From NCBI RefSeq assembly GCF_003334815.1, contig NZ_QOWO01000002.1: a stretch of 64,000 nucleotides of DNA; one strand, given 5' to 3'. The notes under the pieces were generated by a model, which did not search any database, was not told where the DNA came from, and saw only the letters and a program-made list of their open reading frames with translations. The translations under genes and the position numbers were made by a program. Positions 1-64,000 of this stretch are shown here, one piece after another. Source of the DNA: Escherichia coli. Lineage in GTDB: Bacteria; Pseudomonadota; Gammaproteobacteria; Enterobacterales; Enterobacteriaceae. Positions within the stretch are counted from its first letter, which is position 1. Every line of letters begins with the position of its first letter.

Positions 1-108
1 GTAACCTAAGCCGAGGTTAATTAATAGCGACTGTAAAAAGTAGAACGCAGTCCACGGGCTAAATACCCGGCTACGGGTAACAAGCGATTCTTTGAGGGTT
101 AAATTCAT
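1..108 (-). CDS. opgE: phosphoethanolamine transferase OpgE (YbiP), N-terminal 36 codons only; gene runs off the window edge
   Basis: Minus-strand ATG at 108 opens a frame reading MNLTLKESLVTRSRVFSPWTAFYFLQSLLINLGLGY to position 1; hydrophobic N-terminus and location next to mntS match the K-12 gene order as I recall it. Confidence 0.5.
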   Translation of the reverse strand, partial: MNLTLKESLVTRSRVFSPWTAFYFLQSLLINLGLGY

Positions 109-379
109 ATGCCACTATCGTAACAAACGCCATGTGCTTACCCTGGCGTCAAGGGTCAATACCTGCAAGAGTGCGTGAAGAGTGGAAAGGGGTCCGCATC
201 CGCGAGCCGCAATATACGCAGGGCTGCAAGAAGATAGAGCGAGCCGCCGTTCAGGTCAACTACTGACGAACAAATCTTTTGCGAAGGGGATTGCAAATCC
301 GACAAAAAGTGGGGTTTTTCAGACCAAAACGCGTTATGCCTGCATGAAAGCAGGAGTGAAGCGGCGTACCGCGACGCCG

Positions 380-508
380 CTATTTATCGGAAGGTTTATC
401 TTGCTGCGGTTTGTTGTTGACCATATCGCACAACATAGAGAGCAGCATTAACCGTACTTTAAAGGGAGAATGACTAAACACGCGCATACACCTCTTGAAC
501 TCATTCAT
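380..508 (-). CDS. mntS: small manganese-homeostasis protein MntS (42 aa), encoded within the rybA transcript
   Basis: Minus-strand ORF ATG(508) to TAG(380) translates MNEFKRCMRVFSHSPFKVRLMLLSMLCDMVNNKPQQDKPSDK, matching my recollection of MntS; too short for the ORF track; sits upstream of mntR as in K-12. Confidence 0.85.
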   Translation of the reverse strand: MNEFKRCMRVFSHSPFKVRLMLLSMLCDMVNNKPQQDKPSDK

Positions 509-565
509 AAGACCTCCTGACTTGCTAATCCCGTCGATCCTTGAGGGATGATTGCATTACATACA

Positions 566-585
566 GATATAGCACAGGCTATATT
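566..585. promoter_or_regulatory. putative MntR operator upstream of mntS (palindrome ATATAGC-N4-GCTATAT)
   Basis: Near-perfect inverted repeat atatagcacaggctatat at 567-584, resembling the ATAGC-N4-GCTAT core of MntR boxes; located about 60 bp upstream of the mntS start codon. Confidence 0.55.
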
Positions 586-693
586 ATATAGCTATTGCTA
601 AAACGTTAATTTTTTGTACCTTCGCAACTCTGGTTTACAATGTGCGCACGAAATGAGAACGCTATGTATGCGTCACCATAATGAGGAAGCACA

Positions 694-1161
694 ATGAGTC
701 GTCGCGCAGGTACGCCAACAGCAAAAAAAGTGACGCAGTTAGTGAACGTGGAAGAGCACGTTGAAGGGTTCCGCCAGGTCAGAGAGGCGCATCGGCGCGA
801 GCTTATTGATGATTACGTTGAGCTGATTTCTGACTTGATCAGGGAAGTGGGGGAAGCTCGTCAGGTGGACATGGCTGCTCGTCTGGGAGTTTCGCAACCG
901 ACGGTGGCTAAAATGCTTAAGCGGCTGGCAACCATGGGGCTGATTGAAATGATCCCCTGGCGTGGCGTGTTTTTAACGGCAGAAGGAGAGAAGCTGGCGC
1001 AGGAAAGCCGCGAGCGACATCAGATAGTCGAAAATTTCTTGTTGGTGTTGGGCGTCAGTCCGGAAATCGCCCGTCGCGACGCGGAAGGCATGGAGCACCA
1101 TGTTAGTGAAGAGACGCTCGACGCTTTTCGTTTGTTTACCCAGAAACACGGTGCCAAATGA
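694..1161 (+). CDS. mntR: manganese-responsive transcriptional regulator MntR (DtxR family), 155 aa
   Basis: Track ORF 694..1161; protein begins [18 protein letters not shown] and matches MntR in length and sequence as recalled. Confidence 0.95.
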
Positions 1162-2276
1162 GCCTGCCTTTTTTACGCACGCTGCAAGGCGATCGTTTTT
1201 TTCAGTTATTAATTCTTGTTGGTATCGGATTAAGCTTTTTCGTGCCCTTTGCACCGAAATCCTGGCCTGCTGCTATCGACTGGCACACCATCATCACCTT
1301 AAGCGGCCTGATGCTGCTGACCAAAGGTGTGGAGTTAAGCGGTTATTTTGATGTGCTGGGGCGCAAAATGGTGCGCCGCTTTGCTACGGAGCGTCGGCTG
1401 GCGATGTTTATGGTGCTGGCGGCGGCGCTGCTTTCTACCTTTCTGACCAACGATGTCGCGCTGTTTATTGTTGTTCCGCTGACTATCACGCTAAAAAGAC
1501 TGTGTGAGATCCCGGTTAATCGGCTGATTATTTTTGAGGCGCTGGCAGTCAACGCTGGTTCGCTACTGACGCCAATTGGCAACCCGCAAAATATTCTTAT
1601 CTGGGGACGTTCTGGTCTTTCGTTTGCCGGATTTATTGCCCAAATGGCACCGCTGGCTGGCGCAATGATGCTGACGCTCCTGCTCCTGTGCTGGTGTTGT
1701 TTCCCTGGAAAGGCGATGCAATACCATACGGGGGTGCAAACACCGGAGTGGAAACCGCGGCTGGTGTGGAGTTGTCTGGGGCTGTATATCGTCTTTCTGA
1801 CGGCGCTGGAGTTCAAACAAGAGCTGTGGGGACTGGTGATTGTGGCGGCAGGCTTTGCGCTGCTGGCACGTCGCGTGGTGCTCAGTGTGGACTGGACGCT
1901 GCTGCTGGTGTTTATGGCGATGTTTATCGACGTCCATTTACTGACCCAGCTTCCAGCGTTGCAAGGCGTGTTGGGTAACGTGAGTCATCTATCTGAACCC
2001 GGGTTATGGTTAACGGCAATCGGTTTATCGCAGGTGATCAGTAACGTGCCGAGTACCATATTGTTGCTGAACTATGTGCCGCCGTCTTTATTACTGGTAT
2101 GGGCGGTAAACGTAGGTGGCTTTGGGTTATTACCCGGATCGCTGGCAAATTTGATTGCGCTACGTATGGCGAACGATCGCCGCATCTGGTGGCGTTTCCA
2201 TCTCTATTCAATACCGATGCTGTTGTGGGCGGCGTTGGTGGGATATGTTTTGTTAGTTATACTCCCGGCCAACTAG
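1158..2276 (+). CDS. ybiR: inner-membrane transporter YbiR (ArsB/NhaD-type permease fold), 372 aa
   Basis: Track ORF; strongly hydrophobic multi-TM protein; start overlaps the mntR stop (ATGA), consistent with an mntR-ybiR operon. Confidence 0.9.
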
Positions 2277-2290
2277 GGTCTGGCAAATAA

Positions 2291-2317
2291 AAAAGGCGGA
2301 TTATGAGTCCGCCTTTT
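2291..2317. terminator. bidirectional rho-independent terminator between convergent ybiR and ldtB
   Basis: GC hairpin aaggcgga-ttatgag-tccgcctt flanked by an A-run upstream and a T-run downstream. Confidence 0.7.
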
Positions 2318-2334
2318 GCTTTAAGTTTTGAAGA

Positions 2335-3255
2335 TTAATTCAGACGAACCGGCATCCCGGAGCGGTTTTTAATCGCTTCATCAAGAACAACCTGATCAAC
2401 ATCTGGCTGACCGGTCACTGTCTGCACGCTCTTCGTCAGGGTAATTGGCACAATTTCCTGACCTTCAAACTGGGCTTCGGTGGTAGACAGCGGGTTATGG
2501 ACTTCAATATAACGGCTGCCGTCTGGCTCGGTGGTCGCTTTTACCGGCTCATCAATAAACTGTACGCGGGTACCGACCGGTACTTTCTCGAACAGGAATT
2601 TGATGTCTTCGTTACGCAGACGCACACAACCATGACTTACACGCAGGCCGATACCGAAGTTGGCGTTGGTGCCATGGATAGCATACAGGCGACCGATATA
2701 GAGTGCATACAGCCCCATCGGGTTATCCGGACCTGCCGGAACGACAGCCGGAAGCGGTTCGCCCGCAGCGCGGTACTCTGCGTGCATTTTGGCGGTCGGC
2801 GTCCAGGTCGGGCCTGCTTTTTTACGCTCAACTTTGGTGGTCCAGTTGATAGGCGTATCTTTGCCTAACTGACCAATGCCGATCGGCAGCACGATAACGG
2901 TGTTGGTCCCTTTCGGATAGTAATAAAGACGCATCTCAGCACTGTTAATGACGATGCCTTCATGAACGGTATCCGGCAGGATCAGCTGCTGCGGAATGTT
3001 CAGTACAGTACCGCCTTTCGGCAGGAAGGTATCCACACCCGGGTTCGCTTCCATCATATTGGAAAGCCCCATCTGGTACTCGGCGGCAAAATACTCCAGC
3101 GGCTGAGTGTTACCTTCAGGAATGGTGATCACCTGATTCTGACCAACCAGGCGACTCCCGTCGGTTGGCAGAGGATAAGTTACCGCAGAGGCGGTACTGC
3201 AAAAGCCGACAACAGCGAAGGCCGCTGCGAATAATGTTTTCAATTTCATATTCAT
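2335..3255 (-). CDS. ldtB: L,D-transpeptidase LdtB (YbiS), 306 aa
   Basis: Track ORF; N-terminal signal peptide [24 protein letters not shown]; length and sequence as recalled for YbiS. Confidence 0.92.
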
Positions 3256-3473
3256 GTTAAGCGAGATTTTGTGCCTGGCAGGCCATTGGGTTGAGAATAT
3301 TAGAGTATTGGAAGCGCATTATAAGTTCATTCCAGCTCACAGTGAAATCAGATGTGTACGAAATCACATTTTTTGCCTTTGGCTTGAGTGTAGACCTTAA
3401 GCGAGGAGCAGGATCTTCTTTCAGACTTATGGCATAATGCGCGGTTTGTCATATCTCTTTTCAGGATACGCCT

Positions 3474-5066
3474 GTGTTAGTTTCCAGTAACGTCACCATG
3501 CAGTTCGGCAGTAAGCCGTTGTTTGAAAACATTTCCGTCAAATTTGGCGGCGGCAACCGTTACGGCCTGATTGGCGCGAACGGTAGTGGTAAATCCACCT
3601 TTATGAAGATCCTCGGCGGCGACCTTGAGCCGACGCTGGGTAACGTTTCCCTCGATCCCAACGAGCGCATTGGTAAACTGCGTCAGGATCAGTTTGCCTT
3701 TGAAGAGTTCACTGTGCTGGATACGGTGATCATGGGGCATAAAGAGTTGTGGGAAGTGAAGCAGGAGCGCGACCGCATCTATGCTTTGCCGGAAATGAGT
3801 GAAGAAGACGGCTATAAAGTGGCCGATCTGGAAGTTAAATACGGCGAAATGGACGGTTACTCTGCGGAAGCTCGCGCCGGTGAACTGTTGCTTGGCGTGG
3901 GAATTCCAGTGGAACAGCACTACGGCCCGATGAGTGAAGTTGCTCCTGGCTGGAAGCTGCGTGTGCTTCTGGCGCAGGCGCTGTTTGCTGATCCGGATAT
4001 TCTCCTGCTCGACGAACCGACCAACAACCTCGACATCGACACCATTCGCTGGCTGGAACAGGTGCTGAACGAGCGTGACAGCACCATGATCATCATCTCG
4101 CACGACCGTCACTTCCTTAACATGGTCTGTACCCACATGGCGGATCTGGATTACGGCGAGCTGCGCGTTTATCCGGGTAACTACGATGAGTACATGACGG
4201 CGGCGACCCAGGCGCGTGAACGTCTGCTGGCCGATAACGCCAAGAAGAAAGCGCAGATTGCTGAGTTGCAATCTTTCGTTAGCCGCTTTAGCGCCAACGC
4301 CTCGAAATCTCGCCAGGCAACTTCGCGCGCGCGCCAGATTGATAAAATCAAACTGGAAGAGGTGAAAGCCTCCAGCCGTCAGAACCCGTTCATCCGTTTT
4401 GAACAGGATAAGAAACTGTTCCGTAACGCGCTGGAAGTGGAAGGTCTGACCAAAGGGTTTGATAACGGTCCGCTGTTTAAAAATCTCAACCTGCTGCTGG
4501 AAGTGGGTGAAAAACTGGCGGTACTGGGTACCAACGGCGTCGGTAAATCAACGCTGCTGAAAACGCTGGTGGGCGATCTGCAACCGGACAGCGGCACCGT
4601 AAAATGGTCTGAGAACGCGCGCATTGGTTACTATGCTCAGGACCACGAATATGAGTTTGAAAATGATCTGACCGTGTTCGAATGGATGAGCCAGTGGAAG
4701 CAGGAAGGCGATGACGAGCAGGCGGTACGCAGTATTCTCGGTCGTTTGCTGTTCAGCCAGGACGACATCAAAAAGCCAGCTAAAGTGCTTTCCGGTGGGG
4801 AAAAAGGGCGGATGCTGTTTGGTAAGTTAATGATGCAGAAGCCGAACATTCTGATCATGGACGAACCGACCAACCACCTGGATATGGAATCCATTGAGTC
4901 GCTGAACATGGCACTGGAACTGTATCAGGGCACGCTGATCTTTGTTTCACACGACCGTGAGTTCGTAAGCTCCCTGGCGACCCGCATTCTGGAAATCACC
5001 CCGGAACGCGTGATCGACTTTAGCGGTAATTACGAAGATTACCTGCGTAGTAAAGGGATCGAGTAA
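3474..5066 (+). CDS. ybiT: ABC-F family ATPase YbiT (two ABC domains, no membrane domain), 530 aa
   Basis: Track ORF with GTG start; two Walker A motifs (GANGSGKST and GTNGVGKST) and two LSGG signature motifs. Confidence 0.93.
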
Positions 5067-5125
5067 GTGATTATCCGTCACCCCGATACTGTCGGGGTGA
5101 CGGCGGCTGATGACAAATGCAAAAT

Positions 5126-5226
5126 AGCCTGATGCGCTACGCTTATCAGGCCTACGCAGTACCTGCAATATATTGAATCTGCAGGACTTTGTAGGCCGGA
5201 TAAGGCGTTAACGCCGCATCAGGCAT
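5126..5226. repeat. REP/BIME element (two inverted REP units with a central palindrome)
   Basis: gcctgatgcgctacgcttatcaggcctac and gtaggccggataaggcgttaacgccgcatcaggc are classic REP sequences; related copies occur at 47205-47302 and 48258-48344. Confidence 0.85.
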
Positions 5227-5306
5227 TAACAAAGCGCATTTGTCAGCAATCTGAGTAACGTCGAATCGATTTTCTTAATCCCACATCAATTCACTTCCAT
5301 TAATTC

Positions 5307-6572
5307 TCAAACATCCATGCCCAACGCTCGCTTACCGTGAATGTTGAGGTCGGCAAGCGTAAAGCGTCCTTCCCAGTTTGTTTCATAGTCCTCGCGCGGG
5401 AAGTCGCCCGGCGATGCGCCTTTTTCCAGTGCGGCCTTCACCTTGTGCGCGTAGGCAAGATTTTTCTCGCACATCGGTGCCGCAGGAATGTACATCACGT
5501 TGCCCCAACCTTGTTGATTTTCAACGGGGGCAACGGAATGGATGACGTCGCAGTGCCACCAGACGGAGTCTCCGGCTTCGAGTTTTGGAATGCTGGTTAA
5601 CGCCTCAATCAACAGTGGATGCCATTGCTCTGATACCGGCAATACTCTTCCGGGCGCTACGCCGCACAGTTCATCCTCCGGCACATCATCAAGCAGCGGA
5701 CGTAACAGTACGTACGCCATAGCTTCAGGAATGGGCACGACGTGCAGCAGCCCCTGACCAGGCAGCATATCAGAGAGCGCTGTCCAGCCCTGGAATGTCC
5801 GAAACACGGAACATTTGGTGGTGTTGTCCACCGTGTACTCTTCAACTTCCGTACGATGTGCCGCATGCCAGGGATCATATTGCGCCAGATTGCCATTAAA
5901 GACGTTGGCGAAAACGCGCTGATACGCTGGAAGCAGCCAGCGTTCCAGTGCCCCGGAGTCGGTATGCGCTCCAAGACCTTTGGAGGTCGTTCCGGGCGGA
6001 CGGCGGCGGATACGGTCAGGGTAGATGACGCTCACATCCGGGTTAAACCATTGCTTTCCATCACTTTCAAATGTCCACAGACGATTGAGAAACGACTGCG
6101 CATTCGCCATTTCTTCACTCTGGCGGGCCTGCATTTGCGCCTGCGACCAGTAGATGGGGTAAATCTCGGGACGTGAAGCGCTGAGCGTCCCGAAGAAATT
6201 ATCGCCGGGGCCTTTGTAGACCTCGTCAAAGCGGTTGCGGTCCAGATAGTCCAGCATCGACTGATCCCAGCCTAGCGCTTGTTCGCGGGGGAAATGGCCT
6301 TTTATCACCGCACAACCGCGACGTTTAATCTGTTCGCGCTGCTCTGCAGTAACATGACCTGCTTTGATATCGGCATAAGACAGCACCGGCCAGACGGCAT
6401 CGCCCTGTGCTTTGAGTGCGTTGATTTCAGCCACTCGCGTGGCAATGTCATCGCTTAGCTGATTAAAGATCTGCTGGACGTCGCCAAGCTGCGCCCGCAG
6501 CGCGTGCTTCATCTGACGGATAGCTGCTTTGTGATCGGCAGGCAATGTGTCGCTGGTAAAAGTAGAAGCCAT
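5307..6572 (-). CDS. ybiU: DUF1479-family protein YbiU, 421 aa
   Basis: Track ORF 5307..6578 begins at a GTG; the ATG two codons in (MASTFTSD...) follows the SD gagagg and gives the 421-aa length I recall. Confidence 0.88.
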   Translation of the reverse strand: MASTFTSDTLPADHKAAIRQMKHALRAQLGDVQQIFNQLSDDIATRVAEINALKAQGDAVWPVLSYADIKAGHVTAEQREQIKRRGCAVIKGHFPREQALGWDQSMLDYLDRNRFDEVYKGPGDNFFGTLSASRPEIYPIYWSQAQMQARQSEEMANAQSFLNRLWTFESDGKQWFNPDVSVIYPDRIRRRPPGTTSKGLGAHTDSGALERWLLPAYQRVFANVFNGNLAQYDPWHAAHRTEVEEYTVDNTTKCSVFRTFQGWTALSDMLPGQGLLHVVPIPEAMAYVLLRPLLDDVPEDELCGVAPGRVLPVSEQWHPLLIEALTSIPKLEAGDSVWWHCDVIHSVAPVENQQGWGNVMYIPAAPMCEKNLAYAHKVKAALEKGASPGDFPREDYETNWEGRFTLADLNIHGKRALGMDV

Positions 6573-6681
6573 AACCACCTCTCATTAACTTTCATTCGAA
6601 ACCATTCTGATTTGCATGTGACAATATAAGTTATAAATAAGTTAATGCAAGTTTAATGATTTGATGTGATGTACAGGATGT

Positions 6682-6716
6682 AAAAAGAAGGGAAAACCGG
6701 AGCGCACGGCTCCGGT
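6682..6716 (-). terminator. rho-independent terminator downstream of ybiV
   Basis: Minus-strand hairpin accggagc-cgtgcg-ctccggt followed by tttcccttcttttt. Confidence 0.7.
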
Positions 6717-6723
6717 AGAGAGG

Positions 6724-7539
6724 TCAGCTGTTAAAAGGGGATGTGTTATCCAGCACCGCCTGAATCACATTCAGCGCGCCTTCATGATTATTATCATCGG
6801 TAGCGTAACGGGCGATTTGTTTAATGTTTTCCGCAGCATTGCCCATCGCAAAGGAATAACGCGCCATTTTCAGCATCTCCGCATCGTTACCGCTGTCGCC
6901 AATCGCTACCACATTTTGCGGTGACAGATCCCAGCGTTTCAGTAACCGCGAAATACCGTTTGCTTTATGTAGACCGGGAATAATCAGGTCGATAAAGCCA
7001 AAACCACTGGTAACGGGTTTCATAATGCCATCGAGCGCTACGTGCAGTTTGTCGATCACTAACGGGATTTGTTCATCCGGCAGGTTGAGCGAAAACTTGA
7101 ACAGTACGTCGTCAATCTCCTGATAATCTTTTACAGGTTTCAGGCGATGGTAGTGTTTTGCCATCAGTGCGACAAATGCTTCGGGGGCATTTTCGCTGAC
7201 ATATGCACTTTGCAGACCGCAGGCGACAAAATTGAGTTGCTTATCTTTTAGCAACTCGCCAATAACAATCCGCGATTCATGTCGGGTCAGTTCGCCGTGG
7301 AACAACTGCTTGCCATGTTCGTAAACCAGTGCGCCGTTTTCCGCGACAAAAGAGATCTCATCCTTTAGCTCAGGAAAGAATGAAATAAGCTGGTAATACT
7401 GATTACCGCTGGCAACAACGAACTTAATGCCGCGCTTTTTCAGTTCCTGATATTGCGCCATAAAACGTGGTTGGTTGTACGTTTTGGCGTCGTTAAGAAA
7501 AGTACCGTCCATGTCTGTGACGATAACTTTTACGCTCAT
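6724..7539 (-). CDS. ybiV: sugar phosphatase YbiV (HAD superfamily, Cof-type), 271 aa
   Basis: Track ORF; HAD motif I DMDGT near the N-terminus; paralogous to ybjI in this same window. Confidence 0.93.
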
Positions 7540-7684
7540 AGGTGTGCTCCTGGCTCGAAAATGAAACCGTAACAGTGTAATAACAATGTGACGCAGAGCA
7601 CAAATTATATTTCGAATGAAAGTAAGGATGAAATTGATGATGTGAATGATTTAGCCCGGCGACGACGCCGCCGGGCCGAGGAGA

Positions 7685-10117
7685 TTACAGCATATGTTCA
7701 GTACGGGCGATGATATCGTCCTGAGCGTCTGGAGAGAGCGCGGTGAAGAACGCGGAATAGCCCGCGACACGCACTACCAGATCGCGATACTGATCGGGAT
7801 GTTTTTTCGCATCCAGCAGCGTTTCGCGGGAAACGATGTTGTACTGAATATGCCAGCCTTTATGCACTTCAAAGAAGGTACGCAGCAGGATCATCAGTTT
7901 CTGCTTGTCAGATTCGTTCTCCAGCGTTGCCGGATTCAGTTTCTGGTTGAGCAACACGCCGCCGAGAATCGCTGCCGTAGGCAGTTTACCCACTGAGCCA
8001 ATGACCGCAGTAGGGCCAAGATGGTCAGTACCGGAGGCCGGGCTTGCGCCTTCTGCCAGCGGGGTGTGGGCTTTACGCCCGTCCGGTGTTGCCATAGTCT
8101 GCGCGCCAAACGGTACGTTAGCGGAGATTGATGACGTACCCGCGTAATAGTTGCCGCCAACCGGACCACGACCGTAGCGCGGATTATGGTACTGTTTCAG
8201 TTCGTCGATATAGGTCTGATAAGCGCGAGCCAGCAGCGTATCGACAGTATCATCGTCGTTGCCGTACTTCGGCGCACCGTTAATCAGCCGCTGACGCAGC
8301 TGCTCGTGAGTCAGGCCGTCGAAGTCATCTGCCAGTGCGGCAGCAAGCTGTTGCTGACCAATCGCACCTTGTTCAAACACCAGTTTCTTCACTGCCGCCA
8401 GGCTGTTGCCGAGGTTGGCAATGCCGACCTGCAGGCCAGAAACCCAGTCATATTTCGCGCCGCCTTGCTTGATACTTTTCGCTCGCTCAATACAGTCATC
8501 CACCAGCGCCGAGCAGAGAATATCGTGCACGTTCTCTTCCAGCATGGTGTCGACGACATATTCGATTTCGATTGATTTGCGGGTGTAGTAACGGATTTGC
8601 GTATCCCACGCGTCCATCACTTCATCGAAGTTGTTGAAGTTACCTGCCGACAACGCTTTTTCTTGTGGCAGGAACACTTTGCCGCTGGTGGCATCATGCC
8701 CGCCTTCCAGCGCCGCCAGCATCACGCGGGCGAAGTTGATAAAGCTCATGCCGGTACAGCGATAGCCCCATTTGCCACCGACGGCGGTTTCTATACAACC
8801 AATCGCTGCGTAGTCATAAGCGTCCTGCGGTTCAATACCGAGTTTAATAAATTCCGGGATCACGATTTCGTCGTTGTTGAACGCCGGCATCCCGAAGCCG
8901 CAACGGATCACCTGTACGCAGGCGTCGAGGAAATCGTTGCTCATTCCTGCATGGTAACGCACGCTGAGGTTAGGCTGAGTGGAACGCAGGCGACCGCAGG
9001 ATTCGAGGATCGCGTAAGAGAGTGGATTCACCGCGTCCATTGGTTGACCATCAACCAGATTTTGCCCGCCAATAGTGACGTTCTGATACAGCGGACTTCC
9101 CGCAGAGGCTTTTGAGTGTGAGCCGGAGCGGATCTTGTTCACTTCCAGCAGTTTCAGCCAGCAGCTATGCAGCATCTCGATGGCGTGTTCGCGATCCAGC
9201 GTCTGGTTGAGTTCAACGTCGCGGCGATAGTACGGGTAGAGATACTGGTCCATACGACCAAACGATACTGAGTGACCGTTAGATTCGATCTGCAAAATCA
9301 ACTGGATGAAGTAACACAGTTGCAGCGCCTGCCAGAAAGTCTGCGGCGGCTGGTGGGCGATAAGATCGCAGTTTTCTGCCATCGCCAGCAGTTCATCGCG
9401 ACGGCTTTCGCGGGTTTCGGTCGCGGCCATTTCACGCGCCAGGGCAGCGAAACGTTCAATGTGTTCACTGACTGCCACCAGCACGATATCAATCGCTTTC
9501 AGGAATTGCTCACCGTGTAAATCTTCCAGCACCGTCAGGTTGATGCGCGAGCGACGTTCCGCTACTTTCTCGCGCAGACCATCAAGCCCTTTTTCCAGCA
9601 GCAGCGGGAAATTCACCGCCAGGTGCGCATCGCCGGAGGTCATATTGCCTTCCGCTTTAATGATTCCGGTCGCCAGCAGACCTTTTTGCTCATCGGTAAA
9701 CATGCCGTAGCAGCGATCCTGTACGGTCTGACCGCGCCACCACGGGCACACTTCATGCAGAACGCGTTTGTTCTCTTCGCTCACCGCAAAGCCAGCACCG
9801 GGACGATCTGCCAGATCATCAATCTCTTTTTCGATCCACGAGACAGTATATTCCGGGAAGATCGGCGCGGCGCGAACTTCGCTTGCCTGGTTGCCAATGA
9901 TCAACTCATCGTGTTTGATCCAGATGGTGCGATTCGCCAGGTGATGCGCCAGTGCCAGCGCGCGACGTACCGGGATCGGCTTATCGAGATGTTGTTGATA
10001 CATCTCGGTATAGTGCTGCGCGCGCTCGGTACAGACTGGCGGTTTCACAATATGCACCAGCGCATTTTTGTGCGCTTTAATGCGGTCGCTGAGCGTGTCC
10101 AGTTTCAGTGTGGTCAT
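7685..10117 (-). CDS. ybiW: glycyl-radical enzyme YbiW (PflF, pyruvate formate-lyase homologue), 810 aa
   Basis: Track ORF; C-terminal glycyl-radical motif RVAGYSA present; length as recalled. Confidence 0.93.
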   Translation of the reverse strand: MTTLKLDTLSDRIKAHKNALVHIVKPPVCTERAQHYTEMYQQHLDKPIPVRRALALAHHLANRTIWIKHDELIIGNQASEVRAAPIFPEYTVSWIEKEIDDLADRPGAGFAVSEENKRVLHEVCPWWRGQTVQDRCYGMFTDEQKGLLATGIIKAEGNMTSGDAHLAVNFPLLLEKGLDGLREKVAERRSRINLTVLEDLHGEQFLKAIDIVLVAVSEHIERFAALAREMAATETRESRRDELLAMAENCDLIAHQPPQTFWQALQLCYFIQLILQIESNGHSVSFGRMDQYLYPYYRRDVELNQTLDREHAIEMLHSCWLKLLEVNKIRSGSHSKASAGSPLYQNVTIGGQNLVDGQPMDAVNPLSYAILESCGRLRSTQPNLSVRYHAGMSNDFLDACVQVIRCGFGMPAFNNDEIVIPEFIKLGIEPQDAYDYAAIGCIETAVGGKWGYRCTGMSFINFARVMLAALEGGHDATSGKVFLPQEKALSAGNFNNFDEVMDAWDTQIRYYTRKSIEIEYVVDTMLEENVHDILCSALVDDCIERAKSIKQGGAKYDWVSGLQVGIANLGNSLAAVKKLVFEQGAIGQQQLAAALADDFDGLTHEQLRQRLINGAPKYGNDDDTVDTLLARAYQTYIDELKQYHNPRYGRGPVGGNYYAGTSSISANVPFGAQTMATPDGRKAHTPLAEGASPASGTDHLGPTAVIGSVGKLPTAAILGGVLLNQKLNPATLENESDKQKLMILLRTFFEVHKGWHIQYNIVSRETLLDAKKHPDQYRDLVVRVAGYSAFFTALSPDAQDDIIARTEHML

Positions 10118-10122
10118 GGTTG

Positions 10123-11022
10123 TTATCCTCGTAAGGTCGCGGTTAACCCTTTCTGGCAGGCATACTGCTGGGCAAAGTCGAGCAGTTCTGGCGCATCAAG
10201 CGGTTTTTCCGGGGCGTCATAGGGCAGATTAAGTAAGTGATATTTGTTGATGCCCAGCGTGTGGTAGGGCAGAAAATGAATTTCGCCAACGTGCAGCTCG
10301 TCGGCGGCAAAATCGGTAATGGCTTTTACAGAGGTTTCGTCGGCATTAAAGCCCTGAATCAGCGGCACGCGGATAATGATTTTTTTGCCCGCTGCGGCGA
10401 GTTTTTTCAGGTTATCCAGCACTCTGGCGGCGTTACCGTCGGTCCACTGTTTAAACGGCGCGTCGGCAACGTGTTTTAAATCGGCAAGAAACAGATCGAT
10501 ATAGGGCAGAGAAGGGGCGATATATTTCCACGGCACATGCAGACAGGTTTCTACCGCAGTATGAATGCCTGCCTCGTGGCTGGCTTGCAGTAGCGCCATC
10601 GCCATTTCCGGCTGCATAAAGGGCTCACCACCCGAAAGCGTTAAACCGCCGCCGCTGCGATCGTAAAACGGTTTATCGCGCAGAACGGTCGTCATGATCT
10701 CCTCAACGCTTTTCACTTCACCACACACGGTTAATGCCTGTGTCGGACAGCAGTCGGTTAACGCCGTCAGATGCTCCGGGGTTAACTTTTCCCGATGAAT
10801 AAGCAAACCATTCAGCGCGCGCTCAATCACTTCCGGCGCGGCCTTAGCGCACAGCTCGCAGCCTTCCAGACACAGTCGTGCGTCATACAGCAGATCCTGC
10901 GTGCGGGCGCGGCTTTCCGGGTTCTGACACCAGCGGCAGCCCAGCGAACAGCCTTTAAGAAATACGACCGTGCGGATACCGGGGCCATCATGGGTCGAGT
11001 AGCGCTGAATATTGAAAATCAT
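10123..11022 (-). CDS. ybiY: glycyl-radical enzyme activase YbiY (PflE, radical SAM), 299 aa from second ATG
   Basis: Track ORF extends to 11049 (308 aa), but that ATG has no SD; the ATG at 11022 is preceded by gagagg; radical-SAM cysteine motif CSLGCRWC present; sits 5 bp upstream of ybiW. Confidence 0.85.
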
Positions 11023-11152
11023 AGTTGCCTCTCTATTTCGTTCAAGCATTAAAATACTTTCGAATGAAAGTTAGATTGATGTGCGTCAACTGTTCAGAGA
11101 GTTTTCCCGTGATAGTCTACATTCAGACAAAAAGTACATTTTGAGGATGGTT

Positions 11153-11815
11153 ATGGAACTGTATCTGGATACTTCAGACGTTGTTGCGGTGAAGGCGCTG
11201 TCACGTATTTTTCCGCTGGCGGGTGTGACCACTAACCCAAGCATTATCGCCGCGGGTAAAAAACCGCTGGATGTTGTGCTTCCGCAACTTCATGAAGCGA
11301 TGGGCGGTCAGGGGCGTCTGTTTGCCCAGGTAATGGCTACCACTGCCGAAGGGATGGTTAATGACGCGCTTAAGCTGCGTTCTATTATTGCGGATATCGT
11401 GGTGAAAGTTCCGGTGACCGCCGAGGGGCTGGCAGCTATTAAGATGTTAAAAGCGGAAGGGATTCCGACGCTGGGAACCGCGGTATATGGCGCAGCACAA
11501 GGGCTGCTGTCGGCGCTGGCAGGTGCGGAATATGTTGCGCCTTACGTTAATCGTATTGATGCTCAGGGCGGTAGCGGCATTCAGACTGTGACCGACTTAC
11601 ACCAGTTATTGAAAATGCATGCGCCGCAGGCGAAAGTGCTGGCAGCGAGTTTCAAAACCCCGCGTCAGGCGCTGGACTGCTTACTGGCAGGATGTGAATC
11701 AATTACTCTGCCACTGGATGTGGCACAACAGATGATTAGCTATCCGGCGGTTGATGCCGCTGTGGCGAAGTTTGAGCAGGACTGGCAGGGAGCGTTTGGC
11801 AGAACGTCGATTTAA
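11153..11815 (+). CDS. fsaA: fructose-6-phosphate aldolase 1 (FsaA), 220 aa
   Basis: In-frame ATG at 11153 gives [32 protein letters not shown], the FsaA N-terminus as recalled; the track ORF is a 24-codon upstream extension. Confidence 0.92.
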
Positions 11816-11890
11816 CCGGACGTTCTGCATCCTCATAAATTGCTGATGACGTGGCGGAGTGCCGCGTCTTATCAGGCCTGGAGGTGGCAA

Positions 11891-12640
11891 TTACTGCCCA
11901 CACACCTCACACCCCGGATTACGCATCAGTTTCATTTCGCGAAACTGACAGGTCATCGCATCGTACATGACGATTTTCCCGCTGGCCGGTTTGCCATAAC
12001 CTGCCAGCATTTTGATCGCTTCCATTGCCTGCAACGAACCAATTACGCCGATCAACGGTGCCATTACGCCTGCTTCCACGCAGGTTAATGCATTTTCACC
12101 AAACAAACGGCTAAGGCAGCGATAGCACGGTTCACCGTCCTGATAAGTAAAGACGGTGATTTGACCTTCCATACGAATTGCCGCGCCGGAAACCAGCGGT
12201 ACCTTCGCGGCAAAACAGCCTGCGTTCAGTTGATTACGTACCGCAACGTTATCCGTACAGTCGAGCACCAGATCGTGTTCAGCAATCAATGCTGCAAGTT
12301 CTGCGTCATCCAGCAGTGCATTGACTGGCGTAATCGCGATATGTGGGTTGATCCGCGTCAGGGCGTCACGGGCGGATTCCACCTTCGGTTGCCCGACCGT
12401 GGCATCACTGTGCAGTGTCTGGCGTTGCAGATTCGAGAGCGAAACCGTGTCGAAGTCGAGCAGCGTCAGGTTACCGACACCGGCGCTTGCCAGATACTGC
12501 GAGGCTGCACAGCCGAGGCCGCCCAGGCCCACTATCAGCACGCGAGAATCTTTCAGCGCCTCCTGGCCGTCAAAATCAAAGCCGCGCAGAATGATTTGCC
12601 GGTTGTAGCGCAGCATCTCCTGATCGCTGAGTTCCGCCAT
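11891..12640 (-). CDS. moeB: molybdopterin-synthase adenylyltransferase MoeB, 249 aa
   Basis: Track ORF; ThiF/MoeB nucleotide-binding motif GLGGLG and C-terminal CxxC pair. Confidence 0.95.
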   Translation of the reverse strand: MAELSDQEMLRYNRQIILRGFDFDGQEALKDSRVLIVGLGGLGCAASQYLASAGVGNLTLLDFDTVSLSNLQRQTLHSDATVGQPKVESARDALTRINPHIAITPVNALLDDAELAALIAEHDLVLDCTDNVAVRNQLNAGCFAAKVPLVSGAAIRMEGQITVFTYQDGEPCYRCLSRLFGENALTCVEAGVMAPLIGVIGSLQAMEAIKMLAGYGKPASGKIVMYDAMTCQFREMKLMRNPGCEVCGQ

Positions 12641-13875
12641 TACAGGCCTCCGAACAACGCGTTAAACGGTTCTACTTCCACCCATTCGCCCACTTCCACA
12701 TTGCCGCGATCGCGTTCCAGCACGATAAAGCAGTTGCCGAGGCTAAAGGAGCTAAATATATGTGAACCCTGATGTCCGGTGGTCGTCACTTCCAGTTCGC
12801 CATCGGCGTTGCGTTGCAGCACGCCGCGCTGGAAATCAAGACGTCCTGGCGTTTTTTTCAGGCGGGACGCTGTGCGTACGCGCTGGCGCGCGGGCAGGCC
12901 GCTGGCGGTGTTACCGCTTAGTTTTGCCAGCAAAGGCTGTACCAGTTGATAGAAGGTCAGCGTCGCTGAAACCGGGTTGCCCGGCAGGCCGCAGAACCAG
13001 CTATTGCTGAGTTTACCGAACGCGAACGGTTTACCTGGTTTAATCGCCAGCTTCCAGAAGGCGATCTCCCCCAGCTCTTCAAGAATCGTTTTGGTGTAAT
13101 CCGCCTCACCCACTGAAACACCGCCGGAACTGATCACCACATCCGCCTGGCTGTCGGCTTCAATAAATGCGGCGCGCAGGGCATGGGGATCGTCGCGGAT
13201 AATCCCTAAGTTAATTACCTCGCATCCCAACTGTTCTAACATCAGGTGTACGGCGAGACGGTTGGTATCGTAGATTTGGCCGTCGCCCAGCGGCTGACCG
13301 GGCAACTGGAGTTCATCACCGGTAGAAAAAAGCGCTACACGCACTTTACGAATCACCGGAACTTCGGCAATCCCCAGTGAAGCAATTACTGGCAGCTCTG
13401 CGGTAGTCAGGCGAGTTCCCGCCGGGAAAACAACCGCACCTGCAGAGATATCTTCACCGCGACGGCGAATATTTTGCCCGCTACGCACTTCAGCAGTAAA
13501 ACGCACGCCATTGTCCATTTGTTCAGTCTGCTCCTGCATCACCACCGCTTCGCAGCCTTCCGGCACCGGCGCACCGGTCATAATACGAATGCAGGTACCC
13601 GCAGGCCATTCACCATGGTATGGCTGACCGGCAAAGGATTTACCGGCAACGGGCAGCGGTTGCCCGGAGGCAATATCGGCTAAACGCACCGCGTAGCCGT
13701 CCATTGCGGAGTTATCAAACCCCGGAACATCAAGCGGCGAAACGACATCGCTCGCCAGAATACGACCAAAACACTGTACCAGTGGCAGCGTTTCCTGGGC
13801 GGTCAGTGGGGTGACGCGAGAAAGCATCTCATTAAGCGCGGTGTCGAGCGACATCAATCCGGTGGTAAATTCCAT
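12640..13875 (-). CDS. moeA: molybdopterin molybdenumtransferase MoeA, 411 aa
   Basis: Track ORF; stop overlaps the moeB start (moeAB operon). Confidence 0.95.
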
Positions 13876-14078
13876 GAAAACACTCCTGCGGAGGCAAAAT
13901 CGAATTTGCCTATTATGTCAGAAAAACGCCACAGACTGTATGCCACCTCGGGCGTAGCGCTGGGTCCTGCCTTTACATGCCATATCCATCTTTCTATATT
14001 CAAAAATTGAATGAGTAATTCATAAAAATTCTGATATTTATAGCAAAAGTGGCGAACCACCCTTAATGGACGAATACT

Positions 14079-15044
14079 ATGGGCAAAGCAGTCATTGCAA
14101 TTCATGGTGGCGCAGGTGCAATTAGCCGCGCGCAGATGAGTCTGCAACAGGAATTACGCTACATCGAGGCGTTGTCTGCCATTGTTGAAACCGGGCAGAA
14201 AATGCTGGAAGCGGGCGAAAGTGCGCTGGATGTGGTGACGGAAGCGGTGCGTCTGCTGGAAGAGTGTCCACTGTTTAACGCCGGAATTGGCGCTGTCTTT
14301 ACGCGTGATGAAACCCATGAACTGGACGCCTGTGTGATGGATGGTAACACCCTGAAAGCCGGTGCGGTGGCGGGCGTTAGTCATCTGCGTAATCCGGTTC
14401 TTGCCGCCCGGCTGGTGATGGAGCAAAGCCCGCATGTGATGATGATTGGCGAAGGGGCAGAAAATTTTGCGTTTGCTCGTGGCATGGAGCGCGTCTCGCC
14501 GGAGATTTTCTCCACGCCTTTGCGTTATGAACAACTACTGGCAGCGCGCAAGGAAGGGGCAACCGTCCTCGACCATAGCGGTGCGCCACTGGATGAAAAA
14601 CAGAAAATGGGCACCGTGGGGGCCGTGGCGTTGGATTTAGACGGCAATTTGGCGGCAGCCACGTCCACAGGCGGAATGACCAATAAATTACCCGGACGAG
14701 TTGGCGATAGTCCCTTAGTGGGTGCCGGATGCTACGCCAATAACGCCAGTGTGGCGGTTTCTTGTACCGGCACGGGCGAAGTCTTCATCCGCGCGCTGGC
14801 GGCATATGACATCGCCGCGTTAATGGATTACGGCGGATTAAGTCTCGCGGAAGCCTGCGAGCGGGTAGTAATGGAAAAACTCCCTGCGCTTGGCGGTAGC
14901 GGTGGCTTAATCGCTATCGACCATGAAGGGAATGTCGCGCTACCGTTTAACACCGAAGGAATGTATCGCGCCTGGGGCTACGCAGGCGATACGCCAACCA
15001 CCGGTATCTACCGTGAAAAAGGGGACACCGTTGCCACACAGTGA
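14079..15044 (+). CDS. iaaA: isoaspartyl dipeptidase / L-asparaginase IaaA (Ntn hydrolase), 321 aa
   Basis: Track ORF; begins [14 protein letters not shown]; length as recalled. Confidence 0.93.
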
Positions 15045-16902
15045 TGAACTTGATGCCGGTAATGTGCTGGCGGTTGAAAATCTGAATATTGCCTTTATGC
15101 AGGACCAGCAGAAAATAGCTGCGGTCCGCAATCTCTCTTTTAGTCTGCAACGCGGTGAGACGCTGGCAATTGTTGGCGAATCCGGCTCCGGTAAGTCAGT
15201 GACTGCGTTGGCATTGATGCGCCTGTTGGAACAGGCGGGCGGTTTAGTACAGTGCGATAAAATGCTGTTGCAGCGGCGCAGTCGCGAAGTGATTGAACTT
15301 AGCGAGCAGAACGCTGCACAAATGCGCCATGTTCGCGGTGCGGATATGGCGATGATATTTCAGGAGCCGATGACATCGCTGAACCCGGTATTTACTGTGG
15401 GTGAACAGATTGCCGAATCAATTCGTCTGCATCAGAACGCCAGTCGTGAAGAAGCGATGGTCGAGGCGAAGCGGATGCTGGATCAGGTACGCATTCCTGA
15501 GGCACAAACCATTCTTTCACGTTATCCGCATCAACTCTCTGGCGGGATGCGCCAGCGAGTGATGATTGCGATGGCGCTGTCATGCCGCCCGGCGGTGCTG
15601 ATTGCCGATGAGCCAACCACCGCGCTGGATGTCACTATTCAGGCGCAGATCCTGCAATTAATCAAAGTATTGCAAAAAGAGATGTCGATGGGCGTTATCT
15701 TTATCACTCACGATATGGGCGTGGTGGCAGAGATTGCCGATCGGGTACTGGTGATGTATCAGGGCGAGGCGGTGGAAACGGGTACCGTCGAACAGATTTT
15801 TCATGCACCGCAACATCCTTACACCCGTGCGCTGTTAGCTGCTGTTCCGCAACTTGGTGCGATGAAAGGGTTAGATTATCCCCGACGTTTCCCGTTGATA
15901 TCGCTTGAACATCCAGCGAAACAGGCCCCCCCCATCGAGCAGAAAACGGTGGTGGATGGCGAACCTGTTTTACGAGTGCGTAATCTTGTCACCCGTTTCC
16001 CTTTGCGCAGCGGTTTGTTGAATCGCGTAACGCGGGAAGTGCATGCCGTTGAGAAAGTCAGTTTTGATCTCTGGTCTGGCGAAACGCTATCGCTGGTGGG
16101 CGAGTCTGGCAGCGGTAAATCCACTACCGGGCGGGCGTTGCTGCGCCTGGTCGAATCGCAGGGCGGCGAAATTATCTTTAACGGTCAGCGAATCGATACC
16201 TTGTCACCCGGCAAACTTCAGGCATTACGCCGGGATATTCAGTTTATTTTTCAGGACCCTTACGCTTCGCTGGACCCACGTCAGACCATCGGTGATTCGA
16301 TTATCGAACCGCTGCGTGTACACGGTTTATTGCCAGGTAAAGACGCGGCTGCACGCGTTGCGTGGTTGCTGGAGCGCGTGGGCCTGTTACCTGAACATGC
16401 CTGGCGTTACCCGCATGAGTTTTCCGGCGGTCAGCGCCAGCGCATCTGCATTGCTCGCGCGTTGGCATTGAATCCAAAAGTGATCATTGCCGACGAAGCC
16501 GTTTCGGCGCTGGATGTTTCTATTCGCGGGCAGATTATCAACTTGTTGCTCGATCTCCAGCGTGATTTCGGCATTGCGTATCTGTTTATCTCCCACGATA
16601 TGGCGGTGGTAGAGCGGATTAGTCATCGTGTGGCGGTGATGTATCTCGGGCAAATTGTTGAAATTGGTCCACGGCGCGCGGTCTTCGAAAACCCGCAGCA
16701 TCCTTATACGCGTAAATTACTGGCGGCAGTTCCGGTCGCTGAACCGTCCCGACAACGACCGCAGCGTGTACTGCTGTCGGACGATCTTCCCAGCAATATT
16801 CATCTGCGTGGCGAAGAGGTGGCAGCCGTCTCGTTGCAATGCGTCGGGCCGGGGCATTACGTCGCACAACCACAATCAGAATACGCATTCATGCGTAGAT
16901 AA
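15031..16902 (+). CDS. gsiA: glutathione ABC importer ATPase GsiA (two fused ABC domains), 623 aa, TTG start
   Basis: Track ORF begins at 14923 inside iaaA; the TTG at 15031 gives the [12 protein letters not shown]-terminus and 623-aa length I recall; two Walker A (GESGSGKS) and two LSGG motifs. Confidence 0.88.
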
Positions 16903-16921
16903 CATTCAGGCGGAGAATAAA

Positions 16922-18460
16922 ATGGCAAGAGCTGTACACCGTAGTGGGTTAGTGGCGCTGGGCATTGCGACAGCGTTGATGGCATCTTGTGCATTCGCTG
17001 CCAAAGATGTGGTGGTGGCGGTAGGATCGAATTTCACCACGCTCGATCCGTATGACGCAAATGACACGTTATCTCAGGCCGTAGCGAAATCGTTTTACCA
17101 GGGGCTGTTCGGTCTGGATAAAGAGATGAAACTGAAAAACGTGCTGGCGGAGAGTTATACCGTTTCCGATGACGGCATTACTTACACCGTGAAATTGCGG
17201 GAAGGCATTAAATTCCAGGATGGCACCGATTTCAACGCCGCGGCGGTGAAAGCGAATCTGGACCGGGCCAGCGATCCGGCGAATCATCTTAAACGCTATA
17301 ACCTGTATAAGAATATTGCTAAAACGGAAGCGATCGATCCGACAACGGTAAAGATTACCCTCAAACAGCCGTTCTCAGCGTTTATTAATATTCTTGCCCA
17401 TCCGGCGACCGCGATGATTTCACCGGCAGCGCTGGAAAAATATGGCAAGGAGATTGGTTTTTATCCGGTGGGAACCGGACCGTATGAACTGGATACCTGG
17501 AATCAGACCGATTTTGTGAAGGTGAAAAAATTCGCGGGTTACTGGCAGCCAGGATTGCCCAAACTGGACAGCATAACCTGGCGTCCGGTGGCGGATAACA
17601 ACACCCGCGCGGCAATGCTGCAAACCGGTGAAGCGCAGTTTGCTTTCCCCATTCCTTACGAGCAGGCCACACTGCTGGAGAAAAACAAAAATATCGAGTT
17701 GATGGCCAGTCCGTCAATTATGCAGCGTTATATCAGTATGAACGTGACGCAAAAGCCGTTCGATAACCCGAAGGTCCGTGAGGCGCTGAATTACGCCATT
17801 AACCGTCCGGCGCTGGTGAAAGTTGCCTTTGCGGGCTATGCAACGCCAGCTACTGGTGTGGTACCGCCAAGTATCGCCTACGCGCAAAGTTATAAACCGT
17901 GGCCTTACGATCCAGTGAAAGCGCGCGAATTACTGAAAGAGGCGGGATATCCCAACGGTTTCAGTACCACGCTGTGGTCGTCACATAACCACAGCACCGC
18001 GCAGAAAGTGCTGCAATTTACCCAGCAGCAGTTAGCGCAGGTCGGGATTAAAGCCCAGGTGACTGCGATGGATGCCGGACAGCGGGCGGCAGAAGTTGAA
18101 GGTAAAGGGCAAAAAGAGAGCGGCGTGCGGATGTTCTACACTGGCTGGTCGGCTTCAACCGGCGAAGCGGACTGGGCACTATCGCCGCTGTTTGCCTCGC
18201 AGAACTGGCCACCGACGCTGTTTAATACCGCGTTTTACAGCAATAAACAGGTGGATGACTTCCTGGCTCAGGCACTGAAAACTAATGATCCGGCGGAAAA
18301 GACCCGCTTATATAAGGCGGCGCAGGATATCATCTGGCAAGAATCGCCGTGGATCCCGCTGGTGGTAGAAAAACTGGTGTCGGCACACAGTAAAAACCTG
18401 ACCGGTTTTTGGATCATGCCAGACACCGGCTTCAGCTTTGAAGACTCGGATTTGCAATAA
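16922..18460 (+). CDS. gsiB: glutathione-binding periplasmic protein GsiB, 512 aa
   Basis: ATG at 16922 preceded by SD ggag; signal peptide [26 protein letters not shown]; the track ORF is an upstream extension overlapping gsiA. Confidence 0.93.
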
Positions 18461-18477
18461 GCAACGCAGGGAGTGGA

Positions 18478-19398
18478 ATGCTTAATTACGTTATCAAACG
18501 CTTACTGGGGTTGATTCCGACGCTGTTTATCGTCTCGGTGCTGGTGTTTTTATTTGTCCATATGCTGCCCGGCGATCCGGCGCGATTGATTGCCGGGCCC
18601 GAAGCTGATGCGCAGGTTATAGAACTGGTGCGTCAGCAGCTGGGGTTGGATCAGCCGCTGTATCACCAGTTCTGGCACTATATCAGCAATGCTGTGCAGG
18701 GGGATTTTGGCCTGTCGATGGTGTCGCGTCGTCCGGTTGCCGATGAGATTGCCAGCCGCTTTATGCCAACGCTGTGGCTGACCATAACCAGTATGGTCTG
18801 GGCGGTTATATTTGGTATGGCGGCGGGAATTATCGCCGCCGTCTGGCGTAACCGTTGGCCGGATCGATTGAGTATGACCATTGCGGTGTCGGGGATCTCG
18901 TTTCCGGCATTTGCTCTGGGGATGCTTTTAATTCAGGTATTCTCCGTTGAACTGGGCTGGCTGCCTACCGTGGGAGCAGACAGTTGGCAGCACTACATTT
19001 TACCCTCCCTGACGCTCGGCGCGGCAGTGGCCGCCGTGATGGCGCGCTTTACCCGCGCGTCGTTTGTCGATGTTTTAAGCGAAGATTATATGCGTACCGC
19101 GAGGGCGAAAGGGGTGAGCGAAACCTGGGTTGTCCTCAAACACGGGCTACGTAACGCGATGATCCCGGTAGTGACCATGATGGGCTTACAGTTTGGCTTT
19201 TTGCTCGGTGGTTCCATCGTTGTGGAGAAAGTTTTCAACTGGCCGGGACTTGGACGCTTACTCGTTGACTCCGTAGAAATGCGTGATTACCCGGTGATTC
19301 AGGCGGAAATTCTGCTTTTCTCGCTGGAATTTATTCTTATCAACTTAGTGGTGGATGTGCTTTACGCCGCCATTAACCCGGCTATCAGGTACAAGTAA
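18478..19398 (+). CDS. gsiC: glutathione ABC importer permease GsiC, 306 aa
   Basis: Track ORF; polytopic membrane protein of the DppB/OppB type. Confidence 0.93.
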
Positions 19399-19400
19399 GG

Positions 19401-20312
19401 ATGCGACTATTTAACTGGCGACGTCAGGCGGTGTTAAACGCCATGCCACTGGTCAAACCTGACCAGGTACGTACACCGTGGCATGAATTCTGGCGACGAT
19501 TTCGCCGTCAGCATATGGCGATGACCGCCGCATTATTCGTTATTTTATTGATTGTGGTGGCCATTTTTGCACGCTGGATCGCTCCCTATGACGCCGAAAA
19601 TTATTTTGATTATGACAATCTGAATAACGGACCTTCTTTGCAGCACTGGTTTGGCGTCGATTCACTGGGGCGTGACATTTTCAGCCGTGTCCTGGTTGGT
19701 GCGCAAATCTCGCTGGCGGCGGGCGTGTTTGCCGTGTTTATCGGTGCGGCGATCGGGACGTTGCTGGGCTTGCTCGCTGGATATTATGAAGGCTGGTGGG
19801 ATCGGCTGATCATGCGCATTTGCGATGTGCTGTTTGCCTTCCCGGGTATTTTACTGGCGATCGCTGTTGTTGCGGTGTTGGGAAGCGGCATTGCTAACGT
19901 GATTATTGCAGTCGCCATTTTTTCCATCCCCGCGTTTGCCCGCCTGGTGCGCGGCAACACGCTGGTGTTGAAACAGCAAACCTTTATTGAGTCAGCACGC
20001 AGTATTGGTGCCAGCGATATGACCGTTTTGTTGCGTCATATCCTGCCTGGGACCGTCTCTTCTATCGTGGTGTTTTTCACCATGCGCATTGGTACCTCGA
20101 TTATCTCTGCCGCCAGCCTCTCATTTCTCGGCCTCGGTGCGCAGCCGCCGACACCAGAGTGGGGAGCAATGCTCAATGAGGCTCGAGCGGATATGGTTAT
20201 CGCGCCGCATGTCGCTGTTTTTCCGGCCCTGGCTATTTTTCTGACCGTACTGGCGTTCAATTTGTTGGGCGATGGTTTACGCGATGCGCTGGATCCGAAA
20301 ATTAAAGGATAG
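19401..20312 (+). CDS. gsiD: glutathione ABC importer permease GsiD, 303 aa
   Basis: Track ORF; DppC/OppC-type permease; 2 bp after the gsiC stop. Confidence 0.93.
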
Positions 20313-20489
20313 TTACGTTTGAATATTGCTTGAAAGGGTAATCACCTCACAGGAAATTATTGCCCTAAGCAAGTGTTGTAACTTTCTGCTGATTTTGTAG
20401 AATCGGGTAATTTGGTTAAAAAGCCGCAGCAAGGGACAATTTTTGCAGCGGCACAGCGTTCAGATAGTTATTTTGTTAAATGTATTAAC

Positions 20490-22838
20490 ATGCTGAGTTT
20501 ATACGAAAAGATAAAGATAAGGCTGATAATTTTATTTTTATTGGCAGCACTGTCATTTATTGGTCTTTTTTTCATCATTAACTATCAACTGGTATCGGAG
20601 CGCGCGGTAAAACGTGCCGATAGCCGCTTTGAACTTATTCAGAAAAACGTTGGCTATTTCTTTAAAGATATTGAACGTTCGGCCCTGACATTAAAGGACT
20701 CACTGTATTTATTAAAAAATACAGAGGAGATTCAACGCGCCGTGATTCTTAAAATGGAAATGATGCCATTTTTAGACTCGGTGGGACTGGTACTTGATGA
20801 TAATAAATATTATCTTTTTTCGCGGAGGGCGAATGATAAAATCGTTGTTTATCATCAGGAACAAGTAAATGGACCGCTTGTCGACGAGTCAGGGCGGGTT
20901 ATTTTTGCCGATTTTAACCCATCGAAACGACCGTGGTCGGTGGCTTCAGATGACTCTAACAACAGCTGGAATCCGGCATACAATTGCTTTGATCGTCCGG
21001 GTAAAAAATGTATCTCTTTTACGCTACACATCAACGGCAAAGATCACGATTTGTTAGCGGTGGATAAAATTCATGTCGATTTAAACTGGCGATATCTGAA
21101 CGAGTATCTTGATCAAATCAGCGCTAATGATGAAGTTCTATTTTTGAAACAAGGCCATGAGATCATTGCCAAGAATCAACTCGCTCGTGAAAAACTGATT
21201 ATTTATAATAGCGAAGGTAATTATAATATTATTGATTCTGTCGATACTGAATATATCGAAAAAACATCAGCGGTGCCAAACAACGCATTATTCGAAATCT
21301 ATTTTTATTATCCTGGCGGTAATTTATTGAACGCATCAGATAAACTTTTTTATCTGCCGTTTGCGTTCATTATTATCGTATTGCTGGTGGTTTATTTAAT
21401 GACCACTCGTGTGTTCCGTCGGCAATTTTCTGAAATGACAGAGCTGGTTAATACGCTGGCGTTTTTGCCTGACTCAACGGATCAAATCGAGGCTCTGAAA
21501 ATTCGTGAAGGCGATGCGAAAGAGATTATCAGCATCAAAAATTCGATCGCGGAAATGAAAGATGCCGAAATTGAACGGTCAAATAAATTGCTCTCACTGA
21601 TCTCTTACGATCAGGAAAGTGGTTTTATTAAAAATATGGCGATTATTGAGTCTAACAATAATCAGTATCTGGCTGTGGGGATCATCAAACTGTGTGGTCT
21701 GGAAGCCGTGGAAGCGGTGTTTGGTGTTGATGAGCGCAATAAAATCGTCAGGAAATTGTGTCAGCGAATTGCCGAGAAATATGCGCAATGCTGCGATATC
21801 GTGACATTCAATGCCGATCTCTATTTACTTCTGTGTCGGGAAAATGTACAGACATTTACCCGTAAAATAGCGATGGTAAACGATTTTGACAGCAGCTTTG
21901 GCTACCGCAATCTGCGCATCCATAAGTCTGCCATTTGTGAACCTTTGCAGGGGGAAAACGCCTGGAGTTACGCAGAAAAACTGAAACTGGCGATTTCCAG
22001 TATCCGTGACCATATGTTCTCAGAGTTTATTTTCTGTGATGACGCGAAACTCAACGAAATAGAAGAGAATATCTGGATTGCGCGTAATATTCGCCATGCA
22101 ATGGAAATTGGCGAACTATTCCTCGTCTATCAACCGATCGTTGATATTAACACCCGCGCCATTCTGGGCGCGGAGGCGTTGTGCCGTTGGGTGTCTGCGG
22201 AGCGGGGGATCATTTCACCGCTGAAGTTCATTACCATTGCTGAAGATATCGGGTTTATCAATGAGCTGGGTTATCAGATTATTAAAACGGCAATGGGTGA
22301 ATTCAGACATTTTAGTCAGCGTGCGTCGCTGAAGGATGATTTCTTACTGCATATTAATGTTTCGCCCTGGCAGTTAAACGAACCACACTTTCATGAGCGT
22401 TTTACCACCATCATGAAAGAAAATGGCCTGAAGGCGAACAGCCTCTGTGTTGAGATCACTGAAACCGTGATCGAGCGAATTAATGAACATTTTTATCTCA
22501 ATATTGAACAACTGCGTAAACAAGGGGTACGGATATCGATTGATGACTTTGGCACCGGTTTGTCAAACCTGAAACGTTTTTATGAAATTAATCCAGACAG
22601 CATAAAGGTGGACTCGCAATTCACCGGCGATATTTTCGGTACTGCGGGAAAAATTGTGCGCATTATTTTCGACCTGGCACGCTATAACCGGATCCCGGTG
22701 ATTGCGGAAGGCGTAGAGAGCGAAGACGTTGCGCGCGAATTAATCAAATTAGGATGTGTTCAGGCTCAGGGGTATCTGTACCAGAAACCCATGCCATTCT
22801 CCGCCTGGGATAAAAGTGGAAAATTAGTAAAAGAGTAG
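20490..22838 (+). CDS. pdeI: c-di-GMP phosphodiesterase PdeI (YliE), membrane-anchored EAL-domain protein, 782 aa
   Basis: ATG at 20490 ([12 protein letters not shown]...) gives the recalled length; EAL motif in GAEALCRW and DDFGTG motif present; track ORF starts 26 codons upstream. Confidence 0.9.
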
Positions 22839-22845
22839 TTTACGT

Positions 22846-24174
22846 ATGTCCAGAATCAATAAGTTCGTACTTACAGTCAGTCTGCTGATTTTTATCATGA
22901 TTTCAGCAGTTGCCTGCGGGATCTACACTCAAATGGTAAAGGAACGGGTGTATAGCCTGAAACAGTCCGTTATTGATACTGCTTTTGCGGTGGCAAATAT
23001 TGCTGAATATCGGCGTAGCGTGGCAATTGATCTTATCAACACGCTAAATCCCACGGAGGAACAGCTGTTGGTTGGTTTGCGCACAGCTTACGCCGACTCG
23101 GTTTCCCCCTCTTATTTGTACGATGTCGGTCCTTATCTGATTTCCAGTGACGAATGTATTCAGGTAAAGGAGTTCGAGAAAAATTATTGTGCAGATATTA
23201 TGCAGGTTGTGAAGTATCGACATGTCAAAAATACAGGGTTTATCTCTTTTGACGGTAAAACCTTCGTCTATTACCTCTATCCGGTAACTCACAATCGTAG
23301 TCTGATATTTTTGCTTGGTCTGGAGCGTTTTTCTTTACTGTCAAAATCGCTGGCGATGGACAGCGAGAACCTGATGTTCTCTCTATTTAAGAACGGTAAA
23401 CCGGTGACCGGTGATGAATATAATGCTAAAAACGCCATCTTCACCGTTTCGGAAGCGATGGAGCACTTCGCCTATTTGCCGACCGGATTGTATGTATTTG
23501 CGTATAAAAAAGATGTTTATTTGCGGGTTTGTACATTGATTATTTTCTTTGCCGCATTGGTGGCAGTGATATCGGGTGCCAGTTGCCTCTATCTGGTACG
23601 CAGAGTGATTAATCGTGGTATTGTGGAGAAAGAAGCCATCATTAATAACCATTTTGAACGCGTACTGGATGGCGGGCTTTTCTTTTCGGCTGCCGATGTC
23701 AAAAAACTCTACAGTATGTATAACTCGGCGTTCCTGGACGACCTGACCAAAGCAATGGGCAGAAAATCCTTTGACGAAGATTTAAAAGCGCTGCCGGAAA
23801 AAGGCGGTTATTTGTGCCTGTTTGACGTCGATAAATTCAAAAACATTAACGACACCTTCGGTCATTTGCTGGGCGATGAAGTGTTGATGAAAGTGGTGAA
23901 AATCCTTAAATCACAGATCCCGGTAGATAAAGGTAAAGTCTACCGCTTCGGCGGTGACGAATTTGCGGTGATTTATACGGGTGGAACGCTGGAAGAGTTG
24001 CTATCGATTCTAAAAGAAATCGTTCATTTCCAGGTGGGAAGCATTAATTTAAGTACCAGTATCGGTGTAGCACATTCAAATGAATGTCCTACCGTCGAAC
24101 GCTTGAAAATGCTGGCGGATGAGCGGCTGTATAAGAGTAAGAAAAACGGCAGGGCACAGATTAGCTGGCAGTAA
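22846..24174 (+). CDS. dgcI: diguanylate cyclase DgcI (YliF), GGDEF-domain membrane protein, 442 aa
   Basis: Track ORF; intact GGDEF motif in RFGGDEFAV. Confidence 0.92.
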
Positions 24175-24183
24175 TCATTATTC

Positions 24184-24213
24184 GCAGGCCGGACAAATGA
24201 TTTTGCCCGGCCT
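24184..24213. terminator. hairpin between convergent dgcI and rimO (probable bidirectional terminator)
   Basis: 8-bp GC stem caggccgg / ccggcctg with a 13-nt loop. Confidence 0.5.
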
Positions 24214-24220
24214 GAATTAA

Positions 24221-25546
24221 TTAAACCCGGCTACCCCACAAATCGTACTCATCGGCGTGCTCGACTTTCACACGCAGGATATCACCCGGCTTAACGTTGG
24301 TTTCACCATTGAGATAAACCGCGCCGTCGATTTCCGGTGCATCTGCCATGCTGCGACCAATCGCGCCTTCTTCGTCCACTTCGTCGATAATCACCAGAAT
24401 TTCACGGCCCACTTTCTCTTGCAGGCGCTCGGCGGAAATCTGCTGCTGCAGCTGCATGAAACGGTTCCAGCGTTCTTCTTTAACTTCTTCCGGAACCTGG
24501 TCAGGCAGGGCATTGGCGTCTGCACCTTCAACCGGGCTGTATTTAAAGCAGCCAACGCGATCCAGACGCGCTTCTTTCAGGAAGTCGAGTAGCATCTGGA
24601 AATCTTCTTCTGTCTCGCCAGGGAAGCCGACAATAAAGGTTGAGCGTAGGGTCAGTTCCGGGCAGATTTCGCGCCACTGTTTGATGCGCGCCAGTTGGCG
24701 ATCTACAGAACCCGGACGCTTCATCAGTTTGAGAATGCGCGGGCTGGCGTGCTGCAACGGAATGTCCAGATACGGCAGGATTTTGCCTTCTGCCATCAGT
24801 GGGATGACGTCGTCCACATGCGGATAAGGGTAAACGTAGTGCAGACGTGTCCAGATCCCCAGTTTCGATAACTGTTCGCACAGGCTGACCATGCTGGTTT
24901 TTACCGGCTCGCCGTTGTGGAAGCCAGTACGATGTTTAACATCAACGCCATAGGCGGAAGTATCCTGCGAGATCACCAGAATCTCTTTAACGCCCGCATC
25001 TACCAGACGTTTCGCTTCACTTAACACTTCGCCAATCGGACGGCTCACCAGGTCGCCGCGCATAGACGGAATAATGCAGAAGGTGCAGCGGTGATTACAG
25101 CCTTCAGAAATTTTCAGATAGGCATAATGACGCGGCGTCAGTTTCACACCTTGTTCTGGCACCAGGCTCAGGAATGGGTTGTGTTTCGGTTTTGGCACGT
25201 AGTGATGAACGTGCTCCAGAACCTGCTCATAGCTATGAGGCCCGGTGATTTCCAGCACTTTCGGGTGGACTTCGCGGATCTGATCTTCTTTTGCCCCCAG
25301 ACAACCGGTCACAATAACCTTGCCGTTTTCATTCAACGCTTCACCAATGGCTTCCAGTGATTCTTGTACCGCGCTGTCAATAAAGCCGCAGGTGTTGACG
25401 ATCACCATGTCCGCATCGTCATAGCTCGGTACCACGTCATAACCTTCAGTGCGGAGTTCGGTGAGAATACGCTCTGAATCAACAAGGTTTTTCGGACAGC
25501 CAAGGGAAACAAAGCCGATTTTCGGCTGGGGAGTTACTTTGCTCAT
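24221..25546 (-). CDS. rimO: ribosomal protein S12 methylthiotransferase RimO (radical SAM), 441 aa
   Basis: Track ORF; N-terminal MTTase cysteines and radical-SAM motif CNHRCTFC. Confidence 0.95.
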
Positions 25547-25758
25547 AGCTTAAAAAATATTCAGTTACAGGAAAGGTCAGGGCAGGGATTCTACAGAGTT
25601 CTGGATAAAATTTGTATCGCAATCTCATTCGCTGGCGGAGGCGAAGGAAATGTAAATTTTGTTAATTCGGCGTGAAGAATTGATCCTGGACAGCATTTTG
25701 CTCAAAAAATAGCCATACTATTTAATTGCAACAAGGCTGGGAAGAGGAGGATCGAAGT

Positions 25759-26142
25759 ATGTTCGTTGACAGACAGCGAATCGATCTGCTGAACCGGTTG
25801 ATCGACGCACGCGTTGACCTCGCCGCATACGTGCAACTGAGGAAGGCAAAAGGATACATGTCCGTCAGCGAAAGCAATCATCTACGAGATAACTTTTTTA
25901 AACTGAATCGCGAACTGCACGATAAATCGCTGCGGTTGAATCTTCATCTGGATCAGGAAGAGTGGAGTGCTCTTCATCATGCTGAAGAAGCATTAGCGAC
26001 AGCCGCAGTATGTTTGATGAGTGGGCACCATGATTGCCCGACTGTTATTACCGTCAACGCCGATAAGCTTGAAAATTGTCTGATGAGCTTAACGCTGAGT
26101 ATCCAGAGCCTGCAGAAGCACGCCATGCTTGAGAAGGCCTGA
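25759..26142 (+). CDS. bssR: biofilm regulator BssR (YliH), 127 aa
   Basis: In-frame ATG at 25759 (MFVDRQRIDLLNRL...) gives the recalled 127-aa protein; track ORF starts 11 codons upstream. Confidence 0.88.
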   Translation: MFVDRQRIDLLNRLIDARVDLAAYVQLRKAKGYMSVSESNHLRDNFFKLNRELHDKSLRLNLHLDQEEWSALHHAEEALATAAVCLMSGHHDCPTVITVNADKLENCLMSLTLSIQSLQKHAMLEKA

Positions 26143-26149
26143 AAACTAA

Positions 26150-26180
26150 GGGGGAGAAAGCGTCTCCCCCTTCATGTTTA
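26150..26180 (+). terminator. rho-independent terminator of bssR
   Basis: Hairpin gggggaga-aagcg-tctccccc followed by a T-rich tract. Confidence 0.75.
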
Positions 26181-26252
26181 AGTTTTTGTAAAAATGAATT
26201 TGTTATCTCCTCCACTGACTACGCTTTAAGCCAGAGTCAATCCGGAGGCGTT

Positions 26253-27368
26253 ATGCATCGACAATCCTTTTTCCTTGTGCCCCTTATTTGTCTTTCTTCC
26301 GCTCTCTGGGCGGCTCCTGCAACGGTAAATGTCGAAGTACTGCAAGACAAACTCGACCATCCCTGGGCACTGGCCTTTTTACCCGATAATCACGGTATGT
26401 TAATCACTCTGCGCGGCGGCGAGTTGCGTCACTGGCAAGCAGGAAAAGGATTATCTGCGCCGCTTTCCGGAGTTCCGGACGTTTGGGCGCACGGGCAGGG
26501 CGGCCTGCTGGACGTGGTTTTAGCGCCTGATTTTGCTCAGTCTCGCCGCATCTGGTTAAGTTATTCCGAAGTTGGCGATGATGGCAAAGCCGGAACTGCT
26601 GTGGGTTATGGCCGCTTAAGTGATGATCTCTCAAAAGTGACCGACTTCCGCACCGTCTTTCGCCAGATGCCAAAACTGTCTACCGGCAACCATTTTGGCG
26701 GGCGGCTGGTATTCGACGGTAAAGGTTATCTTTTTATTGCTCTGGGCGAAAACAATCAGCGCCCGACGGCGCAGGATCTGGATAAATTACAGGGCAAACT
26801 GGTGCGTCTGACCGACCAGGGCGAAATCCCGGATGATAATCCTTTTATAAAGGAATCCGGTGCGCGCGCCGAGATCTGGTCTTATGGCATTCGTAATCCG
26901 CAAGGAATGGCGATGAATCCGTGGAGTAATGCACTGTGGCTGAATGAACATGGCCCGCGCGGTGGTGATGAAATTAATATCCCGCAAAAAGGCAAAAACT
27001 ACGGCTGGCCGCTGGCAACCTGGGGAATCAACTATTCAGGCTTTAAGATACCGGAAGCGAAAGGGGAGATCGTCGCCGGGACCGAGCAACCTGTTTTTTA
27101 CTGGAAAGATTCGCCCGCTGTGAGCGGCATGGCCTTCTATAACAGCGATAAATTCCCCCAGTGGCAGCAAAAATTATTTATTGGCGCGCTGAAAGATAAA
27201 GATGTCATTGTGATGAGCGTCAACGGCGACAAAGTGACAGAAGATGGCCGTATTTTAACGGACAGAGGGCAGCGAATTCGTGATGTTCGCACTGGACCCG
27301 ACGGTTATTTATACGTTCTCACCGACGAGTCCAGTGGGGAATTACTTAAAGTTAGCCCACGCAATTAG
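26253..27368 (+). CDS. yliI: soluble aldose sugar dehydrogenase YliI (PQQ-dependent, beta-propeller), 371 aa
   Basis: Track ORF; signal peptide; length as recalled. Confidence 0.92.
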
Positions 27369-27991
27369 CTAACGGGAATCATCACCACTTTGCGCACTGC
27401 GGGGCGTTCAGTGAGTTGCTGATACCAGCGTTGCAGATTTGGACGCGGTGTCCAGGTCAGGCCAACGTTAAACAAATTGTAGATGAACGGTGCGATAGCG
27501 ATATCGCCCACACCAAACTCGTCGCCAGAGAACCATTTTACTTTTGCCAGTTCCGCATCGAGCAGGGCAAACAGGGCGTCGCACTCTTTGCAACTGGCAT
27601 CAATGGCGGCCTGATCGCGCTCTTCCGGTGGTGTTCTGACTAATCCCATCAGGATCCCGCGATGAGCATTACTGAGCGTCTGGTTTGCCCAGTCCATCCA
27701 TTTTTCCGCTTCCGCACGACGTGCCGGTGAGTCGATCCACAGGCGTTTTTGCCCGTACTGTGCCGCCAGATAGCGGACAATGGCGTTTGATTCCCAAAGA
27801 ATGAGATCACTTTCGTCGTCACGCAACAACGGCACCAGCCCGTTAGGGTTCATCGCCAGAAAATCAGCATCGTGATTTATCCCAAACTCACGGCCCGCGA
27901 GAATTTGCTCATAAGGTAGTTCCAGTTCTTCGAGCGTCAGCAATACTTTTTTTACGTTAGTTGAATTATTCCGACCCCACAGCGTAATCAT
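27365..27991 (-). CDS. gstB: glutathione S-transferase GstB (YliJ), 208 aa
   Basis: ATG at 27991 gives [15 protein letters not shown]; track ORF is 2 codons longer; stop overlaps the yliI stop. Confidence 0.92.
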
Positions 27992-28236
27992 ACTCACCCC
28001 TTTTCCGACAGGCAGCCACAGGCTGAACAGGACTCCGATGGTGAAGTAAAGTTAACTTTTAAGCAACAGCTGGCAAAAAAATGACACCAGAAGCAGCGAA
28101 GCGGCAGGATATTGCATAAACTTTAAAAACTTTACCAACTTACGGTTTCTTTAAGTTTGTGTGTGCGTTATTAATCACCAAACTTATCATACGGCGATAT
28201 AACGTATTTTTTTGAATGGATACTCGGGTGGCATTT

Positions 28237-29439
28237 ATGACGCAATACTCCTCTCTCCTTCGTGGTCTTGCAGCGGGTTCTGCATTTTTATTCCTTTTTG
28301 CCCCAACGGCATTCGCGGCGGAACAAACCGTTGAAGCGCCGAGCGTGGATGCGCGTGCATGGATTTTAATGGATTACGCCAGCGGTAAAGTGCTGGCAGA
28401 AGGCAATGCGGATGAGAAACTGGATCCCGCGAGCCTGACTAAAATCATGACCAGCTATGTGGTTGGGCAGGCGCTTAAGGCCGATAAGATTAAACTCACC
28501 GATATGGTGACGGTCGGTAAAGATGCCTGGGCGACGGGAAATCCGGCACTGCGTGGTTCATCGGTAATGTTCCTCAAACCGGGCGATCAGGTTTCGGTGG
28601 CAGACTTGAACAAAGGTGTGATTATCCAGTCCGGTAATGACGCCTGTATTGCGCTGGCTGATTACGTTGCCGGGAGCCAGGAGTCATTTATTGGTCTGAT
28701 GAATGGTTATGCCAAAAAACTGGGTCTGACCAACACTACCTTCCAGACGGTGCACGGCCTGGATGCGCCGGGGCAGTTCAGCACCGCGCGCGATATGGCA
28801 TTGCTGGGTAAAGCATTGATCCACGATGTGCCGGAAGAGTACGCCATTCATAAAGAGAAAGAGTTCACCTTCAACAAAATTCGTCAGCCTAACCGTAACC
28901 GTCTGCTGTGGAGCAGCAATCTGAATGTTGATGGCATGAAGACAGGAACCACGGCAGGCGCGGGATATAATCTGGTTGCTTCGGCTACCCAGGGCGATAT
29001 GCGTTTAATCTCCGTAGTGTTGGGGGCGAAAACCGACCGTATCCGTTTTAATGAGTCTGAGAAATTATTGACCTGGGGTTTCCGCTTCTTTGAAACCGTG
29101 ACGCCAATTAAACCTGATGCCACCTTTGTGACTCAGCGCGTCTGGTTTGGTGATAAGAGCGAAGTGAATCTCGGGGCAGGTGAAGCGGGCTCAGTGACCA
29201 TACCGCGTGGGCAGCTGAAAAACCTGAAAGCGAGTTATACGTTAACGGAACCGCAGCTTACCGCACCGCTGAAAAAAGGTCAGGTTGTCGGGACCATTGA
29301 TTTCCAGCTTAACGGTAAATCCATTGAGCAGCGTCCGCTGATCGTGATGGAAAATGTGGAAGAGGGCGGATTCTTTGGTCGGGTGTGGGATTTCGTGATG
29401 ATGAAATTCCATCAGTGGTTCGGCAGCTGGTTCTCTTAA
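28237..29439 (+). CDS. dacC: D-alanyl-D-alanine carboxypeptidase DacC (PBP6), 400 aa
   Basis: ATG at 28237 gives [27 protein letters not shown] signal peptide; SxxK (SLTK), SGN and KTG motifs present. Confidence 0.93.
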
Positions 29440-29446
29440 TCTTCTG

Positions 29447-29479
29447 ATAACCGGATGGCGCGAAACGTCATCCGGTTAT
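29447..29479. terminator. hairpin between convergent dacC and deoR (probable bidirectional terminator)
   Basis: 11-bp stem ataaccggatg / catccggttat; no clean U-tract on either side. Confidence 0.45.
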
Positions 29480-29485
29480 ACGTCA

Positions 29486-30244
29486 TTAATACATCAACTT
29501 AATGCGCTGCGTCTGCGCGTACTTCACATACTCATCTTCCGGGCAACAATCGCTCACCACAATATCAAAGCGTTTCAGGTCACCCATGCGCGCCGGACGC
29601 ACCTTGCCAAATTTACTGTGGTCGACAACCAGCACATGCTTTTGCGCCATCGACATGGCCCAGTGTTTTACCGGCAACTCTTCAAGATTAAAACAGGTAG
29701 CGCCTTTACTGACATGCACGCCCGCCGCAGAATAAAAAGCGATATCCGGGCAAAAATTATTCAGCGTTTGCTGAAAATCGATGGGTTTGAAAATGGCGTT
29801 GCTGGCGTGAAATTCACCACCGCAAAGAAACGCGCGGCAATGGGGTTTCTCTTTCAGCGCCAGAAAGGTATTTAGCGAATAACAAACGGCGGTAAAAGGG
29901 ATTTCATTATCAATCGCTTCAATAATCCACGGCGTGGTGGTGCCACAGTCAAAAAAGAGGGTCTGATCGGGTTCTACCAGCGTCGCAGCCAGTTTTGCCG
30001 CCCGGCGTTTTTCTTCCACCAGGCGGGATTTTTGATCGCTTAACAGGTAATGGCTGGCACTGCGCGGTTCCAGAACAATATAGCCGCCGAGCAAAACGAC
30101 GGGCGCACTGTGGTTGTTCAGATCGCGACGAATCGTCATCTCCGAAACCCCAAGCAGGGCGGCGGCGTCTTTAAGATGTAACTTATCGCTGCGTTTTAAT
30201 TCTTGCAGCAGCTGCCCGATACGCTCTTCGCGACGTGTTTCCAT
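29486..30244 (-). CDS. deoR: DeoR transcriptional repressor (deoxyribose operon), 252 aa
   Basis: Track ORF; N-terminal HTH and C-terminal DeoR sugar-binding domain. Confidence 0.93.
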   Translation of the reverse strand: METRREERIGQLLQELKRSDKLHLKDAAALLGVSEMTIRRDLNNHSAPVVLLGGYIVLEPRSASHYLLSDQKSRLVEEKRRAAKLAATLVEPDQTLFFDCGTTTPWIIEAIDNEIPFTAVCYSLNTFLALKEKPHCRAFLCGGEFHASNAIFKPIDFQQTLNNFCPDIAFYSAAGVHVSKGATCFNLEELPVKHWAMSMAQKHVLVVDHSKFGKVRPARMGDLKRFDIVVSDCCPEDEYVKYAQTQRIKLMY

Positions 30245-30301
30245 AATCCCTCTGAATAGTTATTGAAGCGAGCCGCTCAATACTACACTTTTTAGCAGAG
30301 A

Positions 30302-30898
30302 TCAGTCACGCACCCAGCCTTTGCGGATCGGTAATGCAAAACAGACGCGATACCACGATTGCAGACGTTGATAGAGTTTATGCCCCATCGCTTGCCAGAT
30401 AATCTGGGCACTAAGGCAGCCAATCATACCTGCCAGCAATCCACCGAGCATATCCAGCGGCCAGTGGACGCCAAGATAAACGCGCGACCAGGCAATGACG
30501 ACGGCCAGCACCATTAAAAGTGAGCCGGACCACAGGCGATGCCAGCATAAAAATGCCAGTGCAAAGGTGAAAATCACCGTACCGTGATCGCTTGGGAATG
30601 AGTCATCCGCCGCATGATGCAGGAAGTTATAGCCGATATTTTCGACAAAGGGTCGGTCGTGCGGAAAAAGATGTCCCATCGTCCAGGACACAAACAGGCT
30701 GACCGCCAGCGCGATAGCGATTTTTATCACCAGTTGCCGTTGTGCTGTAAGCCCCCACAACCAAAGTACCACGGCCAGCAACGGCACCACGGTAATCAAA
30801 TCTTTAGCAATAAAAATCGCCAACGAGATCATCCACGGAGCCGAGTCTGGCGTCGCGTTAATAAGAGAGAATAGAGAGAGATTCAAATTTTCCAGCAT
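30302..30898 (-). CDS. ybjG: undecaprenyl-pyrophosphate phosphatase YbjG (PAP2 family), 198 aa
   Basis: ATG at 30898 gives MLENLNLSLFSLINATPDSAPWMI; PAP2 motifs; track ORF is 5 codons longer. Confidence 0.9.
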   Translation of the reverse strand: MLENLNLSLFSLINATPDSAPWMISLAIFIAKDLITVVPLLAVVLWLWGLTAQRQLVIKIAIALAVSLFVSWTMGHLFPHDRPFVENIGYNFLHHAADDSFPSDHGTVIFTFALAFLCWHRLWSGSLLMVLAVVIAWSRVYLGVHWPLDMLGGLLAGMIGCLSAQIIWQAMGHKLYQRLQSWYRVCFALPIRKGWVRD

Positions 30899-31182
30899 AA
30901 CTTCCCGACGCAAAGTGATTAAAAGGGAGCCAATACAGGCAAGTCGTTGAGAATAAAGTGCAGGTTAAACTGGGTAAAGCGGCATCGTCTTATTTCCCTC
31001 AAGCGGCCTGTTTACGGTGGGTGATTGTAACGGGCATAGGTTAAATAAAACTTAAAGAAAGCGTAGCTATACTCGTAATAATGTAAGAATGTGCTTAACC
31101 GTGGTTTCAGCTACAAAATTCGCTTTCTCGTTAGCTGCGCTTTTATTAAACTCTGCGCGATTATTATTGGCGAAGAAATTGC

Positions 31183-32415
31183 ATGCAAAATAAATTAGCT
31201 TCCGGTGCCAGGCTTGGACGTCAGGCGTTACTTTTCCCTCTCTGTCTGGTGCTTTACGAATTTTCAACCTATATCGGCAACGATATGATTCAACCCGGTA
31301 TGTTGGCCGTGGTGGAACAATATCAGGCGGGCATTGATTGGGTTCCTACTTCGATGACCGCGTATCTGGCGGGCGGGATGTTTTTACAATGGCTGCTGGG
31401 GCCGCTGTCGGATCGTATTGGTCGCCGTCCGGTGATGCTGGCGGGAGTGGTGTGGTTTATCGTCACCTGTCTGGCAATATTGCTGGCGCAAAACATTGAA
31501 CAATTCACCCTGTTGCGCTTCTTGCAGGGCATAAGCCTCTGTTTCATTGGCGCTGTGGGATACGCCGCAATTCAGGAATCCTTCGAAGAGGCGGTTTGTA
31601 TCAAGATCACCGCGCTGATGGCGAACGTGGCGCTGATTGCTCCGCTACTTGGTCCGCTGGTGGGCGCGGCGTGGATCCATGTGCTGCCCTGGGAGGGGAT
31701 GTTTGTTTTGTTTGCCGCATTGGCAGCGATCTCCTTTTTCGGTCTGCAACGAGCCATGCCTGAAACCGCCACGCGTATAGGCGAGAAACTGTCACTGAAA
31801 GAACTCGGTCGTGACTATAAGCTGGTGCTGAAGAACGGCCGCTTTGTGGCGGGGGCGCTGGCGCTGGGATTCGTTAGTCTGCCGTTGCTGGCGTGGATCG
31901 CCCAGTCGCCGATTATCATCATTACCGGCGAGCAGTTGAGCAGCTATGAATATGGCTTGCTGCAAGTGCCTATTTTCGGGGCGTTAATTGCGGGTAACTT
32001 GCTGTTAGCGCGTCTGACCTCGCGCCGCACCGTACGTTCGCTGATTATTATGGGCGGCTGGCCGATTATGATTGGTCTATTGGTCGCTGCTGCGGCAACG
32101 GTTATCTCATCGCACGCGTATTTATGGATGACTGCCGGGTTAAGTATTTATGCTTTCGGTATTGGTCTGGCGAATGCGGGACTGGTGCGATTAACCCTGT
32201 TTGCCAGCGATATGAGTAAAGGTACGGTTTCTGCCGCGATGGGAATGCTGCAAATGCTGATCTTTACCGTTGGTATTGAAATCAGCAAACATGCCTGGCT
32301 GAACGGGGGCAACGGACTGTTTAATCTCTTCAACCTTGTCAACGGAATTTTGTGGCTGTCGCTGATGGTTATCTTTTTAAAAGATAAACAGATGGGAAAT
32401 TCTCACGAAGGGTAA
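31183..32415 (+). CDS. mdfA: multidrug efflux MFS transporter MdfA (Cmr), 410 aa
   Basis: Track ORF; 12-TM MFS protein; length as recalled. Confidence 0.95.
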
Positions 32416-32455
32416 AAAAATGCCTGACTGCTTTGTGCGATCAGGCATTCTCGAA

Positions 32456-32740
32456 TTAATGGTGATGGTCGTCAATCTGGTGTTCGATAACCATCCCTTC
32501 ACCTACGCTGGCAAGATGGCGAACATAAGGATGCGGGCGGTAAGCCGGAGCTGGCGCAGGAGCCACATAGACGGTTTGCGGCACAGTCGCGACGCTGACC
32601 GCTTGTGGAACGCTGACTGAATCAGGAACCACAACCACTTTGTATCCACTCGGCACATCGACGGTGACACTTTGCGCCATCGCCACACCAGTAAAGCCCA
32701 TTAAAAGCGCGCCCAACAGTAGACAATTTTTCATAATCAT
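32456..32740 (-). CDS. ybjH: secreted small protein YbjH, 94 aa
   Basis: Track ORF; signal peptide MIMKNCLLLGALLMGFTGVAMA. Confidence 0.85.
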   Translation of the reverse strand: MIMKNCLLLGALLMGFTGVAMAQSVTVDVPSGYKVVVVPDSVSVPQAVSVATVPQTVYVAPAPAPAYRPHPYVRHLASVGEGMVIEHQIDDHHH

Positions 32741-32825
32741 TTCGCCTGAAATAATGCAGCGGGTTAATTTCCGCGAATTATGCAGCCTTCATTCAGGCAT
32801 TGTGTTGCCGGGCGTGCTGCCGGTT

Positions 32826-33641
32826 TTATTGGTCAAATGGCGCTTCGTGTTTAAGAACTTTATCGATCACATCCAGTACGCCTTCACGGTTATTGGAGCC
32901 TGCGCGGTATTTTGCCGCTGCGACGACCGCGCTACCGGCATTTTCCATTGCAAAACTAAAGCCTGCCTGACGCAGCATCTCAATATCGTTACCGCCATCG
33001 CCAAAGACCACCACTTCGCTGTCGTCTATTCCCCATAATTTCTGCAGTTGGCGAAGGCCATTGGCTTTATGTACGCCGGGGATAATCAGATCGATGCTGC
33101 CGTTGCCGGTGTGGACCGACACCATAATATCGCCGATGGCCTCATGTAATGCTTTTTGTACTTGTGGAATCAGTTCATCGGAAAGATTCAGGCCAAACTT
33201 AAAGAAGATATCCTCTAAGTTGTCAAAGTTATCGACGTATTCCAGACGGTGATAATACATTTCCGCCACCGTTTTCATGGCATCGTCATATTTTTTGAGT
33301 GTATAGGCACTATTTTTTCCGCAGGCAATAATTTCCACTTCCGGGCGCGTCAGCAAATGTTCCACGACAGTAGCAAACGCATCCTTCGATAGCTCGCCAT
33401 TAAAAACATCTTTGCCTTCGCTCACTACCCAGCCGCCGTTTTCAGCCACAAAGGCAATTTCATTAGCAATTTCAGGGAAGAAAGAGATCAACTGATAATA
33501 TTGATTCCCGCTGGCGACTACAAAGCGAATTCCTTGTGCTTTCATTTGCTGATACTGAGCCATAAACCGCTCACGGTTATAGGTTTTTTGATCGCTTAAG
33601 AAAGTACCATCCATGTCTACCGCAATTAATTTAATGCTCAT
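32826..33641 (-). CDS. ybjI: HAD-family FMN / sugar phosphatase YbjI (Cof-type), 271 aa
   Basis: ATG at 33641 gives [15 protein letters not shown]; paralogue of ybiV (same DMDGTFL motif and 271-aa length). Confidence 0.92.
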   Translation of the reverse strand: MSIKLIAVDMDGTFLSDQKTYNRERFMAQYQQMKAQGIRFVVASGNQYYQLISFFPEIANEIAFVAENGGWVVSEGKDVFNGELSKDAFATVVEHLLTRPEVEIIACGKNSAYTLKKYDDAMKTVAEMYYHRLEYVDNFDNLEDIFFKFGLNLSDELIPQVQKALHEAIGDIMVSVHTGNGSIDLIIPGVHKANGLRQLQKLWGIDDSEVVVFGDGGNDIEMLRQAGFSFAMENAGSAVVAAAKYRAGSNNREGVLDVIDKVLKHEAPFDQ

Positions 33642-34849
33642 CAACTATTCTCCATCGCCGTCTGCGTTTTGGTATCGGGTTTGGCGACGGCTTTCGCGAC
33701 AATAGCCGCGAGAATAACCAGCGCCAGTACAACCAGCATTGCACTACGTAATCCATAATGTTCGCCGAGATAGCCCAGCAGCGGCGGCCCGACGAGGAAA
33801 GCCAGATAACCGGTCGTTGCTACCACACTGACGCGGGTTGGTGCATCGGGGCCGGTATCGCTGGCGGCAGAAATGGTCAGCGGGAAGCCCAGCGAGGCAC
33901 CCAGTCCCCAGAGTACAACAGACACCCCAGCGACCCAGGCGCTATCGACAAAAATAATCAGCCCAATACCCAACGCCCCCATTAGTGCACTGGCCCGAAC
34001 CACGGCAACGCGACTGTAACGGTCGATGAACCAACCGCCGGTGAAGCGTCCAACGGTCATCCCCAGGGTAAAACCGGCATAAATCAGCGAGCCGGAAGTA
34101 GGGCTAAAACCGTGACCGTCAACCATTAATAAGGGTAACCAGTCGTTGGCAGAACCTTCGGCAAAGGCCATCGCCAGCACCACAACACCTATCAGCAGCA
34201 ACTGGATATCGCGATAAAAAGGTACGCCTTTTTCGCCATGCTGGGTGCCATCGGCAGCATTTTTGCCCGTACCGTCAGGGATTGCCTGAATGGCGATATA
34301 AATAGGTGCGATACCTACCAGCGCCGCCAATAAAATGTGCACCGTTGCCGGAACGCCAAAGGCCGTCAGTGCCATCCCGACACCTGCGCCTGCCAGCGTG
34401 CCCAGGCTATAAAAACCGTGCATCATCGGCAAAACCGTCTTATTCATTTCTCGCTCAACGGCAGCACCTTCAACGTTTATCGCCACTTCCGCAGAACCAA
34501 AACTTGCCCCAAAGACGCCGAGACCAACGGCAAAGAGCAGGGGCGATGTCAGCCAGAGTGCCAGACTTAATATCATCATCCCGATCAATGCGCAGGACAT
34601 CGTGACCAGGATGACATTACGTGTCCCAAAGCGTTTCACTAACCACGCCGAGCAGAGAATACCGCTCATCGAACCGATCGACAGACCAAAGAGAACACCG
34701 CCCATTTCAGCGATCGAGACAGAGAGAATATCGCGGATAGCAGGCGTACGGGTTGCCCAGGACGCCATTAACAGGCCTGGCAAAAAGAAGAACATAAACA
34801 GCGCCCAGGTTCGGCGTTTCAATGCATTACGTGAAGAATTTACGGTCAT
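33641..34849 (-). CDS. ybjJ: MFS transporter YbjJ, 402 aa
   Basis: Track ORF; 12-TM MFS; stop overlaps the ybjI start by 1 nt. Confidence 0.92.
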
Positions 34850-34932
34850 AGATCACGTCAAAATAAGAAGAGGGAAGACAACATTAGCAAGGTTGTGTAC
34901 ATTTGTACACAATTGCAGAGAGAGGAAATGAC

Positions 34933-35469
34933 ATGCGTCGCGCTAACGATCCGCAACGGCGAGAAAAAATTATCCAGGCCACGCTGGAGGCGGTGAAACT
35001 TTACGGAATACATGCTGTTACGCACCGCAAAATTGCTACCCTTGCCGGGGTACCGTTGGGATCGATGACCTACTATTTTTCAGGAATTGATGAGTTGTTA
35101 CTGGAGGCGTTCAGCAGTTTTACTGAGATCATGTCCCGGCAATATCAGGCATTTTTTAGCGATGTTAGTGATGCTCCGGGCGCATGCCAGGCTATCACCG
35201 ATATGATCTACAGCTCACAGGTTGCAACGCCGGATAACATGGAGCTGATGTACCAGCTCTACGCGCTGGCTAGCCGAAAACCGCTATTAAAAACGGTAAT
35301 GCAAAACTGGATGCAGCGCAGTCAGCAAACGCTCGAACAATGGTTTGAACCCGGAACCGCCCGCGCGCTTGATGCGTTTATTGAGGGGATGACGCTGCAT
35401 TTTGTCACCGACCGTAAGCCGCTATCGCGCGAGGAGATTTTGAGGATGGTTGAGAGGGTTGCAGGGTAG
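34933..35469 (+). CDS. rcdA: TetR-family regulator RcdA (YbjK), 178 aa
   Basis: ATG at 34933 gives [21 protein letters not shown]; track ORF starts 10 codons upstream. Confidence 0.9.
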
Positions 35470-35488
35470 TAGATAAGTTTTAGATAAC

Positions 35489-35567
35489 AAAAAACCCATC
35501 AACCTTGAACCGAAATGGCGGGGTTGATGGGCTCCACAAAATGGGGACATCAAAGAAAAGCAGTGGC
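35489..35567 (-). ncRNA. rybB: sigma-E-dependent small RNA RybB (about 79 nt)
   Basis: Minus strand reads GCCACTGCTTTTCTTTGATGTCCCCATTTTGTGGAGCCCATCAACCCCGCCATTTCGGTTCAAGGTTGATGGGTTTTTT, matching RybB as I recall it, with its terminator hairpin and U-tail; lies between rcdA and ybjL. Confidence 0.85.
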
Positions 35568-35573
35568 ACTAAT

Positions 35574-35601
35574 TAAGACTGATGCCCTGCGGAAAAGTTC
35601 T
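35574..35601 (-). promoter_or_regulatory. sigma-E promoter of rybB
   Basis: GAACTT about -33..-28 and TCTTA about -11..-7 relative to the RybB 5' end, fitting the sigma-E consensus GGAACTT-N16-TCTGA. Confidence 0.65.
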
Positions 35602-35643
35602 GCGGTTGTGCAAAAAAATTTCATTTTCAGGGCAACTTCAGTT

Positions 35644-46026: not shown

Positions 46027-47154
46027 ATGCAGTGCGCACTTTACGACGCGGGTCGCTGTCGTTCCTGTCAGTGGATAATGCAGCCGATTCCAGAGCAACT
46101 CTCCGCTAAAACCGCCGATCTTAAAAATCTGCTCGCCGACTTTCCGGTTGAGGAATGGTGCGCGCCGGTGTCAGGCCCGGAACAAGGGTTTCGTAATAAA
46201 GCCAAAATGGTGGTGAGTGGTAGCGTTGAAAAACCACTGCTCGGTATGCTGCATCGCGATGGCACACCAGAAGACCTTTGTGACTGCCCGCTTTATCCTG
46301 CCTCATTTGCGCCCGTTTTTGCGGCGCTAAAACCGTTTATCGCCCGAGCGGGGTTAACGCCCTACAACGTGGCGCGTAAGCGTGGCGAACTGAAATACAT
46401 TCTGCTGACTGAAAGCCAGAGTGATGGAGGCATGATGCTGCGCTTTGTACTGCGTTCTGATACCAAGCTGGCGCAACTGCGTAAGGCGCTGCCGTGGTTA
46501 CACGAACAACTACCGCAGCTGAAAGTTATTACCGTCAATATTCAGCCGGTACATATGGCGATTATGGAAGGGGAGACGGAGATCTACCTGACCGAACAAC
46601 AGGCACTGGCGGAGCGTTTTAATGACGTACCGCTGTGGATCCGTCCGCAAAGTTTCTTCCAGACTAATCCGGCGGTCGCCAGCCAGTTGTACGCCACCGC
46701 GCGCGACTGGGTACGACAGCTGCCGGTTAAACATATGTGGGATCTGTTCTGCGGTGTGGGGGGCTTTGGTTTACACTGCGCGACGCCTGACATGCAGTTA
46801 ACCGGGATCGAAATTGCATCAGAGGCCATTGCCTGTGCAAAGCAGTCAGCCGCTGAACTGGGCTTAACGCGTTTGCAATTTCAGGCGCTGGACTCCACTC
46901 AGTTTGCCACCGCTCAGGGGGATGTGCCGGAGCTGGTGCTGGTTAACCCGCCGCGCCGCGGCATTGGTAAACCGCTGTGTGATTATCTCTCAACGATGGC
47001 ACCGCGTTTTATCATCTACTCCAGCTGTAACGCCCAAACTATGGCGAAAGATATCCGCGAACTGCCTGGGTTTCGTATTGAACGGGTGCAGCTTTTCGAT
47101 ATGTTCCCGCATACCGCGCACTATGAAGTGCTGACGCTGCTGGTGAAGCAATAA
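46027..47154 (+). CDS. rlmC: 23S rRNA (uracil747-C5)-methyltransferase RlmC (RumB), 375 aa
   Basis: Track ORF; N-terminal Fe-S cysteine cluster [12 protein letters not shown] and SAM-methyltransferase fold. Confidence 0.95.
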
Positions 47155-47204
47155 AAAAGCCGCATGTGCGGCTTCAGATTGCTGACAAAGTGCGCGTTGT
47201 TTAT

Positions 47205-47302
<98 letters not shown>

Positions 47303-47352
47303 AATTTTACCTTTGTCATCAGTCTCAAGCCGCGGTTGCGGCTTTCTGAATC

Positions 47353-48084
47353 TTACTGTGGGAACCACTGGTCACTGATTTTTTGATAAGTACCGTCAGC
47401 TTTAATTGCTGCCAGCGCGTTATTCAGTTTTTCCAGCAGGGCTTTGTTATCCGGACGTACAGCGATGCCCAGGCCGGTGCCAAAATATTGCGGATCGGTC
47501 ACTTTCTCAGTAGCAACACCAAGTTGTGGATTGGTTTTCAGCCATTCGTTTACCACCGCTGTGTCACCAAATACCCCATCAATACGACCATTTTTCAGAT
47601 CGATAAAGGCATTCTGATAACTGTCATAAGAGACAGTTTTCACTTCCGGGTGCTGATCCTGAATATATTTCTGGTGCGTAGTACCGTTTTCCATCCCAAT
47701 ACGTTTGCCTTTCAGATCGGCAAACGTTTTGTAGGTATCTTTTTTGGCAATCACGACGGCTGAGTTTTCATAGTAGGGCGTGGTAAACGATACCTGTTTG
47801 CTACGCTCCGGGGTGATATCCATACCGGAGATTACGGCGTCATATTTTCTGAATTTCAGGGACGGGATCAGGCTGTCGAACGCGTGATTAGTAAAAGTAC
47901 ATTCTGCCTGCATTTGTTTGCACAAGGCTTTTGCCAGATCGATATCAAAGCCGACAATCTCATTATTAGCACCTATAGATTCAAAGGGTGGATAGGTGGC
48001 TGAAACGCCAAAATTGATTTTCTCTGCGGCAGAAGCACCGAAAGTAAAGGAAGCAAGTAAAGCGGCAAGAACTAACTTTTTCAT
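47353..48084 (-). CDS. artJ: arginine-binding periplasmic protein ArtJ, 243 aa
   Basis: ATG at 48084 gives signal peptide MKKLVLAALLASFTFGASA; track ORF starts 17 codons upstream. Confidence 0.93.
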   Translation of the reverse strand: MKKLVLAALLASFTFGASAAEKINFGVSATYPPFESIGANNEIVGFDIDLAKALCKQMQAECTFTNHAFDSLIPSLKFRKYDAVISGMDITPERSKQVSFTTPYYENSAVVIAKKDTYKTFADLKGKRIGMENGTTHQKYIQDQHPEVKTVSYDSYQNAFIDLKNGRIDGVFGDTAVVNEWLKTNPQLGVATEKVTDPQYFGTGLGIAVRPDNKALLEKLNNALAAIKADGTYQKISDQWFPQ

Positions 48085-48197
48085 GATGGAACTCCCGTCT
48101 GTCAATCTTATGATTTTTGGCCGTGTCTGCGGCATGGGATAACAATGCCATCAAGTGAATTTATATGCAATAAACATGATTAAATAATTTAAATGAA

Positions 48198-48233
48198 ATA
48201 AAAAAGACGGACAACTTAGTGGGTTGTCCGTCT
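48198..48233 (-). terminator. rho-independent terminator of the artPIQM operon
   Basis: Minus-strand hairpin agacggacaac-ccactaa-gttgtccgtct followed by ttttttatttc. Confidence 0.75.
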
Positions 48234-48257
48234 TCATTATAAGAATTTATGCACTAT

Positions 48258-48344
48258 GTAGGCCGGATAAGGCGTCCCCGCCGCATCCGGCACAGGCACC
48301 GTGCTGATGTCTGATGCGACGCTGGCGCGTCTTATCAGACCTAC
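48258..48344. repeat. REP/BIME element (two inverted REP units)
   Basis: gtaggccggataaggcgtccccgccgcatccggca and gatgcgacgctggcgcgtcttatcagacctac. Confidence 0.85.
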
Positions 48345-48374
48345 AAAACCCCCCGGCGAATGTACGCAGCCACA

Positions 48375-49043
48375 TTAATTTCGCCGTTCGAATGCCAGCG
48401 CTTTGCGCTCGATCAGACGCATCATCAGCGTCAGCAGGCCGTTAACGACCAGGTAAATAATCCCTGCCGCACCGAACACCATTACATCGTAGGTGCGTCC
48501 GTACAACAACTGGCTGTATCCCATCACTTCCATCAGCGTAATGGTGTATGCCAGAGAGGTACTTTTGAATACCAGCACCACTTCGTTGGAATAAGAAGAG
48601 AGCGAGCGTTTAAAGGCATACGGCAGCAGGATCGCCAGCGTATCTTTTTTGCTCATTCCCAGGGCGCTACAGGACTGCCACTGACCTTCCGGGATCGCAC
48701 GAATTGCACCGTAAAACAGCTGCGTGGTATACGCCGCACTATTCAGCGACAACGCAATCAGCGCACATAACCACGGTTCTGACAACAAATGCCACAGTGC
48801 CGGATACTCCTGCAAAGTCGGAAACTGGCCCGGCCCGTAATAAATCAGGAAGATCTGCACCAGCAGCGGCGTACCGGTAAACAGCGTGATATAACCCCGC
48901 ACCAGCCACACCAGCACCGGCGTTTTCAGCGTCAGGATGATGGTAAAAATCAATGCCAGAATCAGTGCCACAATCAGCGAGGCAACGGTTAGCGTCAGGC
49001 TGGTGTGTAGCCCTTTCATCAGTTCGGGTAAATACTCAAACAT
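48375..49043 (-). CDS. artM: arginine ABC importer permease ArtM, 222 aa
   Basis: Track ORF; His/Glu/Gln/Arg-type permease. Confidence 0.95.
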   Translation of the reverse strand: MFEYLPELMKGLHTSLTLTVASLIVALILALIFTIILTLKTPVLVWLVRGYITLFTGTPLLVQIFLIYYGPGQFPTLQEYPALWHLLSEPWLCALIALSLNSAAYTTQLFYGAIRAIPEGQWQSCSALGMSKKDTLAILLPYAFKRSLSSYSNEVVLVFKSTSLAYTITLMEVMGYSQLLYGRTYDVMVFGAAGIIYLVVNGLLTLMMRLIERKALAFERRN

Positions 49044-49759
49044 TAGCTGGGCCTCCGCTCAAAACGTGTCGCGCGCAGGTCAATGCGTTTGAGAATGTAC
49101 TGACTGAGCAGGGTGATCACCAGGTAAATCGCCGCCGCCACAATGTACCAGGTAAATGGTTCCTGGGTACGAGTAGCGATGCTTTTTGTTTGCAGCATTA
49201 AATCATTCACACTAATCAAACTGACCAGCGCGGTATCTTTCAGCAGCACCAGCCACTGGTTACCGAGGCCAGGCAGCGCATGACGCCACATCTGCGGCAT
49301 CACCAGACGGAAAAAGATAGCCGATTTCGACAGCCCCAGCGCCTGACCAGACTCCCACTGACCCACCGGCACCGCTTTCAACGCGCCCCGAAGCGTTTGC
49401 GAGGCATAGGCGGCATACAGCAGTGACAGAGCGATGACACCACAAAGGAACGGGCTAACGTCGAAGTTCTCAATGTCCATCTGCACTGGGATCTGCACGA
49501 ACCCAAGATTGATAGTGAAGCCATCCGAAAGCGTCAGCAGCAGCTGCGAGGAGCCAAAATAGATAAACAGCACCACCAGAATTTCTGGCAGGCCACGCAG
49601 AATGGTTACCAGCGCTGAACCTGCCCACGCGACAGGACGCCATTTTGCCGACTCCCATACCGCAAAGAACATCGCCAGCGCCAGCCCGACAATCAATGCA
49701 CAAACGGCAAGGCCGACGGTCATCCCGGCGGCGCTTGCTAAAGGAAAAAATTCATTCAT
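49043..49759 (-). CDS. artQ: arginine ABC importer permease ArtQ, 238 aa
   Basis: Track ORF; stop overlaps the artM start. Confidence 0.95.
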
Positions 49760-49765
49760 CAGGAA

Positions 49766-50497
49766 TTACTTCTGGAACCATTTGTTGTAGATGGTTTCGT
49801 AAGTGCCATCTTTCTTCACTTTTTCCAGCGCAGTGTTGAGTTTCTGCTGCAGCTCAGTGTTGCCCTGACGTACCGCGATGCCGAGGCCAGTGCCGAAGTA
49901 ATCTTTATCGGTCACTTTGTCGCCCACCGCCGCCAGTTTCGGGTTATCTTTCAGCCACTCAGTGACCACTGCGGTGTCACCGAAGACGCCGTCGATACGC
50001 CCGTTTTGCAGATCCAGTTTTGCGTTCTGGTAGCTGTCATACGGAACGGTAGTGATTTCCGGGTGCTTATCCATAATGAATTTCTGGTGTGTCGTCCCGT
50101 TCTGTACGCCGACTTTTTTGCCTTTCAGCTGATCAACACTGGTGTATTTGCCTTGCTGACCCACAAACAGGGCAGAGTTGTCATAGTACGGGGTGGTAAA
50201 CAGCACCTGCTTTTCACGCTCCGGAGTGATATCCATGCCCGCCATCACGGCTTCTACGCGACGGAATTTCAGGCTTGGGATCAGGCTGTCAAACGCCTGG
50301 TTAGAGAAAGTGCAGGTTGCATCAATCTCTTTACACAGCGCTTGTGCCAGGTCGACGTCAAAACCAACGATCTGGTTGTTTGCATCAATCGATTCAAACG
50401 GAGGATAGGAGGCTTCGGTAGCAAAACGAATGGTTTCGGCAGCTGTGGCGGAAAGACTAAAACCTGCAATTAACGCGGCAATCAGAACTTTTTTCAT
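49766..50497 (-). CDS. artI: arginine-binding periplasmic protein ArtI, 243 aa
   Basis: Track ORF; paralogue of artJ. Confidence 0.95.
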   Translation of the reverse strand: MKKVLIAALIAGFSLSATAAETIRFATEASYPPFESIDANNQIVGFDVDLAQALCKEIDATCTFSNQAFDSLIPSLKFRRVEAVMAGMDITPEREKQVLFTTPYYDNSALFVGQQGKYTSVDQLKGKKVGVQNGTTHQKFIMDKHPEITTVPYDSYQNAKLDLQNGRIDGVFGDTAVVTEWLKDNPKLAAVGDKVTDKDYFGTGLGIAVRQGNTELQQKLNTALEKVKKDGTYETIYNKWFQK

Positions 50498-50514
50498 TGT
50501 TGTTATCCCGAATC

Positions 50515-51243
50515 TTAGTGAGAGAGATAGTTTTTAAATGCTTCGGTTTGCGGCTCGGTAAAGCAGCTCGCGTCGCCTTGTTCTACGATATGACCATTTT
50601 CCATATACACCACTCGGCTGGCGGTTTTACGCGCCACTTCAACTTCGTGGGTGACGATCACCTGGGTAATATTCGTTTCTGCCAGCTCACGAATGATGCT
50701 GACGATTTGTGCCGTAATTTCCGGGTCCAGTGCGGCGGTCGGTTCATCGAACAGCAGTACCTGCGGTTCCATCATCAACGCACGGGCAATAGCAACACGC
50801 TGCTGCTGACCACCAGAAAGATGCAGCGGGTAACGATCGCTATAAGGTTTGAGACGCAGACGTTCCAGCAGTTTTTCTGCACGGGCCAGCGCCTGATCTT
50901 TACTCAACCCCAGTACACGGCAGGGCGCTTCAATCAGGTTTTGCTGCACGGTCAGATGCGGCCACAGGTTGTATTGCTGAAACACCATGCCAACGTTACG
51001 ACGCAAATCGCGAATCGCTTTGTCAGAGGGTGTTTTGGTGAAATCGAAATGGTTGCCTGCAATGTTGAGCGTACCGGAGCGCGGCATCTCAAGCAGATTG
51101 AGTACACGCAGCAGCGAGCTTTTACCCGCGCCGCTGGGGCCAAGTAACACCAGCGTTTCGCCCTGTGGGCAATCCAGCGTGATATCGAACAGCGCCTGAT
51201 GCGCGCCGTAGAAGCAATTAATGCCGTTTAATTGAATACTCAT
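50515..51243 (-). CDS. artP: arginine ABC importer ATPase ArtP, 242 aa
   Basis: ATG at 51243 gives [23 protein letters not shown]; Walker A GPSGAGKS and LSGGQQQR motifs; track ORF starts 33 codons upstream. Confidence 0.93.
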
Positions 51244-51460
51244 TGACACTCGTATACTGGCAGTCTGATAGCTATTGAGGTCGAAGATAGTACCTTTGAC
51301 AGAATAATTATGCAATATTTCTGCTTTAAAAGTTAAAAGCAAAGCGCATTATTCAATAAACATAGCACAAAATAACGGGGGCGGTGGTCGGCGAGCATAA
51401 ATGTCGGCATTCCTCACGAAATGCCGGACAATTTACGGGGTTTATTGGTTGATCAAGGCG

Positions 51461-51976
51461 TTAGCGATTCTCGATGGACTGACGGAGCGTACCCGCCGTG
51501 GCATGAACGCTACCGCCTAAGTAACGCACATCGTCGATGACCCAACACTGGCCTTCCTGAATCATTAACACTTCATCCTGCCAACCCTGGTCACCCTGTT
51601 TGAGATCCACGCGCAATGGAATGTTACGGGCATCACGATTAGGGATAGTCGATGCACTGGCAACGTGGGCGCTATCTGGCAAGGTGGTTCGACTGGAGAA
51701 TGGATCGTTGGTCAGTAGTTCCCGATGGTTATTATCCCGGGAGGCATCGCTAAGCAGTGTCGCCAGTTTGTCGCTCAGATAAGGGCGCAAGGCGGTGATG
51801 TCGTTGCTGCGGTGCAAAATGCGGTAGTCATAAAATTGCTGGGCCACGTTATCCGGGCCTCCTTCAACGCAAGGACCACTGCGTGTGCCGTTATCTTTAT
51901 AAGCTGGAGTGACTGTGGTGCAGGCACTGAGGAGCAGTGCGCAGGGGATAAGCATTGTCAATTTGCTGTAGCGCAT
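51461..51976 (-). CDS. ybjP: lipoprotein YbjP, 171 aa
   Basis: Track ORF; lipobox LLSAC in the signal peptide. Confidence 0.9.
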   Translation of the reverse strand: MRYSKLTMLIPCALLLSACTTVTPAYKDNGTRSGPCVEGGPDNVAQQFYDYRILHRSNDITALRPYLSDKLATLLSDASRDNNHRELLTNDPFSSRTTLPDSAHVASASTIPNRDARNIPLRVDLKQGDQGWQDEVLMIQEGQCWVIDDVRYLGGSVHATAGTLRQSIENR

Positions 51977-52101
51977 AATGATTTCCTTATAAGCGATCGC
52001 TCTGAAAGCGTTCTACGATAATAATGATATCCTTTCAATAATAGCGTATCAGTCTGATAATGCTTTTGAGATCGAAGGCTTAGCAAACAAGGAGATCGAT
52101 C

Positions 52102-52425
52102 ATGCAATTTTCTACAACCCCAACTCTGGAAGGCCAGACCATCGTTGAATATTGCGGTGTGGTGACCGGCGAAGCGATTTTAGGTGCCAATATTTTCCGT
52201 GATTTCTTTGCCGGTATCCGCGATATCGTTGGCGGACGTTCCGGTGCGTATGAAAAAGAACTGCGTAAAGCACGGGAGATCGCCTTTGAGGAATTAGGCT
52301 CCCAGGCGCGGGCGCTGGGGGCCGATGCCGTCGTCGGTATTGATATCGACTACGAAACGGTCGGGCAAAACGGCAGTATGCTGATGGTTAGCGTCAGCGG
52401 TACGGCGGTGAAAACGCGTCGATGA
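52102..52425 (+). CDS. ybjQ: UPF0145-family protein YbjQ, 107 aa
   Basis: Track ORF; stop overlaps the amiD start (ATGA). Confidence 0.9.
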
Positions 52426-53252
52426 GAAGATTCTTCTGGCTGGTCGCTGCCGCTCTGTTATTGGCAGGGTGTGCAGGCGAAAAAGGCATTGTCGAGAAAG
52501 AGGGATATCAGCTTGATACCCGACGCCAGGCGCAGGCGGCGTATCCGCGCATTAAAGTGCTGGTGATCCACTACACCGCAGATGATTTTGATAGCTCGCT
52601 GGCGACACTGACCGATAAGCAGGTCAGCTCGCATTATCTGGTCCCTGCGGTACCACCGCGATACAACGGTAAACCGCGCATCTGGCAACTGGTGCCGGAA
52701 CAAGAACTGGCCTGGCATGCGGGGATTAGCGCCTGGCGCGGGGCAACGCGCCTTAACGACACCTCTATTGGCATTGAGCTGGAAAACCGTGGCTGGCAAA
52801 AATCGGCCGGAGTGAAATATTTTGCCCCGTTTGAACCGGCACAGATTCAGGCGCTTATTCCACTGGCGAAAGATATTATTGCCCGTTATCACATCAAGCC
52901 GGAAAACGTAGTGGCACATGCGGATATCGCACCGCAGCGCAAAGACGATCCGGGGCCATTATTTCCCTGGCAGCAACTGGCGCAGCAGGGGATTGGTGCC
53001 TGGCCGGATGCGCAGCGGGTTAACTTTTACCTTGCCGGGCGCGCGCCGCACACACCGGTAGATACCGCGTCATTGCTGGAGCTTTTGGCGCGCTACGGTT
53101 ATGACGTTAAACCTGATATGACACCGCGCGAGCAGCGGCGCGTGATTATGGCATTCCAGATGCATTTCCGCCCGACGTTATATAACGGCGAAGCGGATGC
53201 AGAAACTCAGGCGATTGCCGAAGCATTGCTGGAGAAATACGGGCAGGATTAG
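52422..53252 (+). CDS. amiD: N-acetylmuramoyl-L-alanine amidase AmiD (lipoprotein, zinc amidase_2 family), 276 aa
   Basis: Track ORF; lipobox LLAGC; length as recalled. Confidence 0.93.
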
Positions 53253-54262
53253 CGCGGCAGTTTTCCGTGGTCGCGTAGCCAGGCGGCAGTTTTCTCGATA
53301 CCTTCATCCAGGGTGATGACCGGCTGATAACCTAACTCTTCCTGCGCACGCGTAATATCCAGCGTAAAGTCAAAATTCAACTTGGAGACGCCGTAGTGGG
53401 TCAGCGGCGGCTCTTTTGCTGACTTGCGGCCTAAACGCTCCATGCTGCGGGCGATCATATCCAGCATCGGGTAGGGGACGGAACGAATACGACAGTCAAT
53501 ATTCAACTCGTCGATCAGCTTCTGCACGATGCTGCGCAGTGTGCGATGCTCGCCGTTGGTGATGTTGTACACACGCCCGGAAGGTAGCTTATCGCAGGCT
53601 TCCTGGCTTGCCAGCCACATTGCGTGCACGGCATTTTCATAGTAGGTCATATCGACCAGCGCACTGCCGCCATGCGGTAACAGAATACTGCCGTAGTGGT
53701 GCATCATATGCGCCAGACGGGGAATAAAGACTTTATCGTGCGGTCCGAACAGACTTTGTGGGCGCAGAATAGTAAAGCGCGTTTGTGGATTCGCCTGCGA
53801 AAGCATATTGATCACTTCTTCGCTGGCTGCTTTGCTGCGGGCAAACTCGTTGGCGAAGCGGTGAGGGCGAAAATCTTCTTTAATATCGCGATGGTGGTGA
53901 TAATCGAAGTACAGGGAGGGGGAAGAGATATGAATAAAGTTACGCACACCCCAGGCGACAGCCCATTCACCCAGGCGGCGAGTGGCGCGAACGTTAGCCA
54001 GATCGAAAGCCTGTTGTGTCCCCCAGGGTGAGGTAAAGCTGGAGCAGTGCCACAGCGTATCAATGCCCGCGAGCATCACTTTAGCTTGTGATGAAACCAG
54101 CTCGGTCAGATCCGCCGGAACAAACTCTGCGCCCATTTTTTCCAGCAATTTGCCCATTGCCTCGTTGCGACCGGTCGCTCGCACGCTGATGCCTTTCTGG
54201 CATAAAAACTCTACCGCGTTTCGACCTAAGCCGCTGGTGGCGCCGGTAACCAGTACCTTCAT
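53249..54262 (-). CDS. ybjS: NAD-dependent epimerase/dehydratase-family protein YbjS, 337 aa
   Basis: ATG at 54262 gives [20 protein letters not shown] (Rossmann GxxGxxG); track ORF starts 21 codons upstream. Confidence 0.9.
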
Positions 54263-54360
54263 ATCAATCCACTGTTGTTGAGAAAATAACGTGCGCATTC
54301 TTCCGTGATTTCCCCCATGATGCAATGGGAAACATGAAAGAATAACGCAGGTTTTGTCGA

Positions 54361-55791
54361 TTAATCTGTGCTTTGTTCTGCCAGTCTGGCGATTTGTTTT
54401 GCCATTCCGCGAAAAATAAACAGATGCGCGGGGATCATCAATAACCAGTAAAACAGCCCCGGCATACCGTGCGGATGCCAGAAAGCGCGGACATCGATAG
54501 TACGATAGTCGCCTTTATCTTCCAGGCTAAAACACAGTCGTCCCAGCCCCGGCGCTTTCATGCCAAATAACAACGTAAGTTGTTTTTCCGGTTCAACGAC
54601 AATCACTTTCCAGCTATCCACCGCATCGCCAGTCTGTAAATATTCGCGCTCCGGGCGGCCTTTCGCCAGCTTATGACCGATCGCGCGGTCCATCAACGCC
54701 CGTGTCTGCCACAAAATATTGCCAAAGAAATAACGCTCTTTACCGCCGATTTGGTTCACTACCTGCCATAAAGCAGCAAGGCTGGCGGACGTTTTAACGG
54801 TAAACCCCGCCTGTTTGGCAAAATAACCGTACTCCGGTCGCCAGCGGGCAAAGGCCTGAGCGTCGTAGCCCCAGTCGCTGGAGTTGACCAGTTTTTCCTC
54901 CTCTTTCAACGTGCTACGTACCGCGTCATCGAAAGCGATCAGCCGTTGTGGGATGAGTGCACGTAGCGCGGTATCATCCGCCAGCAGATCGTGTTTCAGC
55001 CCCTGAATCAACGCCCTGGCGGTGGTGGGCGGTACGGAAGTAATCACATTGAGAAACCACACCGAAATCCAGCGGGTGGGGAGGGGGATGGGGATCAACC
55101 AGCGGCGCTTACCGCTCACCGCCATAAAATGTTCAAACTGTTGCTGATAACTGAGCACCTCTGGTCCGGCGGCTTCGAAGATGCGGTGTTCGCTGGCCGG
55201 ATGATCTAACAACGCAACCAGATAGTGCAGCAAGTTTTCCAGCGCAATGGGCGTGGTGCGTGAACGAACCCAGCGCGGAGGCGTTAAGACTGGCAGGTTG
55301 TAGACCATATCGCGCATGACTTCGAACGCCGCGGAACCTGCGCCAACGATAATTCCGGCCCGCAGTTCGGTCACGGGTACATTCGCTTCACGCAGAATGT
55401 CCGCCGTAGCCTGACGAGCACGCAGATGATCCGACTGCTCATGTGGCGGGGCCTGCAACGAACTAAGAAAGATTAATTGCTTAACTGGTACTTCACGTAG
55501 CGCATCGCGGACGTTGAGAGCCACCTGGCGCTCCTGAGCGATAAAATCGCCGCCTTCGCCCATGCTGTGCACCAGAAAATAGACCGTATCGATATCCTGC
55601 AACAGGGCCGGTAGGTTATCCGGCCAGCTGAGATCGACTTTATGGCAACTGACGTTTGCCAGTTGCAGCTTTGCAAGCCTGTCGACATGACGTGCCGCCG
55701 CCAGGATCTGATGCCCTTGCTGGCTGAGTGTGCGCACCAGATGCTGACCAATGTAGCCACTGGCACCGAGAACTAAAATGCGTTGCGGCAC
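54361..55791 (-). CDS. ybjT: NAD(P)-binding Rossmann-domain protein YbjT, 476 aa, GTG start
   Basis: GTG at 55791 after SD gagagag gives (M)[17 protein letters not shown]; track ORF starts 25 codons upstream and would overlap ltaE. Confidence 0.88.
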
Positions 55792-55801
55792 GTCTCTCTC
55801 C

Positions 55802-56803
55802 TTAACGCGCCAGGAATGCACGCCAGTGGGCGGCGACTTCCGCCAGTTGTTCGCGCGAGACGTCAAGATGCGTCACCAGGCGGACAATCGGCGAGGCGTT
55901 AATCAGCACGTTTCTCGCTTTCATGTATTCGCCTAACGCGGCAGCATTTTCTTCCCCGACGCGAACAAACAGCATATTGGTGTCCTGACGCATCACATCC
56001 GCGCCTGCTTCACGCAGCTGCTCCGCCATCCAGGCAGCGTTGTCGTGGTCTTCCTGCAAGCGCGCAACGTTATTTTTCAGGGCATATATCCCGGCGGCAG
56101 CCAGAATGCCGGACTGGCGCATCCCGCCACCTGTCATTTTCCGCCAGCGAATGGCACGTTTAATGTAATCACGATTACCGACGAGTAATGAACCGACTGG
56201 CGTCCCAAGACCTTTCGACAGGCAAATGGTGAACGAATCACAATATTGCGTGATCTCTTTCAGTTCGCAGCCGTAAGCCACCACGGCATTAAAGATGCGC
56301 GCACCGTCAACATGCAGCGCCAGATTGCGCTCGCGGGTAAATTCCCATGCTTCTTTCAGGTATTCCCGCGGCAACACTTTGCCGTTGTGGGTGTTTTCCA
56401 GACTGAGTAATTTGGTGCGGGCGAAATGGATATCGTCGGGTTTGATTTTCATCGCCACTTTATCCAGCGGTAGCGTGCCGTCGGCAGCCGCGTCTATGGG
56501 TTGCGGTTGAATACTGCCCAGCACCGCCGCGCCACCGGCTTCAAACAGATAGTTATGCGCGGCCTGACCGACAATATACTCTTCGCCGCGTTCGCAGTGA
56601 CTGAGCAGAGCGACCAGGTTGGCCTGAGTGCCGGTAGGCAGAAAAATGGCGGCTTCTTTACCGGAAAGCTCTGCTGCGTAGTCCTGCAGAGCATTAACGG
56701 TAGGGTCGTCTCCGTAAACGTCGTCCCCAACCGGGGCGGCCATCATCGCTTCGAGCATGGCGCGGCTTGGTCGGGTAACGGTATCACTGCGTAAATCAAT
56801 CAT
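55802..56803 (-). CDS. ltaE: low-specificity L-threonine aldolase LtaE (PLP-dependent), 333 aa
   Basis: Track ORF; begins [13 protein letters not shown]. Confidence 0.95.
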
Positions 56804-56839
56804 GGCATGTCCTTATTATGACGGGAAATGCCACCCTTT

Positions 56840-58558
56840 TTACCTTAGCCAGTTTGTTTTCGCCAGTTCGATCACTTCATCACCGCGTCCGCTGATGATT
56901 GCGCGCAGCATATACAGGCTGAAACCTTTGGCCTGTTCGAGTTTGATCTGCGGTGGAATGGCTAACTCTTCTTTGGCGACCACCACATCCACCAACACCG
57001 GACCGTCGATGGAGAAGGCGCGTTGCAGGGCTTCATCAACTTCAGACGCTTTTTCTACACGGATACCCGTAATGCCGCACGCTTCGGCAATGCGGGCAAA
57101 GTTTGTGTCGTGTAGTTCGGTGCCGTCAGTCAAATAGCCACCAGCTTTCATCTCCATCGCCACAAAGCCCAGCACGCTGTTGTTAAAGACGACAATTTTC
57201 ACTGGCAGTTTCATCTGCACTACTGAGAGGAAATCGCCCATCAACATGCTAAAACCGCCATCGCCGCACATGGCGACCACCTGACGTTCTGGCTCTGTCG
57301 CCTGCGCACCCAGCGCCTGCGGCATGGCGTTAGCCATCGAACCGTGGTTAAACGAACCTAACAGGCGACGCTTGCCGTTCATTTTTAGATAACGTGCCGC
57401 CCACACCGTTGGCGTACCAACGTCACAGGTGAAAATAGCGTCATCGGCGGCAAAATGACTAATTTGCTGCGCCAGATATTGCGGGTGAATGGCTTTCTCG
57501 CTCGGTTTAGCTAAATCGTCCAGCCCTTTGCGGGCGTCGCGGTAATCTTCCAGCGCTTTATCCAGAAACTTGCGATCGGCTTTTTCTTCCACCAATGGAA
57601 GCAATGCACGCAGAGTCGACTTGATATCGCCGACCAGTGCCATATCCACCTTGCTGTGAGCGCCGATGCTGGCTGGGTTGATATCAATCTGAATGATTTT
57701 GGCATCGGTCGGGTAGAAGGCGCGGTAGGGAAATTGCGTGCCGAGTAGCACTAACGTGTCGGCGTTCATCATGGTATGGAAACCTGACGAGAAGCCGATT
57801 AACCCGGTCATTCCAACATCATACGGATTATCGTATTCGACATGTTCTTTACCGCGCAGGGCATGAACAATAGGCGCTTTAATTTTCCCGGCAAACTCAA
57901 CTAACTCTTTATGCGCCCCCGCGCAGCCGCTGCCACACATCAGGGCGATATTGCTGGAATAACGCAGCAGTTGCGCCAGTTTGCGTAACTCTTCTTCTTC
58001 CGGCGTCACGACTGGTTGTGGCGCATGATACCAGTGCATGGTTGCCCCTTCTGGCGCAGGTTTTAACGCCACGTCGCCTGGTAACACGACAACCGAAACG
58101 CCACGGTTAAGCACCGCTTTGCGCATGGCAATCGCCAGTACTTGTGGGATCTGCTCCGGGCTGGAAACCAGCTCGCAATAGTGACTACATTCGCGGAATA
58201 GCTCTTGTGGGTGGGTTTCCTGGAAATAGCCGCTGCCAATTTCGCTGGAGGGAATATGAGCGGCAATCGCCAGTACCGGAACGTGATTGCGGTGGCAATC
58301 GAACAGGCCGTTGATTAAGTGCAGGTTGCCGGGGCCGCACGATCCGGCGCAGACCGCCAGTTCTCCGCTAAGTTGTGCTTCAGCGCCAGCGGCAAAGGCC
58401 GCCACTTCTTCGTGGCGGGTGGACATCCACTCGATGGTGCCCATGCGATTAAGACTGTCACTAAGACCGTTCAGAGAGTCGCCTGTGACTCCCCAGATGC
58501 GTTTCACCCCTGCCGATTCGAGTGTTTTGGCGATATAAGCTGCAACCGTTTGTTTCAT
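56840..58558 (-). CDS. poxB: pyruvate oxidase PoxB (TPP/FAD, ubiquinone-dependent), 572 aa
   Basis: Track ORF; begins [32 protein letters not shown]. Confidence 0.95.
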
Positions 58559-58690
58559 GGTTCTCCATCTCCTGAATGTGATAACGGTAACAAGTTTAGT
58601 TCATCTGACGGAGGGGGAAGGGATGGGAGAGAAAGGAGGCACTAACGGTTAAATAGCCCGATGAAAGGAATATCATCGGGCATAAGGCGA

Positions 58691-59659
58691 TTATGCGAGA
58701 ACCAAATCCCCCTGCGGATGGCAGGAGCAGGCCAGTACGTAACCTTCAGCGATTTCGGCGTCGGTCAGCGTCATTGTGCTGCTCACCGTATATTCACCGG
58801 AAACCACTTTTGTCTTACAGCAGCCGCAAACACCCGCACGGCAGGCAGCGACAACCGGAACGTTATTGCTTTCCAGCGCCTCCAGTAGCGTGGTGCCAAC
58901 CGGGGCGTAAAATTCTCGTGCCGGTTGCAGTTTGGTGAATTTCAGACCGCTGGTCGCCGCTTCTGCTACTGGGGTGAAGAATTTCTCTTTAAAGAAACGC
59001 GTCACGCCGAGCGCTTTCACTTCCTGCTCTACCCAATCCATATACGGAGCCGGGCCGCAGGTCATCACGGTACGTGAAGCTAAGTCAGGTACACCTGCCA
59101 GCAGTTCGCGAGTGAGACGACCAGCGATAAAGCCTTCGGTAACGTTATTTTCTGCCACCAGCGTTACCGGATAGTTACGCCACTCATCGGCGAAAATAAC
59201 ATCCTGCGGCGTACGCACGTTGTAGATCACCCGCACATCGGCCTGTGGACGGTTCTTCGCAAGCCAGCGACGCATCGACATAATCGGCGTGACGCCGCAG
59301 CCTGCCGCCAGCAACAGGAATTTATCTTCTGCTTTATCGTCGCAGGTAAATTCCCCCATCGCGTCCGAAAGCCAGAGATAATCACCGCGTTTTACATCGC
59401 GCGTCAGCCACTGGGAGCCGACACCGTCATCAATCCGCCGCACGGTCAGGGTGATATATTCACTCACGCCTGGCGTGGAGGAAATGGTGTAAGCACGCAG
59501 CGTTTCCGCTGAGTTTCGCACGCTGACCAGTGCATATTGCCCGGCGCGATATGGGTAGTAATCGTGGCAAATCAGGGAAATCGTCCACACATCCGGCGTT
59601 TCTTGCGTAATGTGATGAACCTGCATCCGCCACGGGCATTGATTCGTTGGCATCGTCAT
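58691..59659 (-). CDS. hcr: NADH oxidoreductase Hcr (FAD/NAD-binding with C-terminal 2Fe-2S ferredoxin domain), 322 aa
   Basis: ATG at 59659 gives MTMPTNQCPWRMQVHHI; C-terminal cysteine cluster CRAGVCGCC; 11 nt downstream of hcp. Confidence 0.92.
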   Translation of the reverse strand: MTMPTNQCPWRMQVHHITQETPDVWTISLICHDYYPYRAGQYALVSVRNSAETLRAYTISSTPGVSEYITLTVRRIDDGVGSQWLTRDVKRGDYLWLSDAMGEFTCDDKAEDKFLLLAAGCGVTPIMSMRRWLAKNRPQADVRVIYNVRTPQDVIFADEWRNYPVTLVAENNVTEGFIAGRLTRELLAGVPDLASRTVMTCGPAPYMDWVEQEVKALGVTRFFKEKFFTPVAEAATSGLKFTKLQPAREFYAPVGTTLLEALESNNVPVVAACRAGVCGCCKTKVVSGEYTVSSTMTLTDAEIAEGYVLACSCHPQGDLVLA

Positions 59660-59670
59660 CGACAAACTCC

Positions 59671-61323
59671 TTACGCGCTCAACAGTTGCTTCATGTCTTC
59701 TTCAACAGTGGTGATAGAACGCAGGCCGAATTTCTCGTTCAGCACCGCCAGCAGGTCTGGTGTCAGGAAACCAGGTGCAGTCGGGCCGGTGACGATATTT
59801 TTCACGCCCAGAGAAAGCAGCGTCAGCAGAATGACGATCGCTTTCTGTTCAAACCAGGAGAGCACCAGCGACAGCGGCAGATCGTTGACACCGCAGCCCA
59901 GTTTCTCTGCCAGAGTGACAGCCAGAATAATCGCTGAGTAAGCATCGTTACATTGACCTGCATCTACCAGACGCGGCAGACCTTCGATATCGCCAAACTC
60001 AAGTTTGTTAAAGCGATATTTACCACAGGCGAGGGTCAGGATCAGGCAGTCATCCGGCACGCTGGTGGCGAAATCGGTGAAGTAGTGGCGCTCGCCGCGT
60101 GCGCCGTCACAGCCACCAAGCAGGAAGATATGACGCAGTTTTTCACGGCTCACCAGATCAATCAGCGTATCAGCAGCGCCAAGCAGCGTCTGGCGACCAA
60201 AACCCACGGTGATAAGGTGCGGAATTTCGCTGTACGGGAAGCCTGCCATCTGTTGCGCCTGGGTGATAACCGCAGAGAAATCATCACCGTCCAGATGACG
60301 CACGCCAGGCCAGCCAACAATGCTGCGGGTCCAGATACGATCGTCATAAGCGCCTACGGTTGGGTCGATGATGCAGTTCGAGGTCATCACGATGGGGCCA
60401 GGGAAACGAGCGAACTCCACTTGCTGATTCTGCCAGCCGCTGCCGTAGTTACCGACCAGATGCTTGAATTTACGCAGCTCCGGGTAGCCATGCGCAGGCA
60501 GCATTTCGCCGTGGGTGTAGACATTAACGCCCGTGCCTTCGGTCTGTTCCAGCAGGTTGTAGAGATCTTTGAGATCGTGACCGGAAATCAGAATGCATTT
60601 ACCCGCCGTCGCTTTGACGTTGACCTGGGTTGGCGTCGGGTGACCGTATTTACCGGTTTCGCCTGCATCCAGAATGCTCATCACTTTGAAGTTCATCTGG
60701 CCGATTTCCATTGAACACTCAAGAAGCGCGTTCATATCGGCAGGCCAGGTCCCCAGCCACGCCATGATTTTATGGTACTGGGCATAAATATCGTTGTCGT
60801 ATTGACCGAGAACATGCGCGTGTTCCATATAGGCCGCCGCACCTTTCAGGCCATACAGGCACAGCAGACGCAGGCCGAGAATGTTTTCGCCAATCGCCGC
60901 TTTATCTTTGTTAGGGGTAAATTCTGCTGCCTGACGTTGCAGCTCGCCGAGATCGTCGCTCACCAGTTGCAGGTCAGCCATCGGGTTATCGACGCGCGCG
61001 TTGGCATCTACAGCCAGGCATTGCGCTTTCAGCGCCTCGCGCAGGGCAATCGCTTCACGAGCGTAGCCGACAATACGCGGAGAATCGAAGTTAACGTTGG
61101 TCAGGGTTGAGAAAAAGGCACGTGGCGCGAAGCTGTCAACATCGTGGTTGATGATGCCGTATTCACGCGCTTTTACCGCCCAGGCAGAAAGCCCTTGCAG
61201 CGCCGCGATGAGTAAATCCTGAAGGTCAGAAGTTTCCGCCGTTTTACCACACATCCCCTGCGCGTATGAGCAGCCGTTTCCTGCCGGAGTACGGATAGTT
61301 TGTTCACATTGCACACAAAACAT
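59671..61323 (-). CDS. hcp: hybrid-cluster protein / hydroxylamine reductase Hcp, 550 aa
   Basis: ATG at 61323 gives [27 protein letters not shown] (N-terminal cysteine cluster); track ORF starts at a GTG two codons upstream. Confidence 0.93.
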
Positions 61324-61334
61324 GATCACACCTT

Positions 61335-61435
61335 TTAAAGTTATATTTAATATACATGTTTAAGGTTAAGACGCTTAACGCGGGGATAAAAGGGATTTTT
61401 CATGCAACTTTAAGGGAGATTGATTTAGCGCAATT
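61335..61435 (-). promoter_or_regulatory. hcp promoter region with putative NsrR-type AT-rich palindrome and FNR-like box
   Basis: aacatgtatattaaatataac (about 61340-61362) resembles NsrR operators; ttgatttagcgcaa (61421-61434) resembles an FNR half-matched TTGAT-N4-ATCAA box; assignment from motif resemblance only. Confidence 0.4.
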
Positions 61436-61466
61436 TTGGCGGCAGGGATCTACCGCCAGAGAGGTA

Positions 61467-62366
61467 TTACGCAGAGAAAAAGGCGATGAGGATCGGCACT
61501 AACAGGCTAAGAATAAAACCGTGAACAATTGCCGCCGGGACCATATCCAGCCCGCCAGTACGTTGAAGAACGGGCAGGGTGAAATCCATTGATGTGGCAC
61601 CGCATAAGCCCAGTGCAGTAGAGCGGCTGCGGCGAATCAGCCCAGGGATCAACATAATAGCAATCAGTTCACGGGCCAGATCATTAAAAAACGCCGCGCT
61701 CCCGATTACCGGACCAAAAGATTCGGTCAATAAAATACCGGAAAGAGAATACCAGCCGAAACCGGAGGCCATTGCCAGCGCGGTATTGATGGGGAGATCA
61801 AGAATAAAGGCGTTAATTAAACCACCAATTAATGAACTGACAACCACCACCACGGCGACAATCATTCCCCGGCGATTAAGGACAATCTGCTTTAAGGTCA
61901 TGCCATTATTGCGCAACTGAATACCAACGAGGAAAAGTAGCAAAATTAACGTGTATTCACTGGCTTCGGTCGCGTGTTGTAAGAAAGCCAGTCCACTTAG
62001 ACCAATGGCAAAACCAATCACTACTACGCCGCACAGTTTTAGCGACTCCAGCGCCATCGCAATACGCGACGGGAGTTTTTCTTGCTGATGGTGGTTGCGC
62101 CACGGCAGGCCTCGCTCCAGCCACATCAGGGCGGCAATATTACACAGTAAAATAACGGTAATACTGACGGCAGAATAATGCAGAATCGCCAACAGGTTAC
62201 TGGCGAGGTTATCGAGAAACGCCAGACTGATACCCATAAAAAAGAGAATAAGGTAAACCATCCAGCTTAATAGCTGATTAATAACTTTTAACGCAGCTTG
62301 TTGGCGAAGCGGAATGAGGTAACCCACAATCAGGGGAACCAGAATGATTAACAGCCCAGAAAACAT
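61467..62366 (-). CDS. lysO: lysine exporter LysO (YbjE), 299 aa
   Basis: ATG at 62366 gives MFSGLLIILVPLIVGYLIP; track ORF starts 16 codons upstream. Confidence 0.9.
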   Translation of the reverse strand: MFSGLLIILVPLIVGYLIPLRQQAALKVINQLLSWMVYLILFFMGISLAFLDNLASNLLAILHYSAVSITVILLCNIAALMWLERGLPWRNHHQQEKLPSRIAMALESLKLCGVVVIGFAIGLSGLAFLQHATEASEYTLILLLFLVGIQLRNNGMTLKQIVLNRRGMIVAVVVVVSSLIGGLINAFILDLPINTALAMASGFGWYSLSGILLTESFGPVIGSAAFFNDLARELIAIMLIPGLIRRSRSTALGLCGATSMDFTLPVLQRTGGLDMVPAAIVHGFILSLLVPILIAFFSA

Positions 62367-62821
62367 GAAAACCCAGTCCTTGCAAAGATGAAGTCGAAAT
62401 GCGCGATGACACACTACTGAAAGCGGAAGGACGAGTAAAGTTGCAATTAAAAGGAAATGTTATGCATAAGGAGCAGTAGAGTATTCGTTTTCATTTAAAG
62501 ATATTCTTGCGCTTTAATTACAAACTGCACCGATGTTGGTGGCGTCAAAATCGCCGAGGCGTTCCCTGAAGGCCGGGGCAGCCCACATGGATGTGGGCTG
62601 AGGGCGCGTTTTACAGGGATGTTACCTCGCGCCCGACCCGGTAGCCGTAAGGGATAAGTCGAGGGCACCGCGCAGCGGCGATTTTGTTCGCCAGAGCCCG
62701 GGGGTGCAGGGGGCGGCGGCGATTGGCCGCCCCCTGCGCGCTCCTTGCGCCAGTGGCAATATGTTGCTTAGCTCATGAAAGGAGCGCAACAAGATGATGA
62801 ATCAACATATAACAACATCTT

Positions 62822-62850
62822 AAAAAAAGGCCTGACATTACGCCAGGCCT
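62822..62850 (-). terminator. rho-independent terminator of aqpZ
   Basis: Minus-strand hairpin aggcctg-gcgtaatgt-caggcct followed by ttttttt, directly after the aqpZ stop. Confidence 0.8.
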
Positions 62851-62860
62851 TCTGCGTTAA

Positions 62861-63556
62861 TTAATCACGCTTTTCCAGCAGGGTCCGGTAAATCAGACCA
62901 CCGATAATGCCGCCGACAATTGGCACCACCCAGAAGAACCACAGTTGTTCTAATGCCCAGCCGCCCTGGAAGATAGCAACCGCGGTGCTGCGCGCCGGGT
63001 TAACAGAAGTGTTAGTCACCGGAATACTAATTAAGTGAATCAGGGTTAAGGCCAGACCAATAGCGATCGGCGCAAAACCTGCCGGCGCGAATTTGTCGGT
63101 TGCGCCGTGGATCACCAACAGGAAACCTGCACTCAATACCAGTTCAACTACCAGCGCGGAAAGCATGGAATAACCGCCTGGTGAATGCTCGCCATAACCG
63201 TTAGAAGCAAAACCGCTGGCTGCCGCGTCAAAACCCGTTTTACCACTGGCAATTAAATACAGCAGCGCCGCTGCAACAATACCGCCGACAACCTGGGCAA
63301 TTACGTAGCCAACGACTTCTTTTGCCGGAAAACGTCCGCCAGCCCATAAACCAATAGTGACCGCCGGGTTAAAATGACCACCAGAAATATGACCAACAGC
63401 AAAGGCCATCGTCAGAACGGTCAGACCGAACGCCAACGCCACGCCGGCAAAACCAATGCCTAATTCCGGGAAGCCTGCGGCCAGTACAGCACTACCACAG
63501 CCACCAAAAACAAGCCAGAAAGTACCAAAACATTCAGCTGCTAATTTTCTGAACAT
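62861..63556 (-). CDS. aqpZ: aquaporin Z (AqpZ), 231 aa
   Basis: ATG at 63556 gives [19 protein letters not shown]; both NPA motifs (HFNPAVT and SVNPARS) present. Confidence 0.95.
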
Positions 63557-63981
63557 ATCCACCTCAATTAAAAATTGACCCTGTGAAAAATATGGTCGTT
63601 TTATAGGGTCGTCGTAAAAAAGTGACGACGGAAATAATGCGCGGCTATTTTAAAAACGAAGGCGAGTCATTCACCAGATAAATAAATCCAGTAAATTTGA
63701 TTTAGGGCAACAGCGGGTTGCCCCATATAGTCATTTGTCTGATTGACAGTGTAGTGCACGCAAAAGATTTAATCCTTTAGGCGTAATAAAAAATAATTTA
63801 TCATGCTAATTATTTGATTTTGTTGTTTTTGCAGACTTATCAGCAAGAGGGAGTATAACGCGATTATTCGCTCATTTTTCAGACATTTGCCATGCTTAAA
63901 TGTGATGTCATCACGTATTAGCAAGGCCTTTCCCGTTATACTGCCAGCGTAAAGGATAAGTCACATATTTCTGGAGGGGAT

Positions 63982-64000
63982 ATGATTCTTGAGCGCGTTG
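63982..64000 (+). CDS. ybjD: start of ybjD (first 6 codons only; gene continues beyond the window)
   Basis: ATG at 63982 preceded by SD ggagggg; reads MILERV, consistent with my recollection of the YbjD N-terminus and the K-12 gene order after aqpZ. Confidence 0.4.

Follow-up and report, generated by a model that had tools for sequence, protein, structure and literature searches.

The mntS small-protein gene of Escherichia coli, its RybA transcript and its MntR operators in a 64-kb genomic window

MgtS, SgrT and MntS are proteins of fewer than 50 amino acids that are induced by scarcity or stress, bind a transporter and alter its activity (PMC4361602, PMC12529367). MgtS and SgrT are unrelated to MntS in sequence, and differ from it in their targets and in their regulators. 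MntS is made when manganese (Mn) is low, and its forced expression in high Mn phenocopies loss of the exporter MntP (PMC4361602). Deletion of mntP is epistatic to overproduction of MntS (PMC4361602), and binding between MntS and MntP has been found both by two-hybrid assay and by reciprocal co-purification (bioRxiv 10.1101/2023.06.02.543501). That report also describes self-association of MntS with Mn (10.1101/2023.06.02.543501). The protein itself has been followed by targeted mass spectrometry (PRM), in which the peptide VFSHSPFKVR was found in low-Mn wild type and was absent in an mntS deletion, and its abundance is given as ~6000 copies per cell (PMC12529367). A PmntS-egfp fusion showed repression by Mn only with MntR present (PMC9806134).

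Taken together with the layout described below, the locus would operate as follows. With sufficient cytoplasmic Mn, MntR, the product of the divergent gene 185 bp away, would be loaded with Mn and would bind two adjacent inverted-repeat boxes. Box 1 would cover the end of the -10 element and the transcription start and box 2 the promoter spacer, and binding of MntR would block transcription. As Mn falls, the promoter would be freed, and a strong AGGAGG site on the mRNA would direct synthesis of the 42-residue protein. MntS would then bind the MntP exporter and inhibit Mn export, and the intracellular Mn pool would rise. Translation of MntS, repression by Mn and MntR, and binding and inhibition of MntP are drawn from the literature. 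The identity of the gene, conservation of its frame, purifying selection, the sequence, conservation and placement of the operators, and similarity to the SitA signal peptide come from the present analysis.

The DNA analyzed here (the window) is a 64-kb stretch that can be aligned over its whole length with E. coli K-12 MG1655 (NC_000913.3, 852490-916489); the two are 99.986% identical and differ by 7 mismatches and 2 gaps. The first 2.4 kb of the window is matched in 5423 of 5426 complete E. coli genomes. We assign a probability of about 0.95 to the reading that the locus near its start is E. coli mntS, with RybA as its transcript and with operators for MntR. The biology of this locus is already known in detail and nothing in it is new, and an initial annotation made from the DNA letters was right to treat mntS as known biology. 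The features of the locus, in window coordinates, are the following:

380..508, minus strand: mntS coding sequence, 42 codons with ATG start and TAG stop (ORF list, RefSeq b4705, NF033226 and conservation)
513..518, minus strand: Shine-Dalgarno sequence AGGAGG, 4 nt 5' of the mntS ATG (read from the sequence)
567..584, no strand: MntR box 1, perfect palindrome ATATAGC-ACAG-GCTATAT (pattern scan, conservation, core common to mntH and mntP)
586..603, no strand: MntR box 2, imperfect, ATATAGC-TATT-GCTAAAA, in the mntS promoter, where it falls between the -35 and -10 regions (pattern scan, conservation across genera)
583..588, minus strand: putative -10 hexamer TATAAT of the mntS/rybA promoter (read relative to the annotated rybA 5' end; position conserved)
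236..575, minus strand: RybA transcript, the mntS mRNA, 340 nt (ncRNA rybA b4416 annotation, NC_000913.3)
361..380, minus strand: GC-rich hairpin GCGGCGT-CGCGGT-ACGCCGC, which starts at the last base of the mntS stop codon (conserved)
182..451, plus strand: spurious 89-aa ORF with GTG start, antisense to the 3' end of mntS and to the 3' part of RybA (ORF list)
694..1161, plus strand: mntR, Mn-sensing DtxR-family regulator (NF008273, 269 bits against a cut-off of 153; RefSeq)
1158..2276, plus strand: ybiR, putative anion transporter (ORF list, RefSeq and family search)

The gap between opgE, which ends at 108, and mntR houses mntS. Both mntR and ybiR are on the plus strand and are transcribed divergently from mntS, across an intergenic region of 185 bp that contains box 1. 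The initial annotation had mntS followed by mntR and ybiR; the adjacency holds in window order, but the two genes are divergent from mntS and not downstream of it. Compared with mntS of E. coli K-12 (b4705, on RybA), the window product is identical to the translation of the RefSeq K-12 coordinates, the gene sits between opgE and mntR as it does in K-12, and the operators are the same; there is no difference, and the window carries the type member. ybiR starts within the last 4 nt of mntR (ATGA, 1158-1161), an arrangement that suggests translational coupling of the Mn regulator with a transporter of unknown substrate.

The ORF at 380..508 on the minus strand translates as MNEFKRCMRVFSHSPFKVRLMLLSMLCDMVNNKPQQDKPSDK, and RefSeq annotates mntS (b4705, 'small protein MntS') at exactly these coordinates. 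Its product scores 96 bits against the NCBIfam equivalog model NF033226 (small_MntS), for which the cut-off is 36, over residues 1-39 of 42, and the peptide VFSHSPFKVR corresponds to residues 10-19 of the window ORF. A database search with MntS returned 136 relatives; nearly all of those that have a source name are called MntS. PF26599 is present in all 120 relatives listed of the 136, and the hosts include Escherichia, Salmonella, Citrobacter, Klebsiella, Enterobacter, Kosakonia and Kluyvera among others.

For comparison, 80 loci were taken from one-genome-per-species contigs using MntR as the query. Loci were fetched by mntR and not by mntS because selection by the tested feature was to be avoided. 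Two loci without upstream sequence were left out, and 78 informative sequences, the window included, remained from ~25 enterobacterial genera. Of the 78, 77 have an intact ORF of 41-44 codons, from ATG to stop, that is divergent from mntR. It lies 162-191 nt upstream of mntR in all but one of these 77 loci (185 nt in the window), and AGGAGG stands 4-5 nt 5' of the start codon in the window and in each of the 11 other loci whose upstream sequence was inspected. Across 40 ungapped codon columns of 76 distinct nucleotide sequences, 23 columns vary at codon position 1, 17 at position 2 and 37 at position 3, and the summed pairwise pN/pS is 0.24 (pS 0.55, pN 0.13). Sixteen residues of MntS are invariant (M1, N2, E3, R6, C7, V10, F11, H13, S14, P15, F16, V18, R19, L20, L22 and K33). 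Judged from these substitutions, purifying selection on the mntS frame at the protein level is clear. The RefSeq entry, the family match and the intact frame in related loci all bear out the claim of the initial annotation that a real 42-codon gene lies on the minus strand at 380..508. Conservation of the frame in relatives, by which that claim was to stand or fall, clearly favours a gene.

Two of the comparison loci depart from the common arrangement. Citrobacter sp. R56 (L015, 2381-2400) is the sole informative locus without mntS. Similarity to the window ends there in the middle of MntR box 1 and gives way to unrelated AT-rich DNA, which suggests that a natural rearrangement at the operator removed or displaced mntS. 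In Leclercia adecarboxylata NCTC13032 (L040, 2150-2410), MntR box 2 is interrupted by the insertion of a ~250-bp repeat whose core (AGTGAATCCCCAGGCGCTTACTGAAGTCAGTGACGGGGGTG) is ERIC/IRU-like. This insertion parts the mntS -10 region from the upstream promoter region and from mntR, leaving a gap of 432 nt as compared to ~185.

The sequence at 567-584, ATATAGCACAGGCTATAT, is a perfect inverted repeat with two 7-nt arms around a 4-nt spacer. Its core, ATAGC-N4-GCTAT, has a single exact occurrence in the 64-kb window (569-582), with a one-mismatch copy adjoining at 588-601. When up to two mismatches are allowed, the 18-mer pattern matches in the window solely at 567-584 and 586-603; in shuffled sequence the pattern averaged 0.13 matches, and none of 100 shuffles reached two. 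Box 2 (586-603) has one mismatch in the 14-mer core and two in the 18-mer. An alignment of 74 distinct mntS-mntR intergenic sequences is nearly invariant over 566-584 and strongly conserved over 588-602. The same core lies upstream of the two further K-12 genes under MntR control, at mntH as AAACATAGCCTTTGCTATGTTT (L085, 1724-1737) and at two sites of mntP as ACATAGCTTAGGCTATAT and TTTAGCCAAAGCTATGTTT (L086, 2310-2323 and 2270-2283). The palindromic MntR-type box that the initial annotation had placed at 567-584 is thus perfect, unique in the window, conserved, and common in its core to mntH and mntP. Based on motif sharing and conservation, we regard 567-584 and 586-603 as candidate MntR boxes.

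The operators of E. coli MntR at mntH and mntP have the same inverted-repeat core as mntS, whereas the flanks differ, being ATAT at mntS and AACAT at the other operators. The arrangement also differs, in that the two boxes of mntS adjoin each other over the core promoter, as fits repression, and mntP has two boxes ~370-420 nt 5' of its ATG. At mntP, MntR is described in the literature as an activator. The MntR sites at mntS were reportedly first defined by Waters in 2011.

The annotated 5' end of RybA (575) falls within box 1, and 7 nt before this start the minus strand has a TATAAT (588..583) that overlaps both boxes, so that bound MntR would occlude the promoter. Operator placement is compatible with repression, and from it we infer the -10 and -35 assignment and promoter occlusion. 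The -35 element is poor, and a consensus promoter scan did not call the mntS promoter, which was placed instead by the annotated 5' end and by conservation. On the side toward mntR, the conserved blocks TTGTAC (614-619) and TACAAT (636-641), 16 bp apart (window 613-641), look like a divergent mntR promoter. Box 2 ends 10 bp 5' of this putative mntR -35, and autoregulation of mntR via box 2 is conceivable. At mntH of K-12, the MntR box (1724-1737 in L085; region 1688-1777) lies inside the newly annotated 29-aa ypeD (b4819), which overlaps the mntH start.

Descent of MntS from a SitA signal peptide has been proposed (10.1101/2023.06.02.543501); MntS would then derive from the signal peptide of a SitA/YfeA-type periplasmic Mn-binding protein. 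We carried out a one-pass profile search with 28 MntS sequences against 1.84 billion representatives. It returned only 35 matches, mostly short proteins, which indicates that the MntS family is narrow. A 147-aa protein (P0150) that is a clear SitA/YfeA N-terminal fragment was reached in this search with an E value of 5.9e-4. Its residues 31-144 match Yersinia YfeA structures (PDB 6q1c and 5uxs, E ~6e-46), and its signal peptide (FSHSPFRLRLMLVGMM...) is 41% identical to MntS residues 11-42. SitA/YfeA signal peptides resemble MntS in the motif FSHSPF-x-(V/L)RLML and in length, and both proteins take part in Mn homeostasis; MntS differs in being without the AxA cleavage site and the entire mature binding domain. 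Full-length SitA proteins were not reached in the one-pass, uniterated search. When P0150 was used as a tblastn query, no relic of the mature SitA domain was found 3' of mntS in the window, and the signal-peptide part alone matched. At the level of sequence similarity, the core of the proposed origin from a SitA signal peptide is reproduced here.

The transcript of mntS is annotated as 340 nt, and a 205-nt form of RybA has been described (PMC4361602). The hairpin at 361-380, with a 7-bp stem and a 6-nt loop, is kept in 74 of 78 loci, and two Kluyvera loci have a compensatory T:A to A:T change in the stem. A T-rich tail follows the hairpin in 52 of 69 non-Escherichia loci, typically TTCATTTTTCTG, and makes it a textbook terminator. 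When window 349-380 on the minus strand is set against L009-L083, the T-tract in most genera reads TTCATTTTT, whereas the tail in all five Escherichia sequences (the window and four others) is TTCACTCC or CTCACACC, with TTCACTCC in the window. A run of T directly after the stem is absent in the window (TTCACTCCTGCT), and a consensus terminator scan called none at mntS in the window because the T-tract is missing. By this comparison, the mntS hairpin is the stem of a terminator that in Escherichia has lost its T-tract by decay. Replacement of the T-tract may result in read-through to the long RybA form, and its decay may lie behind the coexistence of the 205-nt form with the 340-nt annotation. 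It could further be hypothesized that read-through in Escherichia runs into a lineage-specific 3' extension (ending at ~236) with a riboregulatory role, so that RybA would be a dual-function RNA with a new 3' part and an old coding part; we consider this unlikely.

A regulatory role has also been considered for RybA as a whole, namely that it is mainly or additionally a noncoding RNA that represses aroF and aroL under peroxide stress, with the ORF secondary or the RNA bifunctional. The locus is indeed annotated as a 340-nt ncRNA, rybA, and loss of the terminator T-tract in Escherichia implies a longer 3' extension. RybA-dependent repression of aromatic amino acid genes is credited to Gerstle et al. 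2012 in a later source (PMC11878033). However, the folding energy of the 340-nt RNA equals the shuffled mean (z = 0.00), with no sign of special global structure; Rfam gave nothing at the gathering threshold over 236-575, and has no curated RNA family for RybA; and the sequence beyond the hairpin is not conserved between genera. The mntS ORF is under protein-level purifying selection, with a codon-position pattern that is inexplicable by an RNA-only role, and the MntS protein has been detected (PMC12529367). We therefore rate a mainly or additionally regulatory RybA as quite improbable. An additional RNA function is possible, and is unsupported by conservation in the sequences compared.

The reading of the locus as a protein-coding gene leaves the action of its product to be considered. 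MntS might act not on MntP but as a Mn chaperone or buffer, supplying Mn to MntR and to client proteins. This was the early hypothesis; MntS aids MntR in repression of mntH, and a 2021 review called its mode of action unknown (PMC8632737). Invariant Cys7 and His13, together with nearly invariant Cys27, are possible metal ligands, and the Mn-dependent self-association mentioned above would also suit such a role. These points are outweighed by the epistasis of the mntP deletion over MntS overproduction (PMC4361602), by the MntS-MntP interaction in two-hybrid and reciprocal pull-down experiments, and by the presence of MntP in every complete genome with MntS (10.1101/2023.06.02.543501). A chaperone or buffer role in place of inhibition of MntP thus appears very unlikely, and inhibition of the exporter remains our preferred account of MntS function.

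The 89-aa GTG-start ORF (182..451, plus strand) is the only ORF of at least 60 aa in the opgE-mntR gap, and the length-filtered ORF track displays it, and not mntS, because only the 89-aa ORF reaches 60 aa. The initial annotation held that the track misses the real mntS and reports a spurious antisense ORF instead; the 60-aa length cut-off accounts for the first part, and the second agrees with the following results. No NCBIfam family matched the 89-aa product, and RefSeq has no annotation at 182..451. In its frame, another E. coli (L005) has an open stretch of 31 aa; two Escherichia sp. have 31 and 29 aa, E. albertii has 60 aa, and most other genera have 0-45 aa, so the frame is broken even in other Escherichia. 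The ORF overlaps mntS over 24 codons only, in codon-aligned antisense with second codon positions opposed, and the rest of it covers sequence beyond the mntS hairpin that is not conserved between genera. By this distribution, it is a chance open frame of the K-12 lineage. That it should be the true gene and the 42-codon minus-strand frame incidental has next to no probability, since its standing as the longest ORF in the gap and the sole one above the cut-off is set against a GTG start with no convincing ribosome-binding site, the missing family match and annotation, an open stretch that is interrupted in relatives, a remainder that lies over poorly conserved 3' sequence, and a substitution pattern that agrees with the minus-strand mntS frame; as a gene it was rejected, being practically refuted by non-conservation.

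As a 42-codon gene concealed by a length filter, the mntS locus serves as a calibration point only: the 60-aa cut-off of the ORF track hides an experimentally characterized 42-aa regulator. mntS is a textbook example both of metal-transporter tuning by a small protein and of gene birth, which here would have started from a signal peptide. These points have all been published, and the finding makes no open question more testable.

The initial annotation had extrapolated from mntS to similar small genes hidden in other intergenic regions of the window. This extrapolation draws no support from the K-12 annotation or from a crude screen, though neither excludes it. Apart from mntS, no CDS below 85 aa lies in the window in the current K-12 record, and that record already holds small genes of the ribosome-profiling era elsewhere, for example ypeD. 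About 6.8 kb of the window is unannotated, and our screen covered ATG-initiated ORFs of 15-60 codons outside annotated genes (n = 61). A perfect, well-placed AGGAGG precedes two of the 61, namely mntS and an out-of-frame 18-codon ORF (448..504) that uses the same site.

Other elements in the window include an inverted pair of 149 bp, 87% identical, at 5107-5254 and 47174-47322. Each copy contains a match to Rfam ES036 (CssrF), at 5148-5190 on the minus strand and 47239-47281 on the plus strand, and a naRNA4 match lies at 48261-48341. The 149-bp pair and the ES036 and naRNA4 matches are probably repeat elements of the REP/BIME type. The small RNA RybB is located at 35486-35564 on the minus strand (Rfam RF00110, 105 bits); the K-12 annotation places it between rcdA and ybjL.

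Follow-up and report, generated by a model that had tools for sequence, protein, structure and literature searches.

The ybiU-ybiV-ybiW-ybiY/fsaA locus of Escherichia coli as a highly probable cluster for anaerobic 1,5-anhydroglucitol use, repressed by the unlinked DeoR-type regulator YciT

The window analyzed here (the whole stretch of DNA, 64,000 nucleotides) was found to contain, at 5307-11815, the ybiU-ybiV-ybiW-ybiY/fsaA cluster of the E. coli chromosome. This region matches 5,426 of 5,426 complete E. coli genomes by megablast, several of the matches having 100% identity and being annotated as ybiU, ybiV, ybiW, ybiY and fsa; a window position equals the K-12 MG1655 position (NC_000913.3) minus 852,489. 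All five genes named by an earlier sequence-only reading (ybiU, ybiV, ybiW, ybiY and fsaA) are present where it had placed them (megablast, RefSeq annotation). Gene order and neighbors are the same as at the locus of the K-12 YbiW/YbiY-FsaA pathway, and the genes do not differ from those of that pathway. A search against Rfam gave REP-associated matches at 5148-5230 alone, with no small RNA at the ybi cluster. The genes, as given by the RefSeq annotation, are:

5307-6572, minus strand: ybiU (mechanical ORF start at 6578)
6724-7539, minus strand: ybiV
7685-10117, minus strand: ybiW
10123-11022, minus strand: ybiY (mechanical ORF extends to 11049)
11153-11815, plus strand: fsaA (mechanical ORF start at 11081)

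YbiW of the window is 100% identical to K-12 YbiW (tblastn), and PDB entries 8ID7 and 8YJN ("Probable dehydratase YbiW") align with E=0 across residues 1-810. Its glycyl radical motif is intact, as claimed earlier, with RVAGYSA at residues 783-789 (window 7751-7771) and G786 as the radical glycine. The description of YbiW as a pyruvate formate-lyase (PFL) homologue holds at the superfamily level but not as closer kinship, the E-value being 1e-163 against the B12-independent glycerol dehydratase 1R8W and 3e-44 against PFL 1H16. The protein scores 1411 bits against TIGR01774 (cut-off 678) and 165 bits against the PFL equivalog TIGR01255 (cut-off 994); it lies under the cut-off of all NCBIfam equivalog models, so that its name applies at subfamily level alone. 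The active-site loop of PFL is Cys-Cys. By its residues, the YbiW loop is instead of the dehydratase type, Cys-x-Glu: GCIE at window 8789-8800, with a putative thiyl cysteine (C441) and base (E443), aligns with GCVE of 1R8W, from which the roles of both residues are inferred. The radical-SAM activase reported beside YbiW was recovered as YbiY (370 bits against TIGR02494, cut-off 174), which carries CSLGCRWC (CX3CX2C) at residues 25-32 (window 10927-10950) and additional Cys clusters at residues 51-58 and 91-100. As only 5 nt separate ybiY and ybiW, the two genes are taken to form one operon.

The sequence-only reading held the physiological substrate of YbiW to be not firmly established, a statement that is out of date since a substrate was published in 2024. 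According to the 2025 review PMC12441222, which summarizes Ma et al. (J Am Chem Soc 146:26187, 2024), YbiW cleaves 1,5-anhydroglucitol-6-phosphate after uptake and phosphorylation of 1,5-anhydroglucitol (AG, 1-deoxyglucose) by a PTS, the product is 1-deoxy-fructose-6-phosphate, and AG then supports growth of E. coli. This ring opening bears out the earlier proposal of an anaerobic sugar or sugar-phosphate module.

The three neighbors had been read as a fructose-6-phosphate aldolase, a HAD sugar phosphatase and a DUF1479 protein, and family matches agree with each. FsaA scores 451 bits against NF009296 (cut-off 306) and has the Lys85 context; its gene is divergent from and adjacent to ybiY in most of the 80 Enterobacterales loci compared. 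YbiV is a Cof-type HAD-IIB hydrolase (TIGR00099, 221 bits, cut-off 137) with the nucleophile motif DMDGT at residues 9-13. YbiU matches Pfam PF07350 (Gig2-like, formerly DUF1479; E 2e-154) and, by fold and metal triad, is a putative PhyH-like Fe(II)/2-oxoglutarate dioxygenase, the candidate ligands being H203 and D205 (window 5958-5966) and H345 (within 5538-5555). A consensus scan placed two further elements between ybiV and ybiU:

6696..6716, minus strand: terminator-like hairpin ACCGGAGCCGTGCGCTCCGGT with a T run after it, immediately 3' of the ybiV stop codon
6684-6656, minus strand: -35/-10-like pair, after the hairpin

The hairpin would separate ybiV from ybiU's own predicted promoter.

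A shared 13-bp motif had also been noted in the cluster. The repeat exists, although its exact length is 14 nt: TTTCGAATGAAAGT occurs in three exact copies, at 6588-6601 (minus), 7610-7623 (plus) and 11058-11071 (plus), all of them intergenic and lying upstream of ybiU, ybiV and ybiY/fsaA. No further copy was found in the 64 kb with up to 2 mismatches allowed. Shuffled sequences searched with 2 mismatches allowed gave a mean of 0.61 matches, and 4 of 100 reached three, a result that is weak alone; the motif is nevertheless not attributed to chance because the same three positions are conserved in up to 80 other species. The full motif is a 16-bp palindrome, ACTTTC-N4-GAAAGT, which is conserved before ybiY, ybiV and ybiU across the 80 Enterobacterales loci. 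The predicted YciT operators are:

6588..6603, no strand: O-U, ACTTTCATTCGAAACC, 10/12 arm positions, with a gap of 16 nt between its near edge and the ybiU start codon downstream
7608..7623, no strand: O-V, TATTTCGAATGAAAGT, 10/12 arm positions, in the spacer separating ybiW and ybiV, with the ybiV start codon ~70 nt downstream
11056..11071, no strand: O-Y, ACTTTCGAATGAAAGT, perfect 12/12 palindrome

Both the match and the distance to the start codon are conserved at each position. At O-U, 45 of 46 ybiU-carrying loci have at least 10/12, and in 44 of the 46 the distance between the first base and the start codon is 22-31 nt; at O-V, 47 of 48 loci have at least 9/12, and the corresponding distance to the ybiV start is 80-86 nt in 46 of the 48. 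The central tetranucleotide of O-V is ATTC in some species and GAAT in others, in line with what recognition of the palindromic arms would predict. O-Y, which is common to the divergent ybiY and fsaA promoters, is perfect in 63 of 80 loci, and its first base and the ybiY start are 49-54 nt apart in 69 of the 80; its arms carry 1.96 bits per position in the orthologous loci.

Co-regulation through the motif, as suggested earlier, is supported by published data on the DeoR-type repressor YciT, for which ChIP-exo peaks in the cluster were assigned to ybiV and ybiY (Gao et al., NAR 2021, PMC8464067). Deletion of yciT derepresses all five genes, with log2 fold changes of 7.7 for ybiY, 7.0 for ybiU, 3.5 for ybiW, 2.2 for ybiV (a 4.6-fold change) and 1.8 for fsaA (PMC8464067). 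Two points count against the operator assignment: after coordinate conversion, the cluster peaks (858,455-858,488 and 862,873-862,900 in NC_000913.2) lie 104-154 bp to the right of the perfect operators, and no peak is listed at the ybiV operator itself. Operator-type palindromes lie within five other YciT peaks (yfcV, sixA, rdcA, yjiT and pdeR). The identification of ACTTTC-N4-GAAAGT as the YciT operator is inferred but well supported. YciT scores 488 bits against its own NCBIfam model and is kin to AgaR, GlpR and SrlR. In E. coli its gene lies ~480 kb from its main targets, at the rnb-pdeR/yciH-pyrF locus, the same locus at which yciT and fsaA-ybiYW occur together in Buttiauxella, Serratia, Cedecea and "Enterobacter pulveris". 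A yciT orthologue directly beside fsaA-ybiYW was found in 18 of the 80 loci, belonging to several genera.

Two further elements were predicted at the ybiY promoter:

11076..11089, no strand: FNR-type box read from sequence, TTGAT-GTGC-GTCAA on the plus strand (TTGAC-GCAC-ATCAA in the ybiY direction)
11048..11053, minus strand: predicted ybiY -10 hexamer TTTAAT by spacing, with a predicted transcription start near 11041

The box agrees with the consensus TTGAT-N4-ATCAA in 9 of 10 positions and lies 18 nt upstream of the ybiY operator. Among the 68 orthologous loci whose operator reaches 11/12 or better, it was present at 8/10 or better in 66 and perfect in 14, and its 18-nt offset was identical in 65; the half-sites carry 1.63 bits per position, compared with 0.38 for the spacer and 0.53 for the flank. 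If the box is centered at -41.5, the hexamer TTTAAT would occupy -12 to -7; across 66 unique orthologous sequences, ATTTAAT is conserved on the downstream side of the operator. With a conserved box at about -41.5 and the operator placed between box and -10 hexamer, the ybiYW promoter appears to need FNR; a search for FNR data on ybiY found none. In shaken glucose-M9 cultures, mean normalized counts were 24 for ybiY, 142 for ybiW and 6,488 for ybiU (PMC8464067 data), and the low ybiY and ybiW values fit a promoter that needs an anaerobic activator even once derepressed. Combined control by FNR and YciT would mean that the oxygen-sensitive enzyme is made only with substrate present and oxygen absent.

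Taken together, we consider it highly probable that the region is a cluster for anaerobic AG use that is repressed by the unlinked YciT. In the proposed pathway, AG is imported by a PTS as AG-6-phosphate (a published step) and YbiY would place a radical on Gly786 of YbiW. A thiyl radical at Cys441, aided by Glu443, may then take a hydrogen from the substrate, leading to elimination of the ring oxygen and ring opening to 1-deoxy-fructose-6-phosphate, the reaction being published and the residue roles following from alignment. FsaA reportedly cleaves this product, probably to glyceraldehyde-3-phosphate and hydroxyacetone, and GldA, encoded elsewhere, is said to reduce hydroxyacetone to 1,2-propanediol; gene context supports both steps. 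YciT would repress all five genes from the palindromes before ybiY/fsaA, ybiV and ybiU, binding to the region and repression being published, and by analogy with other DeoR-family repressors its inducer is probably AG-6-phosphate or its product. YbiV, a sugar phosphatase, and YbiU, by its fold an Fe/2-oxoglutarate oxygenase, would be accessory members of the regulon, with putative roles in the module. Both appear dispensable for the core pathway because they are missing beside ybiW in many genera and ybiU is missing in about one fifth of E. coli genomes. In Rouxiella the grouping is fuller: alongside ybiYW and fsaA it includes ptsG, ybiU, two yciT-like genes and genes for a ROK kinase, a gldA-type dehydrogenase and an MFS sugar transporter. 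The function and co-regulation of the cluster were read correctly, yet were already explained in the literature; what is added here is the definition and conservation of the palindrome, the yciT synteny, the FNR-type box, the YbiU fold and triad, and the lack of ybiU in about one fifth of E. coli genomes.

Three other explanations were weighed against AG use. That YbiW-YbiY acts as a formate-lyase on pyruvate or another 2-ketoacid, with its sugar-phosphate neighbors there by coincidence, can be given almost no credence: the K-12 RefSeq name of ybiW is still "putative pyruvate formate lyase" and the glycyl radical fold is common to YbiW and PFL, but glycerol dehydratase and other eliminases are much nearer, the TIGR01255 score is far under its cut-off, GCIE pairs with the dehydratase loop, and both the fsaA adjacency and the common operator are kept across genera. 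With AG-6-phosphate as the published substrate (PMC12441222), this explanation is already contradicted. It is also improbable, if less extremely so, that ybiU and ybiV are unrelated neighbors outside the AG module which share its repressor by chance or through an indirect response. Such a view would account for the fsaA-ybiY-ybiW core lacking ybiV or ybiU in Serratia, Buttiauxella, Brenneria, Pantoea, Cedecea, Atlantibacter and Yersinia, for the deletion of ybiU in E. albertii and its absence from ~850-1,000 of the 5,426 E. coli genomes (~240 others having a divergent allele), and for the location of distant DUF1479 homologues in unrelated sugar ABC-transporter operons. However, each gene has its own operator copy at a fixed distance, kept in 45-47 other loci, both are derepressed on yciT deletion, and in Rouxiella a ybiU homologue (66% identity) occurs once more with yciT-like, fsaA and ybiYW genes, in another gene order.

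A somewhat stronger, though still unlikely, competitor is that the regulon serves mainly to relieve sugar-phosphate stress rather than to gain carbon, growth on AG being a by-product. The glucose PTS would make from AG a dead-end analogue of glucose-6-phosphate; YciT would sense this analogue and switch on its disposal by YbiV as phosphatase, by YbiU as oxygenase and, when oxygen is lacking, by YbiW. YigL is the phosphatase of the SgrS response, and YbiV, as a Cof-type HAD phosphatase, belongs to the same subfamily. In six Yersinia species sgrR and an SgrS-like RNA flank ybiY-ybiW, and a gene for a SetA/SetB-type sugar efflux pump comes next, a neighborhood that is the glucose-phosphate stress locus, although the SgrS match there is 26.2 bits, under the Rfam gathering score of 37. 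Removal of YciT leads to ybiU and ybiV expression in aerated culture, and human AG-6-phosphate is toxic and is removed by a dedicated phosphatase, G6PC3 (PMC12441222); AG toxicity data for E. coli were not found. Against stress relief as the main job, the pathway supports growth on AG (PMC12441222), a catabolic aldolase is kept in the cluster, and the Rouxiella version adds a kinase, a transporter and gldA as in a typical catabolic operon.

The cluster was also compared with known systems. As in the SgrR-SgrS-YigL-SetA response, non-metabolizable glucose-6-phosphate analogues made by the PTS and a Cof-type HAD phosphatase are involved, and in Yersinia ybiYW lies inside that locus; the ybi cluster differs in degrading the compound instead of merely expelling it, and in E. 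coli does so without a small RNA. YciT resembles the DeoR/GlpR/AgaR/SrlR-type sugar-phosphate repressors as a related repressor with three palindromic operators, but in E. coli is distant from its targets, being adjacent to them in other genera. YbiW and YbiY share with other glycyl radical eliminase systems (1R8W; propanediol, hydroxyproline and sulfopropanediol dehydratases; choline TMA-lyase) the fold, the glycine radical motif, the Cys-x-Glu loop and an activase that bears additional Fe-S cluster motifs. YbiW expels the ring oxygen of a cyclic polyol phosphate as leaving group, which makes the outcome ring opening and not the loss of water or amine as in the other eliminases. Another counterpart is the PflD-PflC locus of E. 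coli (89 min; frwCBD, ptsA, fsaB, gldA), a paralogous route for 1,5-anhydromannitol-6-phosphate. No YciT operator was found in a scan of it, merely two intragenic 9/12 matches. Unlike the ybi cluster, it has its own PTS components and gldA and no equivalent of ybiU or ybiV; like it, it encodes a glycyl radical enzyme (PDB 8YJO, E 2e-145 to YbiW), an activase and an Fsa-type aldolase. PflD, the YbiW paralogue, cleaves 1,5-anhydromannitol-6-phosphate to 1-deoxy-fructose-6-phosphate, the same product as that of YbiW (PMC12441222).

Every complete E. coli genome of the collection (5,426/5,426) gave a match to the 6.5-kb stretch carrying the cluster, several of them at 100% identity. In the E. coli annotation the cluster is flanked by ybiT and moeB, and its equivalent in K-12 MG1655 is NC_000913.3 857,796-864,304 (window position equals K-12 position minus 852,489). 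All sequence features named in an earlier sequence-only reading of this DNA were found in the window, the annotated genes being the following:

5307-6572, minus strand, ybiU
6724-7539, minus strand, ybiV
7685-10117, minus strand, ybiW
10123-11022, minus strand, ybiY
11153-11815, plus strand, fsaA (annotated as 'fsa')

A scan of 4500-12500 against Rfam gave only REP-associated matches (ES036 and naRNA4; 5148-5230), which indicates that neither a riboswitch nor a small RNA forms part of it.

The YbiW protein of the window is 100% identical to that of K-12 (tblastn) and matched PDB entries 8ID7 and 8YJN ('Probable dehydratase YbiW') over residues 1-810 with an E-value of 0 and 1863 bits; the entry 8YJO is PflD. 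It possesses the glycine radical motif RVAGYSA at residues 783-789 (G786), which fits RVxG[FWY]. The sequence-only reading had described YbiW as a pyruvate formate-lyase (PFL) homologue with this motif; the motif was confirmed, while the formate-lyase class was not, as the E-value was 3e-44 against pyruvate formate-lyase compared with 1e-163 against B12-independent glycerol dehydratase. The full-length match to TIGR01774 (PFL2-3) reached 1410.9 bits (cut-off 678.2), whereas the PFL equivalog TIGR01255 gave only 165 bits (cut-off 994). Furthermore, IGC(441)IE(443) of YbiW aligns with IGCVE of the glycerol dehydratase 1R8W, with a single cysteine and a glutamate two residues on, the position of this eliminase Cys-x-Glu being occupied by Cys-Cys in PFL. 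On the basis of this alignment and of its closeness to glycerol dehydratase, YbiW was placed in the eliminase class rather than with the formate-lyases. The ybiY gene lies 5 nt upstream of ybiW and encodes the radical-SAM activase, with CSLGCRWC (CX3CX2C) at residues 25-32 and 370 bits against TIGR02494 (cut-off 174). FsaA scored 451.5 bits against NF009296 (fructose-6-phosphate aldolase, cut-off 306) and retains the Schiff-base lysine Lys85, within VVKVP.

As reported in the passages of a review that deal with Ma et al. (2024), a PTS phosphorylates 1,5-anhydroglucitol (AG) and 1,5-anhydromannitol, and YbiW and PflD convert the resulting anhydrohexitol 6-phosphates to 1-deoxy-fructose-6-phosphate, by which E. 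coli and many gut bacteria are able to grow on AG (PMC12441222). The same passages state that opening of the AG ring needs a glycyl radical and hence strict anaerobiosis (PMC12441222). The anaerobic sugar-phosphate conversion module proposed in the sequence-only reading matches this reaction as the review describes it. However, its statement that the substrate of YbiW is not firmly established is superseded, AG-6-phosphate having been published in 2024 according to the same account (Ma et al., via PMC12441222). That belief is explained by the lack of a YbiW-specific model in NCBIfam (June 2026) and by the RefSeq names still in use ('glycyl radical protein', 'putative pyruvate formate lyase'). 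An abstract from 2024 is said to assign the later steps as well, FsaA or FsaB reportedly splitting 1-deoxy-fructose-6-phosphate to glyceraldehyde-3-phosphate and hydroxyacetone and GldA reportedly reducing hydroxyacetone to 1,2-propanediol.

The shared motif of the sequence-only reading, read here as TTTCGAATGAAAGT, was present in the window in three exact copies, and no further copy with up to two mismatches was detected in the 64 kb:

6588-6601, minus strand, upstream of ybiU
7610-7623, plus strand, in the ybiW-ybiV spacer
11058-11071, plus strand, between the divergent ybiY and fsaA

With two additional bases the ybiY/fsaA copy forms a perfect 16-bp palindrome, ACTTTC-GAAT-GAAAGT (11056-11071). 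Scored against ACTTTC-N4-GAAAGT, the arms match at 12/12 positions at ybiY/fsaA and at 10/12 positions at both ybiU and ybiV.

Uncharacterized transcription factors, the DeoR-type YciT among them, have been tested by ChIP-exo (Gao et al., 2021; PMC8464067). Of the 49 YciT peaks, those attributed to ybiV and ybiY were among the strongest, and deletion of yciT gave log2 fold changes of 7.7 for ybiY, 7.0 for ybiU, 3.5 for ybiW, 2.2 for ybiV and 1.8 for fsaA (PMC8464067, Dataset S6), the authors remarking that these five genes 'hinted at an uncharacterized pathway'. Co-regulation, which the sequence-only reading had made to depend on co-expression of the genes, is therefore upheld, all five being derepressed in the deletion strain (PMC8464067). 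With the enzymology published in 2024 and the co-regulation in 2021, the finding re-derives a known result from sequence context and is to be regarded as a positive control and not as a discovery.

As the text of Gao et al. (2021) is without a motif sequence, the palindrome was tested here as the YciT site. Published peaks are in NC_000913.2 coordinates (reference confirmed) and were converted to NC_000913.3 by adding 776. Operator-type palindromes were found inside five other YciT peaks, namely yfcV (AATACTTTCCGAATGAAAGTTA), sixA, rdcA, yjiT and pdeR. The cluster peaks, at 858,455-858,488 and 862,873-862,900 of NC_000913.2, correspond to window positions 6742-6775 and 11160-11187, and after conversion, unlike the five peaks elsewhere, both are displaced rightward from the operators by 104-154 bp. 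Reading them as NC_000913.3 coordinates places them within ybiU and ybiY, and no one shift was found to fit both. The published list has no YciT peak at the ybiV operator (PMC8464067), and no operator-like site was detected in the region of the ompX peak.

Conservation of the operators was examined in 80 Enterobacterales loci whose YbiW orthologues have 84-99% identity. The information content is 1.96 bits per position in the arms compared with 0.53 in the flank.

Conservation of the predicted YciT operators (arm matches; distance of the first base of the 16-mer from the start codon)
ybiY operator: 12/12 in 63 of 80 loci; 49-54 nt in 69 of 80
ybiV operator: at least 9/12 in 47 of 48 loci; 80-86 nt in 46 of 48
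ybiU operator: at least 10/12 in 45 of 46 loci; 22-31 nt in 44 of 46

The only other such site in the window, a 10/12 match at 24072-24087 (ACATTCAAATGAATGT), is located in the 3'-terminal coding sequence of a 442-aa ORF (22846-24174) and was taken as a chance occurrence. No YciT operator was detected in the intergenic regions of the paralogous pflD/frw/fsaB/gldA locus of K-12, and co-regulation of both pathways by YciT was therefore rejected. The gene yjjI (DUF3029) presumably encodes a glycyl-radical-like protein paired with the activase YjjW. It also appears in the YciT peak list, as do several c-di-GMP genes (pdeR, rdcA, pdeF, and dgcT) (PMC8464067, Dataset S4).

Read in the direction of ybiY, the ybiY/fsaA spacer is ordered TTGAC-GCAC-ATCAA, TCTA, operator, ATTTTAATG..., GAGAGG-N6-ATG. 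The first element (11076-11089) is an FNR-type box with 9/10 matches to the consensus TTGAT-N4-ATCAA, starting exactly 18 nt before the operator. A box with at least 8/10 matches was found in 66 of 68 orthologous loci (perfect in 14) and the 18-nt offset is kept in 65. The half-sites carry 1.63 bits per position compared with 0.38 in the spacer, the four spacer bases and the flanks being freely variable. CRP was considered as the reader of this box and discarded, as the half-sites are TTGA/TCAA (FNR type) and not GTGA/TCAC.

At class II FNR promoters the box is centred at -41.5. If the box is placed accordingly, the conserved TTTAAT (11053-11048) would fall at -12 to -7 as the predicted -10 hexamer, and the operator would lie at -30 to -15, where a bound repressor would exclude RNA polymerase. 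The box, conserved at its offset, predicts FNR activation of ybiYW from a class II promoter in which the repressor site would separate the box from the -10 hexamer. No paper linking ybiY with FNR was found among those searched. In the 2021 data, from shaken glucose-M9 cultures, mean normalized counts were 24 for ybiY, 142 for ybiW and 6,488 for ybiU (PMC8464067); the low ybiY and ybiW counts, despite large fold changes, agree with the predicted FNR dependence. Another candidate ybiY promoter, a -35/-10 pair at 11045-11018 proposed by a consensus promoter scan, was set aside as it overlaps the ybiY start codon. Between the FNR-type box and fsaA a further element, GAGAGTTTTCCCGTG (CACGRNAAAACC on the opposite strand), is present at 11098-11112. 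It is kept in the Escherichia, Citrobacter and Enterobacter loci with fsaA and is missing where fsaA is missing (alignment). It is a candidate for an fsaA promoter element or, alternatively, for a different binding site.

The gene of the regulator lies outside the cluster in E. coli. However, in 18 of the 80 loci a YciT orthologue (58-81% identity to E. coli YciT) is encoded directly beside fsaA-ybiY-ybiW. The order in Buttiauxella, Serratia, Cedecea and 'Enterobacter pulveris' is rnb-pdeR-[fsaA, ybiY, ybiW]-yciT-...-yciH-pyrF. The positions are:

yciT-adjacent loci: L062-L064, L067-L069, L076 and L080-L082 (loci of relatives), at about 6,300-11,200 of each locus; for comparison, L083 2598-3347

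In E. coli yciT alone remains there, between pdeR and osmB-yciH-pyrF, and the enzyme genes of Escherichia, Citrobacter, Enterobacter, Klebsiella and their relatives lie, accompanied by ybiV and ybiU, in the interval from moeAB to ybiT. As the yciT-adjacent loci occupy the position of yciT in E. coli, regulator and enzymes were formerly one unit, and they were parted in the Escherichia/Citrobacter/Enterobacter/Klebsiella lineage. Taken together, the operator, the FNR-type box and the yciT synteny amount to a simple regulatory model that is open to testing, in which YciT has a more specific physiological role than the 'osmolarity' role proposed in 2021 (PMC8464067).

A self-contained version of the cluster occurs in Rouxiella aceris (locus L055, 3074-17107), with a yciT-like gene, a ybiU-like gene, fsaA, ybiY, ybiW and a ROK-family sugar kinase. 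These are joined by a glycerol/propanediol dehydrogenase of the gldA type, another yciT-like gene, an MFS transporter of the GluP/FucP type, which has an operator-like site in front of it (15332), and ptsG. Here the ybiU homologue is linked to the cluster once more, with the genes in another order. A single locus provides for uptake, phosphorylation, ring opening, aldol cleavage and reduction, which supports the pathway.

Six Yersinia species have ybiY-ybiW without fsaA, yciT or the YciT operator, the pair being flanked by sgrR and an SgrS-like RNA, with a SetA/SetB-type efflux pump next. In the Yersinia alsatica locus (L070, 5007-12134) the order is a TPP riboswitch, sgrR (minus strand), ybiY and ybiW (plus strand), an SgrS-like RNA and a SetA/SetB-type efflux pump. 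The SgrS-like RNA (10441-10563) scored 26.2 bits against RF00534, below the gathering score of 37 (E-value 4e-5). Locus L073 has the TPP riboswitch at the same position, and L072, L075, L077 and L079 likewise carry ybiY-ybiW without fsaA. The location of ybiY-ybiW between sgrR and the SgrS-like RNA is inside the glucose-phosphate stress locus, suggesting that in Yersinia AG-6-phosphate is handled as a stress metabolite. YbiV, with 221 bits against TIGR00099 (Cof-type HAD-IIB, cut-off 137) and the DxD nucleophile motif D9-M-D11-G-T, is a Cof-type phosphatase, as is YigL; by analogy, it is plausible that YbiV would act as a relief valve for AG-6-phosphate stress. The ybiV gene has a separate conserved operator, with a terminator-like hairpin (6696-6716) downstream of the gene. 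In Serratia, Buttiauxella, Brenneria, Pantoea, Cedecea, Atlantibacter and Yersinia neither ybiV nor ybiU is present next to ybiW, and the two are not part of the cluster core.

YbiU matched Pfam PF07350 (Gig2-like, formerly DUF1479), and the double-stranded beta-helix fold, the criterion for a PhyH-like Fe(II)/2-oxoglutarate dioxygenase, was found in it. Crystal structures are available for YbiU (2DBI, 2DBN, and 2CSG), a Y. pestis homologue (4RGK) and Candida Gig2 (6AKZ). A putative HxD/E...H metal triad, H203-T-D205 with H345, is at least 90% conserved in an alignment of 20 homologues of 27-50% identity (A1) and is also present in 4RGK (PHVDGG ... VIHSV) and Gig2 (LHLDSS ... LPHEV). A first homologue search returned only near-identical enterobacterial sequences, the diverse homologues being obtained from a representative search. 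The family is small, with 1,249 clusters at 50% identity (E-value up to 0.001), and no functional paper on DUF1479 or YbiU was found in the literature search. Some distant homologues are encoded in sugar ABC-transporter operons, one of them with two short-chain dehydrogenases, and another lies in an operon with a lactonase, a sugar-acid dehydratase, a KDPG-type aldolase and dihydroxyacetone kinase. The structural neighbours of YbiU include the sugar-acting EvdO1, HygX and KanJ.

As YbiU is an oxygenase by fold and is under common YciT control, an oxygen-requiring enzyme appears to be co-repressed with an oxygen-sensitive one. It could be speculated, although we consider it improbable, that YbiU hydroxylates C1 of AG or of its 6-phosphate, yielding glucose or glucose-6-phosphate by a putative aerobic route. 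The fold, the triad and the conserved YciT operator of ybiU itself would fit such a reaction, as would the very high ybiU and low ybiYW expression in aerated culture without YciT, the re-linkage in Rouxiella, the sugar-acting structural neighbours and the distant homologues in sugar-uptake operons. Were C1 hydroxylation to be true, the YciT regulon would comprise two oxygen-split routes for one substrate, with the FNR-dependent radical enzyme serving in the absence of oxygen, YbiU in its presence, and the YbiV phosphatase as a safety valve.

AG is the most abundant polyol in human blood and a clinical marker of glycaemia, and from it is formed the toxic 6-phosphate that underlies the neutropenia seen in GSD Ib and in G6PC3 deficiency (PMC12441222). 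A probiotic approach would need a bacterial enzyme that degrades AG in the presence of oxygen (PMC12441222), which makes YbiU (oxygenase by fold) and YbiV (phosphatase) the worthwhile part of the cluster.

The ybiU gene is polymorphic within E. coli, as compared over the ybiT-ybiU-ybiV junction (window 5060-6720). Among the 5,426 genomes ~4,330 carry the K-12-type gene and ~240 an allele of ~77% nucleotide identity, and ybiU is missing in ~850-1,000, in which ybiT and ybiV meet in a clean junction that is shorter by about 1.46 kb. It is also missing in E. albertii (locus L004). In other E. coli variants IS621 or an island with a LacI-family regulator is situated between ybiT and ybiU. REP-type palindromic repeats occupy 5148-5230 in the ybiT-ybiU gap (ES036/CssrF at 41.6 bits, above the gathering score; naRNA4 below it), and this region is also the position of IS621 in some strains.

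Follow-up and report, generated by a model that had tools for sequence, protein, structure and literature searches.

Which protein, if any, reads the 13-bp sequence TTTCGAATGAAAG that recurs in the promoter regions of one Escherichia coli gene cluster? The window, by which we mean the whole 64-kb stretch of DNA analyzed here, carries ybiU for a DUF1479 protein (5307..6572, minus strand), ybiV for a sugar phosphatase (6724..7539, minus strand), the ybiY-ybiW operon for a glycyl-radical activase and a glycyl-radical enzyme (7685..11022, minus strand), and fsaA (11153..11815, plus strand), all placed according to the MG1655 annotation and counted as regulated genes from yciT-deletion RNA-seq. The original prediction had taken the motif for a shared operator through which one regulator controls all of these genes, and this is supported by derepression in the yciT deletion, by YciT peaks in the cluster, by a pull-down with the ybiY promoter, by motif relatives at eight other YciT peaks, and by conservation. 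In our judgment, the 13-mer is very probably a high-affinity operator of YciT (DeoT, b1284), a DeoR-family repressor.

Copies and conservation of the motif

An exact search of the window found TTTCGAATGAAAG three times and no more, at 6589-6601 (minus strand; site 1, predicted operator of ybiU), 7610-7622 (plus strand; site 2, in the ybiW-ybiV intergenic region upstream of ybiV), and 11058-11070 (plus strand; site 3, in the divergent ybiY/fsaA region), and the same three copies are present in MG1655 (NC_000913.3) at 859078, 860099, and 863547. With 0.02 copies expected in the window, and with none of 100 dinucleotide-preserving shuffles holding three or more, the claim that three exact 13-mers exceed chance was confirmed. 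Allowing two mismatches added a single match in the window, at 54555 inside a long ORF, which is the chance level. As had been predicted, t(t/a)a follows each copy (TTA, TAA, and TTA at sites 1, 2, and 3). Placement relative to the genes was also right, though two of the gaps needed correction, these being 16 nt rather than about 18 bp from the ybiU ATG at 6572, and 70 nt rather than about 75 bp from the ybiV ATG at 7539; site 3 does lie between the divergent starts, with 35 nt to the annotated ATG of ybiY (11022) on one side and 82 nt to that of fsaA (11153) on the other. Of the dyad originally proposed, CTTTC-N4-GAAAG, the symmetric 12-mer TTTC-N4-GAAA stands, but the outer C/G pair is complete at site 3 only. 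Here, the predicted operator core is a 12-bp pseudo-palindrome, TTTCGA-ATGAAA, with half-sites TTTC(G/A)(A/T), two of which would suit a YciT dimer.

Phylogenetic footprinting across Enterobacterales, put forward earlier as a check, found the motif kept at all three orthologous positions. In 1.19 Mb from 80 species, the matches with one mismatch or none all fell in the 160 bp preceding ybiY, ybiV, or ybiU, bar two explained cases, and neither of the outcomes named beforehand as counting against the prediction (a motif common elsewhere, or one unconserved in orthologous intergenic regions) was seen. Site 3 is exact in 57 of the 80 species and within one mismatch in a further 11, with its columns at least 85-95% conserved among 75 unique sequences. 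For site 1, as counted only in species where ybiU is adjacent, the figures are 39/46 and 6/46. Site 2 is exact in 17 of the 48 species with an adjacent ybiV and within one mismatch in 21, and nine keep only TTTC-N4-GAAA. Moreover, both strands are used at the same site 2 position (19 matches each across species), as expected for a DNA dyad bound by protein, and some genera have the perfectly palindromic form TTTCATATGAAA. A possible auxiliary operator may cover the ybiY transcription start (11035..11047, minus strand), 22 bp from operator 3 from center to center; its consensus in other genera, cTTCATAcGAAA, agrees with 10 of the 13 operator positions, and in E. coli it is degenerate, with the CGAAA arm alone kept.

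These data bear on the reading that the motif recurs by chance, or is left over from a short duplication or mobile repeat, without regulating anything. Its shortness is all that speaks for that reading. No shuffle yielded three copies, and the sequences flanking the copies are unrelated to each other. Dozens of genera keep the 13-mer in the orthologous places amid a varying spacer, which refutes this reading and leaves it with a vanishingly small probability.

YciT and its probable binding sites

The familiar operators of Cra, KdgR, LacI-type proteins, NagC/Mlc, ArcA, and AgaR did not fit the motif, and it was the literature that led to YciT. Published RNA-seq of a yciT deletion gave log2 changes of +7.7 for ybiY, +7.0 for ybiU, +3.5 for ybiW, +2.2 for ybiV, and +1.8 for fsaA (Gao et al. 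2021, PMC8464067, Dataset S6), so that all five cluster genes are derepressed without the regulator. YciT is enriched by ybiY promoter DNA in DNA-affinity chromatography with mass spectrometry (bioRxiv 10.1101/2025.05.13.653802), and its site there was reported to overlap the polymerase footprint about 100 bases off the ChIP-exo coordinate (10.1101/2025.05.13.653802), which makes it coincide with operator 3. Gao et al. call the YciT motif palindromic (PMC8464067). YciT itself has the architecture of the DeoR family, with Pfam HTH_DeoR (E = 1.4e-15) and DeoRC (E = 7.7e-47) domains. According to the Reg-Seq preprint, RegulonDB has YciT as an activator of ybiY (10.1101/2025.05.13.653802), which is at odds with the expression data.

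Two YciT ChIP-exo peaks, #8 and #9, were called within the cluster (PMC8464067). Conversion of their NC_000913.2 coordinates to NC_000913.3 places them at window positions 6743-6776 and 11161-11188, respectively, which rules out the overlap with perfect motifs that had been expected; the peaks lie 154 and 103 bp from perfect operators, and inspection of both intervals found no motif-like sequence beneath them. The conversion is valid, since eight other peaks contain motif-like sites. In fact, a relative of the motif lies within the called interval at all eight of the other strong YciT peaks examined in MG1655, and at six of these it is a 13-mer within two mismatches, namely TTCCGAATGAAAG at yfcV, TTTCAGATGAAAG at sixA, TTTCAAATGAAAA at both rdcA and yjiT, TTTCAAACGAAAG at pdeR, and TTTCAAATGAATG at yjjI/deoC. 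The yhgE peak has TTCCGAACGAAAT (three mismatches) and the ompX peak has TTTCGGGTCGAAA (TTTC-N5-GAAA). Outside the peaks, the roughly 13 kb covered around these eight contained zero matches within two mismatches. For site 2 at ybiV, the published list gives no ChIP-exo peak, there being two cluster peaks for three sites.

That YciT is the cognate regulator of fsaA-ybiY-ybiW is further supported by gene neighborhoods. More distant genera, about 20 of them, have an orthologue of yciT (58-81% identity) within a few kb of this module, in most cases directly downstream of ybiW, and in these genera a TTTC-N4-GAAA site is retained ahead of ybiY. In E. coli the two are unlinked, with yciT at 1.34 Mb and the cluster of its main targets at 0.86 Mb.

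The displaced peaks #8 and #9, with nothing motif-like beneath them and perfect motifs 100-150 bp away, would fit a motif that is the operator of another factor, such as a DeoR-family paralogue, with YciT acting from the nearby ChIP-exo positions. We regard this as improbable, given that motif relatives occur at the eight other peaks, that the affinity pull-down places YciT about 100 bases from the ChIP-exo coordinate and so at the operator, that yciT adjoins the cluster in about 20 genera that keep the site, and that derepression is greatest for ybiY and ybiU, whose motifs stand on the core promoter or just past it. Returning to YciT as the regulator, we infer that it contacts the bases of the exact 13-mer directly.

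The operator is already known in substance, and the motif finding is a sequence-level view of the published E. coli K-12 YciT regulon (PMC8464067; 10.1101/2025.05.13.653802), with which it shares the regulator, the target genes, repression, and a palindromic motif. Where the two differ is in the ChIP-exo coordinates, 100-150 bp off the operators. What is added is the third site and placement to the base pair, for a cluster whose published coordinates are displaced and whose ybiV site is unlisted, together with the half-site model TTTC(G/A)(A/T). Four points go beyond the accessible text on the published regulon: the site at ybiV, the placement of the ybiU operator in the leader, an FNR-type box adjoining an operator, and yciT beside the cluster in other genera. 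For the original prediction, this confirms that a sequence-only reading recovered a genuine regulon operator.

Promoters and proposed mode of repression

Operator 3 is 5 bp from an FNR-type box, TTGATgtgcGTCAA (11076..11089), which matches TTGAT-N4-ATCAA at nine of 10 positions, has arms at least 95% conserved in 75 species, and is centered about 41.5 bp from both divergent starts as predicted from the -10 hexamers. Relative to these starts, operator 3 occupies about -17 to -29 for ybiY and about -54 to -66 for fsaA. The ybiY-ybiW -10 hexamer TTTAAT (11048..11053, minus strand) is conserved at 85-95% or more, and in Salmonella its change to TGTCAT abolished expression (PMC3326293). There, a fragment including the FNR-type box was active and hypoxia-induced 150-fold, and a 50-bp fragment beginning at the operator was silent (PMC3326293); this dissection fixes the -10 hexamer and makes the upstream region with the FNR-type box a requirement. 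Anaerobic or hypoxic induction of the ybiY promoter has been published (10.1101/2025.05.13.653802; PMC3326293), our literature search found no FNR binding data for ybiY/pflE, and FNR is the likely identity of the activator footprint at this promoter. On the other side, a putative fsaA promoter has the extended -10 TGaTAGTCT (11110..11118, plus strand), of which TGnTAnnnT is kept across genera in the fsaA-sense alignment.

The predicted ybiU core promoter (6623..6650, minus strand) consists of a -35 TTGCAT (6650..6645), a 16-nt spacer, and a -10 TATATT (6628..6623), with AACTTGCATTAAC-N-TAAAGT/TATATT conserved as a block across about 45 species. Site 1 has the same orientation as ybiU and would span about +16 to +28 from the predicted transcription start; the ribosome-binding site follows directly. 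Operator 2 is adjoined by a CRP-type box, TGTGAcgcagaGCACA (7587..7602), a candidate for CRP binding whose arms are conserved and whose spacer is variable in about 45 species. The best conserved ybiV -10 is TAGAAT in other species and TACACT (7579..7574) in E. coli; with respect to it, the box is centered near -27.5, which is unusual and fits neither class I nor class II geometry. A simple sigma-70 scan missed these phylogenetically conserved promoters, since each has either a weak -35 element or an activator box in its place.

From this arrangement, three consensus operators would put YciT at three promoters, and repression strength would follow operator position. At ybiY-ybiW, where repression is strong, the operator lies between the FNR-type box (predicted at -41.5) and the -10 TTTAAT, so that YciT on the operator would keep RNA polymerase off the promoter, and possibly FNR as well. 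For fsaA, the same operator at about -54 to -66 of a divergent promoter with the common FNR box would account for weak repression. The ybiU operator, at about +16 to +28, may act as a promoter-proximal block ahead of the ribosome-binding site, with strong repression, and that of ybiV, just upstream of the CRP-type box, would give modest repression.

The placement also bears on whether the motif could instead work at the RNA level, as a 5'-leader element for a small RNA or an RNA-binding protein. The ybiU motif is sense-oriented, with 16 nt between it and the start codon, and is probably transcribed; the fsaA motif is likewise sense-oriented. However, the E. coli ybiV motif is antisense, and between species its orientation changes with its position kept; the ybiY motif is upstream of the -10 hexamer and hence untranscribed; the fsaA motif is upstream of the predicted promoter; and both the palindromic half-sites and the ChIP data suggest a dimer that binds DNA. 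An RNA-level role is thus highly unlikely, and we keep to a DNA operator bound by YciT.

Proposed inducer and comparison with other systems

According to PMC12441222, which cites Ma et al. 2024, the glycyl-radical enzyme of ybiY-ybiW acts on 1,5-anhydroglucitol-6-phosphate. As YbiW and FsaA catabolize 1,5-anhydroglucitol-6-phosphate, and as DeoR-family sensors typically bind sugar phosphates, YciT is probably induced by a phosphorylated intermediate of the pathway, such as this compound. Gao et al. connected YciT with osmotic stress (PMC8464067), but the later assignment of the cluster suggests a sugar-phosphate signal instead. More tentatively, and at somewhat less than an even chance, YciT would be the dedicated sensor and repressor of oxygen-sensitive 1,5-anhydroglucitol catabolism, released by 1,5-anhydroglucitol-6-phosphate or its product 1-deoxyfructose-6-phosphate, with one FNR dimer serving both divergent promoters. 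If so, ybiU (with its DUF1479 product, its own operator, and a log2 change of +7.0) and ybiV (sugar phosphatase) would join the 1,5-anhydroglucitol pathway, and the operators would offer a direct handle for testing YciT as its sensor. Since the module has now been assigned to the catabolism of 1,5-anhydroglucitol, direct tests are possible of what induces YciT and of what YbiU and YbiV do.

In the arrangement by which FNR activates class II promoters with an operator in the spacer, a TTGAT-N4-ATCAA box is found at about -41.5, induction is anaerobic or hypoxic, and a specific repressor acts on top, an arrangement that ybiY would share. Unlike those promoters, a single box is here apparently 41.5 bp from two divergent starts, with FNR binding and the starts themselves predicted from sequence.

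E. coli DeoR at deoCABD, GlpR, AgaR, and UlaR are classical repressor and operator systems of the DeoR family. YciT resembles these in combining a DeoR-type HTH with a DeoRC sensor, in having several operators across a catabolic cluster that overlap or flank core promoters, in co-control by a global activator (predicted here), and in induction by a phosphorylated sugar, which for YciT is the probable mode. It differs from them in that the operator TTTCGA-ATGAAA is specific to YciT and the E. coli regulator gene is apart from its main targets.

Occurrence and conservation of the 13-bp element

An exact search of the 64-kb window returned three copies of TTTCGAATGAAAG, at 6589-6601 (minus strand; site 1), 7610-7622 (plus; site 2) and 11058-11070 (plus; site 3), where 0.02 would be expected. 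Three or more were reached in none of 100 dinucleotide-preserving shuffles, which bears out the three identical 13-mers of the original prediction. Over the whole window, allowing up to two mismatches to TTTCGAATGAAAG gave a single extra match (54555-54567), found at the chance rate and within a long ORF. The only other weak match in the window, at 24074-24086 with three mismatches, is likewise in a long ORF and at the chance rate. The same three exact copies are present in MG1655 (window to NC_000913.3 offset, +852489), whose annotation places ybiU (5307-6572), ybiV (6724-7539), ybiW (7685-10117) and ybiY (10123-11022) on the minus strand and fsaA (11153-11815) on the plus strand. Here, site 1 is in the sense orientation with the ybiU ATG 16 nt further downstream, site 2 is on the opposite strand to ybiV and 70 nt upstream of its ATG, and site 3 is in the intergenic region that separates ybiY from the divergently oriented fsaA.

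Conservation was followed in 80 loci from 80 species, ranging from Escherichia to Yersinia and Serratia (1.19 Mb, with YbiW as the anchor). All matches with at most one mismatch are upstream of ybiY, ybiV or ybiU and no more than 160 bp away, with two exceptions, one at a contig end and the other in Salmonella diarizonae, where ybiV is inverted; orthologous intergenic regions, which the original prediction had singled out as a check, thus hold the motif at these three promoters. Upstream of ybiY (adjacent in 80 species), the motif is exact in 57, has one mismatch in 11 and is retained only as TTTC-N4-GAAA in 4, the corresponding counts being 39, 6 and 0 for ybiU (adjacent in 46) and 17, 21 and 9 for ybiV (adjacent in 48). 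Such conservation excludes the reading of the copies as chance matches or repeat debris. The motif is absent from the six Yersinia loci of the set, which likewise have neither an adjacent fsaA nor an adjacent yciT.

Moreover, the ybiV site keeps a constant position while occurring in both orientations (19 and 19 hits), and in some genera it is the perfectly palindromic TTTCATATGAAA. Given these two features, the element is a 12-bp dyad with half-sites TTTC(G/A)(A/T) that is read on DNA, not RNA. Two observations contradict a motif acting at the RNA level: the ybiV site flips its orientation, and the ybiY copy is not transcribed.

YciT as the regulator of the cluster

ChIP-exo of YciT (b1284), a DeoR-family protein, gave 49 sites, two of them in the cluster (Gao et al., 2021, PMC8464067), and its Pfam domains are HTH_DeoR and DeoRC. 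Deletion of yciT raises expression (log2) of ybiY by 7.7, ybiU by 7.0, ybiW by 3.5, ybiV by 2.2 and fsaA by 1.8, and Gao et al. concluded that all five genes are repressed by YciT (PMC8464067). The YciT MEME motif is called palindromic by its authors (PMC8464067). The ybiY promoter is anaerobically active, and DNA-affinity chromatography with mass spectrometry found YciT enriched on ybiY promoter DNA overlapping the polymerase footprint (Reg-Seq preprint, 10.1101/2025.05.13.653802). The Reg-Seq YciT site is about 100 bases off the ChIP-exo coordinate, a shift remarked on by its authors (10.1101/2025.05.13.653802), and its position agrees with site 3. One shared operator for one regulator, as originally proposed, is therefore supported, with YciT, the published repressor of these genes, as that regulator. 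Because regulator and targets are in print, the finding is already known; what is added here is the precise placement of the operators, a third site, a model of the half-sites, a box that is probably for FNR and the link drawn from gene neighbourhoods.

The ChIP-exo coordinates are given in NC_000913.2 and were converted before comparison. The two published intervals inside the cluster, peaks #8 and #9, then fall at window 6743-6776 (154 bp from site 1) and 11161-11188 (103 bp from site 3); no motif-like sequence was found under either, and site 2 is without any entry among the published YciT peaks. In eight other strong YciT peaks fetched from MG1655 (about 13 kb in all), a motif relative was inside the called interval in every case, from which we take the coordinate conversion to be valid. 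Six of the eight carry a 13-mer with at most two mismatches, these being yfcV (TTCCGAATGAAAG), sixA (TTTCAGATGAAAG), rdcA and yjiT (both TTTCAAATGAAAA), pdeR (TTTCAAACGAAAG) and yjjI/deoC (TTTCAAATGAATG), while the yhgE relative (TTCCGAACGAAAT) has three mismatches and that of ompX (TTTCGGGTCGAAA) fits only as TTTC-N5-GAAA. No match within two mismatches was found outside a peak in the 13 kb or so. DNA bound by YciT thus contains TTTCrAAyGAAAg, and the three copies in the cluster represent its consensus form.

By tblastn, a YciT orthologue (58-81% identity) is found a few kb from fsaA-ybiY-ybiW at about 20 loci, mostly immediately downstream of ybiW, in genera that include Buttiauxella, Cedecea, Franconibacter, Serratia, Pantoea, Rouxiella and Brenneria. 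These loci retain a TTTC-N4-GAAA site upstream of ybiY, which argues that YciT is the cognate local regulator of the fsaA-ybiY-ybiW module; in E. coli, yciT maps to 1.34 Mb and is not linked to the cluster. That the motif might instead be the operator of another transcription factor finds its sole support in the displaced intervals #8 and #9, a displacement that may have arisen in peak calling, as an artefact of very strong sites, and it is outweighed by the motif relatives in the eight YciT peaks, the affinity pull-down of YciT on the ybiY promoter and the placing of yciT beside the module in other genera.

Among individual motif-like YciT sites, the one under the peak between deoC and yjjI, a glycyl-radical-enzyme-like gene, is at 507-519 of the MG1655 locus L088, and that under the peak upstream of pdeR is at 3881-3893 of L082. 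Directly upstream of yciT itself there is no motif within two mismatches, and a three-mismatch match (L082 1172) lies inside its coding sequence.

Promoter architecture and proposed mode of repression

When 75 unique regions upstream of ybiY were aligned, the order was FNR-type box, 5-bp spacer, operator CTTTCATTCGAAAG and then TAATTTAAT. The box (consensus TTGAy-N4-rTCAA, at least 95% conserved in these regions), assigned by sequence match and conservation, is TTGATgtgcGTCAA at window 11076-11089 (centre 11082.5), 5 bp from operator 3. The Salmonella pflE promoter shows 150-fold hypoxic induction (Leschner et al., 2011, PMC3326293). In the same study, no activity came from a 50-bp fragment that begins with the operator, a 100-bp fragment with the box was active, and expression was abolished by a change of TTTAAT to TGTCAT (PMC3326293). 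The last result fixes TTTAAT (window 11053..11048) as the ybiY -10 hexamer, so that for ybiY the box would be centred at about -41.5, with the operator spanning -17 to -29. In the direction of fsaA, a conserved TGnTAnnnT element (11110-11118) would set the operator at -54 to -66 for that gene and the same box again about 41.5 bp from the start, with predicted starts near 11041 (ybiY) and 11124 (fsaA). The FNR-type box is probably the explanation of the unassigned activator footprint of Reg-Seq at the ybiY promoter. A second, degenerate operator-like element (11035-11047) is located over the predicted ybiY start, 22 bp centre to centre from operator 3; other genera share the consensus cTTCATAcGAAA, of which E. 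coli keeps the CGAAA arm alone. The element overlaps the 'tusp motif' of the Salmonella pflE promoter (PMC3326293).

Judged by the conserved ybiU promoter TTGCAT-16 nt-TATATT (6650-6623), the operator there would span about +16 to +28. The ybiV operator adjoins an AT-rich hexamer (7604-7609) and a conserved CRP-type box, TGTGAcgcagaGCACA (7587-7602), whose arms are conserved and spacer variable in about 45 species. If the start is placed by the best conserved ybiV -10 (TACACT in E. coli, 7574-7579; TAGAAT elsewhere), the centre of this box is just some 27.5 bp upstream of it, a spacing that matches neither class I nor class II activation. Judged by the predicted starts, the strength of derepression seems to follow operator position: ybiY and ybiU, whose operators would overlap or directly follow the core promoter, are strongly derepressed, and fsaA and ybiV, whose operators would be upstream, weakly.

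The YbiW product is reportedly cleaved by FsaA. Since sugar phosphates are the typical ligands of DeoR-family sensors, an intermediate of this pathway is, by analogy, the likely inducer of YciT. YbiW itself is reported to turn 1,5-anhydroglucitol-6-phosphate into 1-deoxyfructose-6-phosphate, a reaction that takes place under strict anaerobiosis (Ma et al., 2024, via PMC12441222).

An inverted repeat, TTGCAT...ATGCAA in E. coli (6612-6617 and 6645-6650), flanks the ybiU core promoter, is found as TTAACTTA-N12-TAAGTTAA in many other genera and may be the site of a second regulator. Moreover, ybiU is dimorphic within E. coli (window 5307-6720; comparison locus L002 10517-11799). The GTDB species representative has the other allele, with a protein just 82% identical and the operator variant TTTCGAACGAAAG, and the window YbiU is nearer the Citrobacter protein (93%) than this one. 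The window's allele is present in 4219 of 5426 complete E. coli genomes.

What the first reader, a model, noticed from the sequence alone, without database searches (positions are those of the whole stretch)
15031..15044. iaaA-gsiA overlap with a TTG start for gsiA
The gsiA frame only reproduces the expected N-terminus if initiation is at TTG 15031, 14 nt inside the end of iaaA; this implies translational coupling of the peptidase to the glutathione importer. Known operon; noted because automated callers usually pick the in-frame ATG far upstream (track start 14923) or a downstream ATG.
Basis: partly seen in the sequence, partly recalled or inferred. Interest (0 to 1): 0.15.

Follow-up and report, generated by a model that had tools for sequence, protein, structure and literature searches.

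The report
gsiA TTG start overlapping iaaA
The glutathione-importer gene gsiA of E. coli does begin at a TTG codon 14 bases inside the preceding gene iaaA, but this start is already in the curated annotation and has published experimental support, so the finding is correct and ordinary.

Summary
TTG at 15031-15033 is in the gsiA frame. iaaA ends with TGA at 15042-15044, so the two genes share 14 nt. Starting at the TTG gives the 623-aa GsiA (MPHSDELD...).

The TTG is the real start:
- It is the start in the K-12 RefSeq record and in every PGAP record sampled.
- The NCBIfam GsiA model aligns 1-623 to 1-623.
- It has by far the best Shine-Dalgarno (AAGGGG, 6-nt spacer, -7.8 kcal/mol).
- The aligned codon is TTG, GTG or ATG in all 13 enterobacterial species examined; the rival GTG (15064) and ATG (15097, 14923) are not conserved.
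- Published tetracycline ribosome profiling (Nakahigashi 2016) shows depth 46/140/71 at this TTG against 0/0/3 at the older GTG.

The overlap looks like a by-product of stop-codon loss (TAA to AAA at 15018-15020) in the Escherichia/Citrobacter lineage. Other genera have a 5-17 nt spacer.

Translational coupling is possible but not shown. Experimental work on E. coli gene pairs puts -14 outside the window that predicts reinitiation. E. fergusonii keeps TTG and the Shine-Dalgarno with no iaaA at all.

Verdict: already known, low interest.

The parts
14079..15044 (+). iaaA coding sequence (beta-aspartyl / isoaspartyl peptidase, 321 aa)
   Evidence: ORF. NCBIfam NF007589 aligns 1-321 to 1-321 at 714 bits, cut-off 567. 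Annotated the same way in MG1655 and in PGAP records.
15031..16902 (+). gsiA coding sequence (glutathione ABC transporter ATPase, 623 aa, two ABC domains)
   Evidence: Translation. NCBIfam NF007613 aligns 1-623 to 1-623 at 1372 bits, cut-off 1077. MG1655 b0829 is 867520..869391.
15031..15033 (+). gsiA start codon TTG (read as fMet)
   Evidence: The aligned codon is TTG in 6 species, GTG in 5 and ATG in 2. TetRP depth is 46/140/71 here against 0/0/3 at the 2006 start.
15019..15024 (+). Shine-Dalgarno sequence AAGGGG of gsiA, lying inside the last codons of iaaA, 6 nt before the TTG
   Evidence: Duplex with the 16S 3' end is -7.8 kcal/mol, the best of all in-frame candidates. AAGGGG, AAGGAG or GGGAG sits at the same place in 12 of the 13 species; Enterobacter sp. 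Bisph1 has no clear one.
15031..15044 (+). 14-nt dual-coding overlap (iaaA codons 318-321 plus its stop; gsiA codons 1-5)
   Evidence: Listed as distance -14 in PMC10666635, supplementary file 3.
15042..15047 (+). iaaA stop TGA (15042-15044) followed by a second in-frame TGA (15045-15047)
   Evidence: In Citrobacter werkmanii the first is CGA and the second TGA is used, giving a 17-nt overlap.
15018..15020 (+). iaaA codon K314 (AAA), which aligns with the TAA stop of iaaA in Salmonella, Leclercia, Lelliottia and Enterobacter sp. Bisph1; inferred site of stop-codon loss
   Evidence: IaaA ends ...IYRE* in those genera and ...[12 protein letters not shown] in Escherichia and Citrobacter. The spacing from this codon to the start codon is the same 13 nt in Salmonella and Leclercia; Lelliottia has 14 and Bisph1 16.
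15064..15066 (+). rejected alternative start: GTG at codon V12 (612-aa form, the 2006 K-12 annotation)
   Evidence: Shine-Dalgarno duplex is only -3.0 kcal/mol. The codon is GTT or GTA in 5 of 13 species. TetRP depth is 0/0/3.
14923..14925 (+). rejected alternative start: first ATG of the open frame (659-aa form)
   Evidence: Shine-Dalgarno duplex is -1.5 kcal/mol. In-frame stops lie 12-84 nt upstream of the start in Pantoea, Lelliottia, E. fergusonii, E. lignolyticus and Klebsiella. The extension lies outside the 623-position GsiA model.
15097..15099 (+). rejected alternative start: ATG at codon M23 (601-aa form)
   Evidence: No Shine-Dalgarno (+0.4 kcal/mol). An ATG is present only in E. coli and E. 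albertii. It would remove the first conserved strand of the ABC domain (alignments to paralogues begin at residues 11-13).
13972..14000 (+). promoter-like site upstream of iaaA (TTTACA-17-TATATT); candidate operon promoter
   Evidence: Consensus scan only. The region is retained upstream of gsiA in E. fergusonii, which lacks iaaA.

Best explanation
gsiA is translated from UUG at 15031-15033. Its own Shine-Dalgarno sequence (AAGGGG, 15019-15024) directs initiation and lies within the last codons of iaaA. The product is the 623-aa ATPase of the GsiABCD glutathione importer. The 14-nt overlap is most simply a by-product of evolution. In the ancestor, as still in Salmonella, Leclercia, Lelliottia and Enterobacter sp. 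Bisph1, iaaA ended with TAA just in front of the Shine-Dalgarno, 10-13 nt before the gsiA start; Klebsiella, [Enterobacter] lignolyticus and Pantoea also have spacers (5-17 nt) but different iaaA 3' ends. A TAA-to-AAA change in the Escherichia/Citrobacter lineage made iaaA read on for 8 codons (KGDTVATQ), across the gsiA ribosome-binding site, to the next TGA. Ribosomes finishing iaaA are therefore released 11 nt past the gsiA start. They may add some reinitiation or keep the site unfolded, but initiation is expected to be mainly Shine-Dalgarno-directed and does not need iaaA. Shown: the start position, the Shine-Dalgarno, the overlap, and the pattern across species. Inferred: the direction of the stop-loss event and the modest role of coupling.
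For: Annotation: MG1655 b0829 starts 14 nt inside b0828, and five PGAP records do the same. Family model: NF007613 aligns 1-623 to 1-623. Shine-Dalgarno: -7.8 kcal/mol at the TTG, against -5.7 or weaker for every other in-frame candidate. Comparison: the aligned codon is a start codon in 13 of 13 species, followed by P-H-S in 10 of 11 equal-length orthologues, and indels in the N-terminal tail are whole codons. In Lelliottia, Pantoea and E. lignolyticus it is the first possible start after an in-frame stop, and in Salmonella no other NTG lies within 25 codons downstream. Experiment: TetRP depth is 46.3/140.5/70.6 at the TTG against 0/0/2.98 at the 2006 GTG, and no second candidate was flagged although the GTG at -51 was within the search range (PMC4909307 Table S2). 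Population: the 60-mer around the start is identical in 3435 of 5426 complete E. coli genomes; in the three variant genomes examined the changes lie at gsiA codons 8 and 11 and iaaA K314R, leaving the TTG and the GGGG core intact. Stop loss: IaaA ends IYRE-TAA in four genera and [12 protein letters not shown] in Escherichia/Citrobacter, and this AAA is 13 nt from the start just as the TAA is in Salmonella and Leclercia; this is the route described as most frequent for overlaps in PMC10666635. Independence from iaaA: E. fergusonii lacks iaaA yet keeps AAGGAG-6 nt-TTG behind the old iaaA promoter region.
Against: No N-terminal peptide of GsiA was found in the data sets I could search (blank in Nakahigashi Table S2; absent from two N-terminomics supplements). 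The TetRP peak lies inside iaaA, so elongating iaaA ribosomes could contribute to it. The authors marked the case '6. nt' under manual confirmation, a code whose meaning I did not see. Codons 5-11 of gsiA vary at all three codon positions (5/4/5 variable columns), so that stretch carries no classic coding signature of its own. The direction of the TAA/AAA change rests on parsimony over 13 species, not on a tree. Nothing here measures how much gsiA translation depends on iaaA translation.
Confidence: 0.85

Rival explanations
1. gsiA translation is tightly coupled to iaaA translation. Ribosomes terminating at UGA 15042 move back 11 nt and reinitiate at UUG 15031, or iaaA translation is needed to unfold the gsiA ribosome-binding site. 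The weak UUG codon and the overlap together would then set GsiA output as a fixed fraction of IaaA.
For: The stop and the start are 11 nt apart on one mRNA, with no promoter-like or plus-strand terminator-like site at the junction. The pair sits in one operon and regulon context. The last 15 nt of an upstream gene can suffice for reinitiation, and some E. coli pairs still reinitiate across about 14-15 nt (PMC10666635). Every species with iaaA keeps the iaaA stop within -17 to +17 nt of the gsiA start.
Against: -14 lies outside the -8 to +10 window those authors take as predictive of reinitiation, and they state that stop-loss overlaps in phase 1 typically lack coupling. gsiA has a strong Shine-Dalgarno of its own. 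The predicted local RNA structure is no more stable than shuffled sequence (z = -1.34, 19 of 200 shuffles as good), and its main helix is not conserved in E. albertii or Salmonella. E. fergusonii uses the same TTG without iaaA. IaaA and GsiA are not subunits of one complex ('CMPLX not').
Confidence: 0.35
2. The true start is GTG 15064 (V12), giving a 612-aa protein as in the 2006 K-12 annotation. On this reading the TTG is an ordinary in-frame Leu codon in untranslated or iaaA-only sequence.
For: The conserved ABC fold begins at about residue 11-13 (alignments to DppD, OppD and YejF models and to PDB chains). GTG is present in 8 of 13 species. The 612-aa form exists in older records such as BAA35517.2.
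Against: TetRP depth at this site is 0/0/2.98. The Shine-Dalgarno duplex is only -3.0 kcal/mol with a 2-nt spacing. The codon is GTT or GTA in Salmonella, C. amalonaticus, C. werkmanii, Lelliottia and Pantoea. P-H-S after the upstream start codon is conserved even where there is no overlap with iaaA. The annotation was revised away from this site in 2014.
Confidence: 0.03
3. The start is the first ATG of the open frame (14923, 659 aa) or the downstream ATG (15097, 601 aa), as some automated annotations have it.
For: ATG is the commonest start codon. Both forms exist in public records (6 and 3 contigs for the K-12 allele).
Against: Neither has a usable Shine-Dalgarno (-1.5 and +0.4 kcal/mol). 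The upstream extension is closed by in-frame stops in five other species and lies outside the GsiA model. The ATG at 15097 occurs only in E. coli and E. albertii and would delete the first conserved strand.
Confidence: 0.01

Closest known systems
E. coli K-12 iaaA-gsiABCD locus (b0828-b0832; GsiA = YliA, UniProt-style N-terminus MPHSDELD)
   Same: Same gene order (moeA divergent, then iaaA, gsiA, gsiB and so on), same TTG start, same 14-nt overlap. The junction sequence is identical to MG1655.
   Different: Only allelic differences. The window's GsiA has Ser where K-12 has Pro in ...DLW[S/P]GETL..., so the window is not K-12 itself.
Long phase-1 gene overlaps (-8, -11, -14 ...) created by loss of the upstream stop codon (Fukuda 2003; Huber et al. 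2023, PMC10666635)
   Same: iaaA-gsiA is listed at -14. The comparison with Salmonella, Leclercia and Lelliottia shows the expected precursor: a +10/+11 spacer holding the Shine-Dalgarno, with TAA where E. coli has AAA.
   Different: Nothing unusual. The only added detail is that the lost stop lay immediately before the Shine-Dalgarno (TAAGGAG), so the new IaaA tail is encoded by the gsiA ribosome-binding site, start codon and codons 2-4.
Termination-reinitiation coupled pairs with ATGA or TGATG overlaps (-4, -1)
   Same: Same-strand neighbours in one operon, with the stop and the start close together.
   Different: Here the stop is 11 nt downstream of the start, outside the tested efficient window. 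The start is UUG with a strong Shine-Dalgarno. The products do not form one complex.
Start-site revisions supported by TetRP (Nakahigashi et al. 2016)
   Same: gsiA (yliA) is row 8 of their Table S2: shift -33, TTG, matching the 2014 re-annotation.
   Different: None; this is that case.

Membership tests
[quoted passage not shown] | Whole-protein score above the curated cut-off, with an end-to-end alignment | tested here: met
   1372.5 bits against a cut-off of 1077. Protein residues 1-623 align to model positions 1-623 of 623 when translation starts at the TTG.
[quoted passage not shown] | Two fused ABC ATPase domains, followed by gsiB (substrate-binding protein) and gsiC/gsiD (permeases) | tested here: met
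   PF00005 twice plus oligo_HPY in the orthologues. gsiB, gsiC and gsiD follow in MG1655. A 512-aa SBP_bac_5 gene is downstream in 10 of the 11 loci that extend past gsiA.
IaaA, beta-aspartyl peptidase (NCBIfam NF007589, equivalog) | Score above cut-off, full-length alignment | tested here: met
   714 bits against a cut-off of 567; 1-321 aligns to 1-321.
Genuine non-AUG (UUG) initiation site | The codon is a start codon (NTG) at the aligned position in orthologues | tested here: met
   TTG in 6 species, GTG in 5, ATG in 2, out of 13.
Genuine non-AUG (UUG) initiation site | Shine-Dalgarno sequence 5-9 nt upstream | tested here: met
   AAGGGG with a 6-nt spacer, -7.8 kcal/mol. Present in 12 of the 13 species; Enterobacter sp. 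Bisph1 has no clear one.
Genuine non-AUG (UUG) initiation site | Experimental signal of initiating ribosomes at the codon | tested here: met
   Published TetRP data looked up: 46/140/71 at the TTG against 0/0/3 at the former start (PMC4909307 Table S2). Caveat: the site lies inside iaaA.
Genuine non-AUG (UUG) initiation site | Protein N-terminus observed | tested here: inconclusive
   No GsiA N-terminal peptide in the supplements that could be searched. The gene is probably poorly expressed in rich medium.
Translationally coupled gene pair (termination-reinitiation) | Co-directional neighbours on one transcript | tested here: met
   No promoter-like site and no plus-strand terminator-like site at the junction. 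Described as operonic and co-regulated in PMC10355420 and PMC3224099. Transcript mapping was not examined.
Translationally coupled gene pair (termination-reinitiation) | Stop-start distance within the window that supports efficient reinitiation (-8 to about +10 nt) | tested here: not met
   The distance is -14. The window is taken from PMC10666635.
Translationally coupled gene pair (termination-reinitiation) | Downstream translation depends on upstream translation | not testable with these tools
   This needs nonsense mutants of iaaA with a gsiA reporter.
Translationally coupled gene pair (RNA-unfolding model) | A stable, conserved structure that sequesters the downstream ribosome-binding site | tested here: not met
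   MFE -31.4 kcal/mol against a shuffle mean of -27.2, z = -1.34. The 9-bp helix 15000-15008/15053-15061 lies outside the initiation footprint and is broken in E. albertii and Salmonella.

The most novel reading that the evidence does not exclude
The weak UUG codon plus the 14-nt overlap could work as a deliberate coupling device. On this reading gsiA would be translated almost only by ribosomes that have just finished iaaA, fixing a low GsiA:IaaA ratio under CysB control. The 8-residue IaaA tail written over the gsiA ribosome-binding site would then have been kept by selection rather than by accident. TTG and the overlap do occur together in Escherichia and Citrobacter, while non-overlapping genera use GTG or ATG, but that pattern is also what a single shared ancestry would give.
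Probability: 0.12. Interest if true: 0.2.

Novelty: already known. Interest (0 to 1): 0.07.

Why it matters
It matters little beyond annotation hygiene. It is a clean worked example of three things: a non-AUG start that comparative data, a family model and initiation profiling all agree on; a gene overlap created by loss of a stop codon; and why an overlap alone should not be read as proof of translational coupling. Anyone cloning or tagging GsiA should start the construct at the UUG position. The N-terminal 11 residues are a variable tail that precedes the conserved ABC fold.

Tried and rejected
Only two useful enterobacterial loci came back (L004, L005). Orthologous junctions were obtained instead through protein hits and the look-up of encoding contigs.

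(2) A protein search with the first 150 aa returned mostly contig-end fragments. It was useful only for picking the Klebsiella and Pantoea loci.

(3) Supplements of the retapamulin (bioRxiv 10.1101/520783) and Onc112 (10.1101/511675) papers are not held. The TRAINSPOTTER and Salmonella riboproteogenomics supplements contain no GsiA entry. The id tried for a protein-synthesis-rate data set (PMC4006352) is not held, so no IaaA:GsiA translation ratio was obtained.

(4) I looked for an RNA structure that sequesters the ribosome-binding site. It is not significant and not conserved.

(5) I considered programmed frameshifting from iaaA into gsiA, prompted by the 940-aa fusion proteins in the database. 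The fusions are explained by loss of one G in the GGGG run. There is no canonical slippery heptamer in the iaaA frame, and gsiA is in the +1 frame with no stop or rare codon at a plausible shift site. I rejected it as unsupported.

(6) Minus-strand ORFs across the junction (14940-15131, 14947-15150) are mechanical ORFs with no support and were not pursued.

Full report
**What is there**

The window is E. coli. A 701-nt stretch across the site is present in 5426 of 5426 complete genomes at 95-100% identity. Around the finding the plus strand reads ...tac cgt gaa AAA ggg gac acc gTT Gcc aca cag TGA TGA in the iaaA frame. In the gsiA frame the same bases read TTG CCA CAC AGT GAT GAA CTT.
- iaaA is 14079..15044 (321 aa).
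- The gsiA frame is open from the stop at 14908 to 16902.
- TTG is at 15031-15033 and the iaaA stop TGA is at 15042-15044, so the shared stretch is exactly 14 nt.
- Translation from the TTG gives 623 codons beginning (M)[21 protein letters not shown].

**Is TTG 15031 the start?**

Five independent lines agree.

1. Annotation. In MG1655, b0829 (NP_415350.2) is 867520..869391 and b0828 ends at 867533. Five PGAP-annotated genomes, including CFT073, have the same arrangement.

2. Family model. The NCBIfam equivalog for GsiA (NF007613, 623 positions) aligns 1-623 to 1-623 at 1372 bits against a cut-off of 1077.

3. Ribosome-binding site. Among all in-frame NTG and near-cognate codons between the upstream stop and 15200, the TTG has by far the best pairing to the 16S 3' end.

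| Candidate | Product | Duplex (kcal/mol) |
|---|---|---|
| TTG 15031 (AAGGGG at 15019-15024, 6-nt spacer) | 623 aa | -7.8 |
| ATG 14923 | 659 aa | -1.5 |
| GTG 15064 | 612 aa | -3.0 |
| ATG 15097 | 601 aa | +0.4 |

4. Comparison across 13 enterobacterial species.
- The aligned codon is TTG in E. coli, E. albertii, E. fergusonii and three Citrobacter species.
- It is GTG in Salmonella, Lelliottia, Leclercia, [Enterobacter] lignolyticus and Klebsiella.
- It is ATG in Pantoea and Enterobacter sp. Bisph1.
- Interchange among exactly the three start codons is what a start codon does and what a Leu, Val or Met sense codon does not.
- It is followed by P-H-S in 10 of 11 equal-length orthologues, including genera where iaaA does not overlap it.
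- Length differences in the N-terminal tail are whole codons.
- In Lelliottia, Pantoea and E. lignolyticus it is the first possible start after an in-frame stop.
- In Salmonella no other NTG lies within 25 codons downstream.
- The rival GTG at codon 12 is GTT or GTA in five species. The ATG at codon 23 exists only in E. coli and E. albertii.

5. Experiment. Nakahigashi et al. [quoted passage not shown] Row 8 of their Table S2 is yliA (= gsiA): a new site 33 nt upstream of the 2006 start, codon TTG, matching the 2014 re-annotation. Read depth was 46.3/140.5/70.6 at the TTG against 0/0/2.98 at the 2006 GTG. No second candidate was flagged, although the in-frame GTG at -51 (15013) lay within their 60-nt search range. 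That argues against the peak being mere iaaA elongation background.

Two caveats remain. The site is inside iaaA, and no GsiA N-terminal peptide was found in any data set I could search.

**Within E. coli**

The 60-mer centred on the start is identical in 3435 complete genomes and differs by one or two bases in 1988. In three variant genomes examined, the changes are N11D (CFT073 and MS20674), D8N and N11G in one isolate, and K314R in IaaA in another. The TTG and the GGGG core are untouched.

**How callers treat it**

- The 612-aa form is on 12 contigs, the 659-aa form on 6 and the 601-aa form on 3.
- For the window's own allele, only the 623-aa form exists in the collection.
- The large Logan and ENA clusters are represented by 623-aa proteins.
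- The historical error was the GTG 33 nt downstream (2006 annotation), corrected in 2014.

**Where the overlap comes from**

IaaA ends ...GIYRE-TAA in Salmonella, Leclercia, Lelliottia and Enterobacter sp. Bisph1. In the first three the TAA sits directly in front of the Shine-Dalgarno (TAAGGAG or TAAGGGGG). A spacer follows before the gsiA start.

| Species | iaaA stop to gsiA start (nt) |
|---|---|
| E. coli, E. albertii, C. farmeri, C. amalonaticus | -14 (overlap) |
| C. werkmanii | -17 (overlap) |
| [Enterobacter] lignolyticus | +5 |
| Pantoea | +9 |
| Salmonella, Leclercia | +10 |
| Lelliottia | +11 |
| Enterobacter sp. Bisph1 | +13 |
| Klebsiella | +17 |
| E. fergusonii | no iaaA |

In E. 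coli, E. albertii and three Citrobacter species the codon at that position is AAA (15018-15020), 13 nt from the start as the TAA is in Salmonella and Leclercia. IaaA continues KGDTVATQ to the next TGA. In C. werkmanii that TGA is CGA and the adjacent second TGA is used, which gives the 17-nt overlap.

The simplest reading is loss of the stop codon in the Escherichia/Citrobacter lineage. The overlap and the 8-residue IaaA tail would then be by-products: the tail is simply the gsiA ribosome-binding site, start codon and codons 2-4 read in another frame. This is the route Huber et al. 2023 (PMC10666635) describe as the most frequent origin of overlaps. They note that phase-1 overlaps (-8, -11, -14 ...) persist because they cannot be shortened to -4 or -1. 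Their supplementary list gives iaaA-gsiA as -14 and 'not a complex'. The ancestral +10/+11 arrangement belongs to the small E. coli peak that the same authors attribute mostly to independent, Shine-Dalgarno-driven initiation.

**Translational coupling**

It is not excluded, but it is not implied either.

For coupling:
- The two genes are on one strand, with no promoter-like or plus-strand terminator-like site at the junction.
- They belong to one operon and CysB-regulon context.
- The terminating ribosome is only 11 nt from the start codon.
- Some E. coli pairs reinitiate across about 14-15 nt.

Against a strong dependence:
- -14 is outside the -8 to +10 window taken as predictive of reinitiation.
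- gsiA has a strong Shine-Dalgarno of its own.
- The predicted local structure is not more stable than shuffled controls (z = -1.34), and its main helix is not conserved.
- E. fergusonii has lost iaaA altogether, yet keeps AAGGAG-6 nt-TTG directly behind the retained iaaA promoter region.

I put substantial coupling at about one in three. It can be settled only by nonsense mutants of iaaA with a gsiA reporter.

**Comparison with what is known, and verdict**

This is the known iaaA-gsiABCD locus with its known, curated and experimentally supported TTG start. The overlap is a listed example of a common evolutionary pattern. Nothing at these coordinates is new.

Noticed in passing
window 15021-15024 (GGGG run in the gsiA Shine-Dalgarno); proteins P0122-P0124, P0126: Public collections hold 940-aa (and one 911-aa) IaaA-GsiA fusion proteins from E. 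coli, with the junction ...GIYREKG|[10 protein letters not shown]. Loss of one G in the GGGG run puts iaaA into the gsiA frame. Each is a single-member cluster, so homopolymer sequencing error is as likely as real mutants.
   Followed up: partly
L088 (E. fergusonii) 1268-1500, compared with window 13876-14078: E. fergusonii lacks iaaA completely. The moeA-iaaA intergenic region, including the promoter-like TTTACA...TATATT site, is retained and now sits directly upstream of gsiA.
   Followed up: partly
protein P0121 (E. coli, 646 aa): A GsiA variant carries a 23-residue tandem duplication ([23 protein letters not shown] twice) across the first Walker A motif. It is probably non-functional or an assembly artefact.
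   Followed up: no
protein P0138 (900 aa, labelled Trichuris trichiura): A whipworm 'protein' with Asparaginase_2 plus ABC domains is 96% identical to E. coli IaaA and GsiA joined by a spliced gene model. This is bacterial contamination in a eukaryotic assembly.
   Followed up: no
L003 (E. coli strain ExPEC, NZ_CM172609.1) 3332-5426: In this strain gsiA is split into a 510-aa CDS and a pseudogene fragment, so the gene is disrupted. The TTG start and the overlap are unchanged.
   Followed up: no
window 16171-16173 (GsiA residue 381): The window's GsiA has Ser in ...FDLWSGETL..., just before the second Walker A motif, where K-12 has Pro. This exact allele is on 22 contigs in the collection.
   Followed up: no
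window 35486-35564 (-): RybB small RNA, a full-length Rfam match (105 bits).
   Followed up: no
window 48261-48341 (+), 47239-47281 (+), 5148-5190 (-): Rfam matches to naRNA4 (CssrE) and two copies of ES036 (CssrF), which are repeat-derived small-RNA families.
   Followed up: no
window 15000-15008 and 15053-15061 (+): A 9-bp complementarity (ACCGGUAUC / GAUGCCGGU) brackets the gsiA ribosome-binding site and start in the predicted fold. It is not significant against shuffles and not conserved in E. albertii or Salmonella.
   Followed up: yes

Follow-up and report, generated by a model that had tools for sequence, protein, structure and literature searches.

Identity of the locus

A phosphodiesterase gene directly followed by a gene for a diguanylate cyclase raises the question whether the two membrane-anchored enzymes form an antagonistic, locally acting c-di-GMP module, as the initial annotation had proposed, or merely happen to be neighbours. 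This arrangement occurs in the window analysed here, a stretch of 64,000 nucleotides from Escherichia coli (GCF_003334815.1, contig NZ_QOWO01000002.1), where pdeI and dgcI lie side by side; their coordinates were taken from the open reading frame listing and from an identical E. coli record as annotated in RefSeq (Table 1). Over 7,001 bases the window differs from MG1655 (NC_000913.3) at one position, outside both genes, and a search of 5,426 complete E. coli genomes found the pair in every one of them. This is the already named pdeI-dgcI locus of E. coli K-12, real, conserved as a unit and ordinary; the genes had rightly been called known ones, and, as a textbook K-12 annotation, the flagged pair by itself adds nothing new. 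A common truncated dgcI allele was considered and rejected: the 399-aa representative (P0195) is an assembly artefact, because gsiD, pdeI and rimO are fragmented in the same assembly as well.

The K-12 genome holds about 4,300 genes in total. Since 29 of these are GGDEF/EAL genes (Sarenko 2017, PMC5635695), a GGDEF gene directly 3' of a given EAL gene would be expected by chance in well under 1% of cases. The EAL-to-GGDEF order is kept in three lineages, at identities down to 34-40%, which is beyond chance.

Table 1. Features of the pdeI-dgcI locus, in positions of the window
Feature	Position	Strand	Evidence
Conserved upstream block TCACAGGAAATTATTGCC, candidate regulator site, gsiD-pdeI intergenic	20347..20364	+	near-invariant in 4 Escherichia species
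Candidate pdeI promoter, sigma70-like, TTGTAA-16 nt-TAGAAT	20376..20403	+	consensus scan, 9/12 matches
pdeI (yliE, b0833) CDS, 782 aa	20490..22838	+	ORF; RefSeq annotation; Pfam CHASE9 and EAL
PdeI TM1/signal anchor, residues 12-30	20523..20579	+	Kyte-Doolittle score 3.1 (window of 19 residues)
PdeI periplasmic sensor, residues 31-285	20580..21344	+	Pfam CHASE9 residues 35-150, 2.3e-62; predicted double-Cache fold
PdeI TM2, residues 286-304	21345..21401	+	hydropathy score 2.79
PdeI cytoplasmic linker, residues 305-387	21402..21650	+	without Pfam match; dN/dS 0.02-0.04
PdeI degenerate GGDEF-like domain, residues ~388-530	21651..22079	+	BLASTP, NCBIfam models, generic GGDEF-EAL alignments
PdeI EAL domain, residues 532-767, catalytic residues complete	22083..22790	+	Pfam 2e-69
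pdeI-dgcI spacer, 7 nt (TTTACGT)	22839..22845	+	sequence; junction conserved in Escherichia species
dgcI (yliF, b0834) CDS, 442 aa	22846..24174	+	ORF; RefSeq annotation; Pfam GAPES2 and GGDEF
DgcI TM1, residues 8-26	22867..22923	+	hydropathy score 2.64
DgcI periplasmic sensor, residues 27-223	22924..23514	+	Pfam GAPES2 2.3e-143; predicted double-Cache-like fold
DgcI TM2, residues 224-242	23515..23571	+	hydropathy score 2.56
DgcI GGDEF domain, residues 295-437	23728..24156	+	Pfam 1.6e-24; A-site intact
GC-rich hairpin, candidate bidirectional terminator between convergent dgcI and rimO	24185..24214	.	RNA fold -20.3 kcal/mol, z -2.9

Domain architecture of PdeI and DgcI

What had been read from the letters alone about the two proteins, namely a membrane anchor and a periplasmic region in each, intact EAL and DDFGTG motifs in PdeI and an intact GGDEF motif in DgcI, is borne out by the hydropathy profiles and Pfam matches (Table 1). 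The domain annotation of the N-terminal regions suggested as a check returned CHASE9 in PdeI and GAPES2 in DgcI. By class, a double-Cache (dCache, tandem PDC) sensor consists of a long N-terminal helix and two alpha/beta PDC modules between two transmembrane segments, and this is the fold predicted for the periplasmic region of PdeI: an AF2 model of residues 31-285 (pLDDT 84.6, pTM 0.81) retrieved with Foldseek the dCache domains 7k5n, 6ioq, 9nj8 and 4jgo (E 1e-6 to 1e-5, TM 0.5-0.6), among more than 50 PDB dCache matches overall (E 1e-6 to 5e-4, TM 0.45-0.6). For DgcI, the model of residues 27-223 (pLDDT 74.6) resembles KinD (4jgo/4jgp) and CqsR (E ~2e-5, TM ~0.6), so that a double-Cache-like sensor is predicted here, too; both fold predictions rest on shallow alignments of 8-9 sequences. 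In the family alignments, W160, C166 and C174 are invariant in the PdeI sensor and C104 and C115 in that of DgcI. Homology between the two sensors was rejected, as hhalign of the two alignments gave a probability of 0.2%; what they have in common is the fold class only. A CSS-motif domain was not matched by Pfam in the periplasmic region of PdeI, for which CHASE9 is reported instead, and the linker following TM2, termed HAMP in a preprint (bioRxiv 10.1101/2025.05.09.653004), likewise received no HAMP call from Pfam.

The EAL domain of PdeI contains E562-A-L-C-R (EALxR), N623, E655-I-T-E (E655/E658) and D685-D-F-G-T-G (D685-D686), as well as the further catalytic positions K706, E740-G-V-E (E740/E743) and Q760. 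These motifs are invariant in nine family members, the domain aligns end to end with the solved active EAL domains 5yrp and 2r6o, and a full EAL consensus has been tabulated for YliE of strain CFT073 (PMC3484386). Judged by its residues, PdeI should be a catalytically competent EAL c-di-GMP phosphodiesterase.

Between linker and EAL domain lies a further domain, which showed up only when PdeI was aligned pairwise with remote GGDEF-EAL proteins or compared with NCBIfam models: BLASTP pairs PdeI 335-773 with P0014, a canonical GGDEF-EAL protein (E 8e-39), GepA and DosP of NCBIfam align to residues 377-774 and 388-770, both far under their equivalog cutoffs, and many generic GGDEF-EAL proteins align from residue ~388 onwards. 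Pfam gave no GGDEF match in this middle domain, and a PDB search with residues 324-532 alone returned nothing relevant. At the position of RxGGDEF, PdeI reads TFNADLY, NADLY taking the place of GGDEF; Lys stands in place of the metal-binding Asp, and the Asn, Asp, His and Arg that would bind the substrate are exchanged as well. Among Escherichia species the motif reads NADLY, SADLY, NSNTY or SSDLY, and in the plasmid lineages NKNKY, SPYKY or SDKRF. The residues at this position vary freely between lineages and are therefore free of catalytic constraint, the domain as a whole having a dN/dS of 0.03-0.075. Lacking both GG(D/E)EF and the metal-binding Asp of an active cyclase, it appears to be catalytically dead, and by domain arrangement PdeI would belong with the composite degenerate-GGDEF-EAL phosphodiesterases of the DosP/PdeO and GepA type. 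Gly412, to which we return below, is the Gly of a GH motif within this domain. Neither the GGDEF-like domain nor the predicted double-Cache sensors figured in the initial annotation, and the same holds for the ancestry of the pair as a mobile, low-GC cassette linked to bcs genes.

In DgcI, the motifs G369-G-D-E-F, D327-V-D-K-F-K and N335-D-T-F-G-H are found, and the A-site, metal-binding and substrate-binding residues (G369GDEF, D327, K332, N335, D336, H340, R367) are all present; the match to TIGR00254 reaches 90.8 bits, its cutoff being 37.4, and the domain was aligned with DosC, DgcZ/YdeH and 3ign. The RxxD I-site, common among GGDEF cyclases but not a defining feature of them, is absent: DgcI has VDKG where DosC reads RSSD, and all DgcI family members aligned retain RFGGDEF and miss RxxD. 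Since an I-site is lacking, DgcI would be free of product feedback inhibition. Its sequence has what is expected of an active GGDEF diguanylate cyclase; its GGDEF domain is also covered by the CFT073 table (PMC3484386), and dgcI of Shigella flexneri gave the highest c-di-GMP level of four cyclases tested, as measured by LC-MS, with synthesis abolished by a GG to AA exchange (PMC11327459).

Junction, promoters and flanking elements

Counted from the final nucleotide of the stop codon of pdeI, the ATG of dgcI begins 8 nt further on, in agreement with the distance noted before, and a weak Shine-Dalgarno-like AAGAG lies within the 3' end of pdeI. Both hexamers of the sigma70-like candidate upstream of pdeI are kept across E. 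coli, E. whittamii and E. albertii; as the sigma70 scan overall was at chance (9 found, 8.7 expected), this conservation is the sole support for the candidate. Sigma54 promoters at the junction or 5' of pdeI were rejected, consensus matches in the window falling below chance (176 found, 224 expected) and the best upstream match (20432-20447) not being conserved in E. whittamii or E. albertii. At the junction, the consensus scan found no convincing internal promoter motif and there is no terminator-like element, internal terminator-like matches being at chance level. Published in vitro gSELEX peaks of RNA polymerase with sigma54 and sigma28 do fall at the junction, one of them (874,568 in the old coordinate frame) mapping to ~22857 of the window, and in view of these an independent start of dgcI is possible. 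The hairpin downstream of dgcI lacks a following T-run and was not called by the terminator scan; no structured RNA was matched in Rfam at E<=1 between positions 20000 and 26300.

Conservation and plasmid paralogues

All nine intact PdeI-like loci examined carry a DgcI-like gene immediately 3' on the same strand, and order and strand are the same in 37 of 37 plasmid-collection records matching both sensors, a set that includes a few near-identical chromosomal-type copies. The junctions in loci of this type measure 7 nt or 9 nt or overlap. With dN/dS at 0.036-0.076, purifying selection on both genes is strong, and their GC content (0.42-0.44) contrasts with 0.52-0.54 in the neighbouring genes. 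Largely on the basis of protein searches, which were not exhaustive, the family is limited to Escherichia chromosomes and to plasmids; the absence outside Escherichia rests mainly on these searches because a species-wide scan with the sensor alignment yielded only four loci from a single peptide pattern.

The plasmid paralogues (34-40% identity) usually lie directly upstream of a cellulose synthase cluster, bcsA-bcsB-bcsC, in line with the YliE/YliF homologues reported beside bcs genes (bioRxiv 10.1101/2025.05.09.653004). A copy on a Salmonella IncFII plasmid does not adjoin bcs genes, and IS1-truncated plasmids retain the cyclase alone, next to bcsA.

Published expression and phenotypes

The claim that PdeI and DgcI form a functional pair stands in part. 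Functional coupling is favoured by the retained gene order, by junctions that overlap or span no more than 10 nt, by the strong purifying selection and by published co-induction: co-expression had been named as a check, and induction of both genes by BolA and at 37 °C has been reported (PMC12890032, PMC5605933). On the other side stand the gSELEX peaks at the junction and the protein data. According to Sarenko 2017 (PMC5635695), the DgcI protein could not be detected in K-12 cells in standard laboratory culture and PdeI is not among the undetected proteins, which argues against tight co-expression in such cultures; DgcI is also described there as toxic when overproduced and as toxic in one vector orientation, and PdeI is not mentioned in the main text. 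We found no experimental report on co-transcription of the two genes, on contact between the proteins or on a local target, nor any in vitro enzymology of either K-12 protein in the literature searched.

Antagonism is the likeliest reading, given an invariant EAL domain and the finding that overexpression of pdeI blocks the c-di-GMP-dependent phage N4, as does that of five other phosphodiesterases (PMC7553319). Suppressor mutations in pdeI restoring the motility of a pdeH mutant have also been described (Reinders 2016, as related by a citing paper). The reading is contested by a study in eLife 2024 (PMC11651652), in which PdeI overexpression raised c-di-GMP ~11-fold and PdeI correlated positively with c-di-GMP in single cells, the correlation being abolished by G412S; PdeI was called there a c-di-GMP "synthetase" driving persister formation. 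That study never mentions dgcI, and its supplements hold no dgcI data. Single-gene phenotypes have been reported as well: deletion of yliF altered the bladder-cell adherence of CFT073, yliE not being among the mutants with altered adherence (PMC3484386), and deletion of yliE is reported to affect biofilm colonisation resistance.

Comparison with known systems

In adjacency and co-orientation, pdeI-dgcI resembles the cyclase and phosphodiesterase genes of DgcO/PdeO (DosC/DosP) in E. coli K-12 and would by gene layout qualify as an operon module of that type; DosP, like PdeI, has a degenerate GGDEF domain before an active EAL domain. Sarenko 2017 (PMC5635695) cites DosC/DosP as the paradigm of antagonistic, locally acting enzymes encoded in one operon. 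The two systems differ in gene order (cyclase before phosphodiesterase in DosC/DosP, the reverse in pdeI-dgcI) and in their sensors, DosC/DosP being soluble haem-based O2 sensors whereas PdeI and DgcI are membrane proteins with predicted periplasmic dCache-type sensors. DosC/DosP moreover have a known complex partner, the degradosome/PNPase, whereas for PdeI and DgcI the literature searched gave neither an interaction nor a target.

The order phosphodiesterase before cyclase recurs in the cdg operons of Komagataeibacter (Acetobacter) xylinus, which Tal and co-workers are said to have described in 1998 as pdeA-dgc pairs controlling the c-di-GMP-activated cellulose synthase. Both cdg proteins are reportedly soluble PAS-GGDEF-EAL proteins, unlike PdeI and DgcI. 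A tie to cellulose synthase is functional in A. xylinus and positional in the plasmid paralogues of pdeI-dgcI; the chromosomal pair, unlike the latter, is not next to bcs genes. The YliE/YliF homologues by the bcsA2-4 clusters described by the Romling laboratory (bioRxiv 10.1101/2025.05.09.653004) belong to the same families in the same order, with full-length identities of 38% to PdeI and 40% to DgcI. As in the chromosomal proteins, their GGDEF position is dead, their EAL motifs are invariant and the same Cys pairs occur in the periplasmic part. They differ in residing on IncHI1B/IncF plasmids with a second cellulose synthase operon and in often being truncated by IS1 to the cyclase alone. 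With regard to PdeI, a comparison with the CSS-domain phosphodiesterases is also instructive. PdeC, PdeB, PdeD, PdeG and PdeN are membrane EAL enzymes with two transmembrane segments and a conserved periplasmic Cys pair; such a pair is common to PdeI, which differs by its CHASE9/dCache-like sensor and its extra dead GGDEF-like domain.

Interpretation

The explanation we favour, and consider reasonably probable, is that of a horizontally acquired, Escherichia-restricted cassette of a hydrolase and a cyclase, each gated by a ligand, acting as sink and source of c-di-GMP. It builds on the anatomy, motifs, synteny, selection and predicted folds described above. The genes would probably form one transcription unit served by a promoter 5' of pdeI. 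PdeI would be an inner-membrane protein in which a double-Cache sensor between two transmembrane segments is followed by linker, dead GGDEF-like domain and active EAL domain, with c-di-GMP hydrolysis as its likeliest chemistry; the GGDEF-like domain, to which the G412S mutation maps, is probably a regulatory or dimerisation module relaying the state of the sensor to the EAL domain. DgcI, with a different double-Cache-like sensor between its two segments and an active GGDEF domain, would make c-di-GMP. Each enzyme may respond to its own periplasmic ligand, and together they might act locally as an input-controlled sink and source. Since the plasmid paralogues are directly followed by a cellulose synthase operon, the cassette probably served in its ancestral form to gate a PilZ-dependent cellulose synthase.

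That the genes are neighbours merely by joint arrival, being expressed under different conditions and acting independently on a global c-di-GMP pool with no specific pairing, seems unlikely to us. The discrepant detection of the two proteins (PMC5635695), the gSELEX peaks, the differing phenotypes of yliF and yliE and the cyclases left alone beside bcsA would suit this reading; yet order, strand and a junction that overlaps or does not exceed 10 nt have survived a divergence to 34-40% identity, and this across three lineages and in two genomic contexts, the same cues induce both genes (PMC12890032, PMC5605933), and no convincing internal promoter motif was found. Rather improbable is a reading in which PdeI raises c-di-GMP indirectly, activating or de-repressing a cyclase through contacts of its transmembrane segments, sensor or dead GGDEF-like domain. 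Such a cyclase would most obviously be DgcI, the operon partner of PdeI, devoid of an I-site; G412S would break the contact, and the pair would be an activator-enzyme couple or switch instead of a simple make-and-break pair. The rise reported in eLife 2024 and its loss with G412S (PMC11651652) fit this well, all the more as that study is silent on dgcI, 7 nt downstream of pdeI. The strong constraint on the GGDEF-like domain, despite the drift of its active-site residues, agrees with a binding or regulatory role; PdeI and DgcI have co-diverged as a unit, and in S. flexneri the GG to AA mutant of DgcI retains an effect on invasion and plaque size, suggesting protein-protein effects (PMC11327459). 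Against it, pdeI overexpression phenocopies bona fide phosphodiesterases towards N4 (PMC7553319), the suppressor alleles in the pdeH mutant act, as far as the citing paper relates, as a gain of phosphodiesterase function, DgcI could not be detected in K-12 cells in standard culture (PMC5635695), and our literature search found no report of a PdeI-DgcI interaction.

A more specific proposal, to which we give little credence, is that PdeI binds and switches DgcI, potentially a runaway enzyme for want of an I-site, through the dead GGDEF-like and/or the dCache/TM region, with a ligand-dependent flip between net synthesis and net degradation. If true, it would reconcile the eLife 2024 rise with the phosphodiesterase-like N4 and motility-suppressor phenotypes, and the pair would be a self-contained bistable switch first mobilised with plasmid cellulose synthase operons. 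The eLife 2024 interpretation itself, PdeI being a synthetase or bifunctional by virtue of its divergent GGDEF domain, faces NADLY at the GGDEF position with metal- and substrate-binding positions replaced, residues there that differ freely even among Escherichia species, no GGDEF domain recognised by Pfam, invariant EAL motifs and a phosphodiesterase-like N4 phenotype (PMC7553319). With the GGDEF position dead and evolutionarily unconstrained, and EAL invariant, direct c-di-GMP synthesis by PdeI is very unlikely, and any rise would, on this evidence, stem from the adjacent dgcI or from some other cyclase. For the favoured source-and-sink cassette, a compact, mobile two-sensor unit with plasmid paralogues 5' of cellulose synthase genes provides a concrete and testable hypothesis on its effector.

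Gene layout, conservation and origin of the pair

The pair consists of two co-oriented open reading frames separated by a spacer of 7 nt. The gene boundaries of the initial annotation agree exactly with RefSeq, where an identical record gives the order gsiABCD, pdeI, dgcI, convergent rimO, bssR and yliI; compared with MG1655 (NC_000913.3, b0833/b0834), one base in 7,001 differs, outside pdeI-dgcI. All sequence motifs that had been named were found in PdeI and DgcI, hydropathy places two transmembrane segments around a periplasmic domain in each protein, confirming the proposed membrane anchoring, and Pfam assigned a known family to both N-terminal regions.

Features of the pdeI-dgcI locus and of the loci compared with it
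Feature	Sequence	Position (nt)	Residues	Remarks
Low-GC island	window	20300-24220		pair GC 0.42-0.44, GC3 0.45-0.50
Promoter candidate	window	20376-20403		sigma70-like, TTGTAA-16-TAGAAT
TTG at start of pdeI ORF	window	20412		ORF list
Conserved CAGCGU	window	20454-20459		pairs with AUGCUG start-codon region (predicted)
pdeI (yliE)	window	20490-22838 (+)	782 aa	annotated ATG at 20490
CHASE9	PdeI		35-150	Pfam
PdeI cysteine pair	window	20985-21011	C166-x7-C174	periplasmic
EAL	PdeI		532-767	Pfam
dgcI (yliF)	window	22846-24174 (+)	442 aa
gSELEX peak	window	~22857		K-12 coordinate 874,568
GAPES2	DgcI		26-229	Pfam
DgcI cysteine pair	window	23155-23190	C104-x10-C115	periplasmic
GGDEF	DgcI		295-437	Pfam
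bssR/yliH	window	25759-26142		biofilm regulator gene, two genes downstream
IS1 in pdeI EAL region	L004, E. coli	3028-3725
IS1-associated deletion	L005, E. coli	5292-5989		pdeI and nearly all dgcI gone
Toxin-antitoxin module	L003, E. coli 26_141088	5445-6150		between dgcI and rimO
pdeI reading-frame change	L008, E. albertii NBRC 107761	9001-9078	first 26 codons	draft genome

A megablast search of 5,426 complete E. coli genomes gave a match in all of them, with at least 80% query coverage in 5,381. The sensor families are very narrow, their relatives, among those found, being confined to Escherichia chromosomes (E. coli, E. albertii, E. fergusonii, E. marmotae and E. whittamii) and plasmids. The pair forms a sharply bounded island of low GC content, whose edges coincide exactly with pdeI and dgcI and whose minimum (0.39) lies in the PdeI periplasmic sensor; the flanking gsiC, gsiD and rimO show a GC of 0.52-0.54 and a GC3 of 0.58-0.63. 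This base composition suggests a horizontal acquisition of the pair.

Paralogues with 38% (PdeI) and 40% (DgcI) identity are found on IncHI1B/IncF plasmids, in the same order and with overlapping ends, directly upstream of bcsA-bcsB-...-bcsC; the same association of plasmid YliE/YliF homologues with bcs genes is described in a recent preprint (bioRxiv 10.1101/2025.05.09.653004). A third lineage, on a Salmonella IncFII plasmid (34% and 39% identity, 9-nt spacer), does not adjoin bcs genes. A DgcI-like gene lies immediately downstream in all nine intact PdeI-like loci fetched, and order and strand are identical in each of the 37 records common to both plasmid-collection listings; the single apparent exception among the plasmid-collection records was rejected, being a circular record that wraps the origin. 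Plasmids with the cyclase only are IS1-truncated derivatives, in which the cyclase is left next to bcsA. Strong purifying selection acts on both chromosomal genes across Escherichia species (dN/dS 0.046-0.076 for pdeI, 0.036-0.049 for dgcI). The pair thus is a conserved unit, and the initial interpretation is partly supported, with antagonism of the two enzymes as the most probable reading and local action as a candidate one.

Loss of pdeI or dgcI is rare in E. coli. IS1 is active at the locus: it has inserted into pdeI in one strain and is associated with a deletion in another. In some E. coli strains, the 46 bp between dgcI and rimO are interrupted by a module of a relE/parE-family toxin and an HTH antitoxin, at the site of the K-12 hairpin. 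The frame change in pdeI of one E. albertii draft genome is a frameshift specific to that strain or else an error of sequencing; the gene is intact in other E. albertii sequences (such as P0002). A 399-aa DgcI, the cluster representative P0195 (locus L016), was considered as a common truncated allele and rejected as a database artefact, because gsiD, pdeI and rimO are also fragmented in that assembly (GCA_020555995.1). Paralogues of the Escherichia plasmid type (37% and 40% identity to K-12) also occur on a 5.6-kb contig labelled as a Sporosarcina psychrophila MAG, Firmicutes (DYWT01000146.1); as they share the junction sequence of locus L002 from an E. coli plasmid, this contig probably is a mis-binned Enterobacterales plasmid fragment.

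Catalytic domains and direction of PdeI activity

No Pfam domain is assigned to PdeI residues 150-530. In BLASTP, residues 335-773 align to a canonical GGDEF-EAL protein (P0014, E 8e-39), whereby "VTFNADLY" of PdeI faces "ARIGGDEF" and a second stretch of 16 residues faces "LDLDRFKEANDIYGH". The NCBIfam models GepA and DosP likewise align from residue 377/388 through 774, and in an all-against-all search many ordinary GGDEF-EAL proteins do so from about residue 388 on. PdeI therefore is a composite protein containing a GGDEF-derived domain, the A-site of which is destroyed. Across nine family members the GGDEF position drifts freely (NADLY, SADLY, NSNTY, SSDLY, NKNKY, SPYKY, SDKRF), and none of the EAL catalytic motifs varies. 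Even so, strong purifying selection acts on the dead domain (dN/dS 0.03-0.075), which implies a function other than catalysis. G412, a residue mutated in two published studies, is the glycine in the conserved "GH" motif.

These features bear on a conflict in the literature. Overexpression of PdeI was reported to raise c-di-GMP about 11-fold, an effect abolished by G412S, and the protein was termed a synthetase in that study, in which dgcI is never mentioned (PMC11651652). A phosphodiesterase is indicated by the EAL domain, the sequence of which is of the active type, and by the block of the c-di-GMP-dependent phage N4 upon pdeI overexpression, exactly as with five other phosphodiesterases (PMC7553319); according to a citing paper, suppressor alleles of pdeI make a pdeH mutant motile again (Reinders 2016). 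With the GGDEF position dead and unconstrained, direct c-di-GMP synthesis by PdeI appears very unlikely from its sequence, and a rise in c-di-GMP, if real, would have to be indirect.

The A-site residues of DgcI are complete when aligned to DosC, DgcZ and others. The same alignment shows no RxxD inhibitory site (I-site), its position being occupied by "VDKG", and the I-site is lacking in every member of the family alignment. Both the toxicity of overproduced DgcI (PMC5635695) and the finding that S. flexneri dgcI was the strongest c-di-GMP producer among four tested (PMC11327459) fit a complete A-site without an I-site. PdeI and DgcI are most probably antagonistic.

Periplasmic sensors

AlphaFold models based on small family alignments reached a pLDDT of 84.6 for PdeI 31-285 and 74.6 for DgcI 27-223. 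The PdeI model matched double-Cache structures in the PDB (7k5n, Mlp24/37, CqsR, KinD and McpU; E 1e-6 to 1e-5, TM 0.5-0.6) and the DgcI model matched KinD and CqsR (E 2e-5, TM ~0.6). Both sensors are therefore predicted to adopt double-Cache ligand-binding folds, placing two Pfam-specific "orphan" families in the same common fold class; profile comparison detected no relationship between the two families. Each sensor carries a periplasmic Cys pair that is invariant in all lineages. In this respect the two proteins, which both lack a CSS domain, are reminiscent of the redox-controlled CSS-domain phosphodiesterases of E. coli.

Expression of the pair

The promoter candidate and a block upstream of it are kept among Escherichia species. 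A terminator scan found no terminator-like element at the pdeI-dgcI junction, and a hairpin of -20 kcal/mol is predicted 3' of dgcI. For both genes, induction has been reported at 37 C (in CFT073) and in response to BolA (PMC12890032, PMC5605933). Against simple co-expression count the failure to detect DgcI, one of four undetected proteins, which did not include PdeI (PMC5635695), and an in-vitro RNAP holoenzyme peak (sigma54, sigma28) from two gSELEX studies. This peak falls on the pdeI/dgcI junction when placed in an older coordinate frame (offset -778) by means of the papers' own "inside yliI" peak; a consensus scan found no convincing sigma54 -24/-12 element there. Overall, co-transcription of pdeI and dgcI appears likely.

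No Shine-Dalgarno sequence for pdeI is recognisable within 20410-20510. In the fold predicted for the 5' UTR (-24.6 kcal/mol, z -2.7) the start-codon region is paired and, given the strong temperature regulation reported for pdeI, occlusion of the start codon is conceivable.

In one study, commensal biofilm that had been colonised by the EAEC pathogen 55989a over-expressed both yliE and yliH (bssR), whereas K. pneumoniae lowered yliE and raised yliH; the pathogen colonised the biofilm of a yliE mutant more heavily in vitro (Da Re et al. 2013).

Relation to known systems

Among the closest systems is the DosC/DosP operon of E. coli, an antagonistic pair whose phosphodiesterase, like PdeI, also contains a degenerate GGDEF domain. 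Others are the pdeA-dgc "cdg" operons of K. xylinus, which control cellulose synthase, and the YliE/YliF homologues on plasmids that the Romling laboratory has described. Earlier publications cover the genes, the classes of their domains and the plasmid association alike. To these our analysis makes small additions: residue-level evidence that the GGDEF-like domain of PdeI is not catalytic yet still conserved, the predicted placing of both sensors in the dCache class at the level of the fold, the conserved Cys pairs, and a quantification of synteny and selection.

Follow-up and report, generated by a model that had tools for sequence, protein, structure and literature searches.

The window analysed here, i.e., the whole 64,000-nt stretch of Escherichia coli contig NZ_QOWO01000002.1, is E. 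coli K-12 DNA and differs from the corresponding part of E. coli MG1655 (NC_000913.3, 852490-916491) by three substitutions and two 1-bp deletions. It contains two convergent gene pairs, yliI/gstB and amiD/ybjS, whose members run into each other on a single TTAG tetramer (Table 1). At the first junction, the TAG stop of yliI occupies 27366-27368 on the plus strand, and the TAA stop of gstB occupies 27365-27367 on the minus strand, read as TTA on the plus strand. At the second, the TAG of amiD lies at 53250-53252 (+) and the TAA of ybjS at 53249-53251 (-). In both pairs, two bases (TA) are common to the stop codons and four are common to the annotated CDSs, and RefSeq places the same 4-nt CDS overlaps in MG1655. 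The initial annotation had proposed that each pair ends on TTAG, with TAG on the plus strand overlapping TAA on the minus strand; the sequence, the ORF list and RefSeq bore this out, and the coordinates of all four stops agree.

Table 1. Genes, shared tetramers and predicted transcript features at the two junctions (window coordinates unless stated otherwise).
Feature	Position	Strand	ORF list	MG1655 (RefSeq)	Basis or remark
yliI/gstB shared tetramer TTAG	27365-27368	both			Sequence reading, ORF list, RefSeq
amiD/ybjS shared tetramer TTAG	53249-53252	both			Sequence reading, ORF list, RefSeq
yliI CDS, aldose sugar dehydrogenase, 371 aa	26253..27368	+	26253..27368	878742-879857	ORF list, annotation
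gstB CDS, glutathione S-transferase, 208 aa	27365..27991	-	27365..27997	879854-880480	ORF list, annotation
amiD CDS, N-acetylmuramoyl-L-alanine amidase, 276 aa	52422..53252	+	52422..53252	904913-905743	ORF list, annotation
ybjS CDS, NAD-dependent epimerase/dehydratase family, 337 aa	53249..54262	-	53249..54325	905740-906753	ORF list, annotation
Predicted gstB 3' extension, antisense to yliI	26917..27364	-			Highest Rho score at window 26917, 448 nt past gstB stop
Predicted amiD 3' extension, antisense to ybjS	53253..53627	+			Rho region at window 53627, 375 nt past amiD stop
Predicted ybjS 3' extension, antisense to amiD	52598..53248	-			Rho region at window 52598, 651 nt past ybjS stop
Stable hairpin in gstB 3' extension, 11+4 bp stem, no U tract	27290..27336	-			Folding

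Working through the stop codons, we found that convergent genes cannot overlap by 1, 2 or 3 nt and can overlap by 4 nt only on YTAR, i.e., TTAG, TTAA, CTAG or CTAA. The 4-nt step in the lengths of convergent overlaps has been traced to the same four tetramers (Lillo and Krakauer, 2007; PMC2174442), and convergent overlaps have been attributed to 3' extension following loss of a stop codon (summarised in PMC2716372). Both pairs have the anatomy of the published 4-nt class, the shortest possible, and differ from it in nothing of kind: genes on opposite strands face each other with their 3' ends, bases 2-4 and 1-3 of the tetramer form the two stops, and the C-termini of orthologues are conserved across Enterobacteriaceae, as expected of real genes that extend up to the tetramer. 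What is added here to the published account is the lineage history of both junctions and a point concerning wobble positions. Base 1 of the tetramer is at once the third base of the minus-strand stop and the wobble base of the last sense codon of the plus-strand gene (AAT, Asn, in yliI; GAT, Asp, in amiD), while base 4 serves likewise as third base of the plus-strand stop and as wobble base of the last sense codon of the minus-strand gene (AGC, Ser, in gstB; CGC, Arg, in ybjS). Since the outer bases are wobble positions, they constrain neither protein, and the central TA alone is fixed by both genes. A change of TAG to TAA would be silent for the partner gene, and editing or recoding of the central TA would abolish both stops of a pair simultaneously; stop loss would add 17 codons to yliI, 19 to gstB, 24 to amiD and 13 to ybjS. 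The two pairs are thus a clean, textbook case of facing genes with common stop bases at zero coding cost, and they also exemplify mRNAs whose 3' ends must form within an adjacent gene.

Two further features of the immediate surroundings were observed. The start of amiD overlaps the stop of ybjQ on the same strand by 4 nt (52422-52425; ybjQ ORF, 52102-52425), so that amiD has 4 nt in common with a neighbour at each end. At the other junction, the TTAG of yliI/gstB is contained in a perfect 8-bp palindrome, TTAGCTAA (27365-27372), which holds stop codons in two frames per strand and originates from the ...AGC TAA of gstB read against the ...AAT TAG of yliI. The palindrome is probably incidental, since the sequences of other genera differ at this position.

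TTAG occurs 98 times in the window; the tetramer alone is therefore meaningless, and it is the coincidence of two real gene ends that counts. The convergent junctions of the window number 11 and are spaced by 58, 240, 75, 46, -4, 46, 40, 174, 29, 198 and -4 nt. Lillo and Krakauer (2007; PMC2174442) counted 58 convergent overlaps in E. coli and, among 58 prokaryotes, 1890 convergent overlaps of which 1218 were of at least 5 nt, leaving ~36% that are exactly 4 nt. From these counts we estimated a base rate of ~20 4-nt junctions among an assumed 700-800 convergent pairs genome-wide, which predicts ~0.3 such junctions among 11 and a probability of ~0.03 for two or more. The occurrence of two in one window is a modest coincidence at the local scale, and it was singled out post hoc.

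Both junctions hardly vary within E. coli. Of 5421 complete E. coli records, 5231 have exactly the same 61 nt around the first, and TTAG and the annotated overlap of 4 nt persist in all three variants of the second that were read (98.4, 96.7 and 91.8% identical). In Escherichia sp. MOD1-EC7003 (L006), yliI has been lost except for its last few codons and gstB faces bssR across a 74-nt spacer that holds the bssR terminator hairpin (GGGGGAGACGCCTTCTCCCCC). Some AmiD variants in databases are 297-301 aa long and extend at their C-termini into ybjS, as would be expected if the overlap were an artefact of annotation or sequencing in which one of the stops is not a real gene end. We give this explanation virtually no credence: the stops are unambiguous, over 5000 genomes have the same ends, other genera conserve the C-terminal residues, the 297-aa forms that were checked come from frameshift-filled assemblies, and the conservation of both frames up to the common tetramer refutes it.

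The 297-aa forms (L089-L091) were also considered as natural losses of the shared stop, and were rejected as such; their assemblies are rich in frameshifts (GGG to GG) and split both ybjS and ybjQ, and these forms are probably assembly errors. A 301-aa form (…GQDERGS…; TAG to GAG), found only in a few ENA/NCBI contigs, implies that the central T of TTAG has become G, by which both stops would be lost together.

To follow yliI/gstB across Enterobacteriaceae, gstB was scanned in one genome per species, giving 80 loci; yliI was the convergent neighbour in 57. Spacing was between -4 and +5 nt in 47 of these 57 species loci and larger in 10. The 4-nt overlap was present in six loci (Escherichia spp., S. 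enterica arizonae, C. koseri and one unclassified metagenome-derived Enterobacteriaceae genome), whereas the stops abutted at a spacing of 0 (e.g., TGATTA) in 21 (Enterobacter, Lelliottia, Trabulsiella and others) and were +1 to +5 nt apart in 20 (Klebsiella, the C. freundii group and others). Wider spacings of 8 to 68 nt were found in nine loci (a few Citrobacter and others), and one C. amalonaticus strain had a spacing of 1277 nt. Considering this spectrum, the overlap seen in E. coli is one of a continuous series of states in which the genes are packed end to end.

The same scan returned several other arrangements. In six loci from several genera (L010, L016, L044, L058, L073 and L079), the gene opposite gstB is not yliI but another one, encoding 337-353 aa, at a spacing of -8 to +39 nt and often with a hairpin in the 3' end of that gene. 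In a record titled Chryseobacterium sp. 18061 (L077), gstB and yliI form an Enterobacteriaceae-like pair (72 and 80% identity), pointing to contamination or a wrong label. GstB proteins of Halomonas/Vreelandella (L061, L062, L070, L074-L076, L080, L082 and L084) are ~70% identical to the E. coli protein, and yliI is not adjacent.

When AmiD was used as a protein query, nearly all matches were from E. coli and Citrobacter; a wider sample came from a scan of metagenome contigs for a degenerate DNA pattern, in which 62 loci were found. The 4-nt overlap was present in 36 of ~49 amiD/ybjS loci (32 from the pattern scan and four others), a proportion to be read as coming from a sample that is phylogenetically non-independent and biased by the search pattern; AmiD in these 36 loci is 70-97% identical to the E. 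coli protein. The tetramer was TTAA in 24, TTAG in nine and CTAG in three, with either TTAG or TTAA in Citrobacter. Although the outer bases toggle, the last codon of the partner was always synonymous (e.g., GAT/GAC for Asp and CGC/CGT for Arg), as predicted by a cost-free wobble arrangement.

In seven other loci the spacing was +1, +3 or +7 nt, and in eight, amiD and ybjS were separated by 45-147 nt containing palindromic elements. Five of these inserts (+48 nt in L128; +100 in L094 and L108; +105 in L098 and L134) lie between direct 7-9-bp copies of the junction sequence, (GG)TTAACGC, so that amiD and ybjS each retain their own stop and last codons, while the sister loci L140, L149, L150 and L088 have the uninterrupted GGTTAACGC. 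This looks like insertion of REP/BIME-type elements of 48-105 nt with target-site duplication, which would have resolved the overlap. The exact REP motif GCCTTATCCGGCCTAC, found at the REP sites of the window itself too, is present in the insert of L098; Rfam returned no match at the gathering threshold for the junction inserts of the related loci, and the identification as REP is based on the exact motif. The spacers of L110, L132 and L147 (45-147 nt) contain other palindromes, e.g., CCCCCTCTCCC...GAGAGGGGG hairpins and GCCGGGGGCGCTGCGCTTGCCCGGCCTAC. As judged from these comparisons, both junctions are old, and REP-type palindromes appear to have split the amiD/ybjS overlap secondarily in some lineages. 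Since such inserts are tolerated, there would seem to be no strict need for the overlap, and relatives with a REP-split junction provide natural controls for testing regulation by convergent overlap.

REP/BIME elements and bidirectional intrinsic terminators between convergent genes lie in the same kind of place, the 3'-3' junction, and in some of the relatives described above a REP-type palindrome sits exactly at amiD/ybjS. Unlike such junctions, however, both pairs of the window lack a spacer, a hairpin and a T tract. The window has REP/BIME elements of its own at 5148-5206, 47223-47281 and 48258-48341 (Rfam ES036 and naRNA4 matches, exact motif GCCTTATCCGGCCTAC), two of which fill its widest convergent spacers, ybiT/ybiU (240 nt) and rlmC/artJ (198 nt).

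Consensus scans and folding revealed no convincing intrinsic terminator near either TTAG. Neither junction has a G+C-rich hairpin bordered by A and T tracts between its stops, where the spacer is nil, and the only stems nearby are weak, 5-bp ones at 53270-53287 (+) and 27020-27003 (-). Matches of the terminator scan near the second junction were within the expectation from shuffled sequences; an excess near the first consisted mainly of repeat matches on the bssR-yliI hairpin (26150-26170). The initial annotation had stated that no terminator lies between the genes. This holds trivially, as there is no intergenic DNA, but not in the wider sense, as Rho-dependent terminators exist inside the partner genes. 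In MG1655, bicyclomycin-sensitive termination has been reported at 879406 (-), antisense to yliI, at 905089 (-), antisense to amiD, and at 906118 (+), antisense to ybjS, with Rho scores of 3.8, 3.9 and 4.3, respectively, all with significance below 1e-5 (Adams et al., 2021; PMC7815308, supplementary file 2). The positions, and with them the ends of the 3' extensions in Table 1, are coarse, the score being built on 800-nt comparison windows. The same file lists no Rho region for a yliI transcript entering gstB, and a search of the curated tables of Adams et al. by gene name and coordinate prefix gave no discrete Term-seq 3' ends near either junction. These junctions thus resemble the published cases in that coverage drops antisense to yliI, amiD and ybjS, as expected for Rho acting on untranslated or antisense RNA, and differ from them in lacking mapped discrete 3' ends and an entry for yliI into gstB. 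Rho regions also lie antisense behind at least six of the 11 convergent junctions of the window, including some with spacers of 40-240 nt (PMC7815308). Read-through into the facing gene is therefore locally normal and not special to the TTAG pairs. In composition, the extensions are moderately rut-like (Rho-loading) only: C:G exceeds 1 in many 80-nt windows of the gstB, ybjS and yliI extensions and is mostly at or below 1 in the amiD extension.

Folding of the gstB extension gave one stable hairpin, 28-74 nt past the gstB stop and inside the yliI CDS (z = -3.4; one of 200 shuffles folded as well). It could act as a protector of a processed gstB 3' end. The hairpin sits on the conserved GPDG...TDES codons, and the opposite strand folds equally well. 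Between 13 and 18 of its 18 pairs are kept in Escherichia, Citrobacter and Klebsiella and 7-11 of 18 in the Enterobacter group; pair conservation across genera gave no evidence of selection on the hairpin.

Rho-independent, hairpin-assisted bidirectional termination zones have been described between convergent E. coli genes and head-on encounters of RNA polymerases proposed as their cause on the basis of SEnd-seq (bioRxiv 10.1101/2022.10.23.513370), and termination at the TTAG pairs might likewise be driven by collision rather than by Rho. We regard this as very improbable here. The proposed mechanism uses a hairpin pause element at the overlap, and none spans either TTAG; three of the four transcripts show bicyclomycin-sensitive read-through (PMC7815308); and collisions require frequent transcription of both genes, which would be unlikely for genes as weakly expressed as these.

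Since an mRNA includes its own stop codon, each transcript of these pairs already covers 4 nt of its partner, and 3' overlap is obligatory whenever both are made. Of these genes, yliI is probably RpoS-dependent. Transcripts that end ahead of the partner gene, the outcome that the initial annotation had set against its suggestion of possible antisense 3' overlap or transcriptional interference, could only be non-stop mRNAs. The overlap part of the suggestion was supported: beyond the obligatory overlap, yliI-gstB and amiD-ybjS both appear among the 165 overlaps between convergent transcripts that ExcludonFinder reported for MG1655 in 50% or more of 58 RNA-seq samples (2025; PMC12288877, Table 1), so that overlap in vivo is documented for both pairs, and the Rho regions lie well past the junctions in yliI, amiD and ybjS (PMC7815308). 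Two other pairs of the window, fsaA-moeB and mdfA-ybjH, are on the same list, as is ybjD-ybjX, of which only the start of ybjD is inside the window (PMC12288877).

The listing raises the question of whether the pairs are functional convergent excludons, in which the spacer-free state is selected and transcription of one gene represses the other through collision and/or RNase III. Like convergent excludons, both pairs are opposite-strand neighbours with overlapping transcripts, excludon pairs are reported to have higher synteny (PMC12288877), and the spacing of at most 5 nt at both junctions in most of the sampled Enterobacteriaceae could reflect selection for transcript overlap. Excludons, however, are defined by mutually exclusive expression (interference or RNase III), and here the transcript overlap is a trivial consequence of CDSs that already overlap. 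Listing is almost automatic for overlapping CDSs, since any two fully transcribed mRNAs qualify, and capture of double-stranded RNA with p19 was not feasible for convergent excludons, which consequently went without this validation in the source paper (PMC12288877). Moreover, the spacing of yliI/gstB drifts from -4 to +5 nt, natural REP or palindrome inserts of 45-147 nt occur at amiD/ybjS, and yliI has been deleted in one Escherichia lineage (L006). Our search found no expression data showing anticorrelation of the partners. We know of no functional link between the partners of either pair. Considering these points together, repression between the partners seems unlikely. That selection keeps the spacing near zero and that obligatory antisense 3' overlap couples expression, making the pairs true conserved excludons, we likewise hold to be quite unlikely; in the final weighing, the long-kept near-zero spacing was the one observation that spoke for selected coupling. 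If such coupling were true, the lineages with REP insertions would be natural 'uncoupled' mutants.

We consider it probable, with good confidence, that both pairs represent a neutral, cost-free packing state of the 4-nt YTAR class, with Rho-dependent termination inside the partner gene. Tight packing of the genome would yield the minimal overlap as a by-product, the reverse complement of TAA or TAG (TTA or CTA) providing, with a shift of one base, the TA of an opposite-strand stop, and the wobble position of the outer bases would make the overlap cheap and stable. With zero intergenic room, each mRNA would run untranslated into the coding region of its partner, where it would be halted, mainly by Rho, within a few hundred nucleotides; where both genes are transcribed, complementary 3' ends would result. 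The anatomy of the junctions, their conservation, the published transcript overlap and, for three of the four transcripts, the published sensitivity to Rho are established. We infer that the origin of the overlaps was neutral and that they have no selected regulatory role. The phenomenon, its tetramers and both specific pairs are already in the literature, and we concur with the initial annotation that the arrangement is a curiosity rather than a system.

The differences between the window and MG1655 lie elsewhere. A 1-bp deletion at 38232-38233 (GGGCAACCC to GGGCACCC) frameshifts codon 11 of grxA (~38006-38262, minus strand) and abolishes the CPYC active site; the 161 nt around this site match the window exactly in only one of ~5400 complete E. 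coli genomes, and the deletion reflects either faulty sequencing in the source, a lesion specific to the strain or a change that was introduced. Upstream of dacC, in the intergenic region between it and gstB, a T8 run of MG1655 is T7 (28206-28213). The three substitutions are G to A at 2395 in ldtB, A to C at ~43058 in potG and, 8 nt upstream of the start codon of aqpZ, A to T at 63564.

Follow-up and report, generated by a model that had tools for sequence, protein, structure and literature searches.

RybB is a small regulatory RNA (sRNA) that has been known since 2001, has been placed under sigma-E control since 2006, and now serves as a model for seed-pairing sRNAs. Its control by sigma-E was described by Johansen 2006, Papenfort 2006 and Thompson 2007, as cited in PMC6694218, and its repression of OmpA and OmpC is summarized in the same paper. 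In Salmonella, deletion of rybB raises sigma-E activity (PMC1804206). Two further enterobacterial sRNAs, MicA and MicL, likewise have sigma-E promoters, depend on Hfq for their action, and repress abundant envelope proteins (PMC1804206, PMC4102768). However, they are unrelated to RybB in sequence, lie at other loci (luxS-gshA and inside cutC, respectively), and recognize other targets through other seeds. In Vibrio cholerae, VrrA and MicV share the CRCUGCUUUU seed with RybB and repress outer membrane proteins (OMPs) under sigma-E control, and RybB can substitute for both; their RNA scaffolds nevertheless differ from that of RybB, they are not rybB homologues, and rybB itself is absent from V. 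cholerae (PMC6694218).

The locus analyzed here lies on the minus strand of a 64-kb stretch of Escherichia coli DNA, referred to below as the window, in the ybjK(rcdA)-ybjL intergenic region, the context given for rybB in the legend to Fig. 1 of PMC1804206. When compared with RybB of E. coli K-12 and Salmonella (RF00110, b4417), the locus is the same in sequence (100% to K-12), coordinates, flanks, promoter, seed, and terminator, and nothing distinguishes it from the K-12 gene. Neither MicA nor MicL was detected in the window by an Rfam cmscan search.

The same search, run over the whole window with Rfam 15, placed RF00110 (RybB) at 35486-35564 (-) with 105.3 bits and an E-value of 1.3e-20, far above the gathering score of 40. 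The alignment covers model positions 1-79 of 79 without truncation, and the posterior probability is maximal throughout. In the curated MG1655 record (NC_000913.3), the ncRNA gene rybB (b4417, "small regulatory RNA RybB") is annotated at 887979-888057 (-), between rcdA and ybjL. This interval maps onto window positions 35489-35567 (-), the gene coordinates coincide in that stretch, and the annotated RybB 5' end (+1) is G35567. The covariance-model search and the comparison with reference coordinates, the two checks proposed with the initial annotation, both bear it out; it had recognized a RybB match on the minus strand of the rcdA-ybjL spacer and had correctly called it a known element. The interval noted at that stage, 35489-35605, runs from the annotated rybB 3' end to 5 nt past the -35 hexamer; its start is exactly the annotated 3' end because b4417 maps to 35489-35567 (-). 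The spacer, put at 175 bp, is in fact 174 bp long (35470-35643), and its minus strand reads AAATTTTTTTGCACAACCGCAGAACTTTTCCGCAGGGCATCAGTCTTAATTAGT, then GCCACTGCTTTTCTTTGATGTCCCCATTTTGTGGAGCCCATCAACCCCGCCATTTCGGTTCAAGGTTGATGGGTTTTTT, then GTTATC... Over 501 bp around rybB, the window shows 100% identity to E. coli K-12 MG1655 as well as to numerous other strains, and a 176-bp spacer query was present in 5419 of 5426 complete E. coli genomes.

Gene identity and boundaries, the motif, spacing and conservation of the promoter, the structure of the terminator with its covariation, and synteny were all established in the present analysis. It is virtually certain that 35489-35567 (-) is the gene for RybB and has a dedicated sigma-E promoter (35574-35601), probably joined by an A/T-rich upstream tract at 35612-35621. 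Every sequence-level feature that defines RybB is found here, so the locus is rybB itself and is therefore already known; it is ordinary and carries no novelty. Its discovery value is accordingly small, and one of its uses is that of a positive control, in that a first-stage reader, given raw sequence, recognized a real sRNA along with the promoter and terminator that belong to it. The features of the locus and of the remaining window are listed in Table 1.

Table 1 Features of the rybB locus and other elements considered (positions refer to the window unless an accession is given)
Feature	Position	Strand	Basis or remark
rybB, 79-nt sRNA RybB (GCCACUGCUUUUCUUUGAUGUCCCC...GGGUUUUUU)	35489..35567	-	Rfam RF00110 and NC_000913.3 annotation b4417
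5' target-recognition (seed) domain, RNA nt 1-16, GCCACUGCUUUUCUUU	35552..35567	-	read directly from the sequence
Rho-independent terminator, 12-bp stem, 17-nt loop, U6 (35494-35489)	35489..35533	-	fold and covariation
Sigma-E -10 element GTCTTA (-12..-7)	35574..35579	-	4/6 match to GTCAAA
Sigma-E -35 element AGAACTTTT (-34..-26)	35593..35601	-	8/9 match to consensus GGAACTTTT
Conserved A/T tract AAATTTTTTT (-54..-45)	35612..35621	-	cross-genus conservation
14-nt att core ATGGGTTTTTTGTT (minus-strand reading)	35486..35499		common to attP of P2/Fels-2-like (Felsduovirus) prophages; empty here
rcdA (ybjK), convergent with rybB	34933..35469	+	ORF and annotation
ybjL, upstream of rybB, same strand	35644..37329	-	ORF and annotation
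ES036	5148-5190	-	Rfam, above gathering; ybiT-ybiU intergenic
ES036	47239-47281	+	Rfam, above gathering; rlmC-artJ intergenic
naRNA4	48261-48341	+	Rfam 75.5 bits, above gathering; artJ-artM intergenic
att-site record	235-33260 (NZ_CP151059.1)		
att-site record	(NZ_CP027118.1)		

Published sigma-E promoters have the consensus GGAACTTTT at -35 and GTCAAA at -10 (PMC1804206), and the GAACTT ... TCTTA pair named in the initial annotation is present and agrees with it. GAACTT occupies 35600-35595 and is followed by 16 nt, by TCTTA at 35578-35574, and by 6 nt to the +1 G35567, a spacing that fits the annotated RybB 5' end. Nothing of substance speaks against the identification as rybB, although the E. 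coli -10 element agrees with the consensus at only four of its six positions. Motif frequency was also considered. The loose pattern GAACTT-N15-17-TCNNA occurs once in the 64-kb window against an expectation of 0.97, so by itself it proves nothing; the strict pattern GAACTTT-N14-16-GTCNNA also occurs once, against 0.08 expected. The built-in promoter scanner reported no sigma-70-like promoter in 35300-35800, in agreement with a sigma-E promoter.

The real support for the promoter comes from its fixed position and near-invariance across species. One genome per species was scanned for an exact match to 23 nt of the seed (RNA nt 3-25), which was found at at least 120 loci across Enterobacterales, in genera including Escherichia, Salmonella, Citrobacter, Enterobacter, Yersinia, Serratia, Xenorhabdus, Proteus, and Providencia. 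The promoter regions were represented by 113 distinct sequences from Enterobacterales spanning -60..+30, whose alignment is gap-free. Within this set, -33..-27 (GAACTTT) is conserved at 98-100%; G-12, T-11, C-10, A-7, and T-1 are invariant, positions -9 and -8 vary, and the spacer from -25 to -14 is almost devoid of information (0.08-0.7 bit). Farther upstream, 90-93% of the 113 loci have T at -48..-46; the spacing to the -35 element does not change, even in genera in which ybjL does not lie upstream. The A/T tract AAATTTTTTT is probably an UP-like promoter element rather than the tail of a ybjL terminator.

The arrangement of ybjL raises the question of whether RybB might be a fragment processed from the 3' untranslated region of the ybjL mRNA, without transcription of its own. 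The two genes share a strand, and in this window a mere 76 nt separate the end of ybjL from the RybB 5' end downstream, with no clear ybjL terminator in between; across Enterobacteriaceae, Yersinia, and Serratia, the distance from the end of ybjL to +1 is 67-115 nt. Against such processing stands the near-invariant sigma-E -35/-10 pair, which keeps a fixed distance from the 5' end at 113 loci. Synteny argues in the same direction: in Xenorhabdus, Proteus, and Providencia, the loci for which 2.7-9 kb of upstream sequence could be inspected show no ybjL homologue in it, and yet the promoter and the RNA persist. Moreover, a rybB promoter-gfp fusion in Salmonella was active and strictly sigma-E dependent, falling to background level in a delta-rpoE strain (PMC1804206). 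Processing from ybjL is consequently very improbable, and we retain transcription of rybB from its own sigma-E promoter.

At its other end, the RNA closes with the intrinsic terminator that had been predicted, a 12-bp stem followed by U6. The stem pairs RNA nt 35-46 (AGCCCAUCAACC; window 35533-35522) with nt 64-75 (GGUUGAUGGGUU; window 35504-35493). The fold has a minimum free energy (MFE) of -25 kcal/mol with a z-score of -3.13, and none of 200 shuffled sequences folded as well. Covariation was assessed in an alignment of 30 diverse rybB sequences, in which 96.7% of the cells of the terminator helix are paired and both sides change in 7 of the 12 stem pairs (e.g., G-C to A-U and U-A to C-G). 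The helix reaches a covariation score of 0.435, compared with 0.192 +/- 0.018 in column shuffles (0/500 reach 0.435), and controls in which the 3' arm was slid by 1-3 columns scored at most 0.061. The built-in terminator scanner found nothing in 35300-35800; this is a false negative, since the 17-nt loop exceeds the scanner limit of 8. The Hfq-binding domain of RybB has been placed in the 3' part that carries the terminator (PMC6694218).

This hairpin sits between two genes whose 3' ends face each other, 20 nt past the rcdA stop codon, and the locus might accordingly be viewed as nothing but an intergenic terminator shared by the convergent rcdA and ybjL, without an RNA product. Such a reading is so improbable as to be negligible. 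Although unstructured, the 34 nt that precede the hairpin are highly conserved across genera, which is more than a mere terminator would need, and the full-length covariance-model match includes the 5' domain. The hairpin is not a canonical rcdA terminator either, because the plus strand has no T run after it, and a discrete RybB RNA of ~80 nt has been reported since 2001 (PMC1804206). Equally negligible is the idea that the locus encodes a small protein rather than a functional RNA: six mechanical ORFs (23-45 aa) overlap the spacer, so that the earlier statement of "no ORF" is right only if credible ORFs are meant. One of them begins within the RNA, at 35553, but cannot be completed on the 79-nt molecule because no stop codon precedes the terminator; the 29-aa ORF with a GTG start codon begins at 35569, upstream of +1; the 1-2-nt indels seen across species in the RNA body and loop of the 30-sequence alignment would break any reading frame, and the compensatory stem substitutions point to structure rather than coding. 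We therefore return to rybB as a gene for a functional, independently transcribed sRNA.

The 5' domain of this sRNA shows no divergence from the conserved RybB seed, a point on which the initial annotation could have failed. The sequence GCCACUGCUUUUCUUU is intact and contains CACUGCUUUU at RNA nt 3-12, which corresponds to the published CRCUGCUUUU seed common to RybB, MicV, and VrrA (PMC6694218). In the MFE structure, the seed is unpaired except for a weak 4-bp helix. RNA nt 1-25 are invariant in all 30 aligned diverse sequences, although for nt 3-25 this follows from the way the loci were chosen, by an exact match to that very stretch. A search of the window for complements of seed nt 1-16 (9-12 nt) returned four non-self sites, with matches of only 9-10 nt; three of these are in antisense orientation to the gene at that position, and the fourth falls within artI. 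As ~4 complementary 9-mers are estimated to occur in the window by chance, no RybB target within it is supported.

The sigma-E dependence, Hfq binding, and target repression of RybB are experimental properties taken from the literature. According to this body of work, misfolded outer-membrane proteins would trigger degradation of the anti-sigma factor RseA, and the sigma-E set free would direct RNA polymerase to the rybB promoter. At this locus, transcription would be expected to start at G35567 and to stop at the 12-bp hairpin and U6. RybB would then act in trans in an Hfq-dependent manner, its single-stranded 5' end (nt 1-16) pairing with omp mRNAs (ompC, ompA, and others), and this pairing would block their translation and accelerate their decay. 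Fewer unassembled porins would result, which may provide negative feedback on sigma-E.

The 3' end of rybB also coincides with a phage attachment site. The 14-nt segment ATGGGTTTTTTGTT, with which the rybB terminator and tail end, is the crossover core for P2/Fels-2-like (Felsduovirus) prophages. Strain 20KM2300 carries an intact 33-kb P2-like prophage between rybB and rcdA, extending from ogr to a tyrosine integrase. At its rybB-side junction, ...GGTTGATGGGTTTTTTGTT is joined to GCCTGAAATTT, and at its rcdA-side junction, ...CATAAATGGGTTTTTTGTT is joined to ATCTAAAACTT; the two junctions share exactly the core, which corresponds to window positions 35499-35486. rybB remains intact after integration because the phage supplies a copy of the core. 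Strain 26561 (H52) was set aside for att mapping, as it holds an IS1-truncated prophage remnant without the integrase end, and 20KM2300 was used instead. The integrase and attL arm show ~96% identity to Klebsiella phages 4LV2017 and KP12 and to Escherichia phage vB_EcoM-813R9. A rybB-phage junction was found in 1112 of 5426 complete E. coli genomes (~20%), consistent with the ~1,200 genomes that lose colinearity at window position 35486. The integration site has already been published, both as hotspot #29, with a Felsduovirus in rybB (PMC10121019), and as island Kpn38RybB (PMC4048246). The rybB attB core is now described base by base, which is of relevance to the mapping of prophages and defense islands.

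The bacterial arm just 3' of rybB (window 35472-35485) is polymorphic within E. coli. It reads ATCTAAAACTT in K-12-type strains, including this window, and GCCTGAAATTT in UTI89, O157:H7, and ST131 strains as well as at unoccupied sites in other genera. The latter form does not differ from the phage arm, so that phage and host agree over at least 26 nt instead of 14. ATCTAAAACTT was considered as a general E. coli attB arm and rejected in view of the polymorphism across complete E. coli genomes. Where a prophage occupies the site, as it does in ~20% of E. coli genomes, phage DNA takes the place of everything 3' of ...UUUUUUGUU. What follows rybB differs greatly from genus to genus: rcdA is shifted by 0.4-10 kb, or was not detected in the DNA retrieved. 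The site resembles att sites of the tRNA/tmRNA type, as at tRNA genes and ssrA, where the 3' end of a gene likewise serves as the crossover core and is restored by the phage copy; in contrast to these, the target here is the terminator of a regulatory sRNA rather than a tRNA, and the site is empty. The RybB terminator may serve two purposes, sRNA termination and attB core, and occupancy or the arm variant could conceivably alter RybB 3'-end formation or the frequency of integration, a possibility that we consider improbable.

Elsewhere in the window, the initial annotation had named rybB as the only ncRNA that could be supported, which proved inaccurate. NC_000913.3 annotates a second sRNA gene, rybA (b4416), at ~236-575 (-), where it overlaps the small-protein gene mntS upstream of mntR; cmscan reported no Rfam family at the gathering threshold in the rybA region. 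Rfam additionally gives three matches, one to naRNA4 and two to ES036 (42.2 and 41.6 bits), which look to us like REP/BIME-type repeats and are presumably not dedicated sRNA genes.

Annotation of rybB itself is uneven. The PGAP-annotated RefSeq records inspected have no feature over rybB (either "none" or only rcdA and ybjL), and among the inspected records only the curated NC_000913.3 annotates the gene. Annotation-based screens would miss rybB in nearly all E. coli genomes.

Identity of the whole window to MG1655 was considered and rejected: a position-by-position comparison gave 29,510 mismatches, which k-mer anchoring traced to two 1-bp deletions and 7 substitutions relative to NC_000913.3. 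All of these lie outside rybB, and the rybB block is identical. The differences indicate a K-12-like strain and not the reference itself. One of the deletions, near 38233 (GGGCAACCCG in MG1655, GGGCACCCG here), causes a frameshift at about codon 10 of grxA (glutaredoxin 1), just before the CPYC active-site codons, and splits the gene into ORFs of 28 and 71 aa (38191-38277 and 38006-38221, both on the minus strand). An identical 131-bp segment carrying this deletion occurs in only 1 of ~5,400 complete E. coli genomes (strain 52F4), and the deletion is therefore either a private mutation or an assembly error. The other deletion, at ~28212 in the gstB-dacC intergenic region, shortens the T8 run of MG1655 to T7; the T7 variant is also present in several other complete genomes and is thus an ordinary polymorphism.
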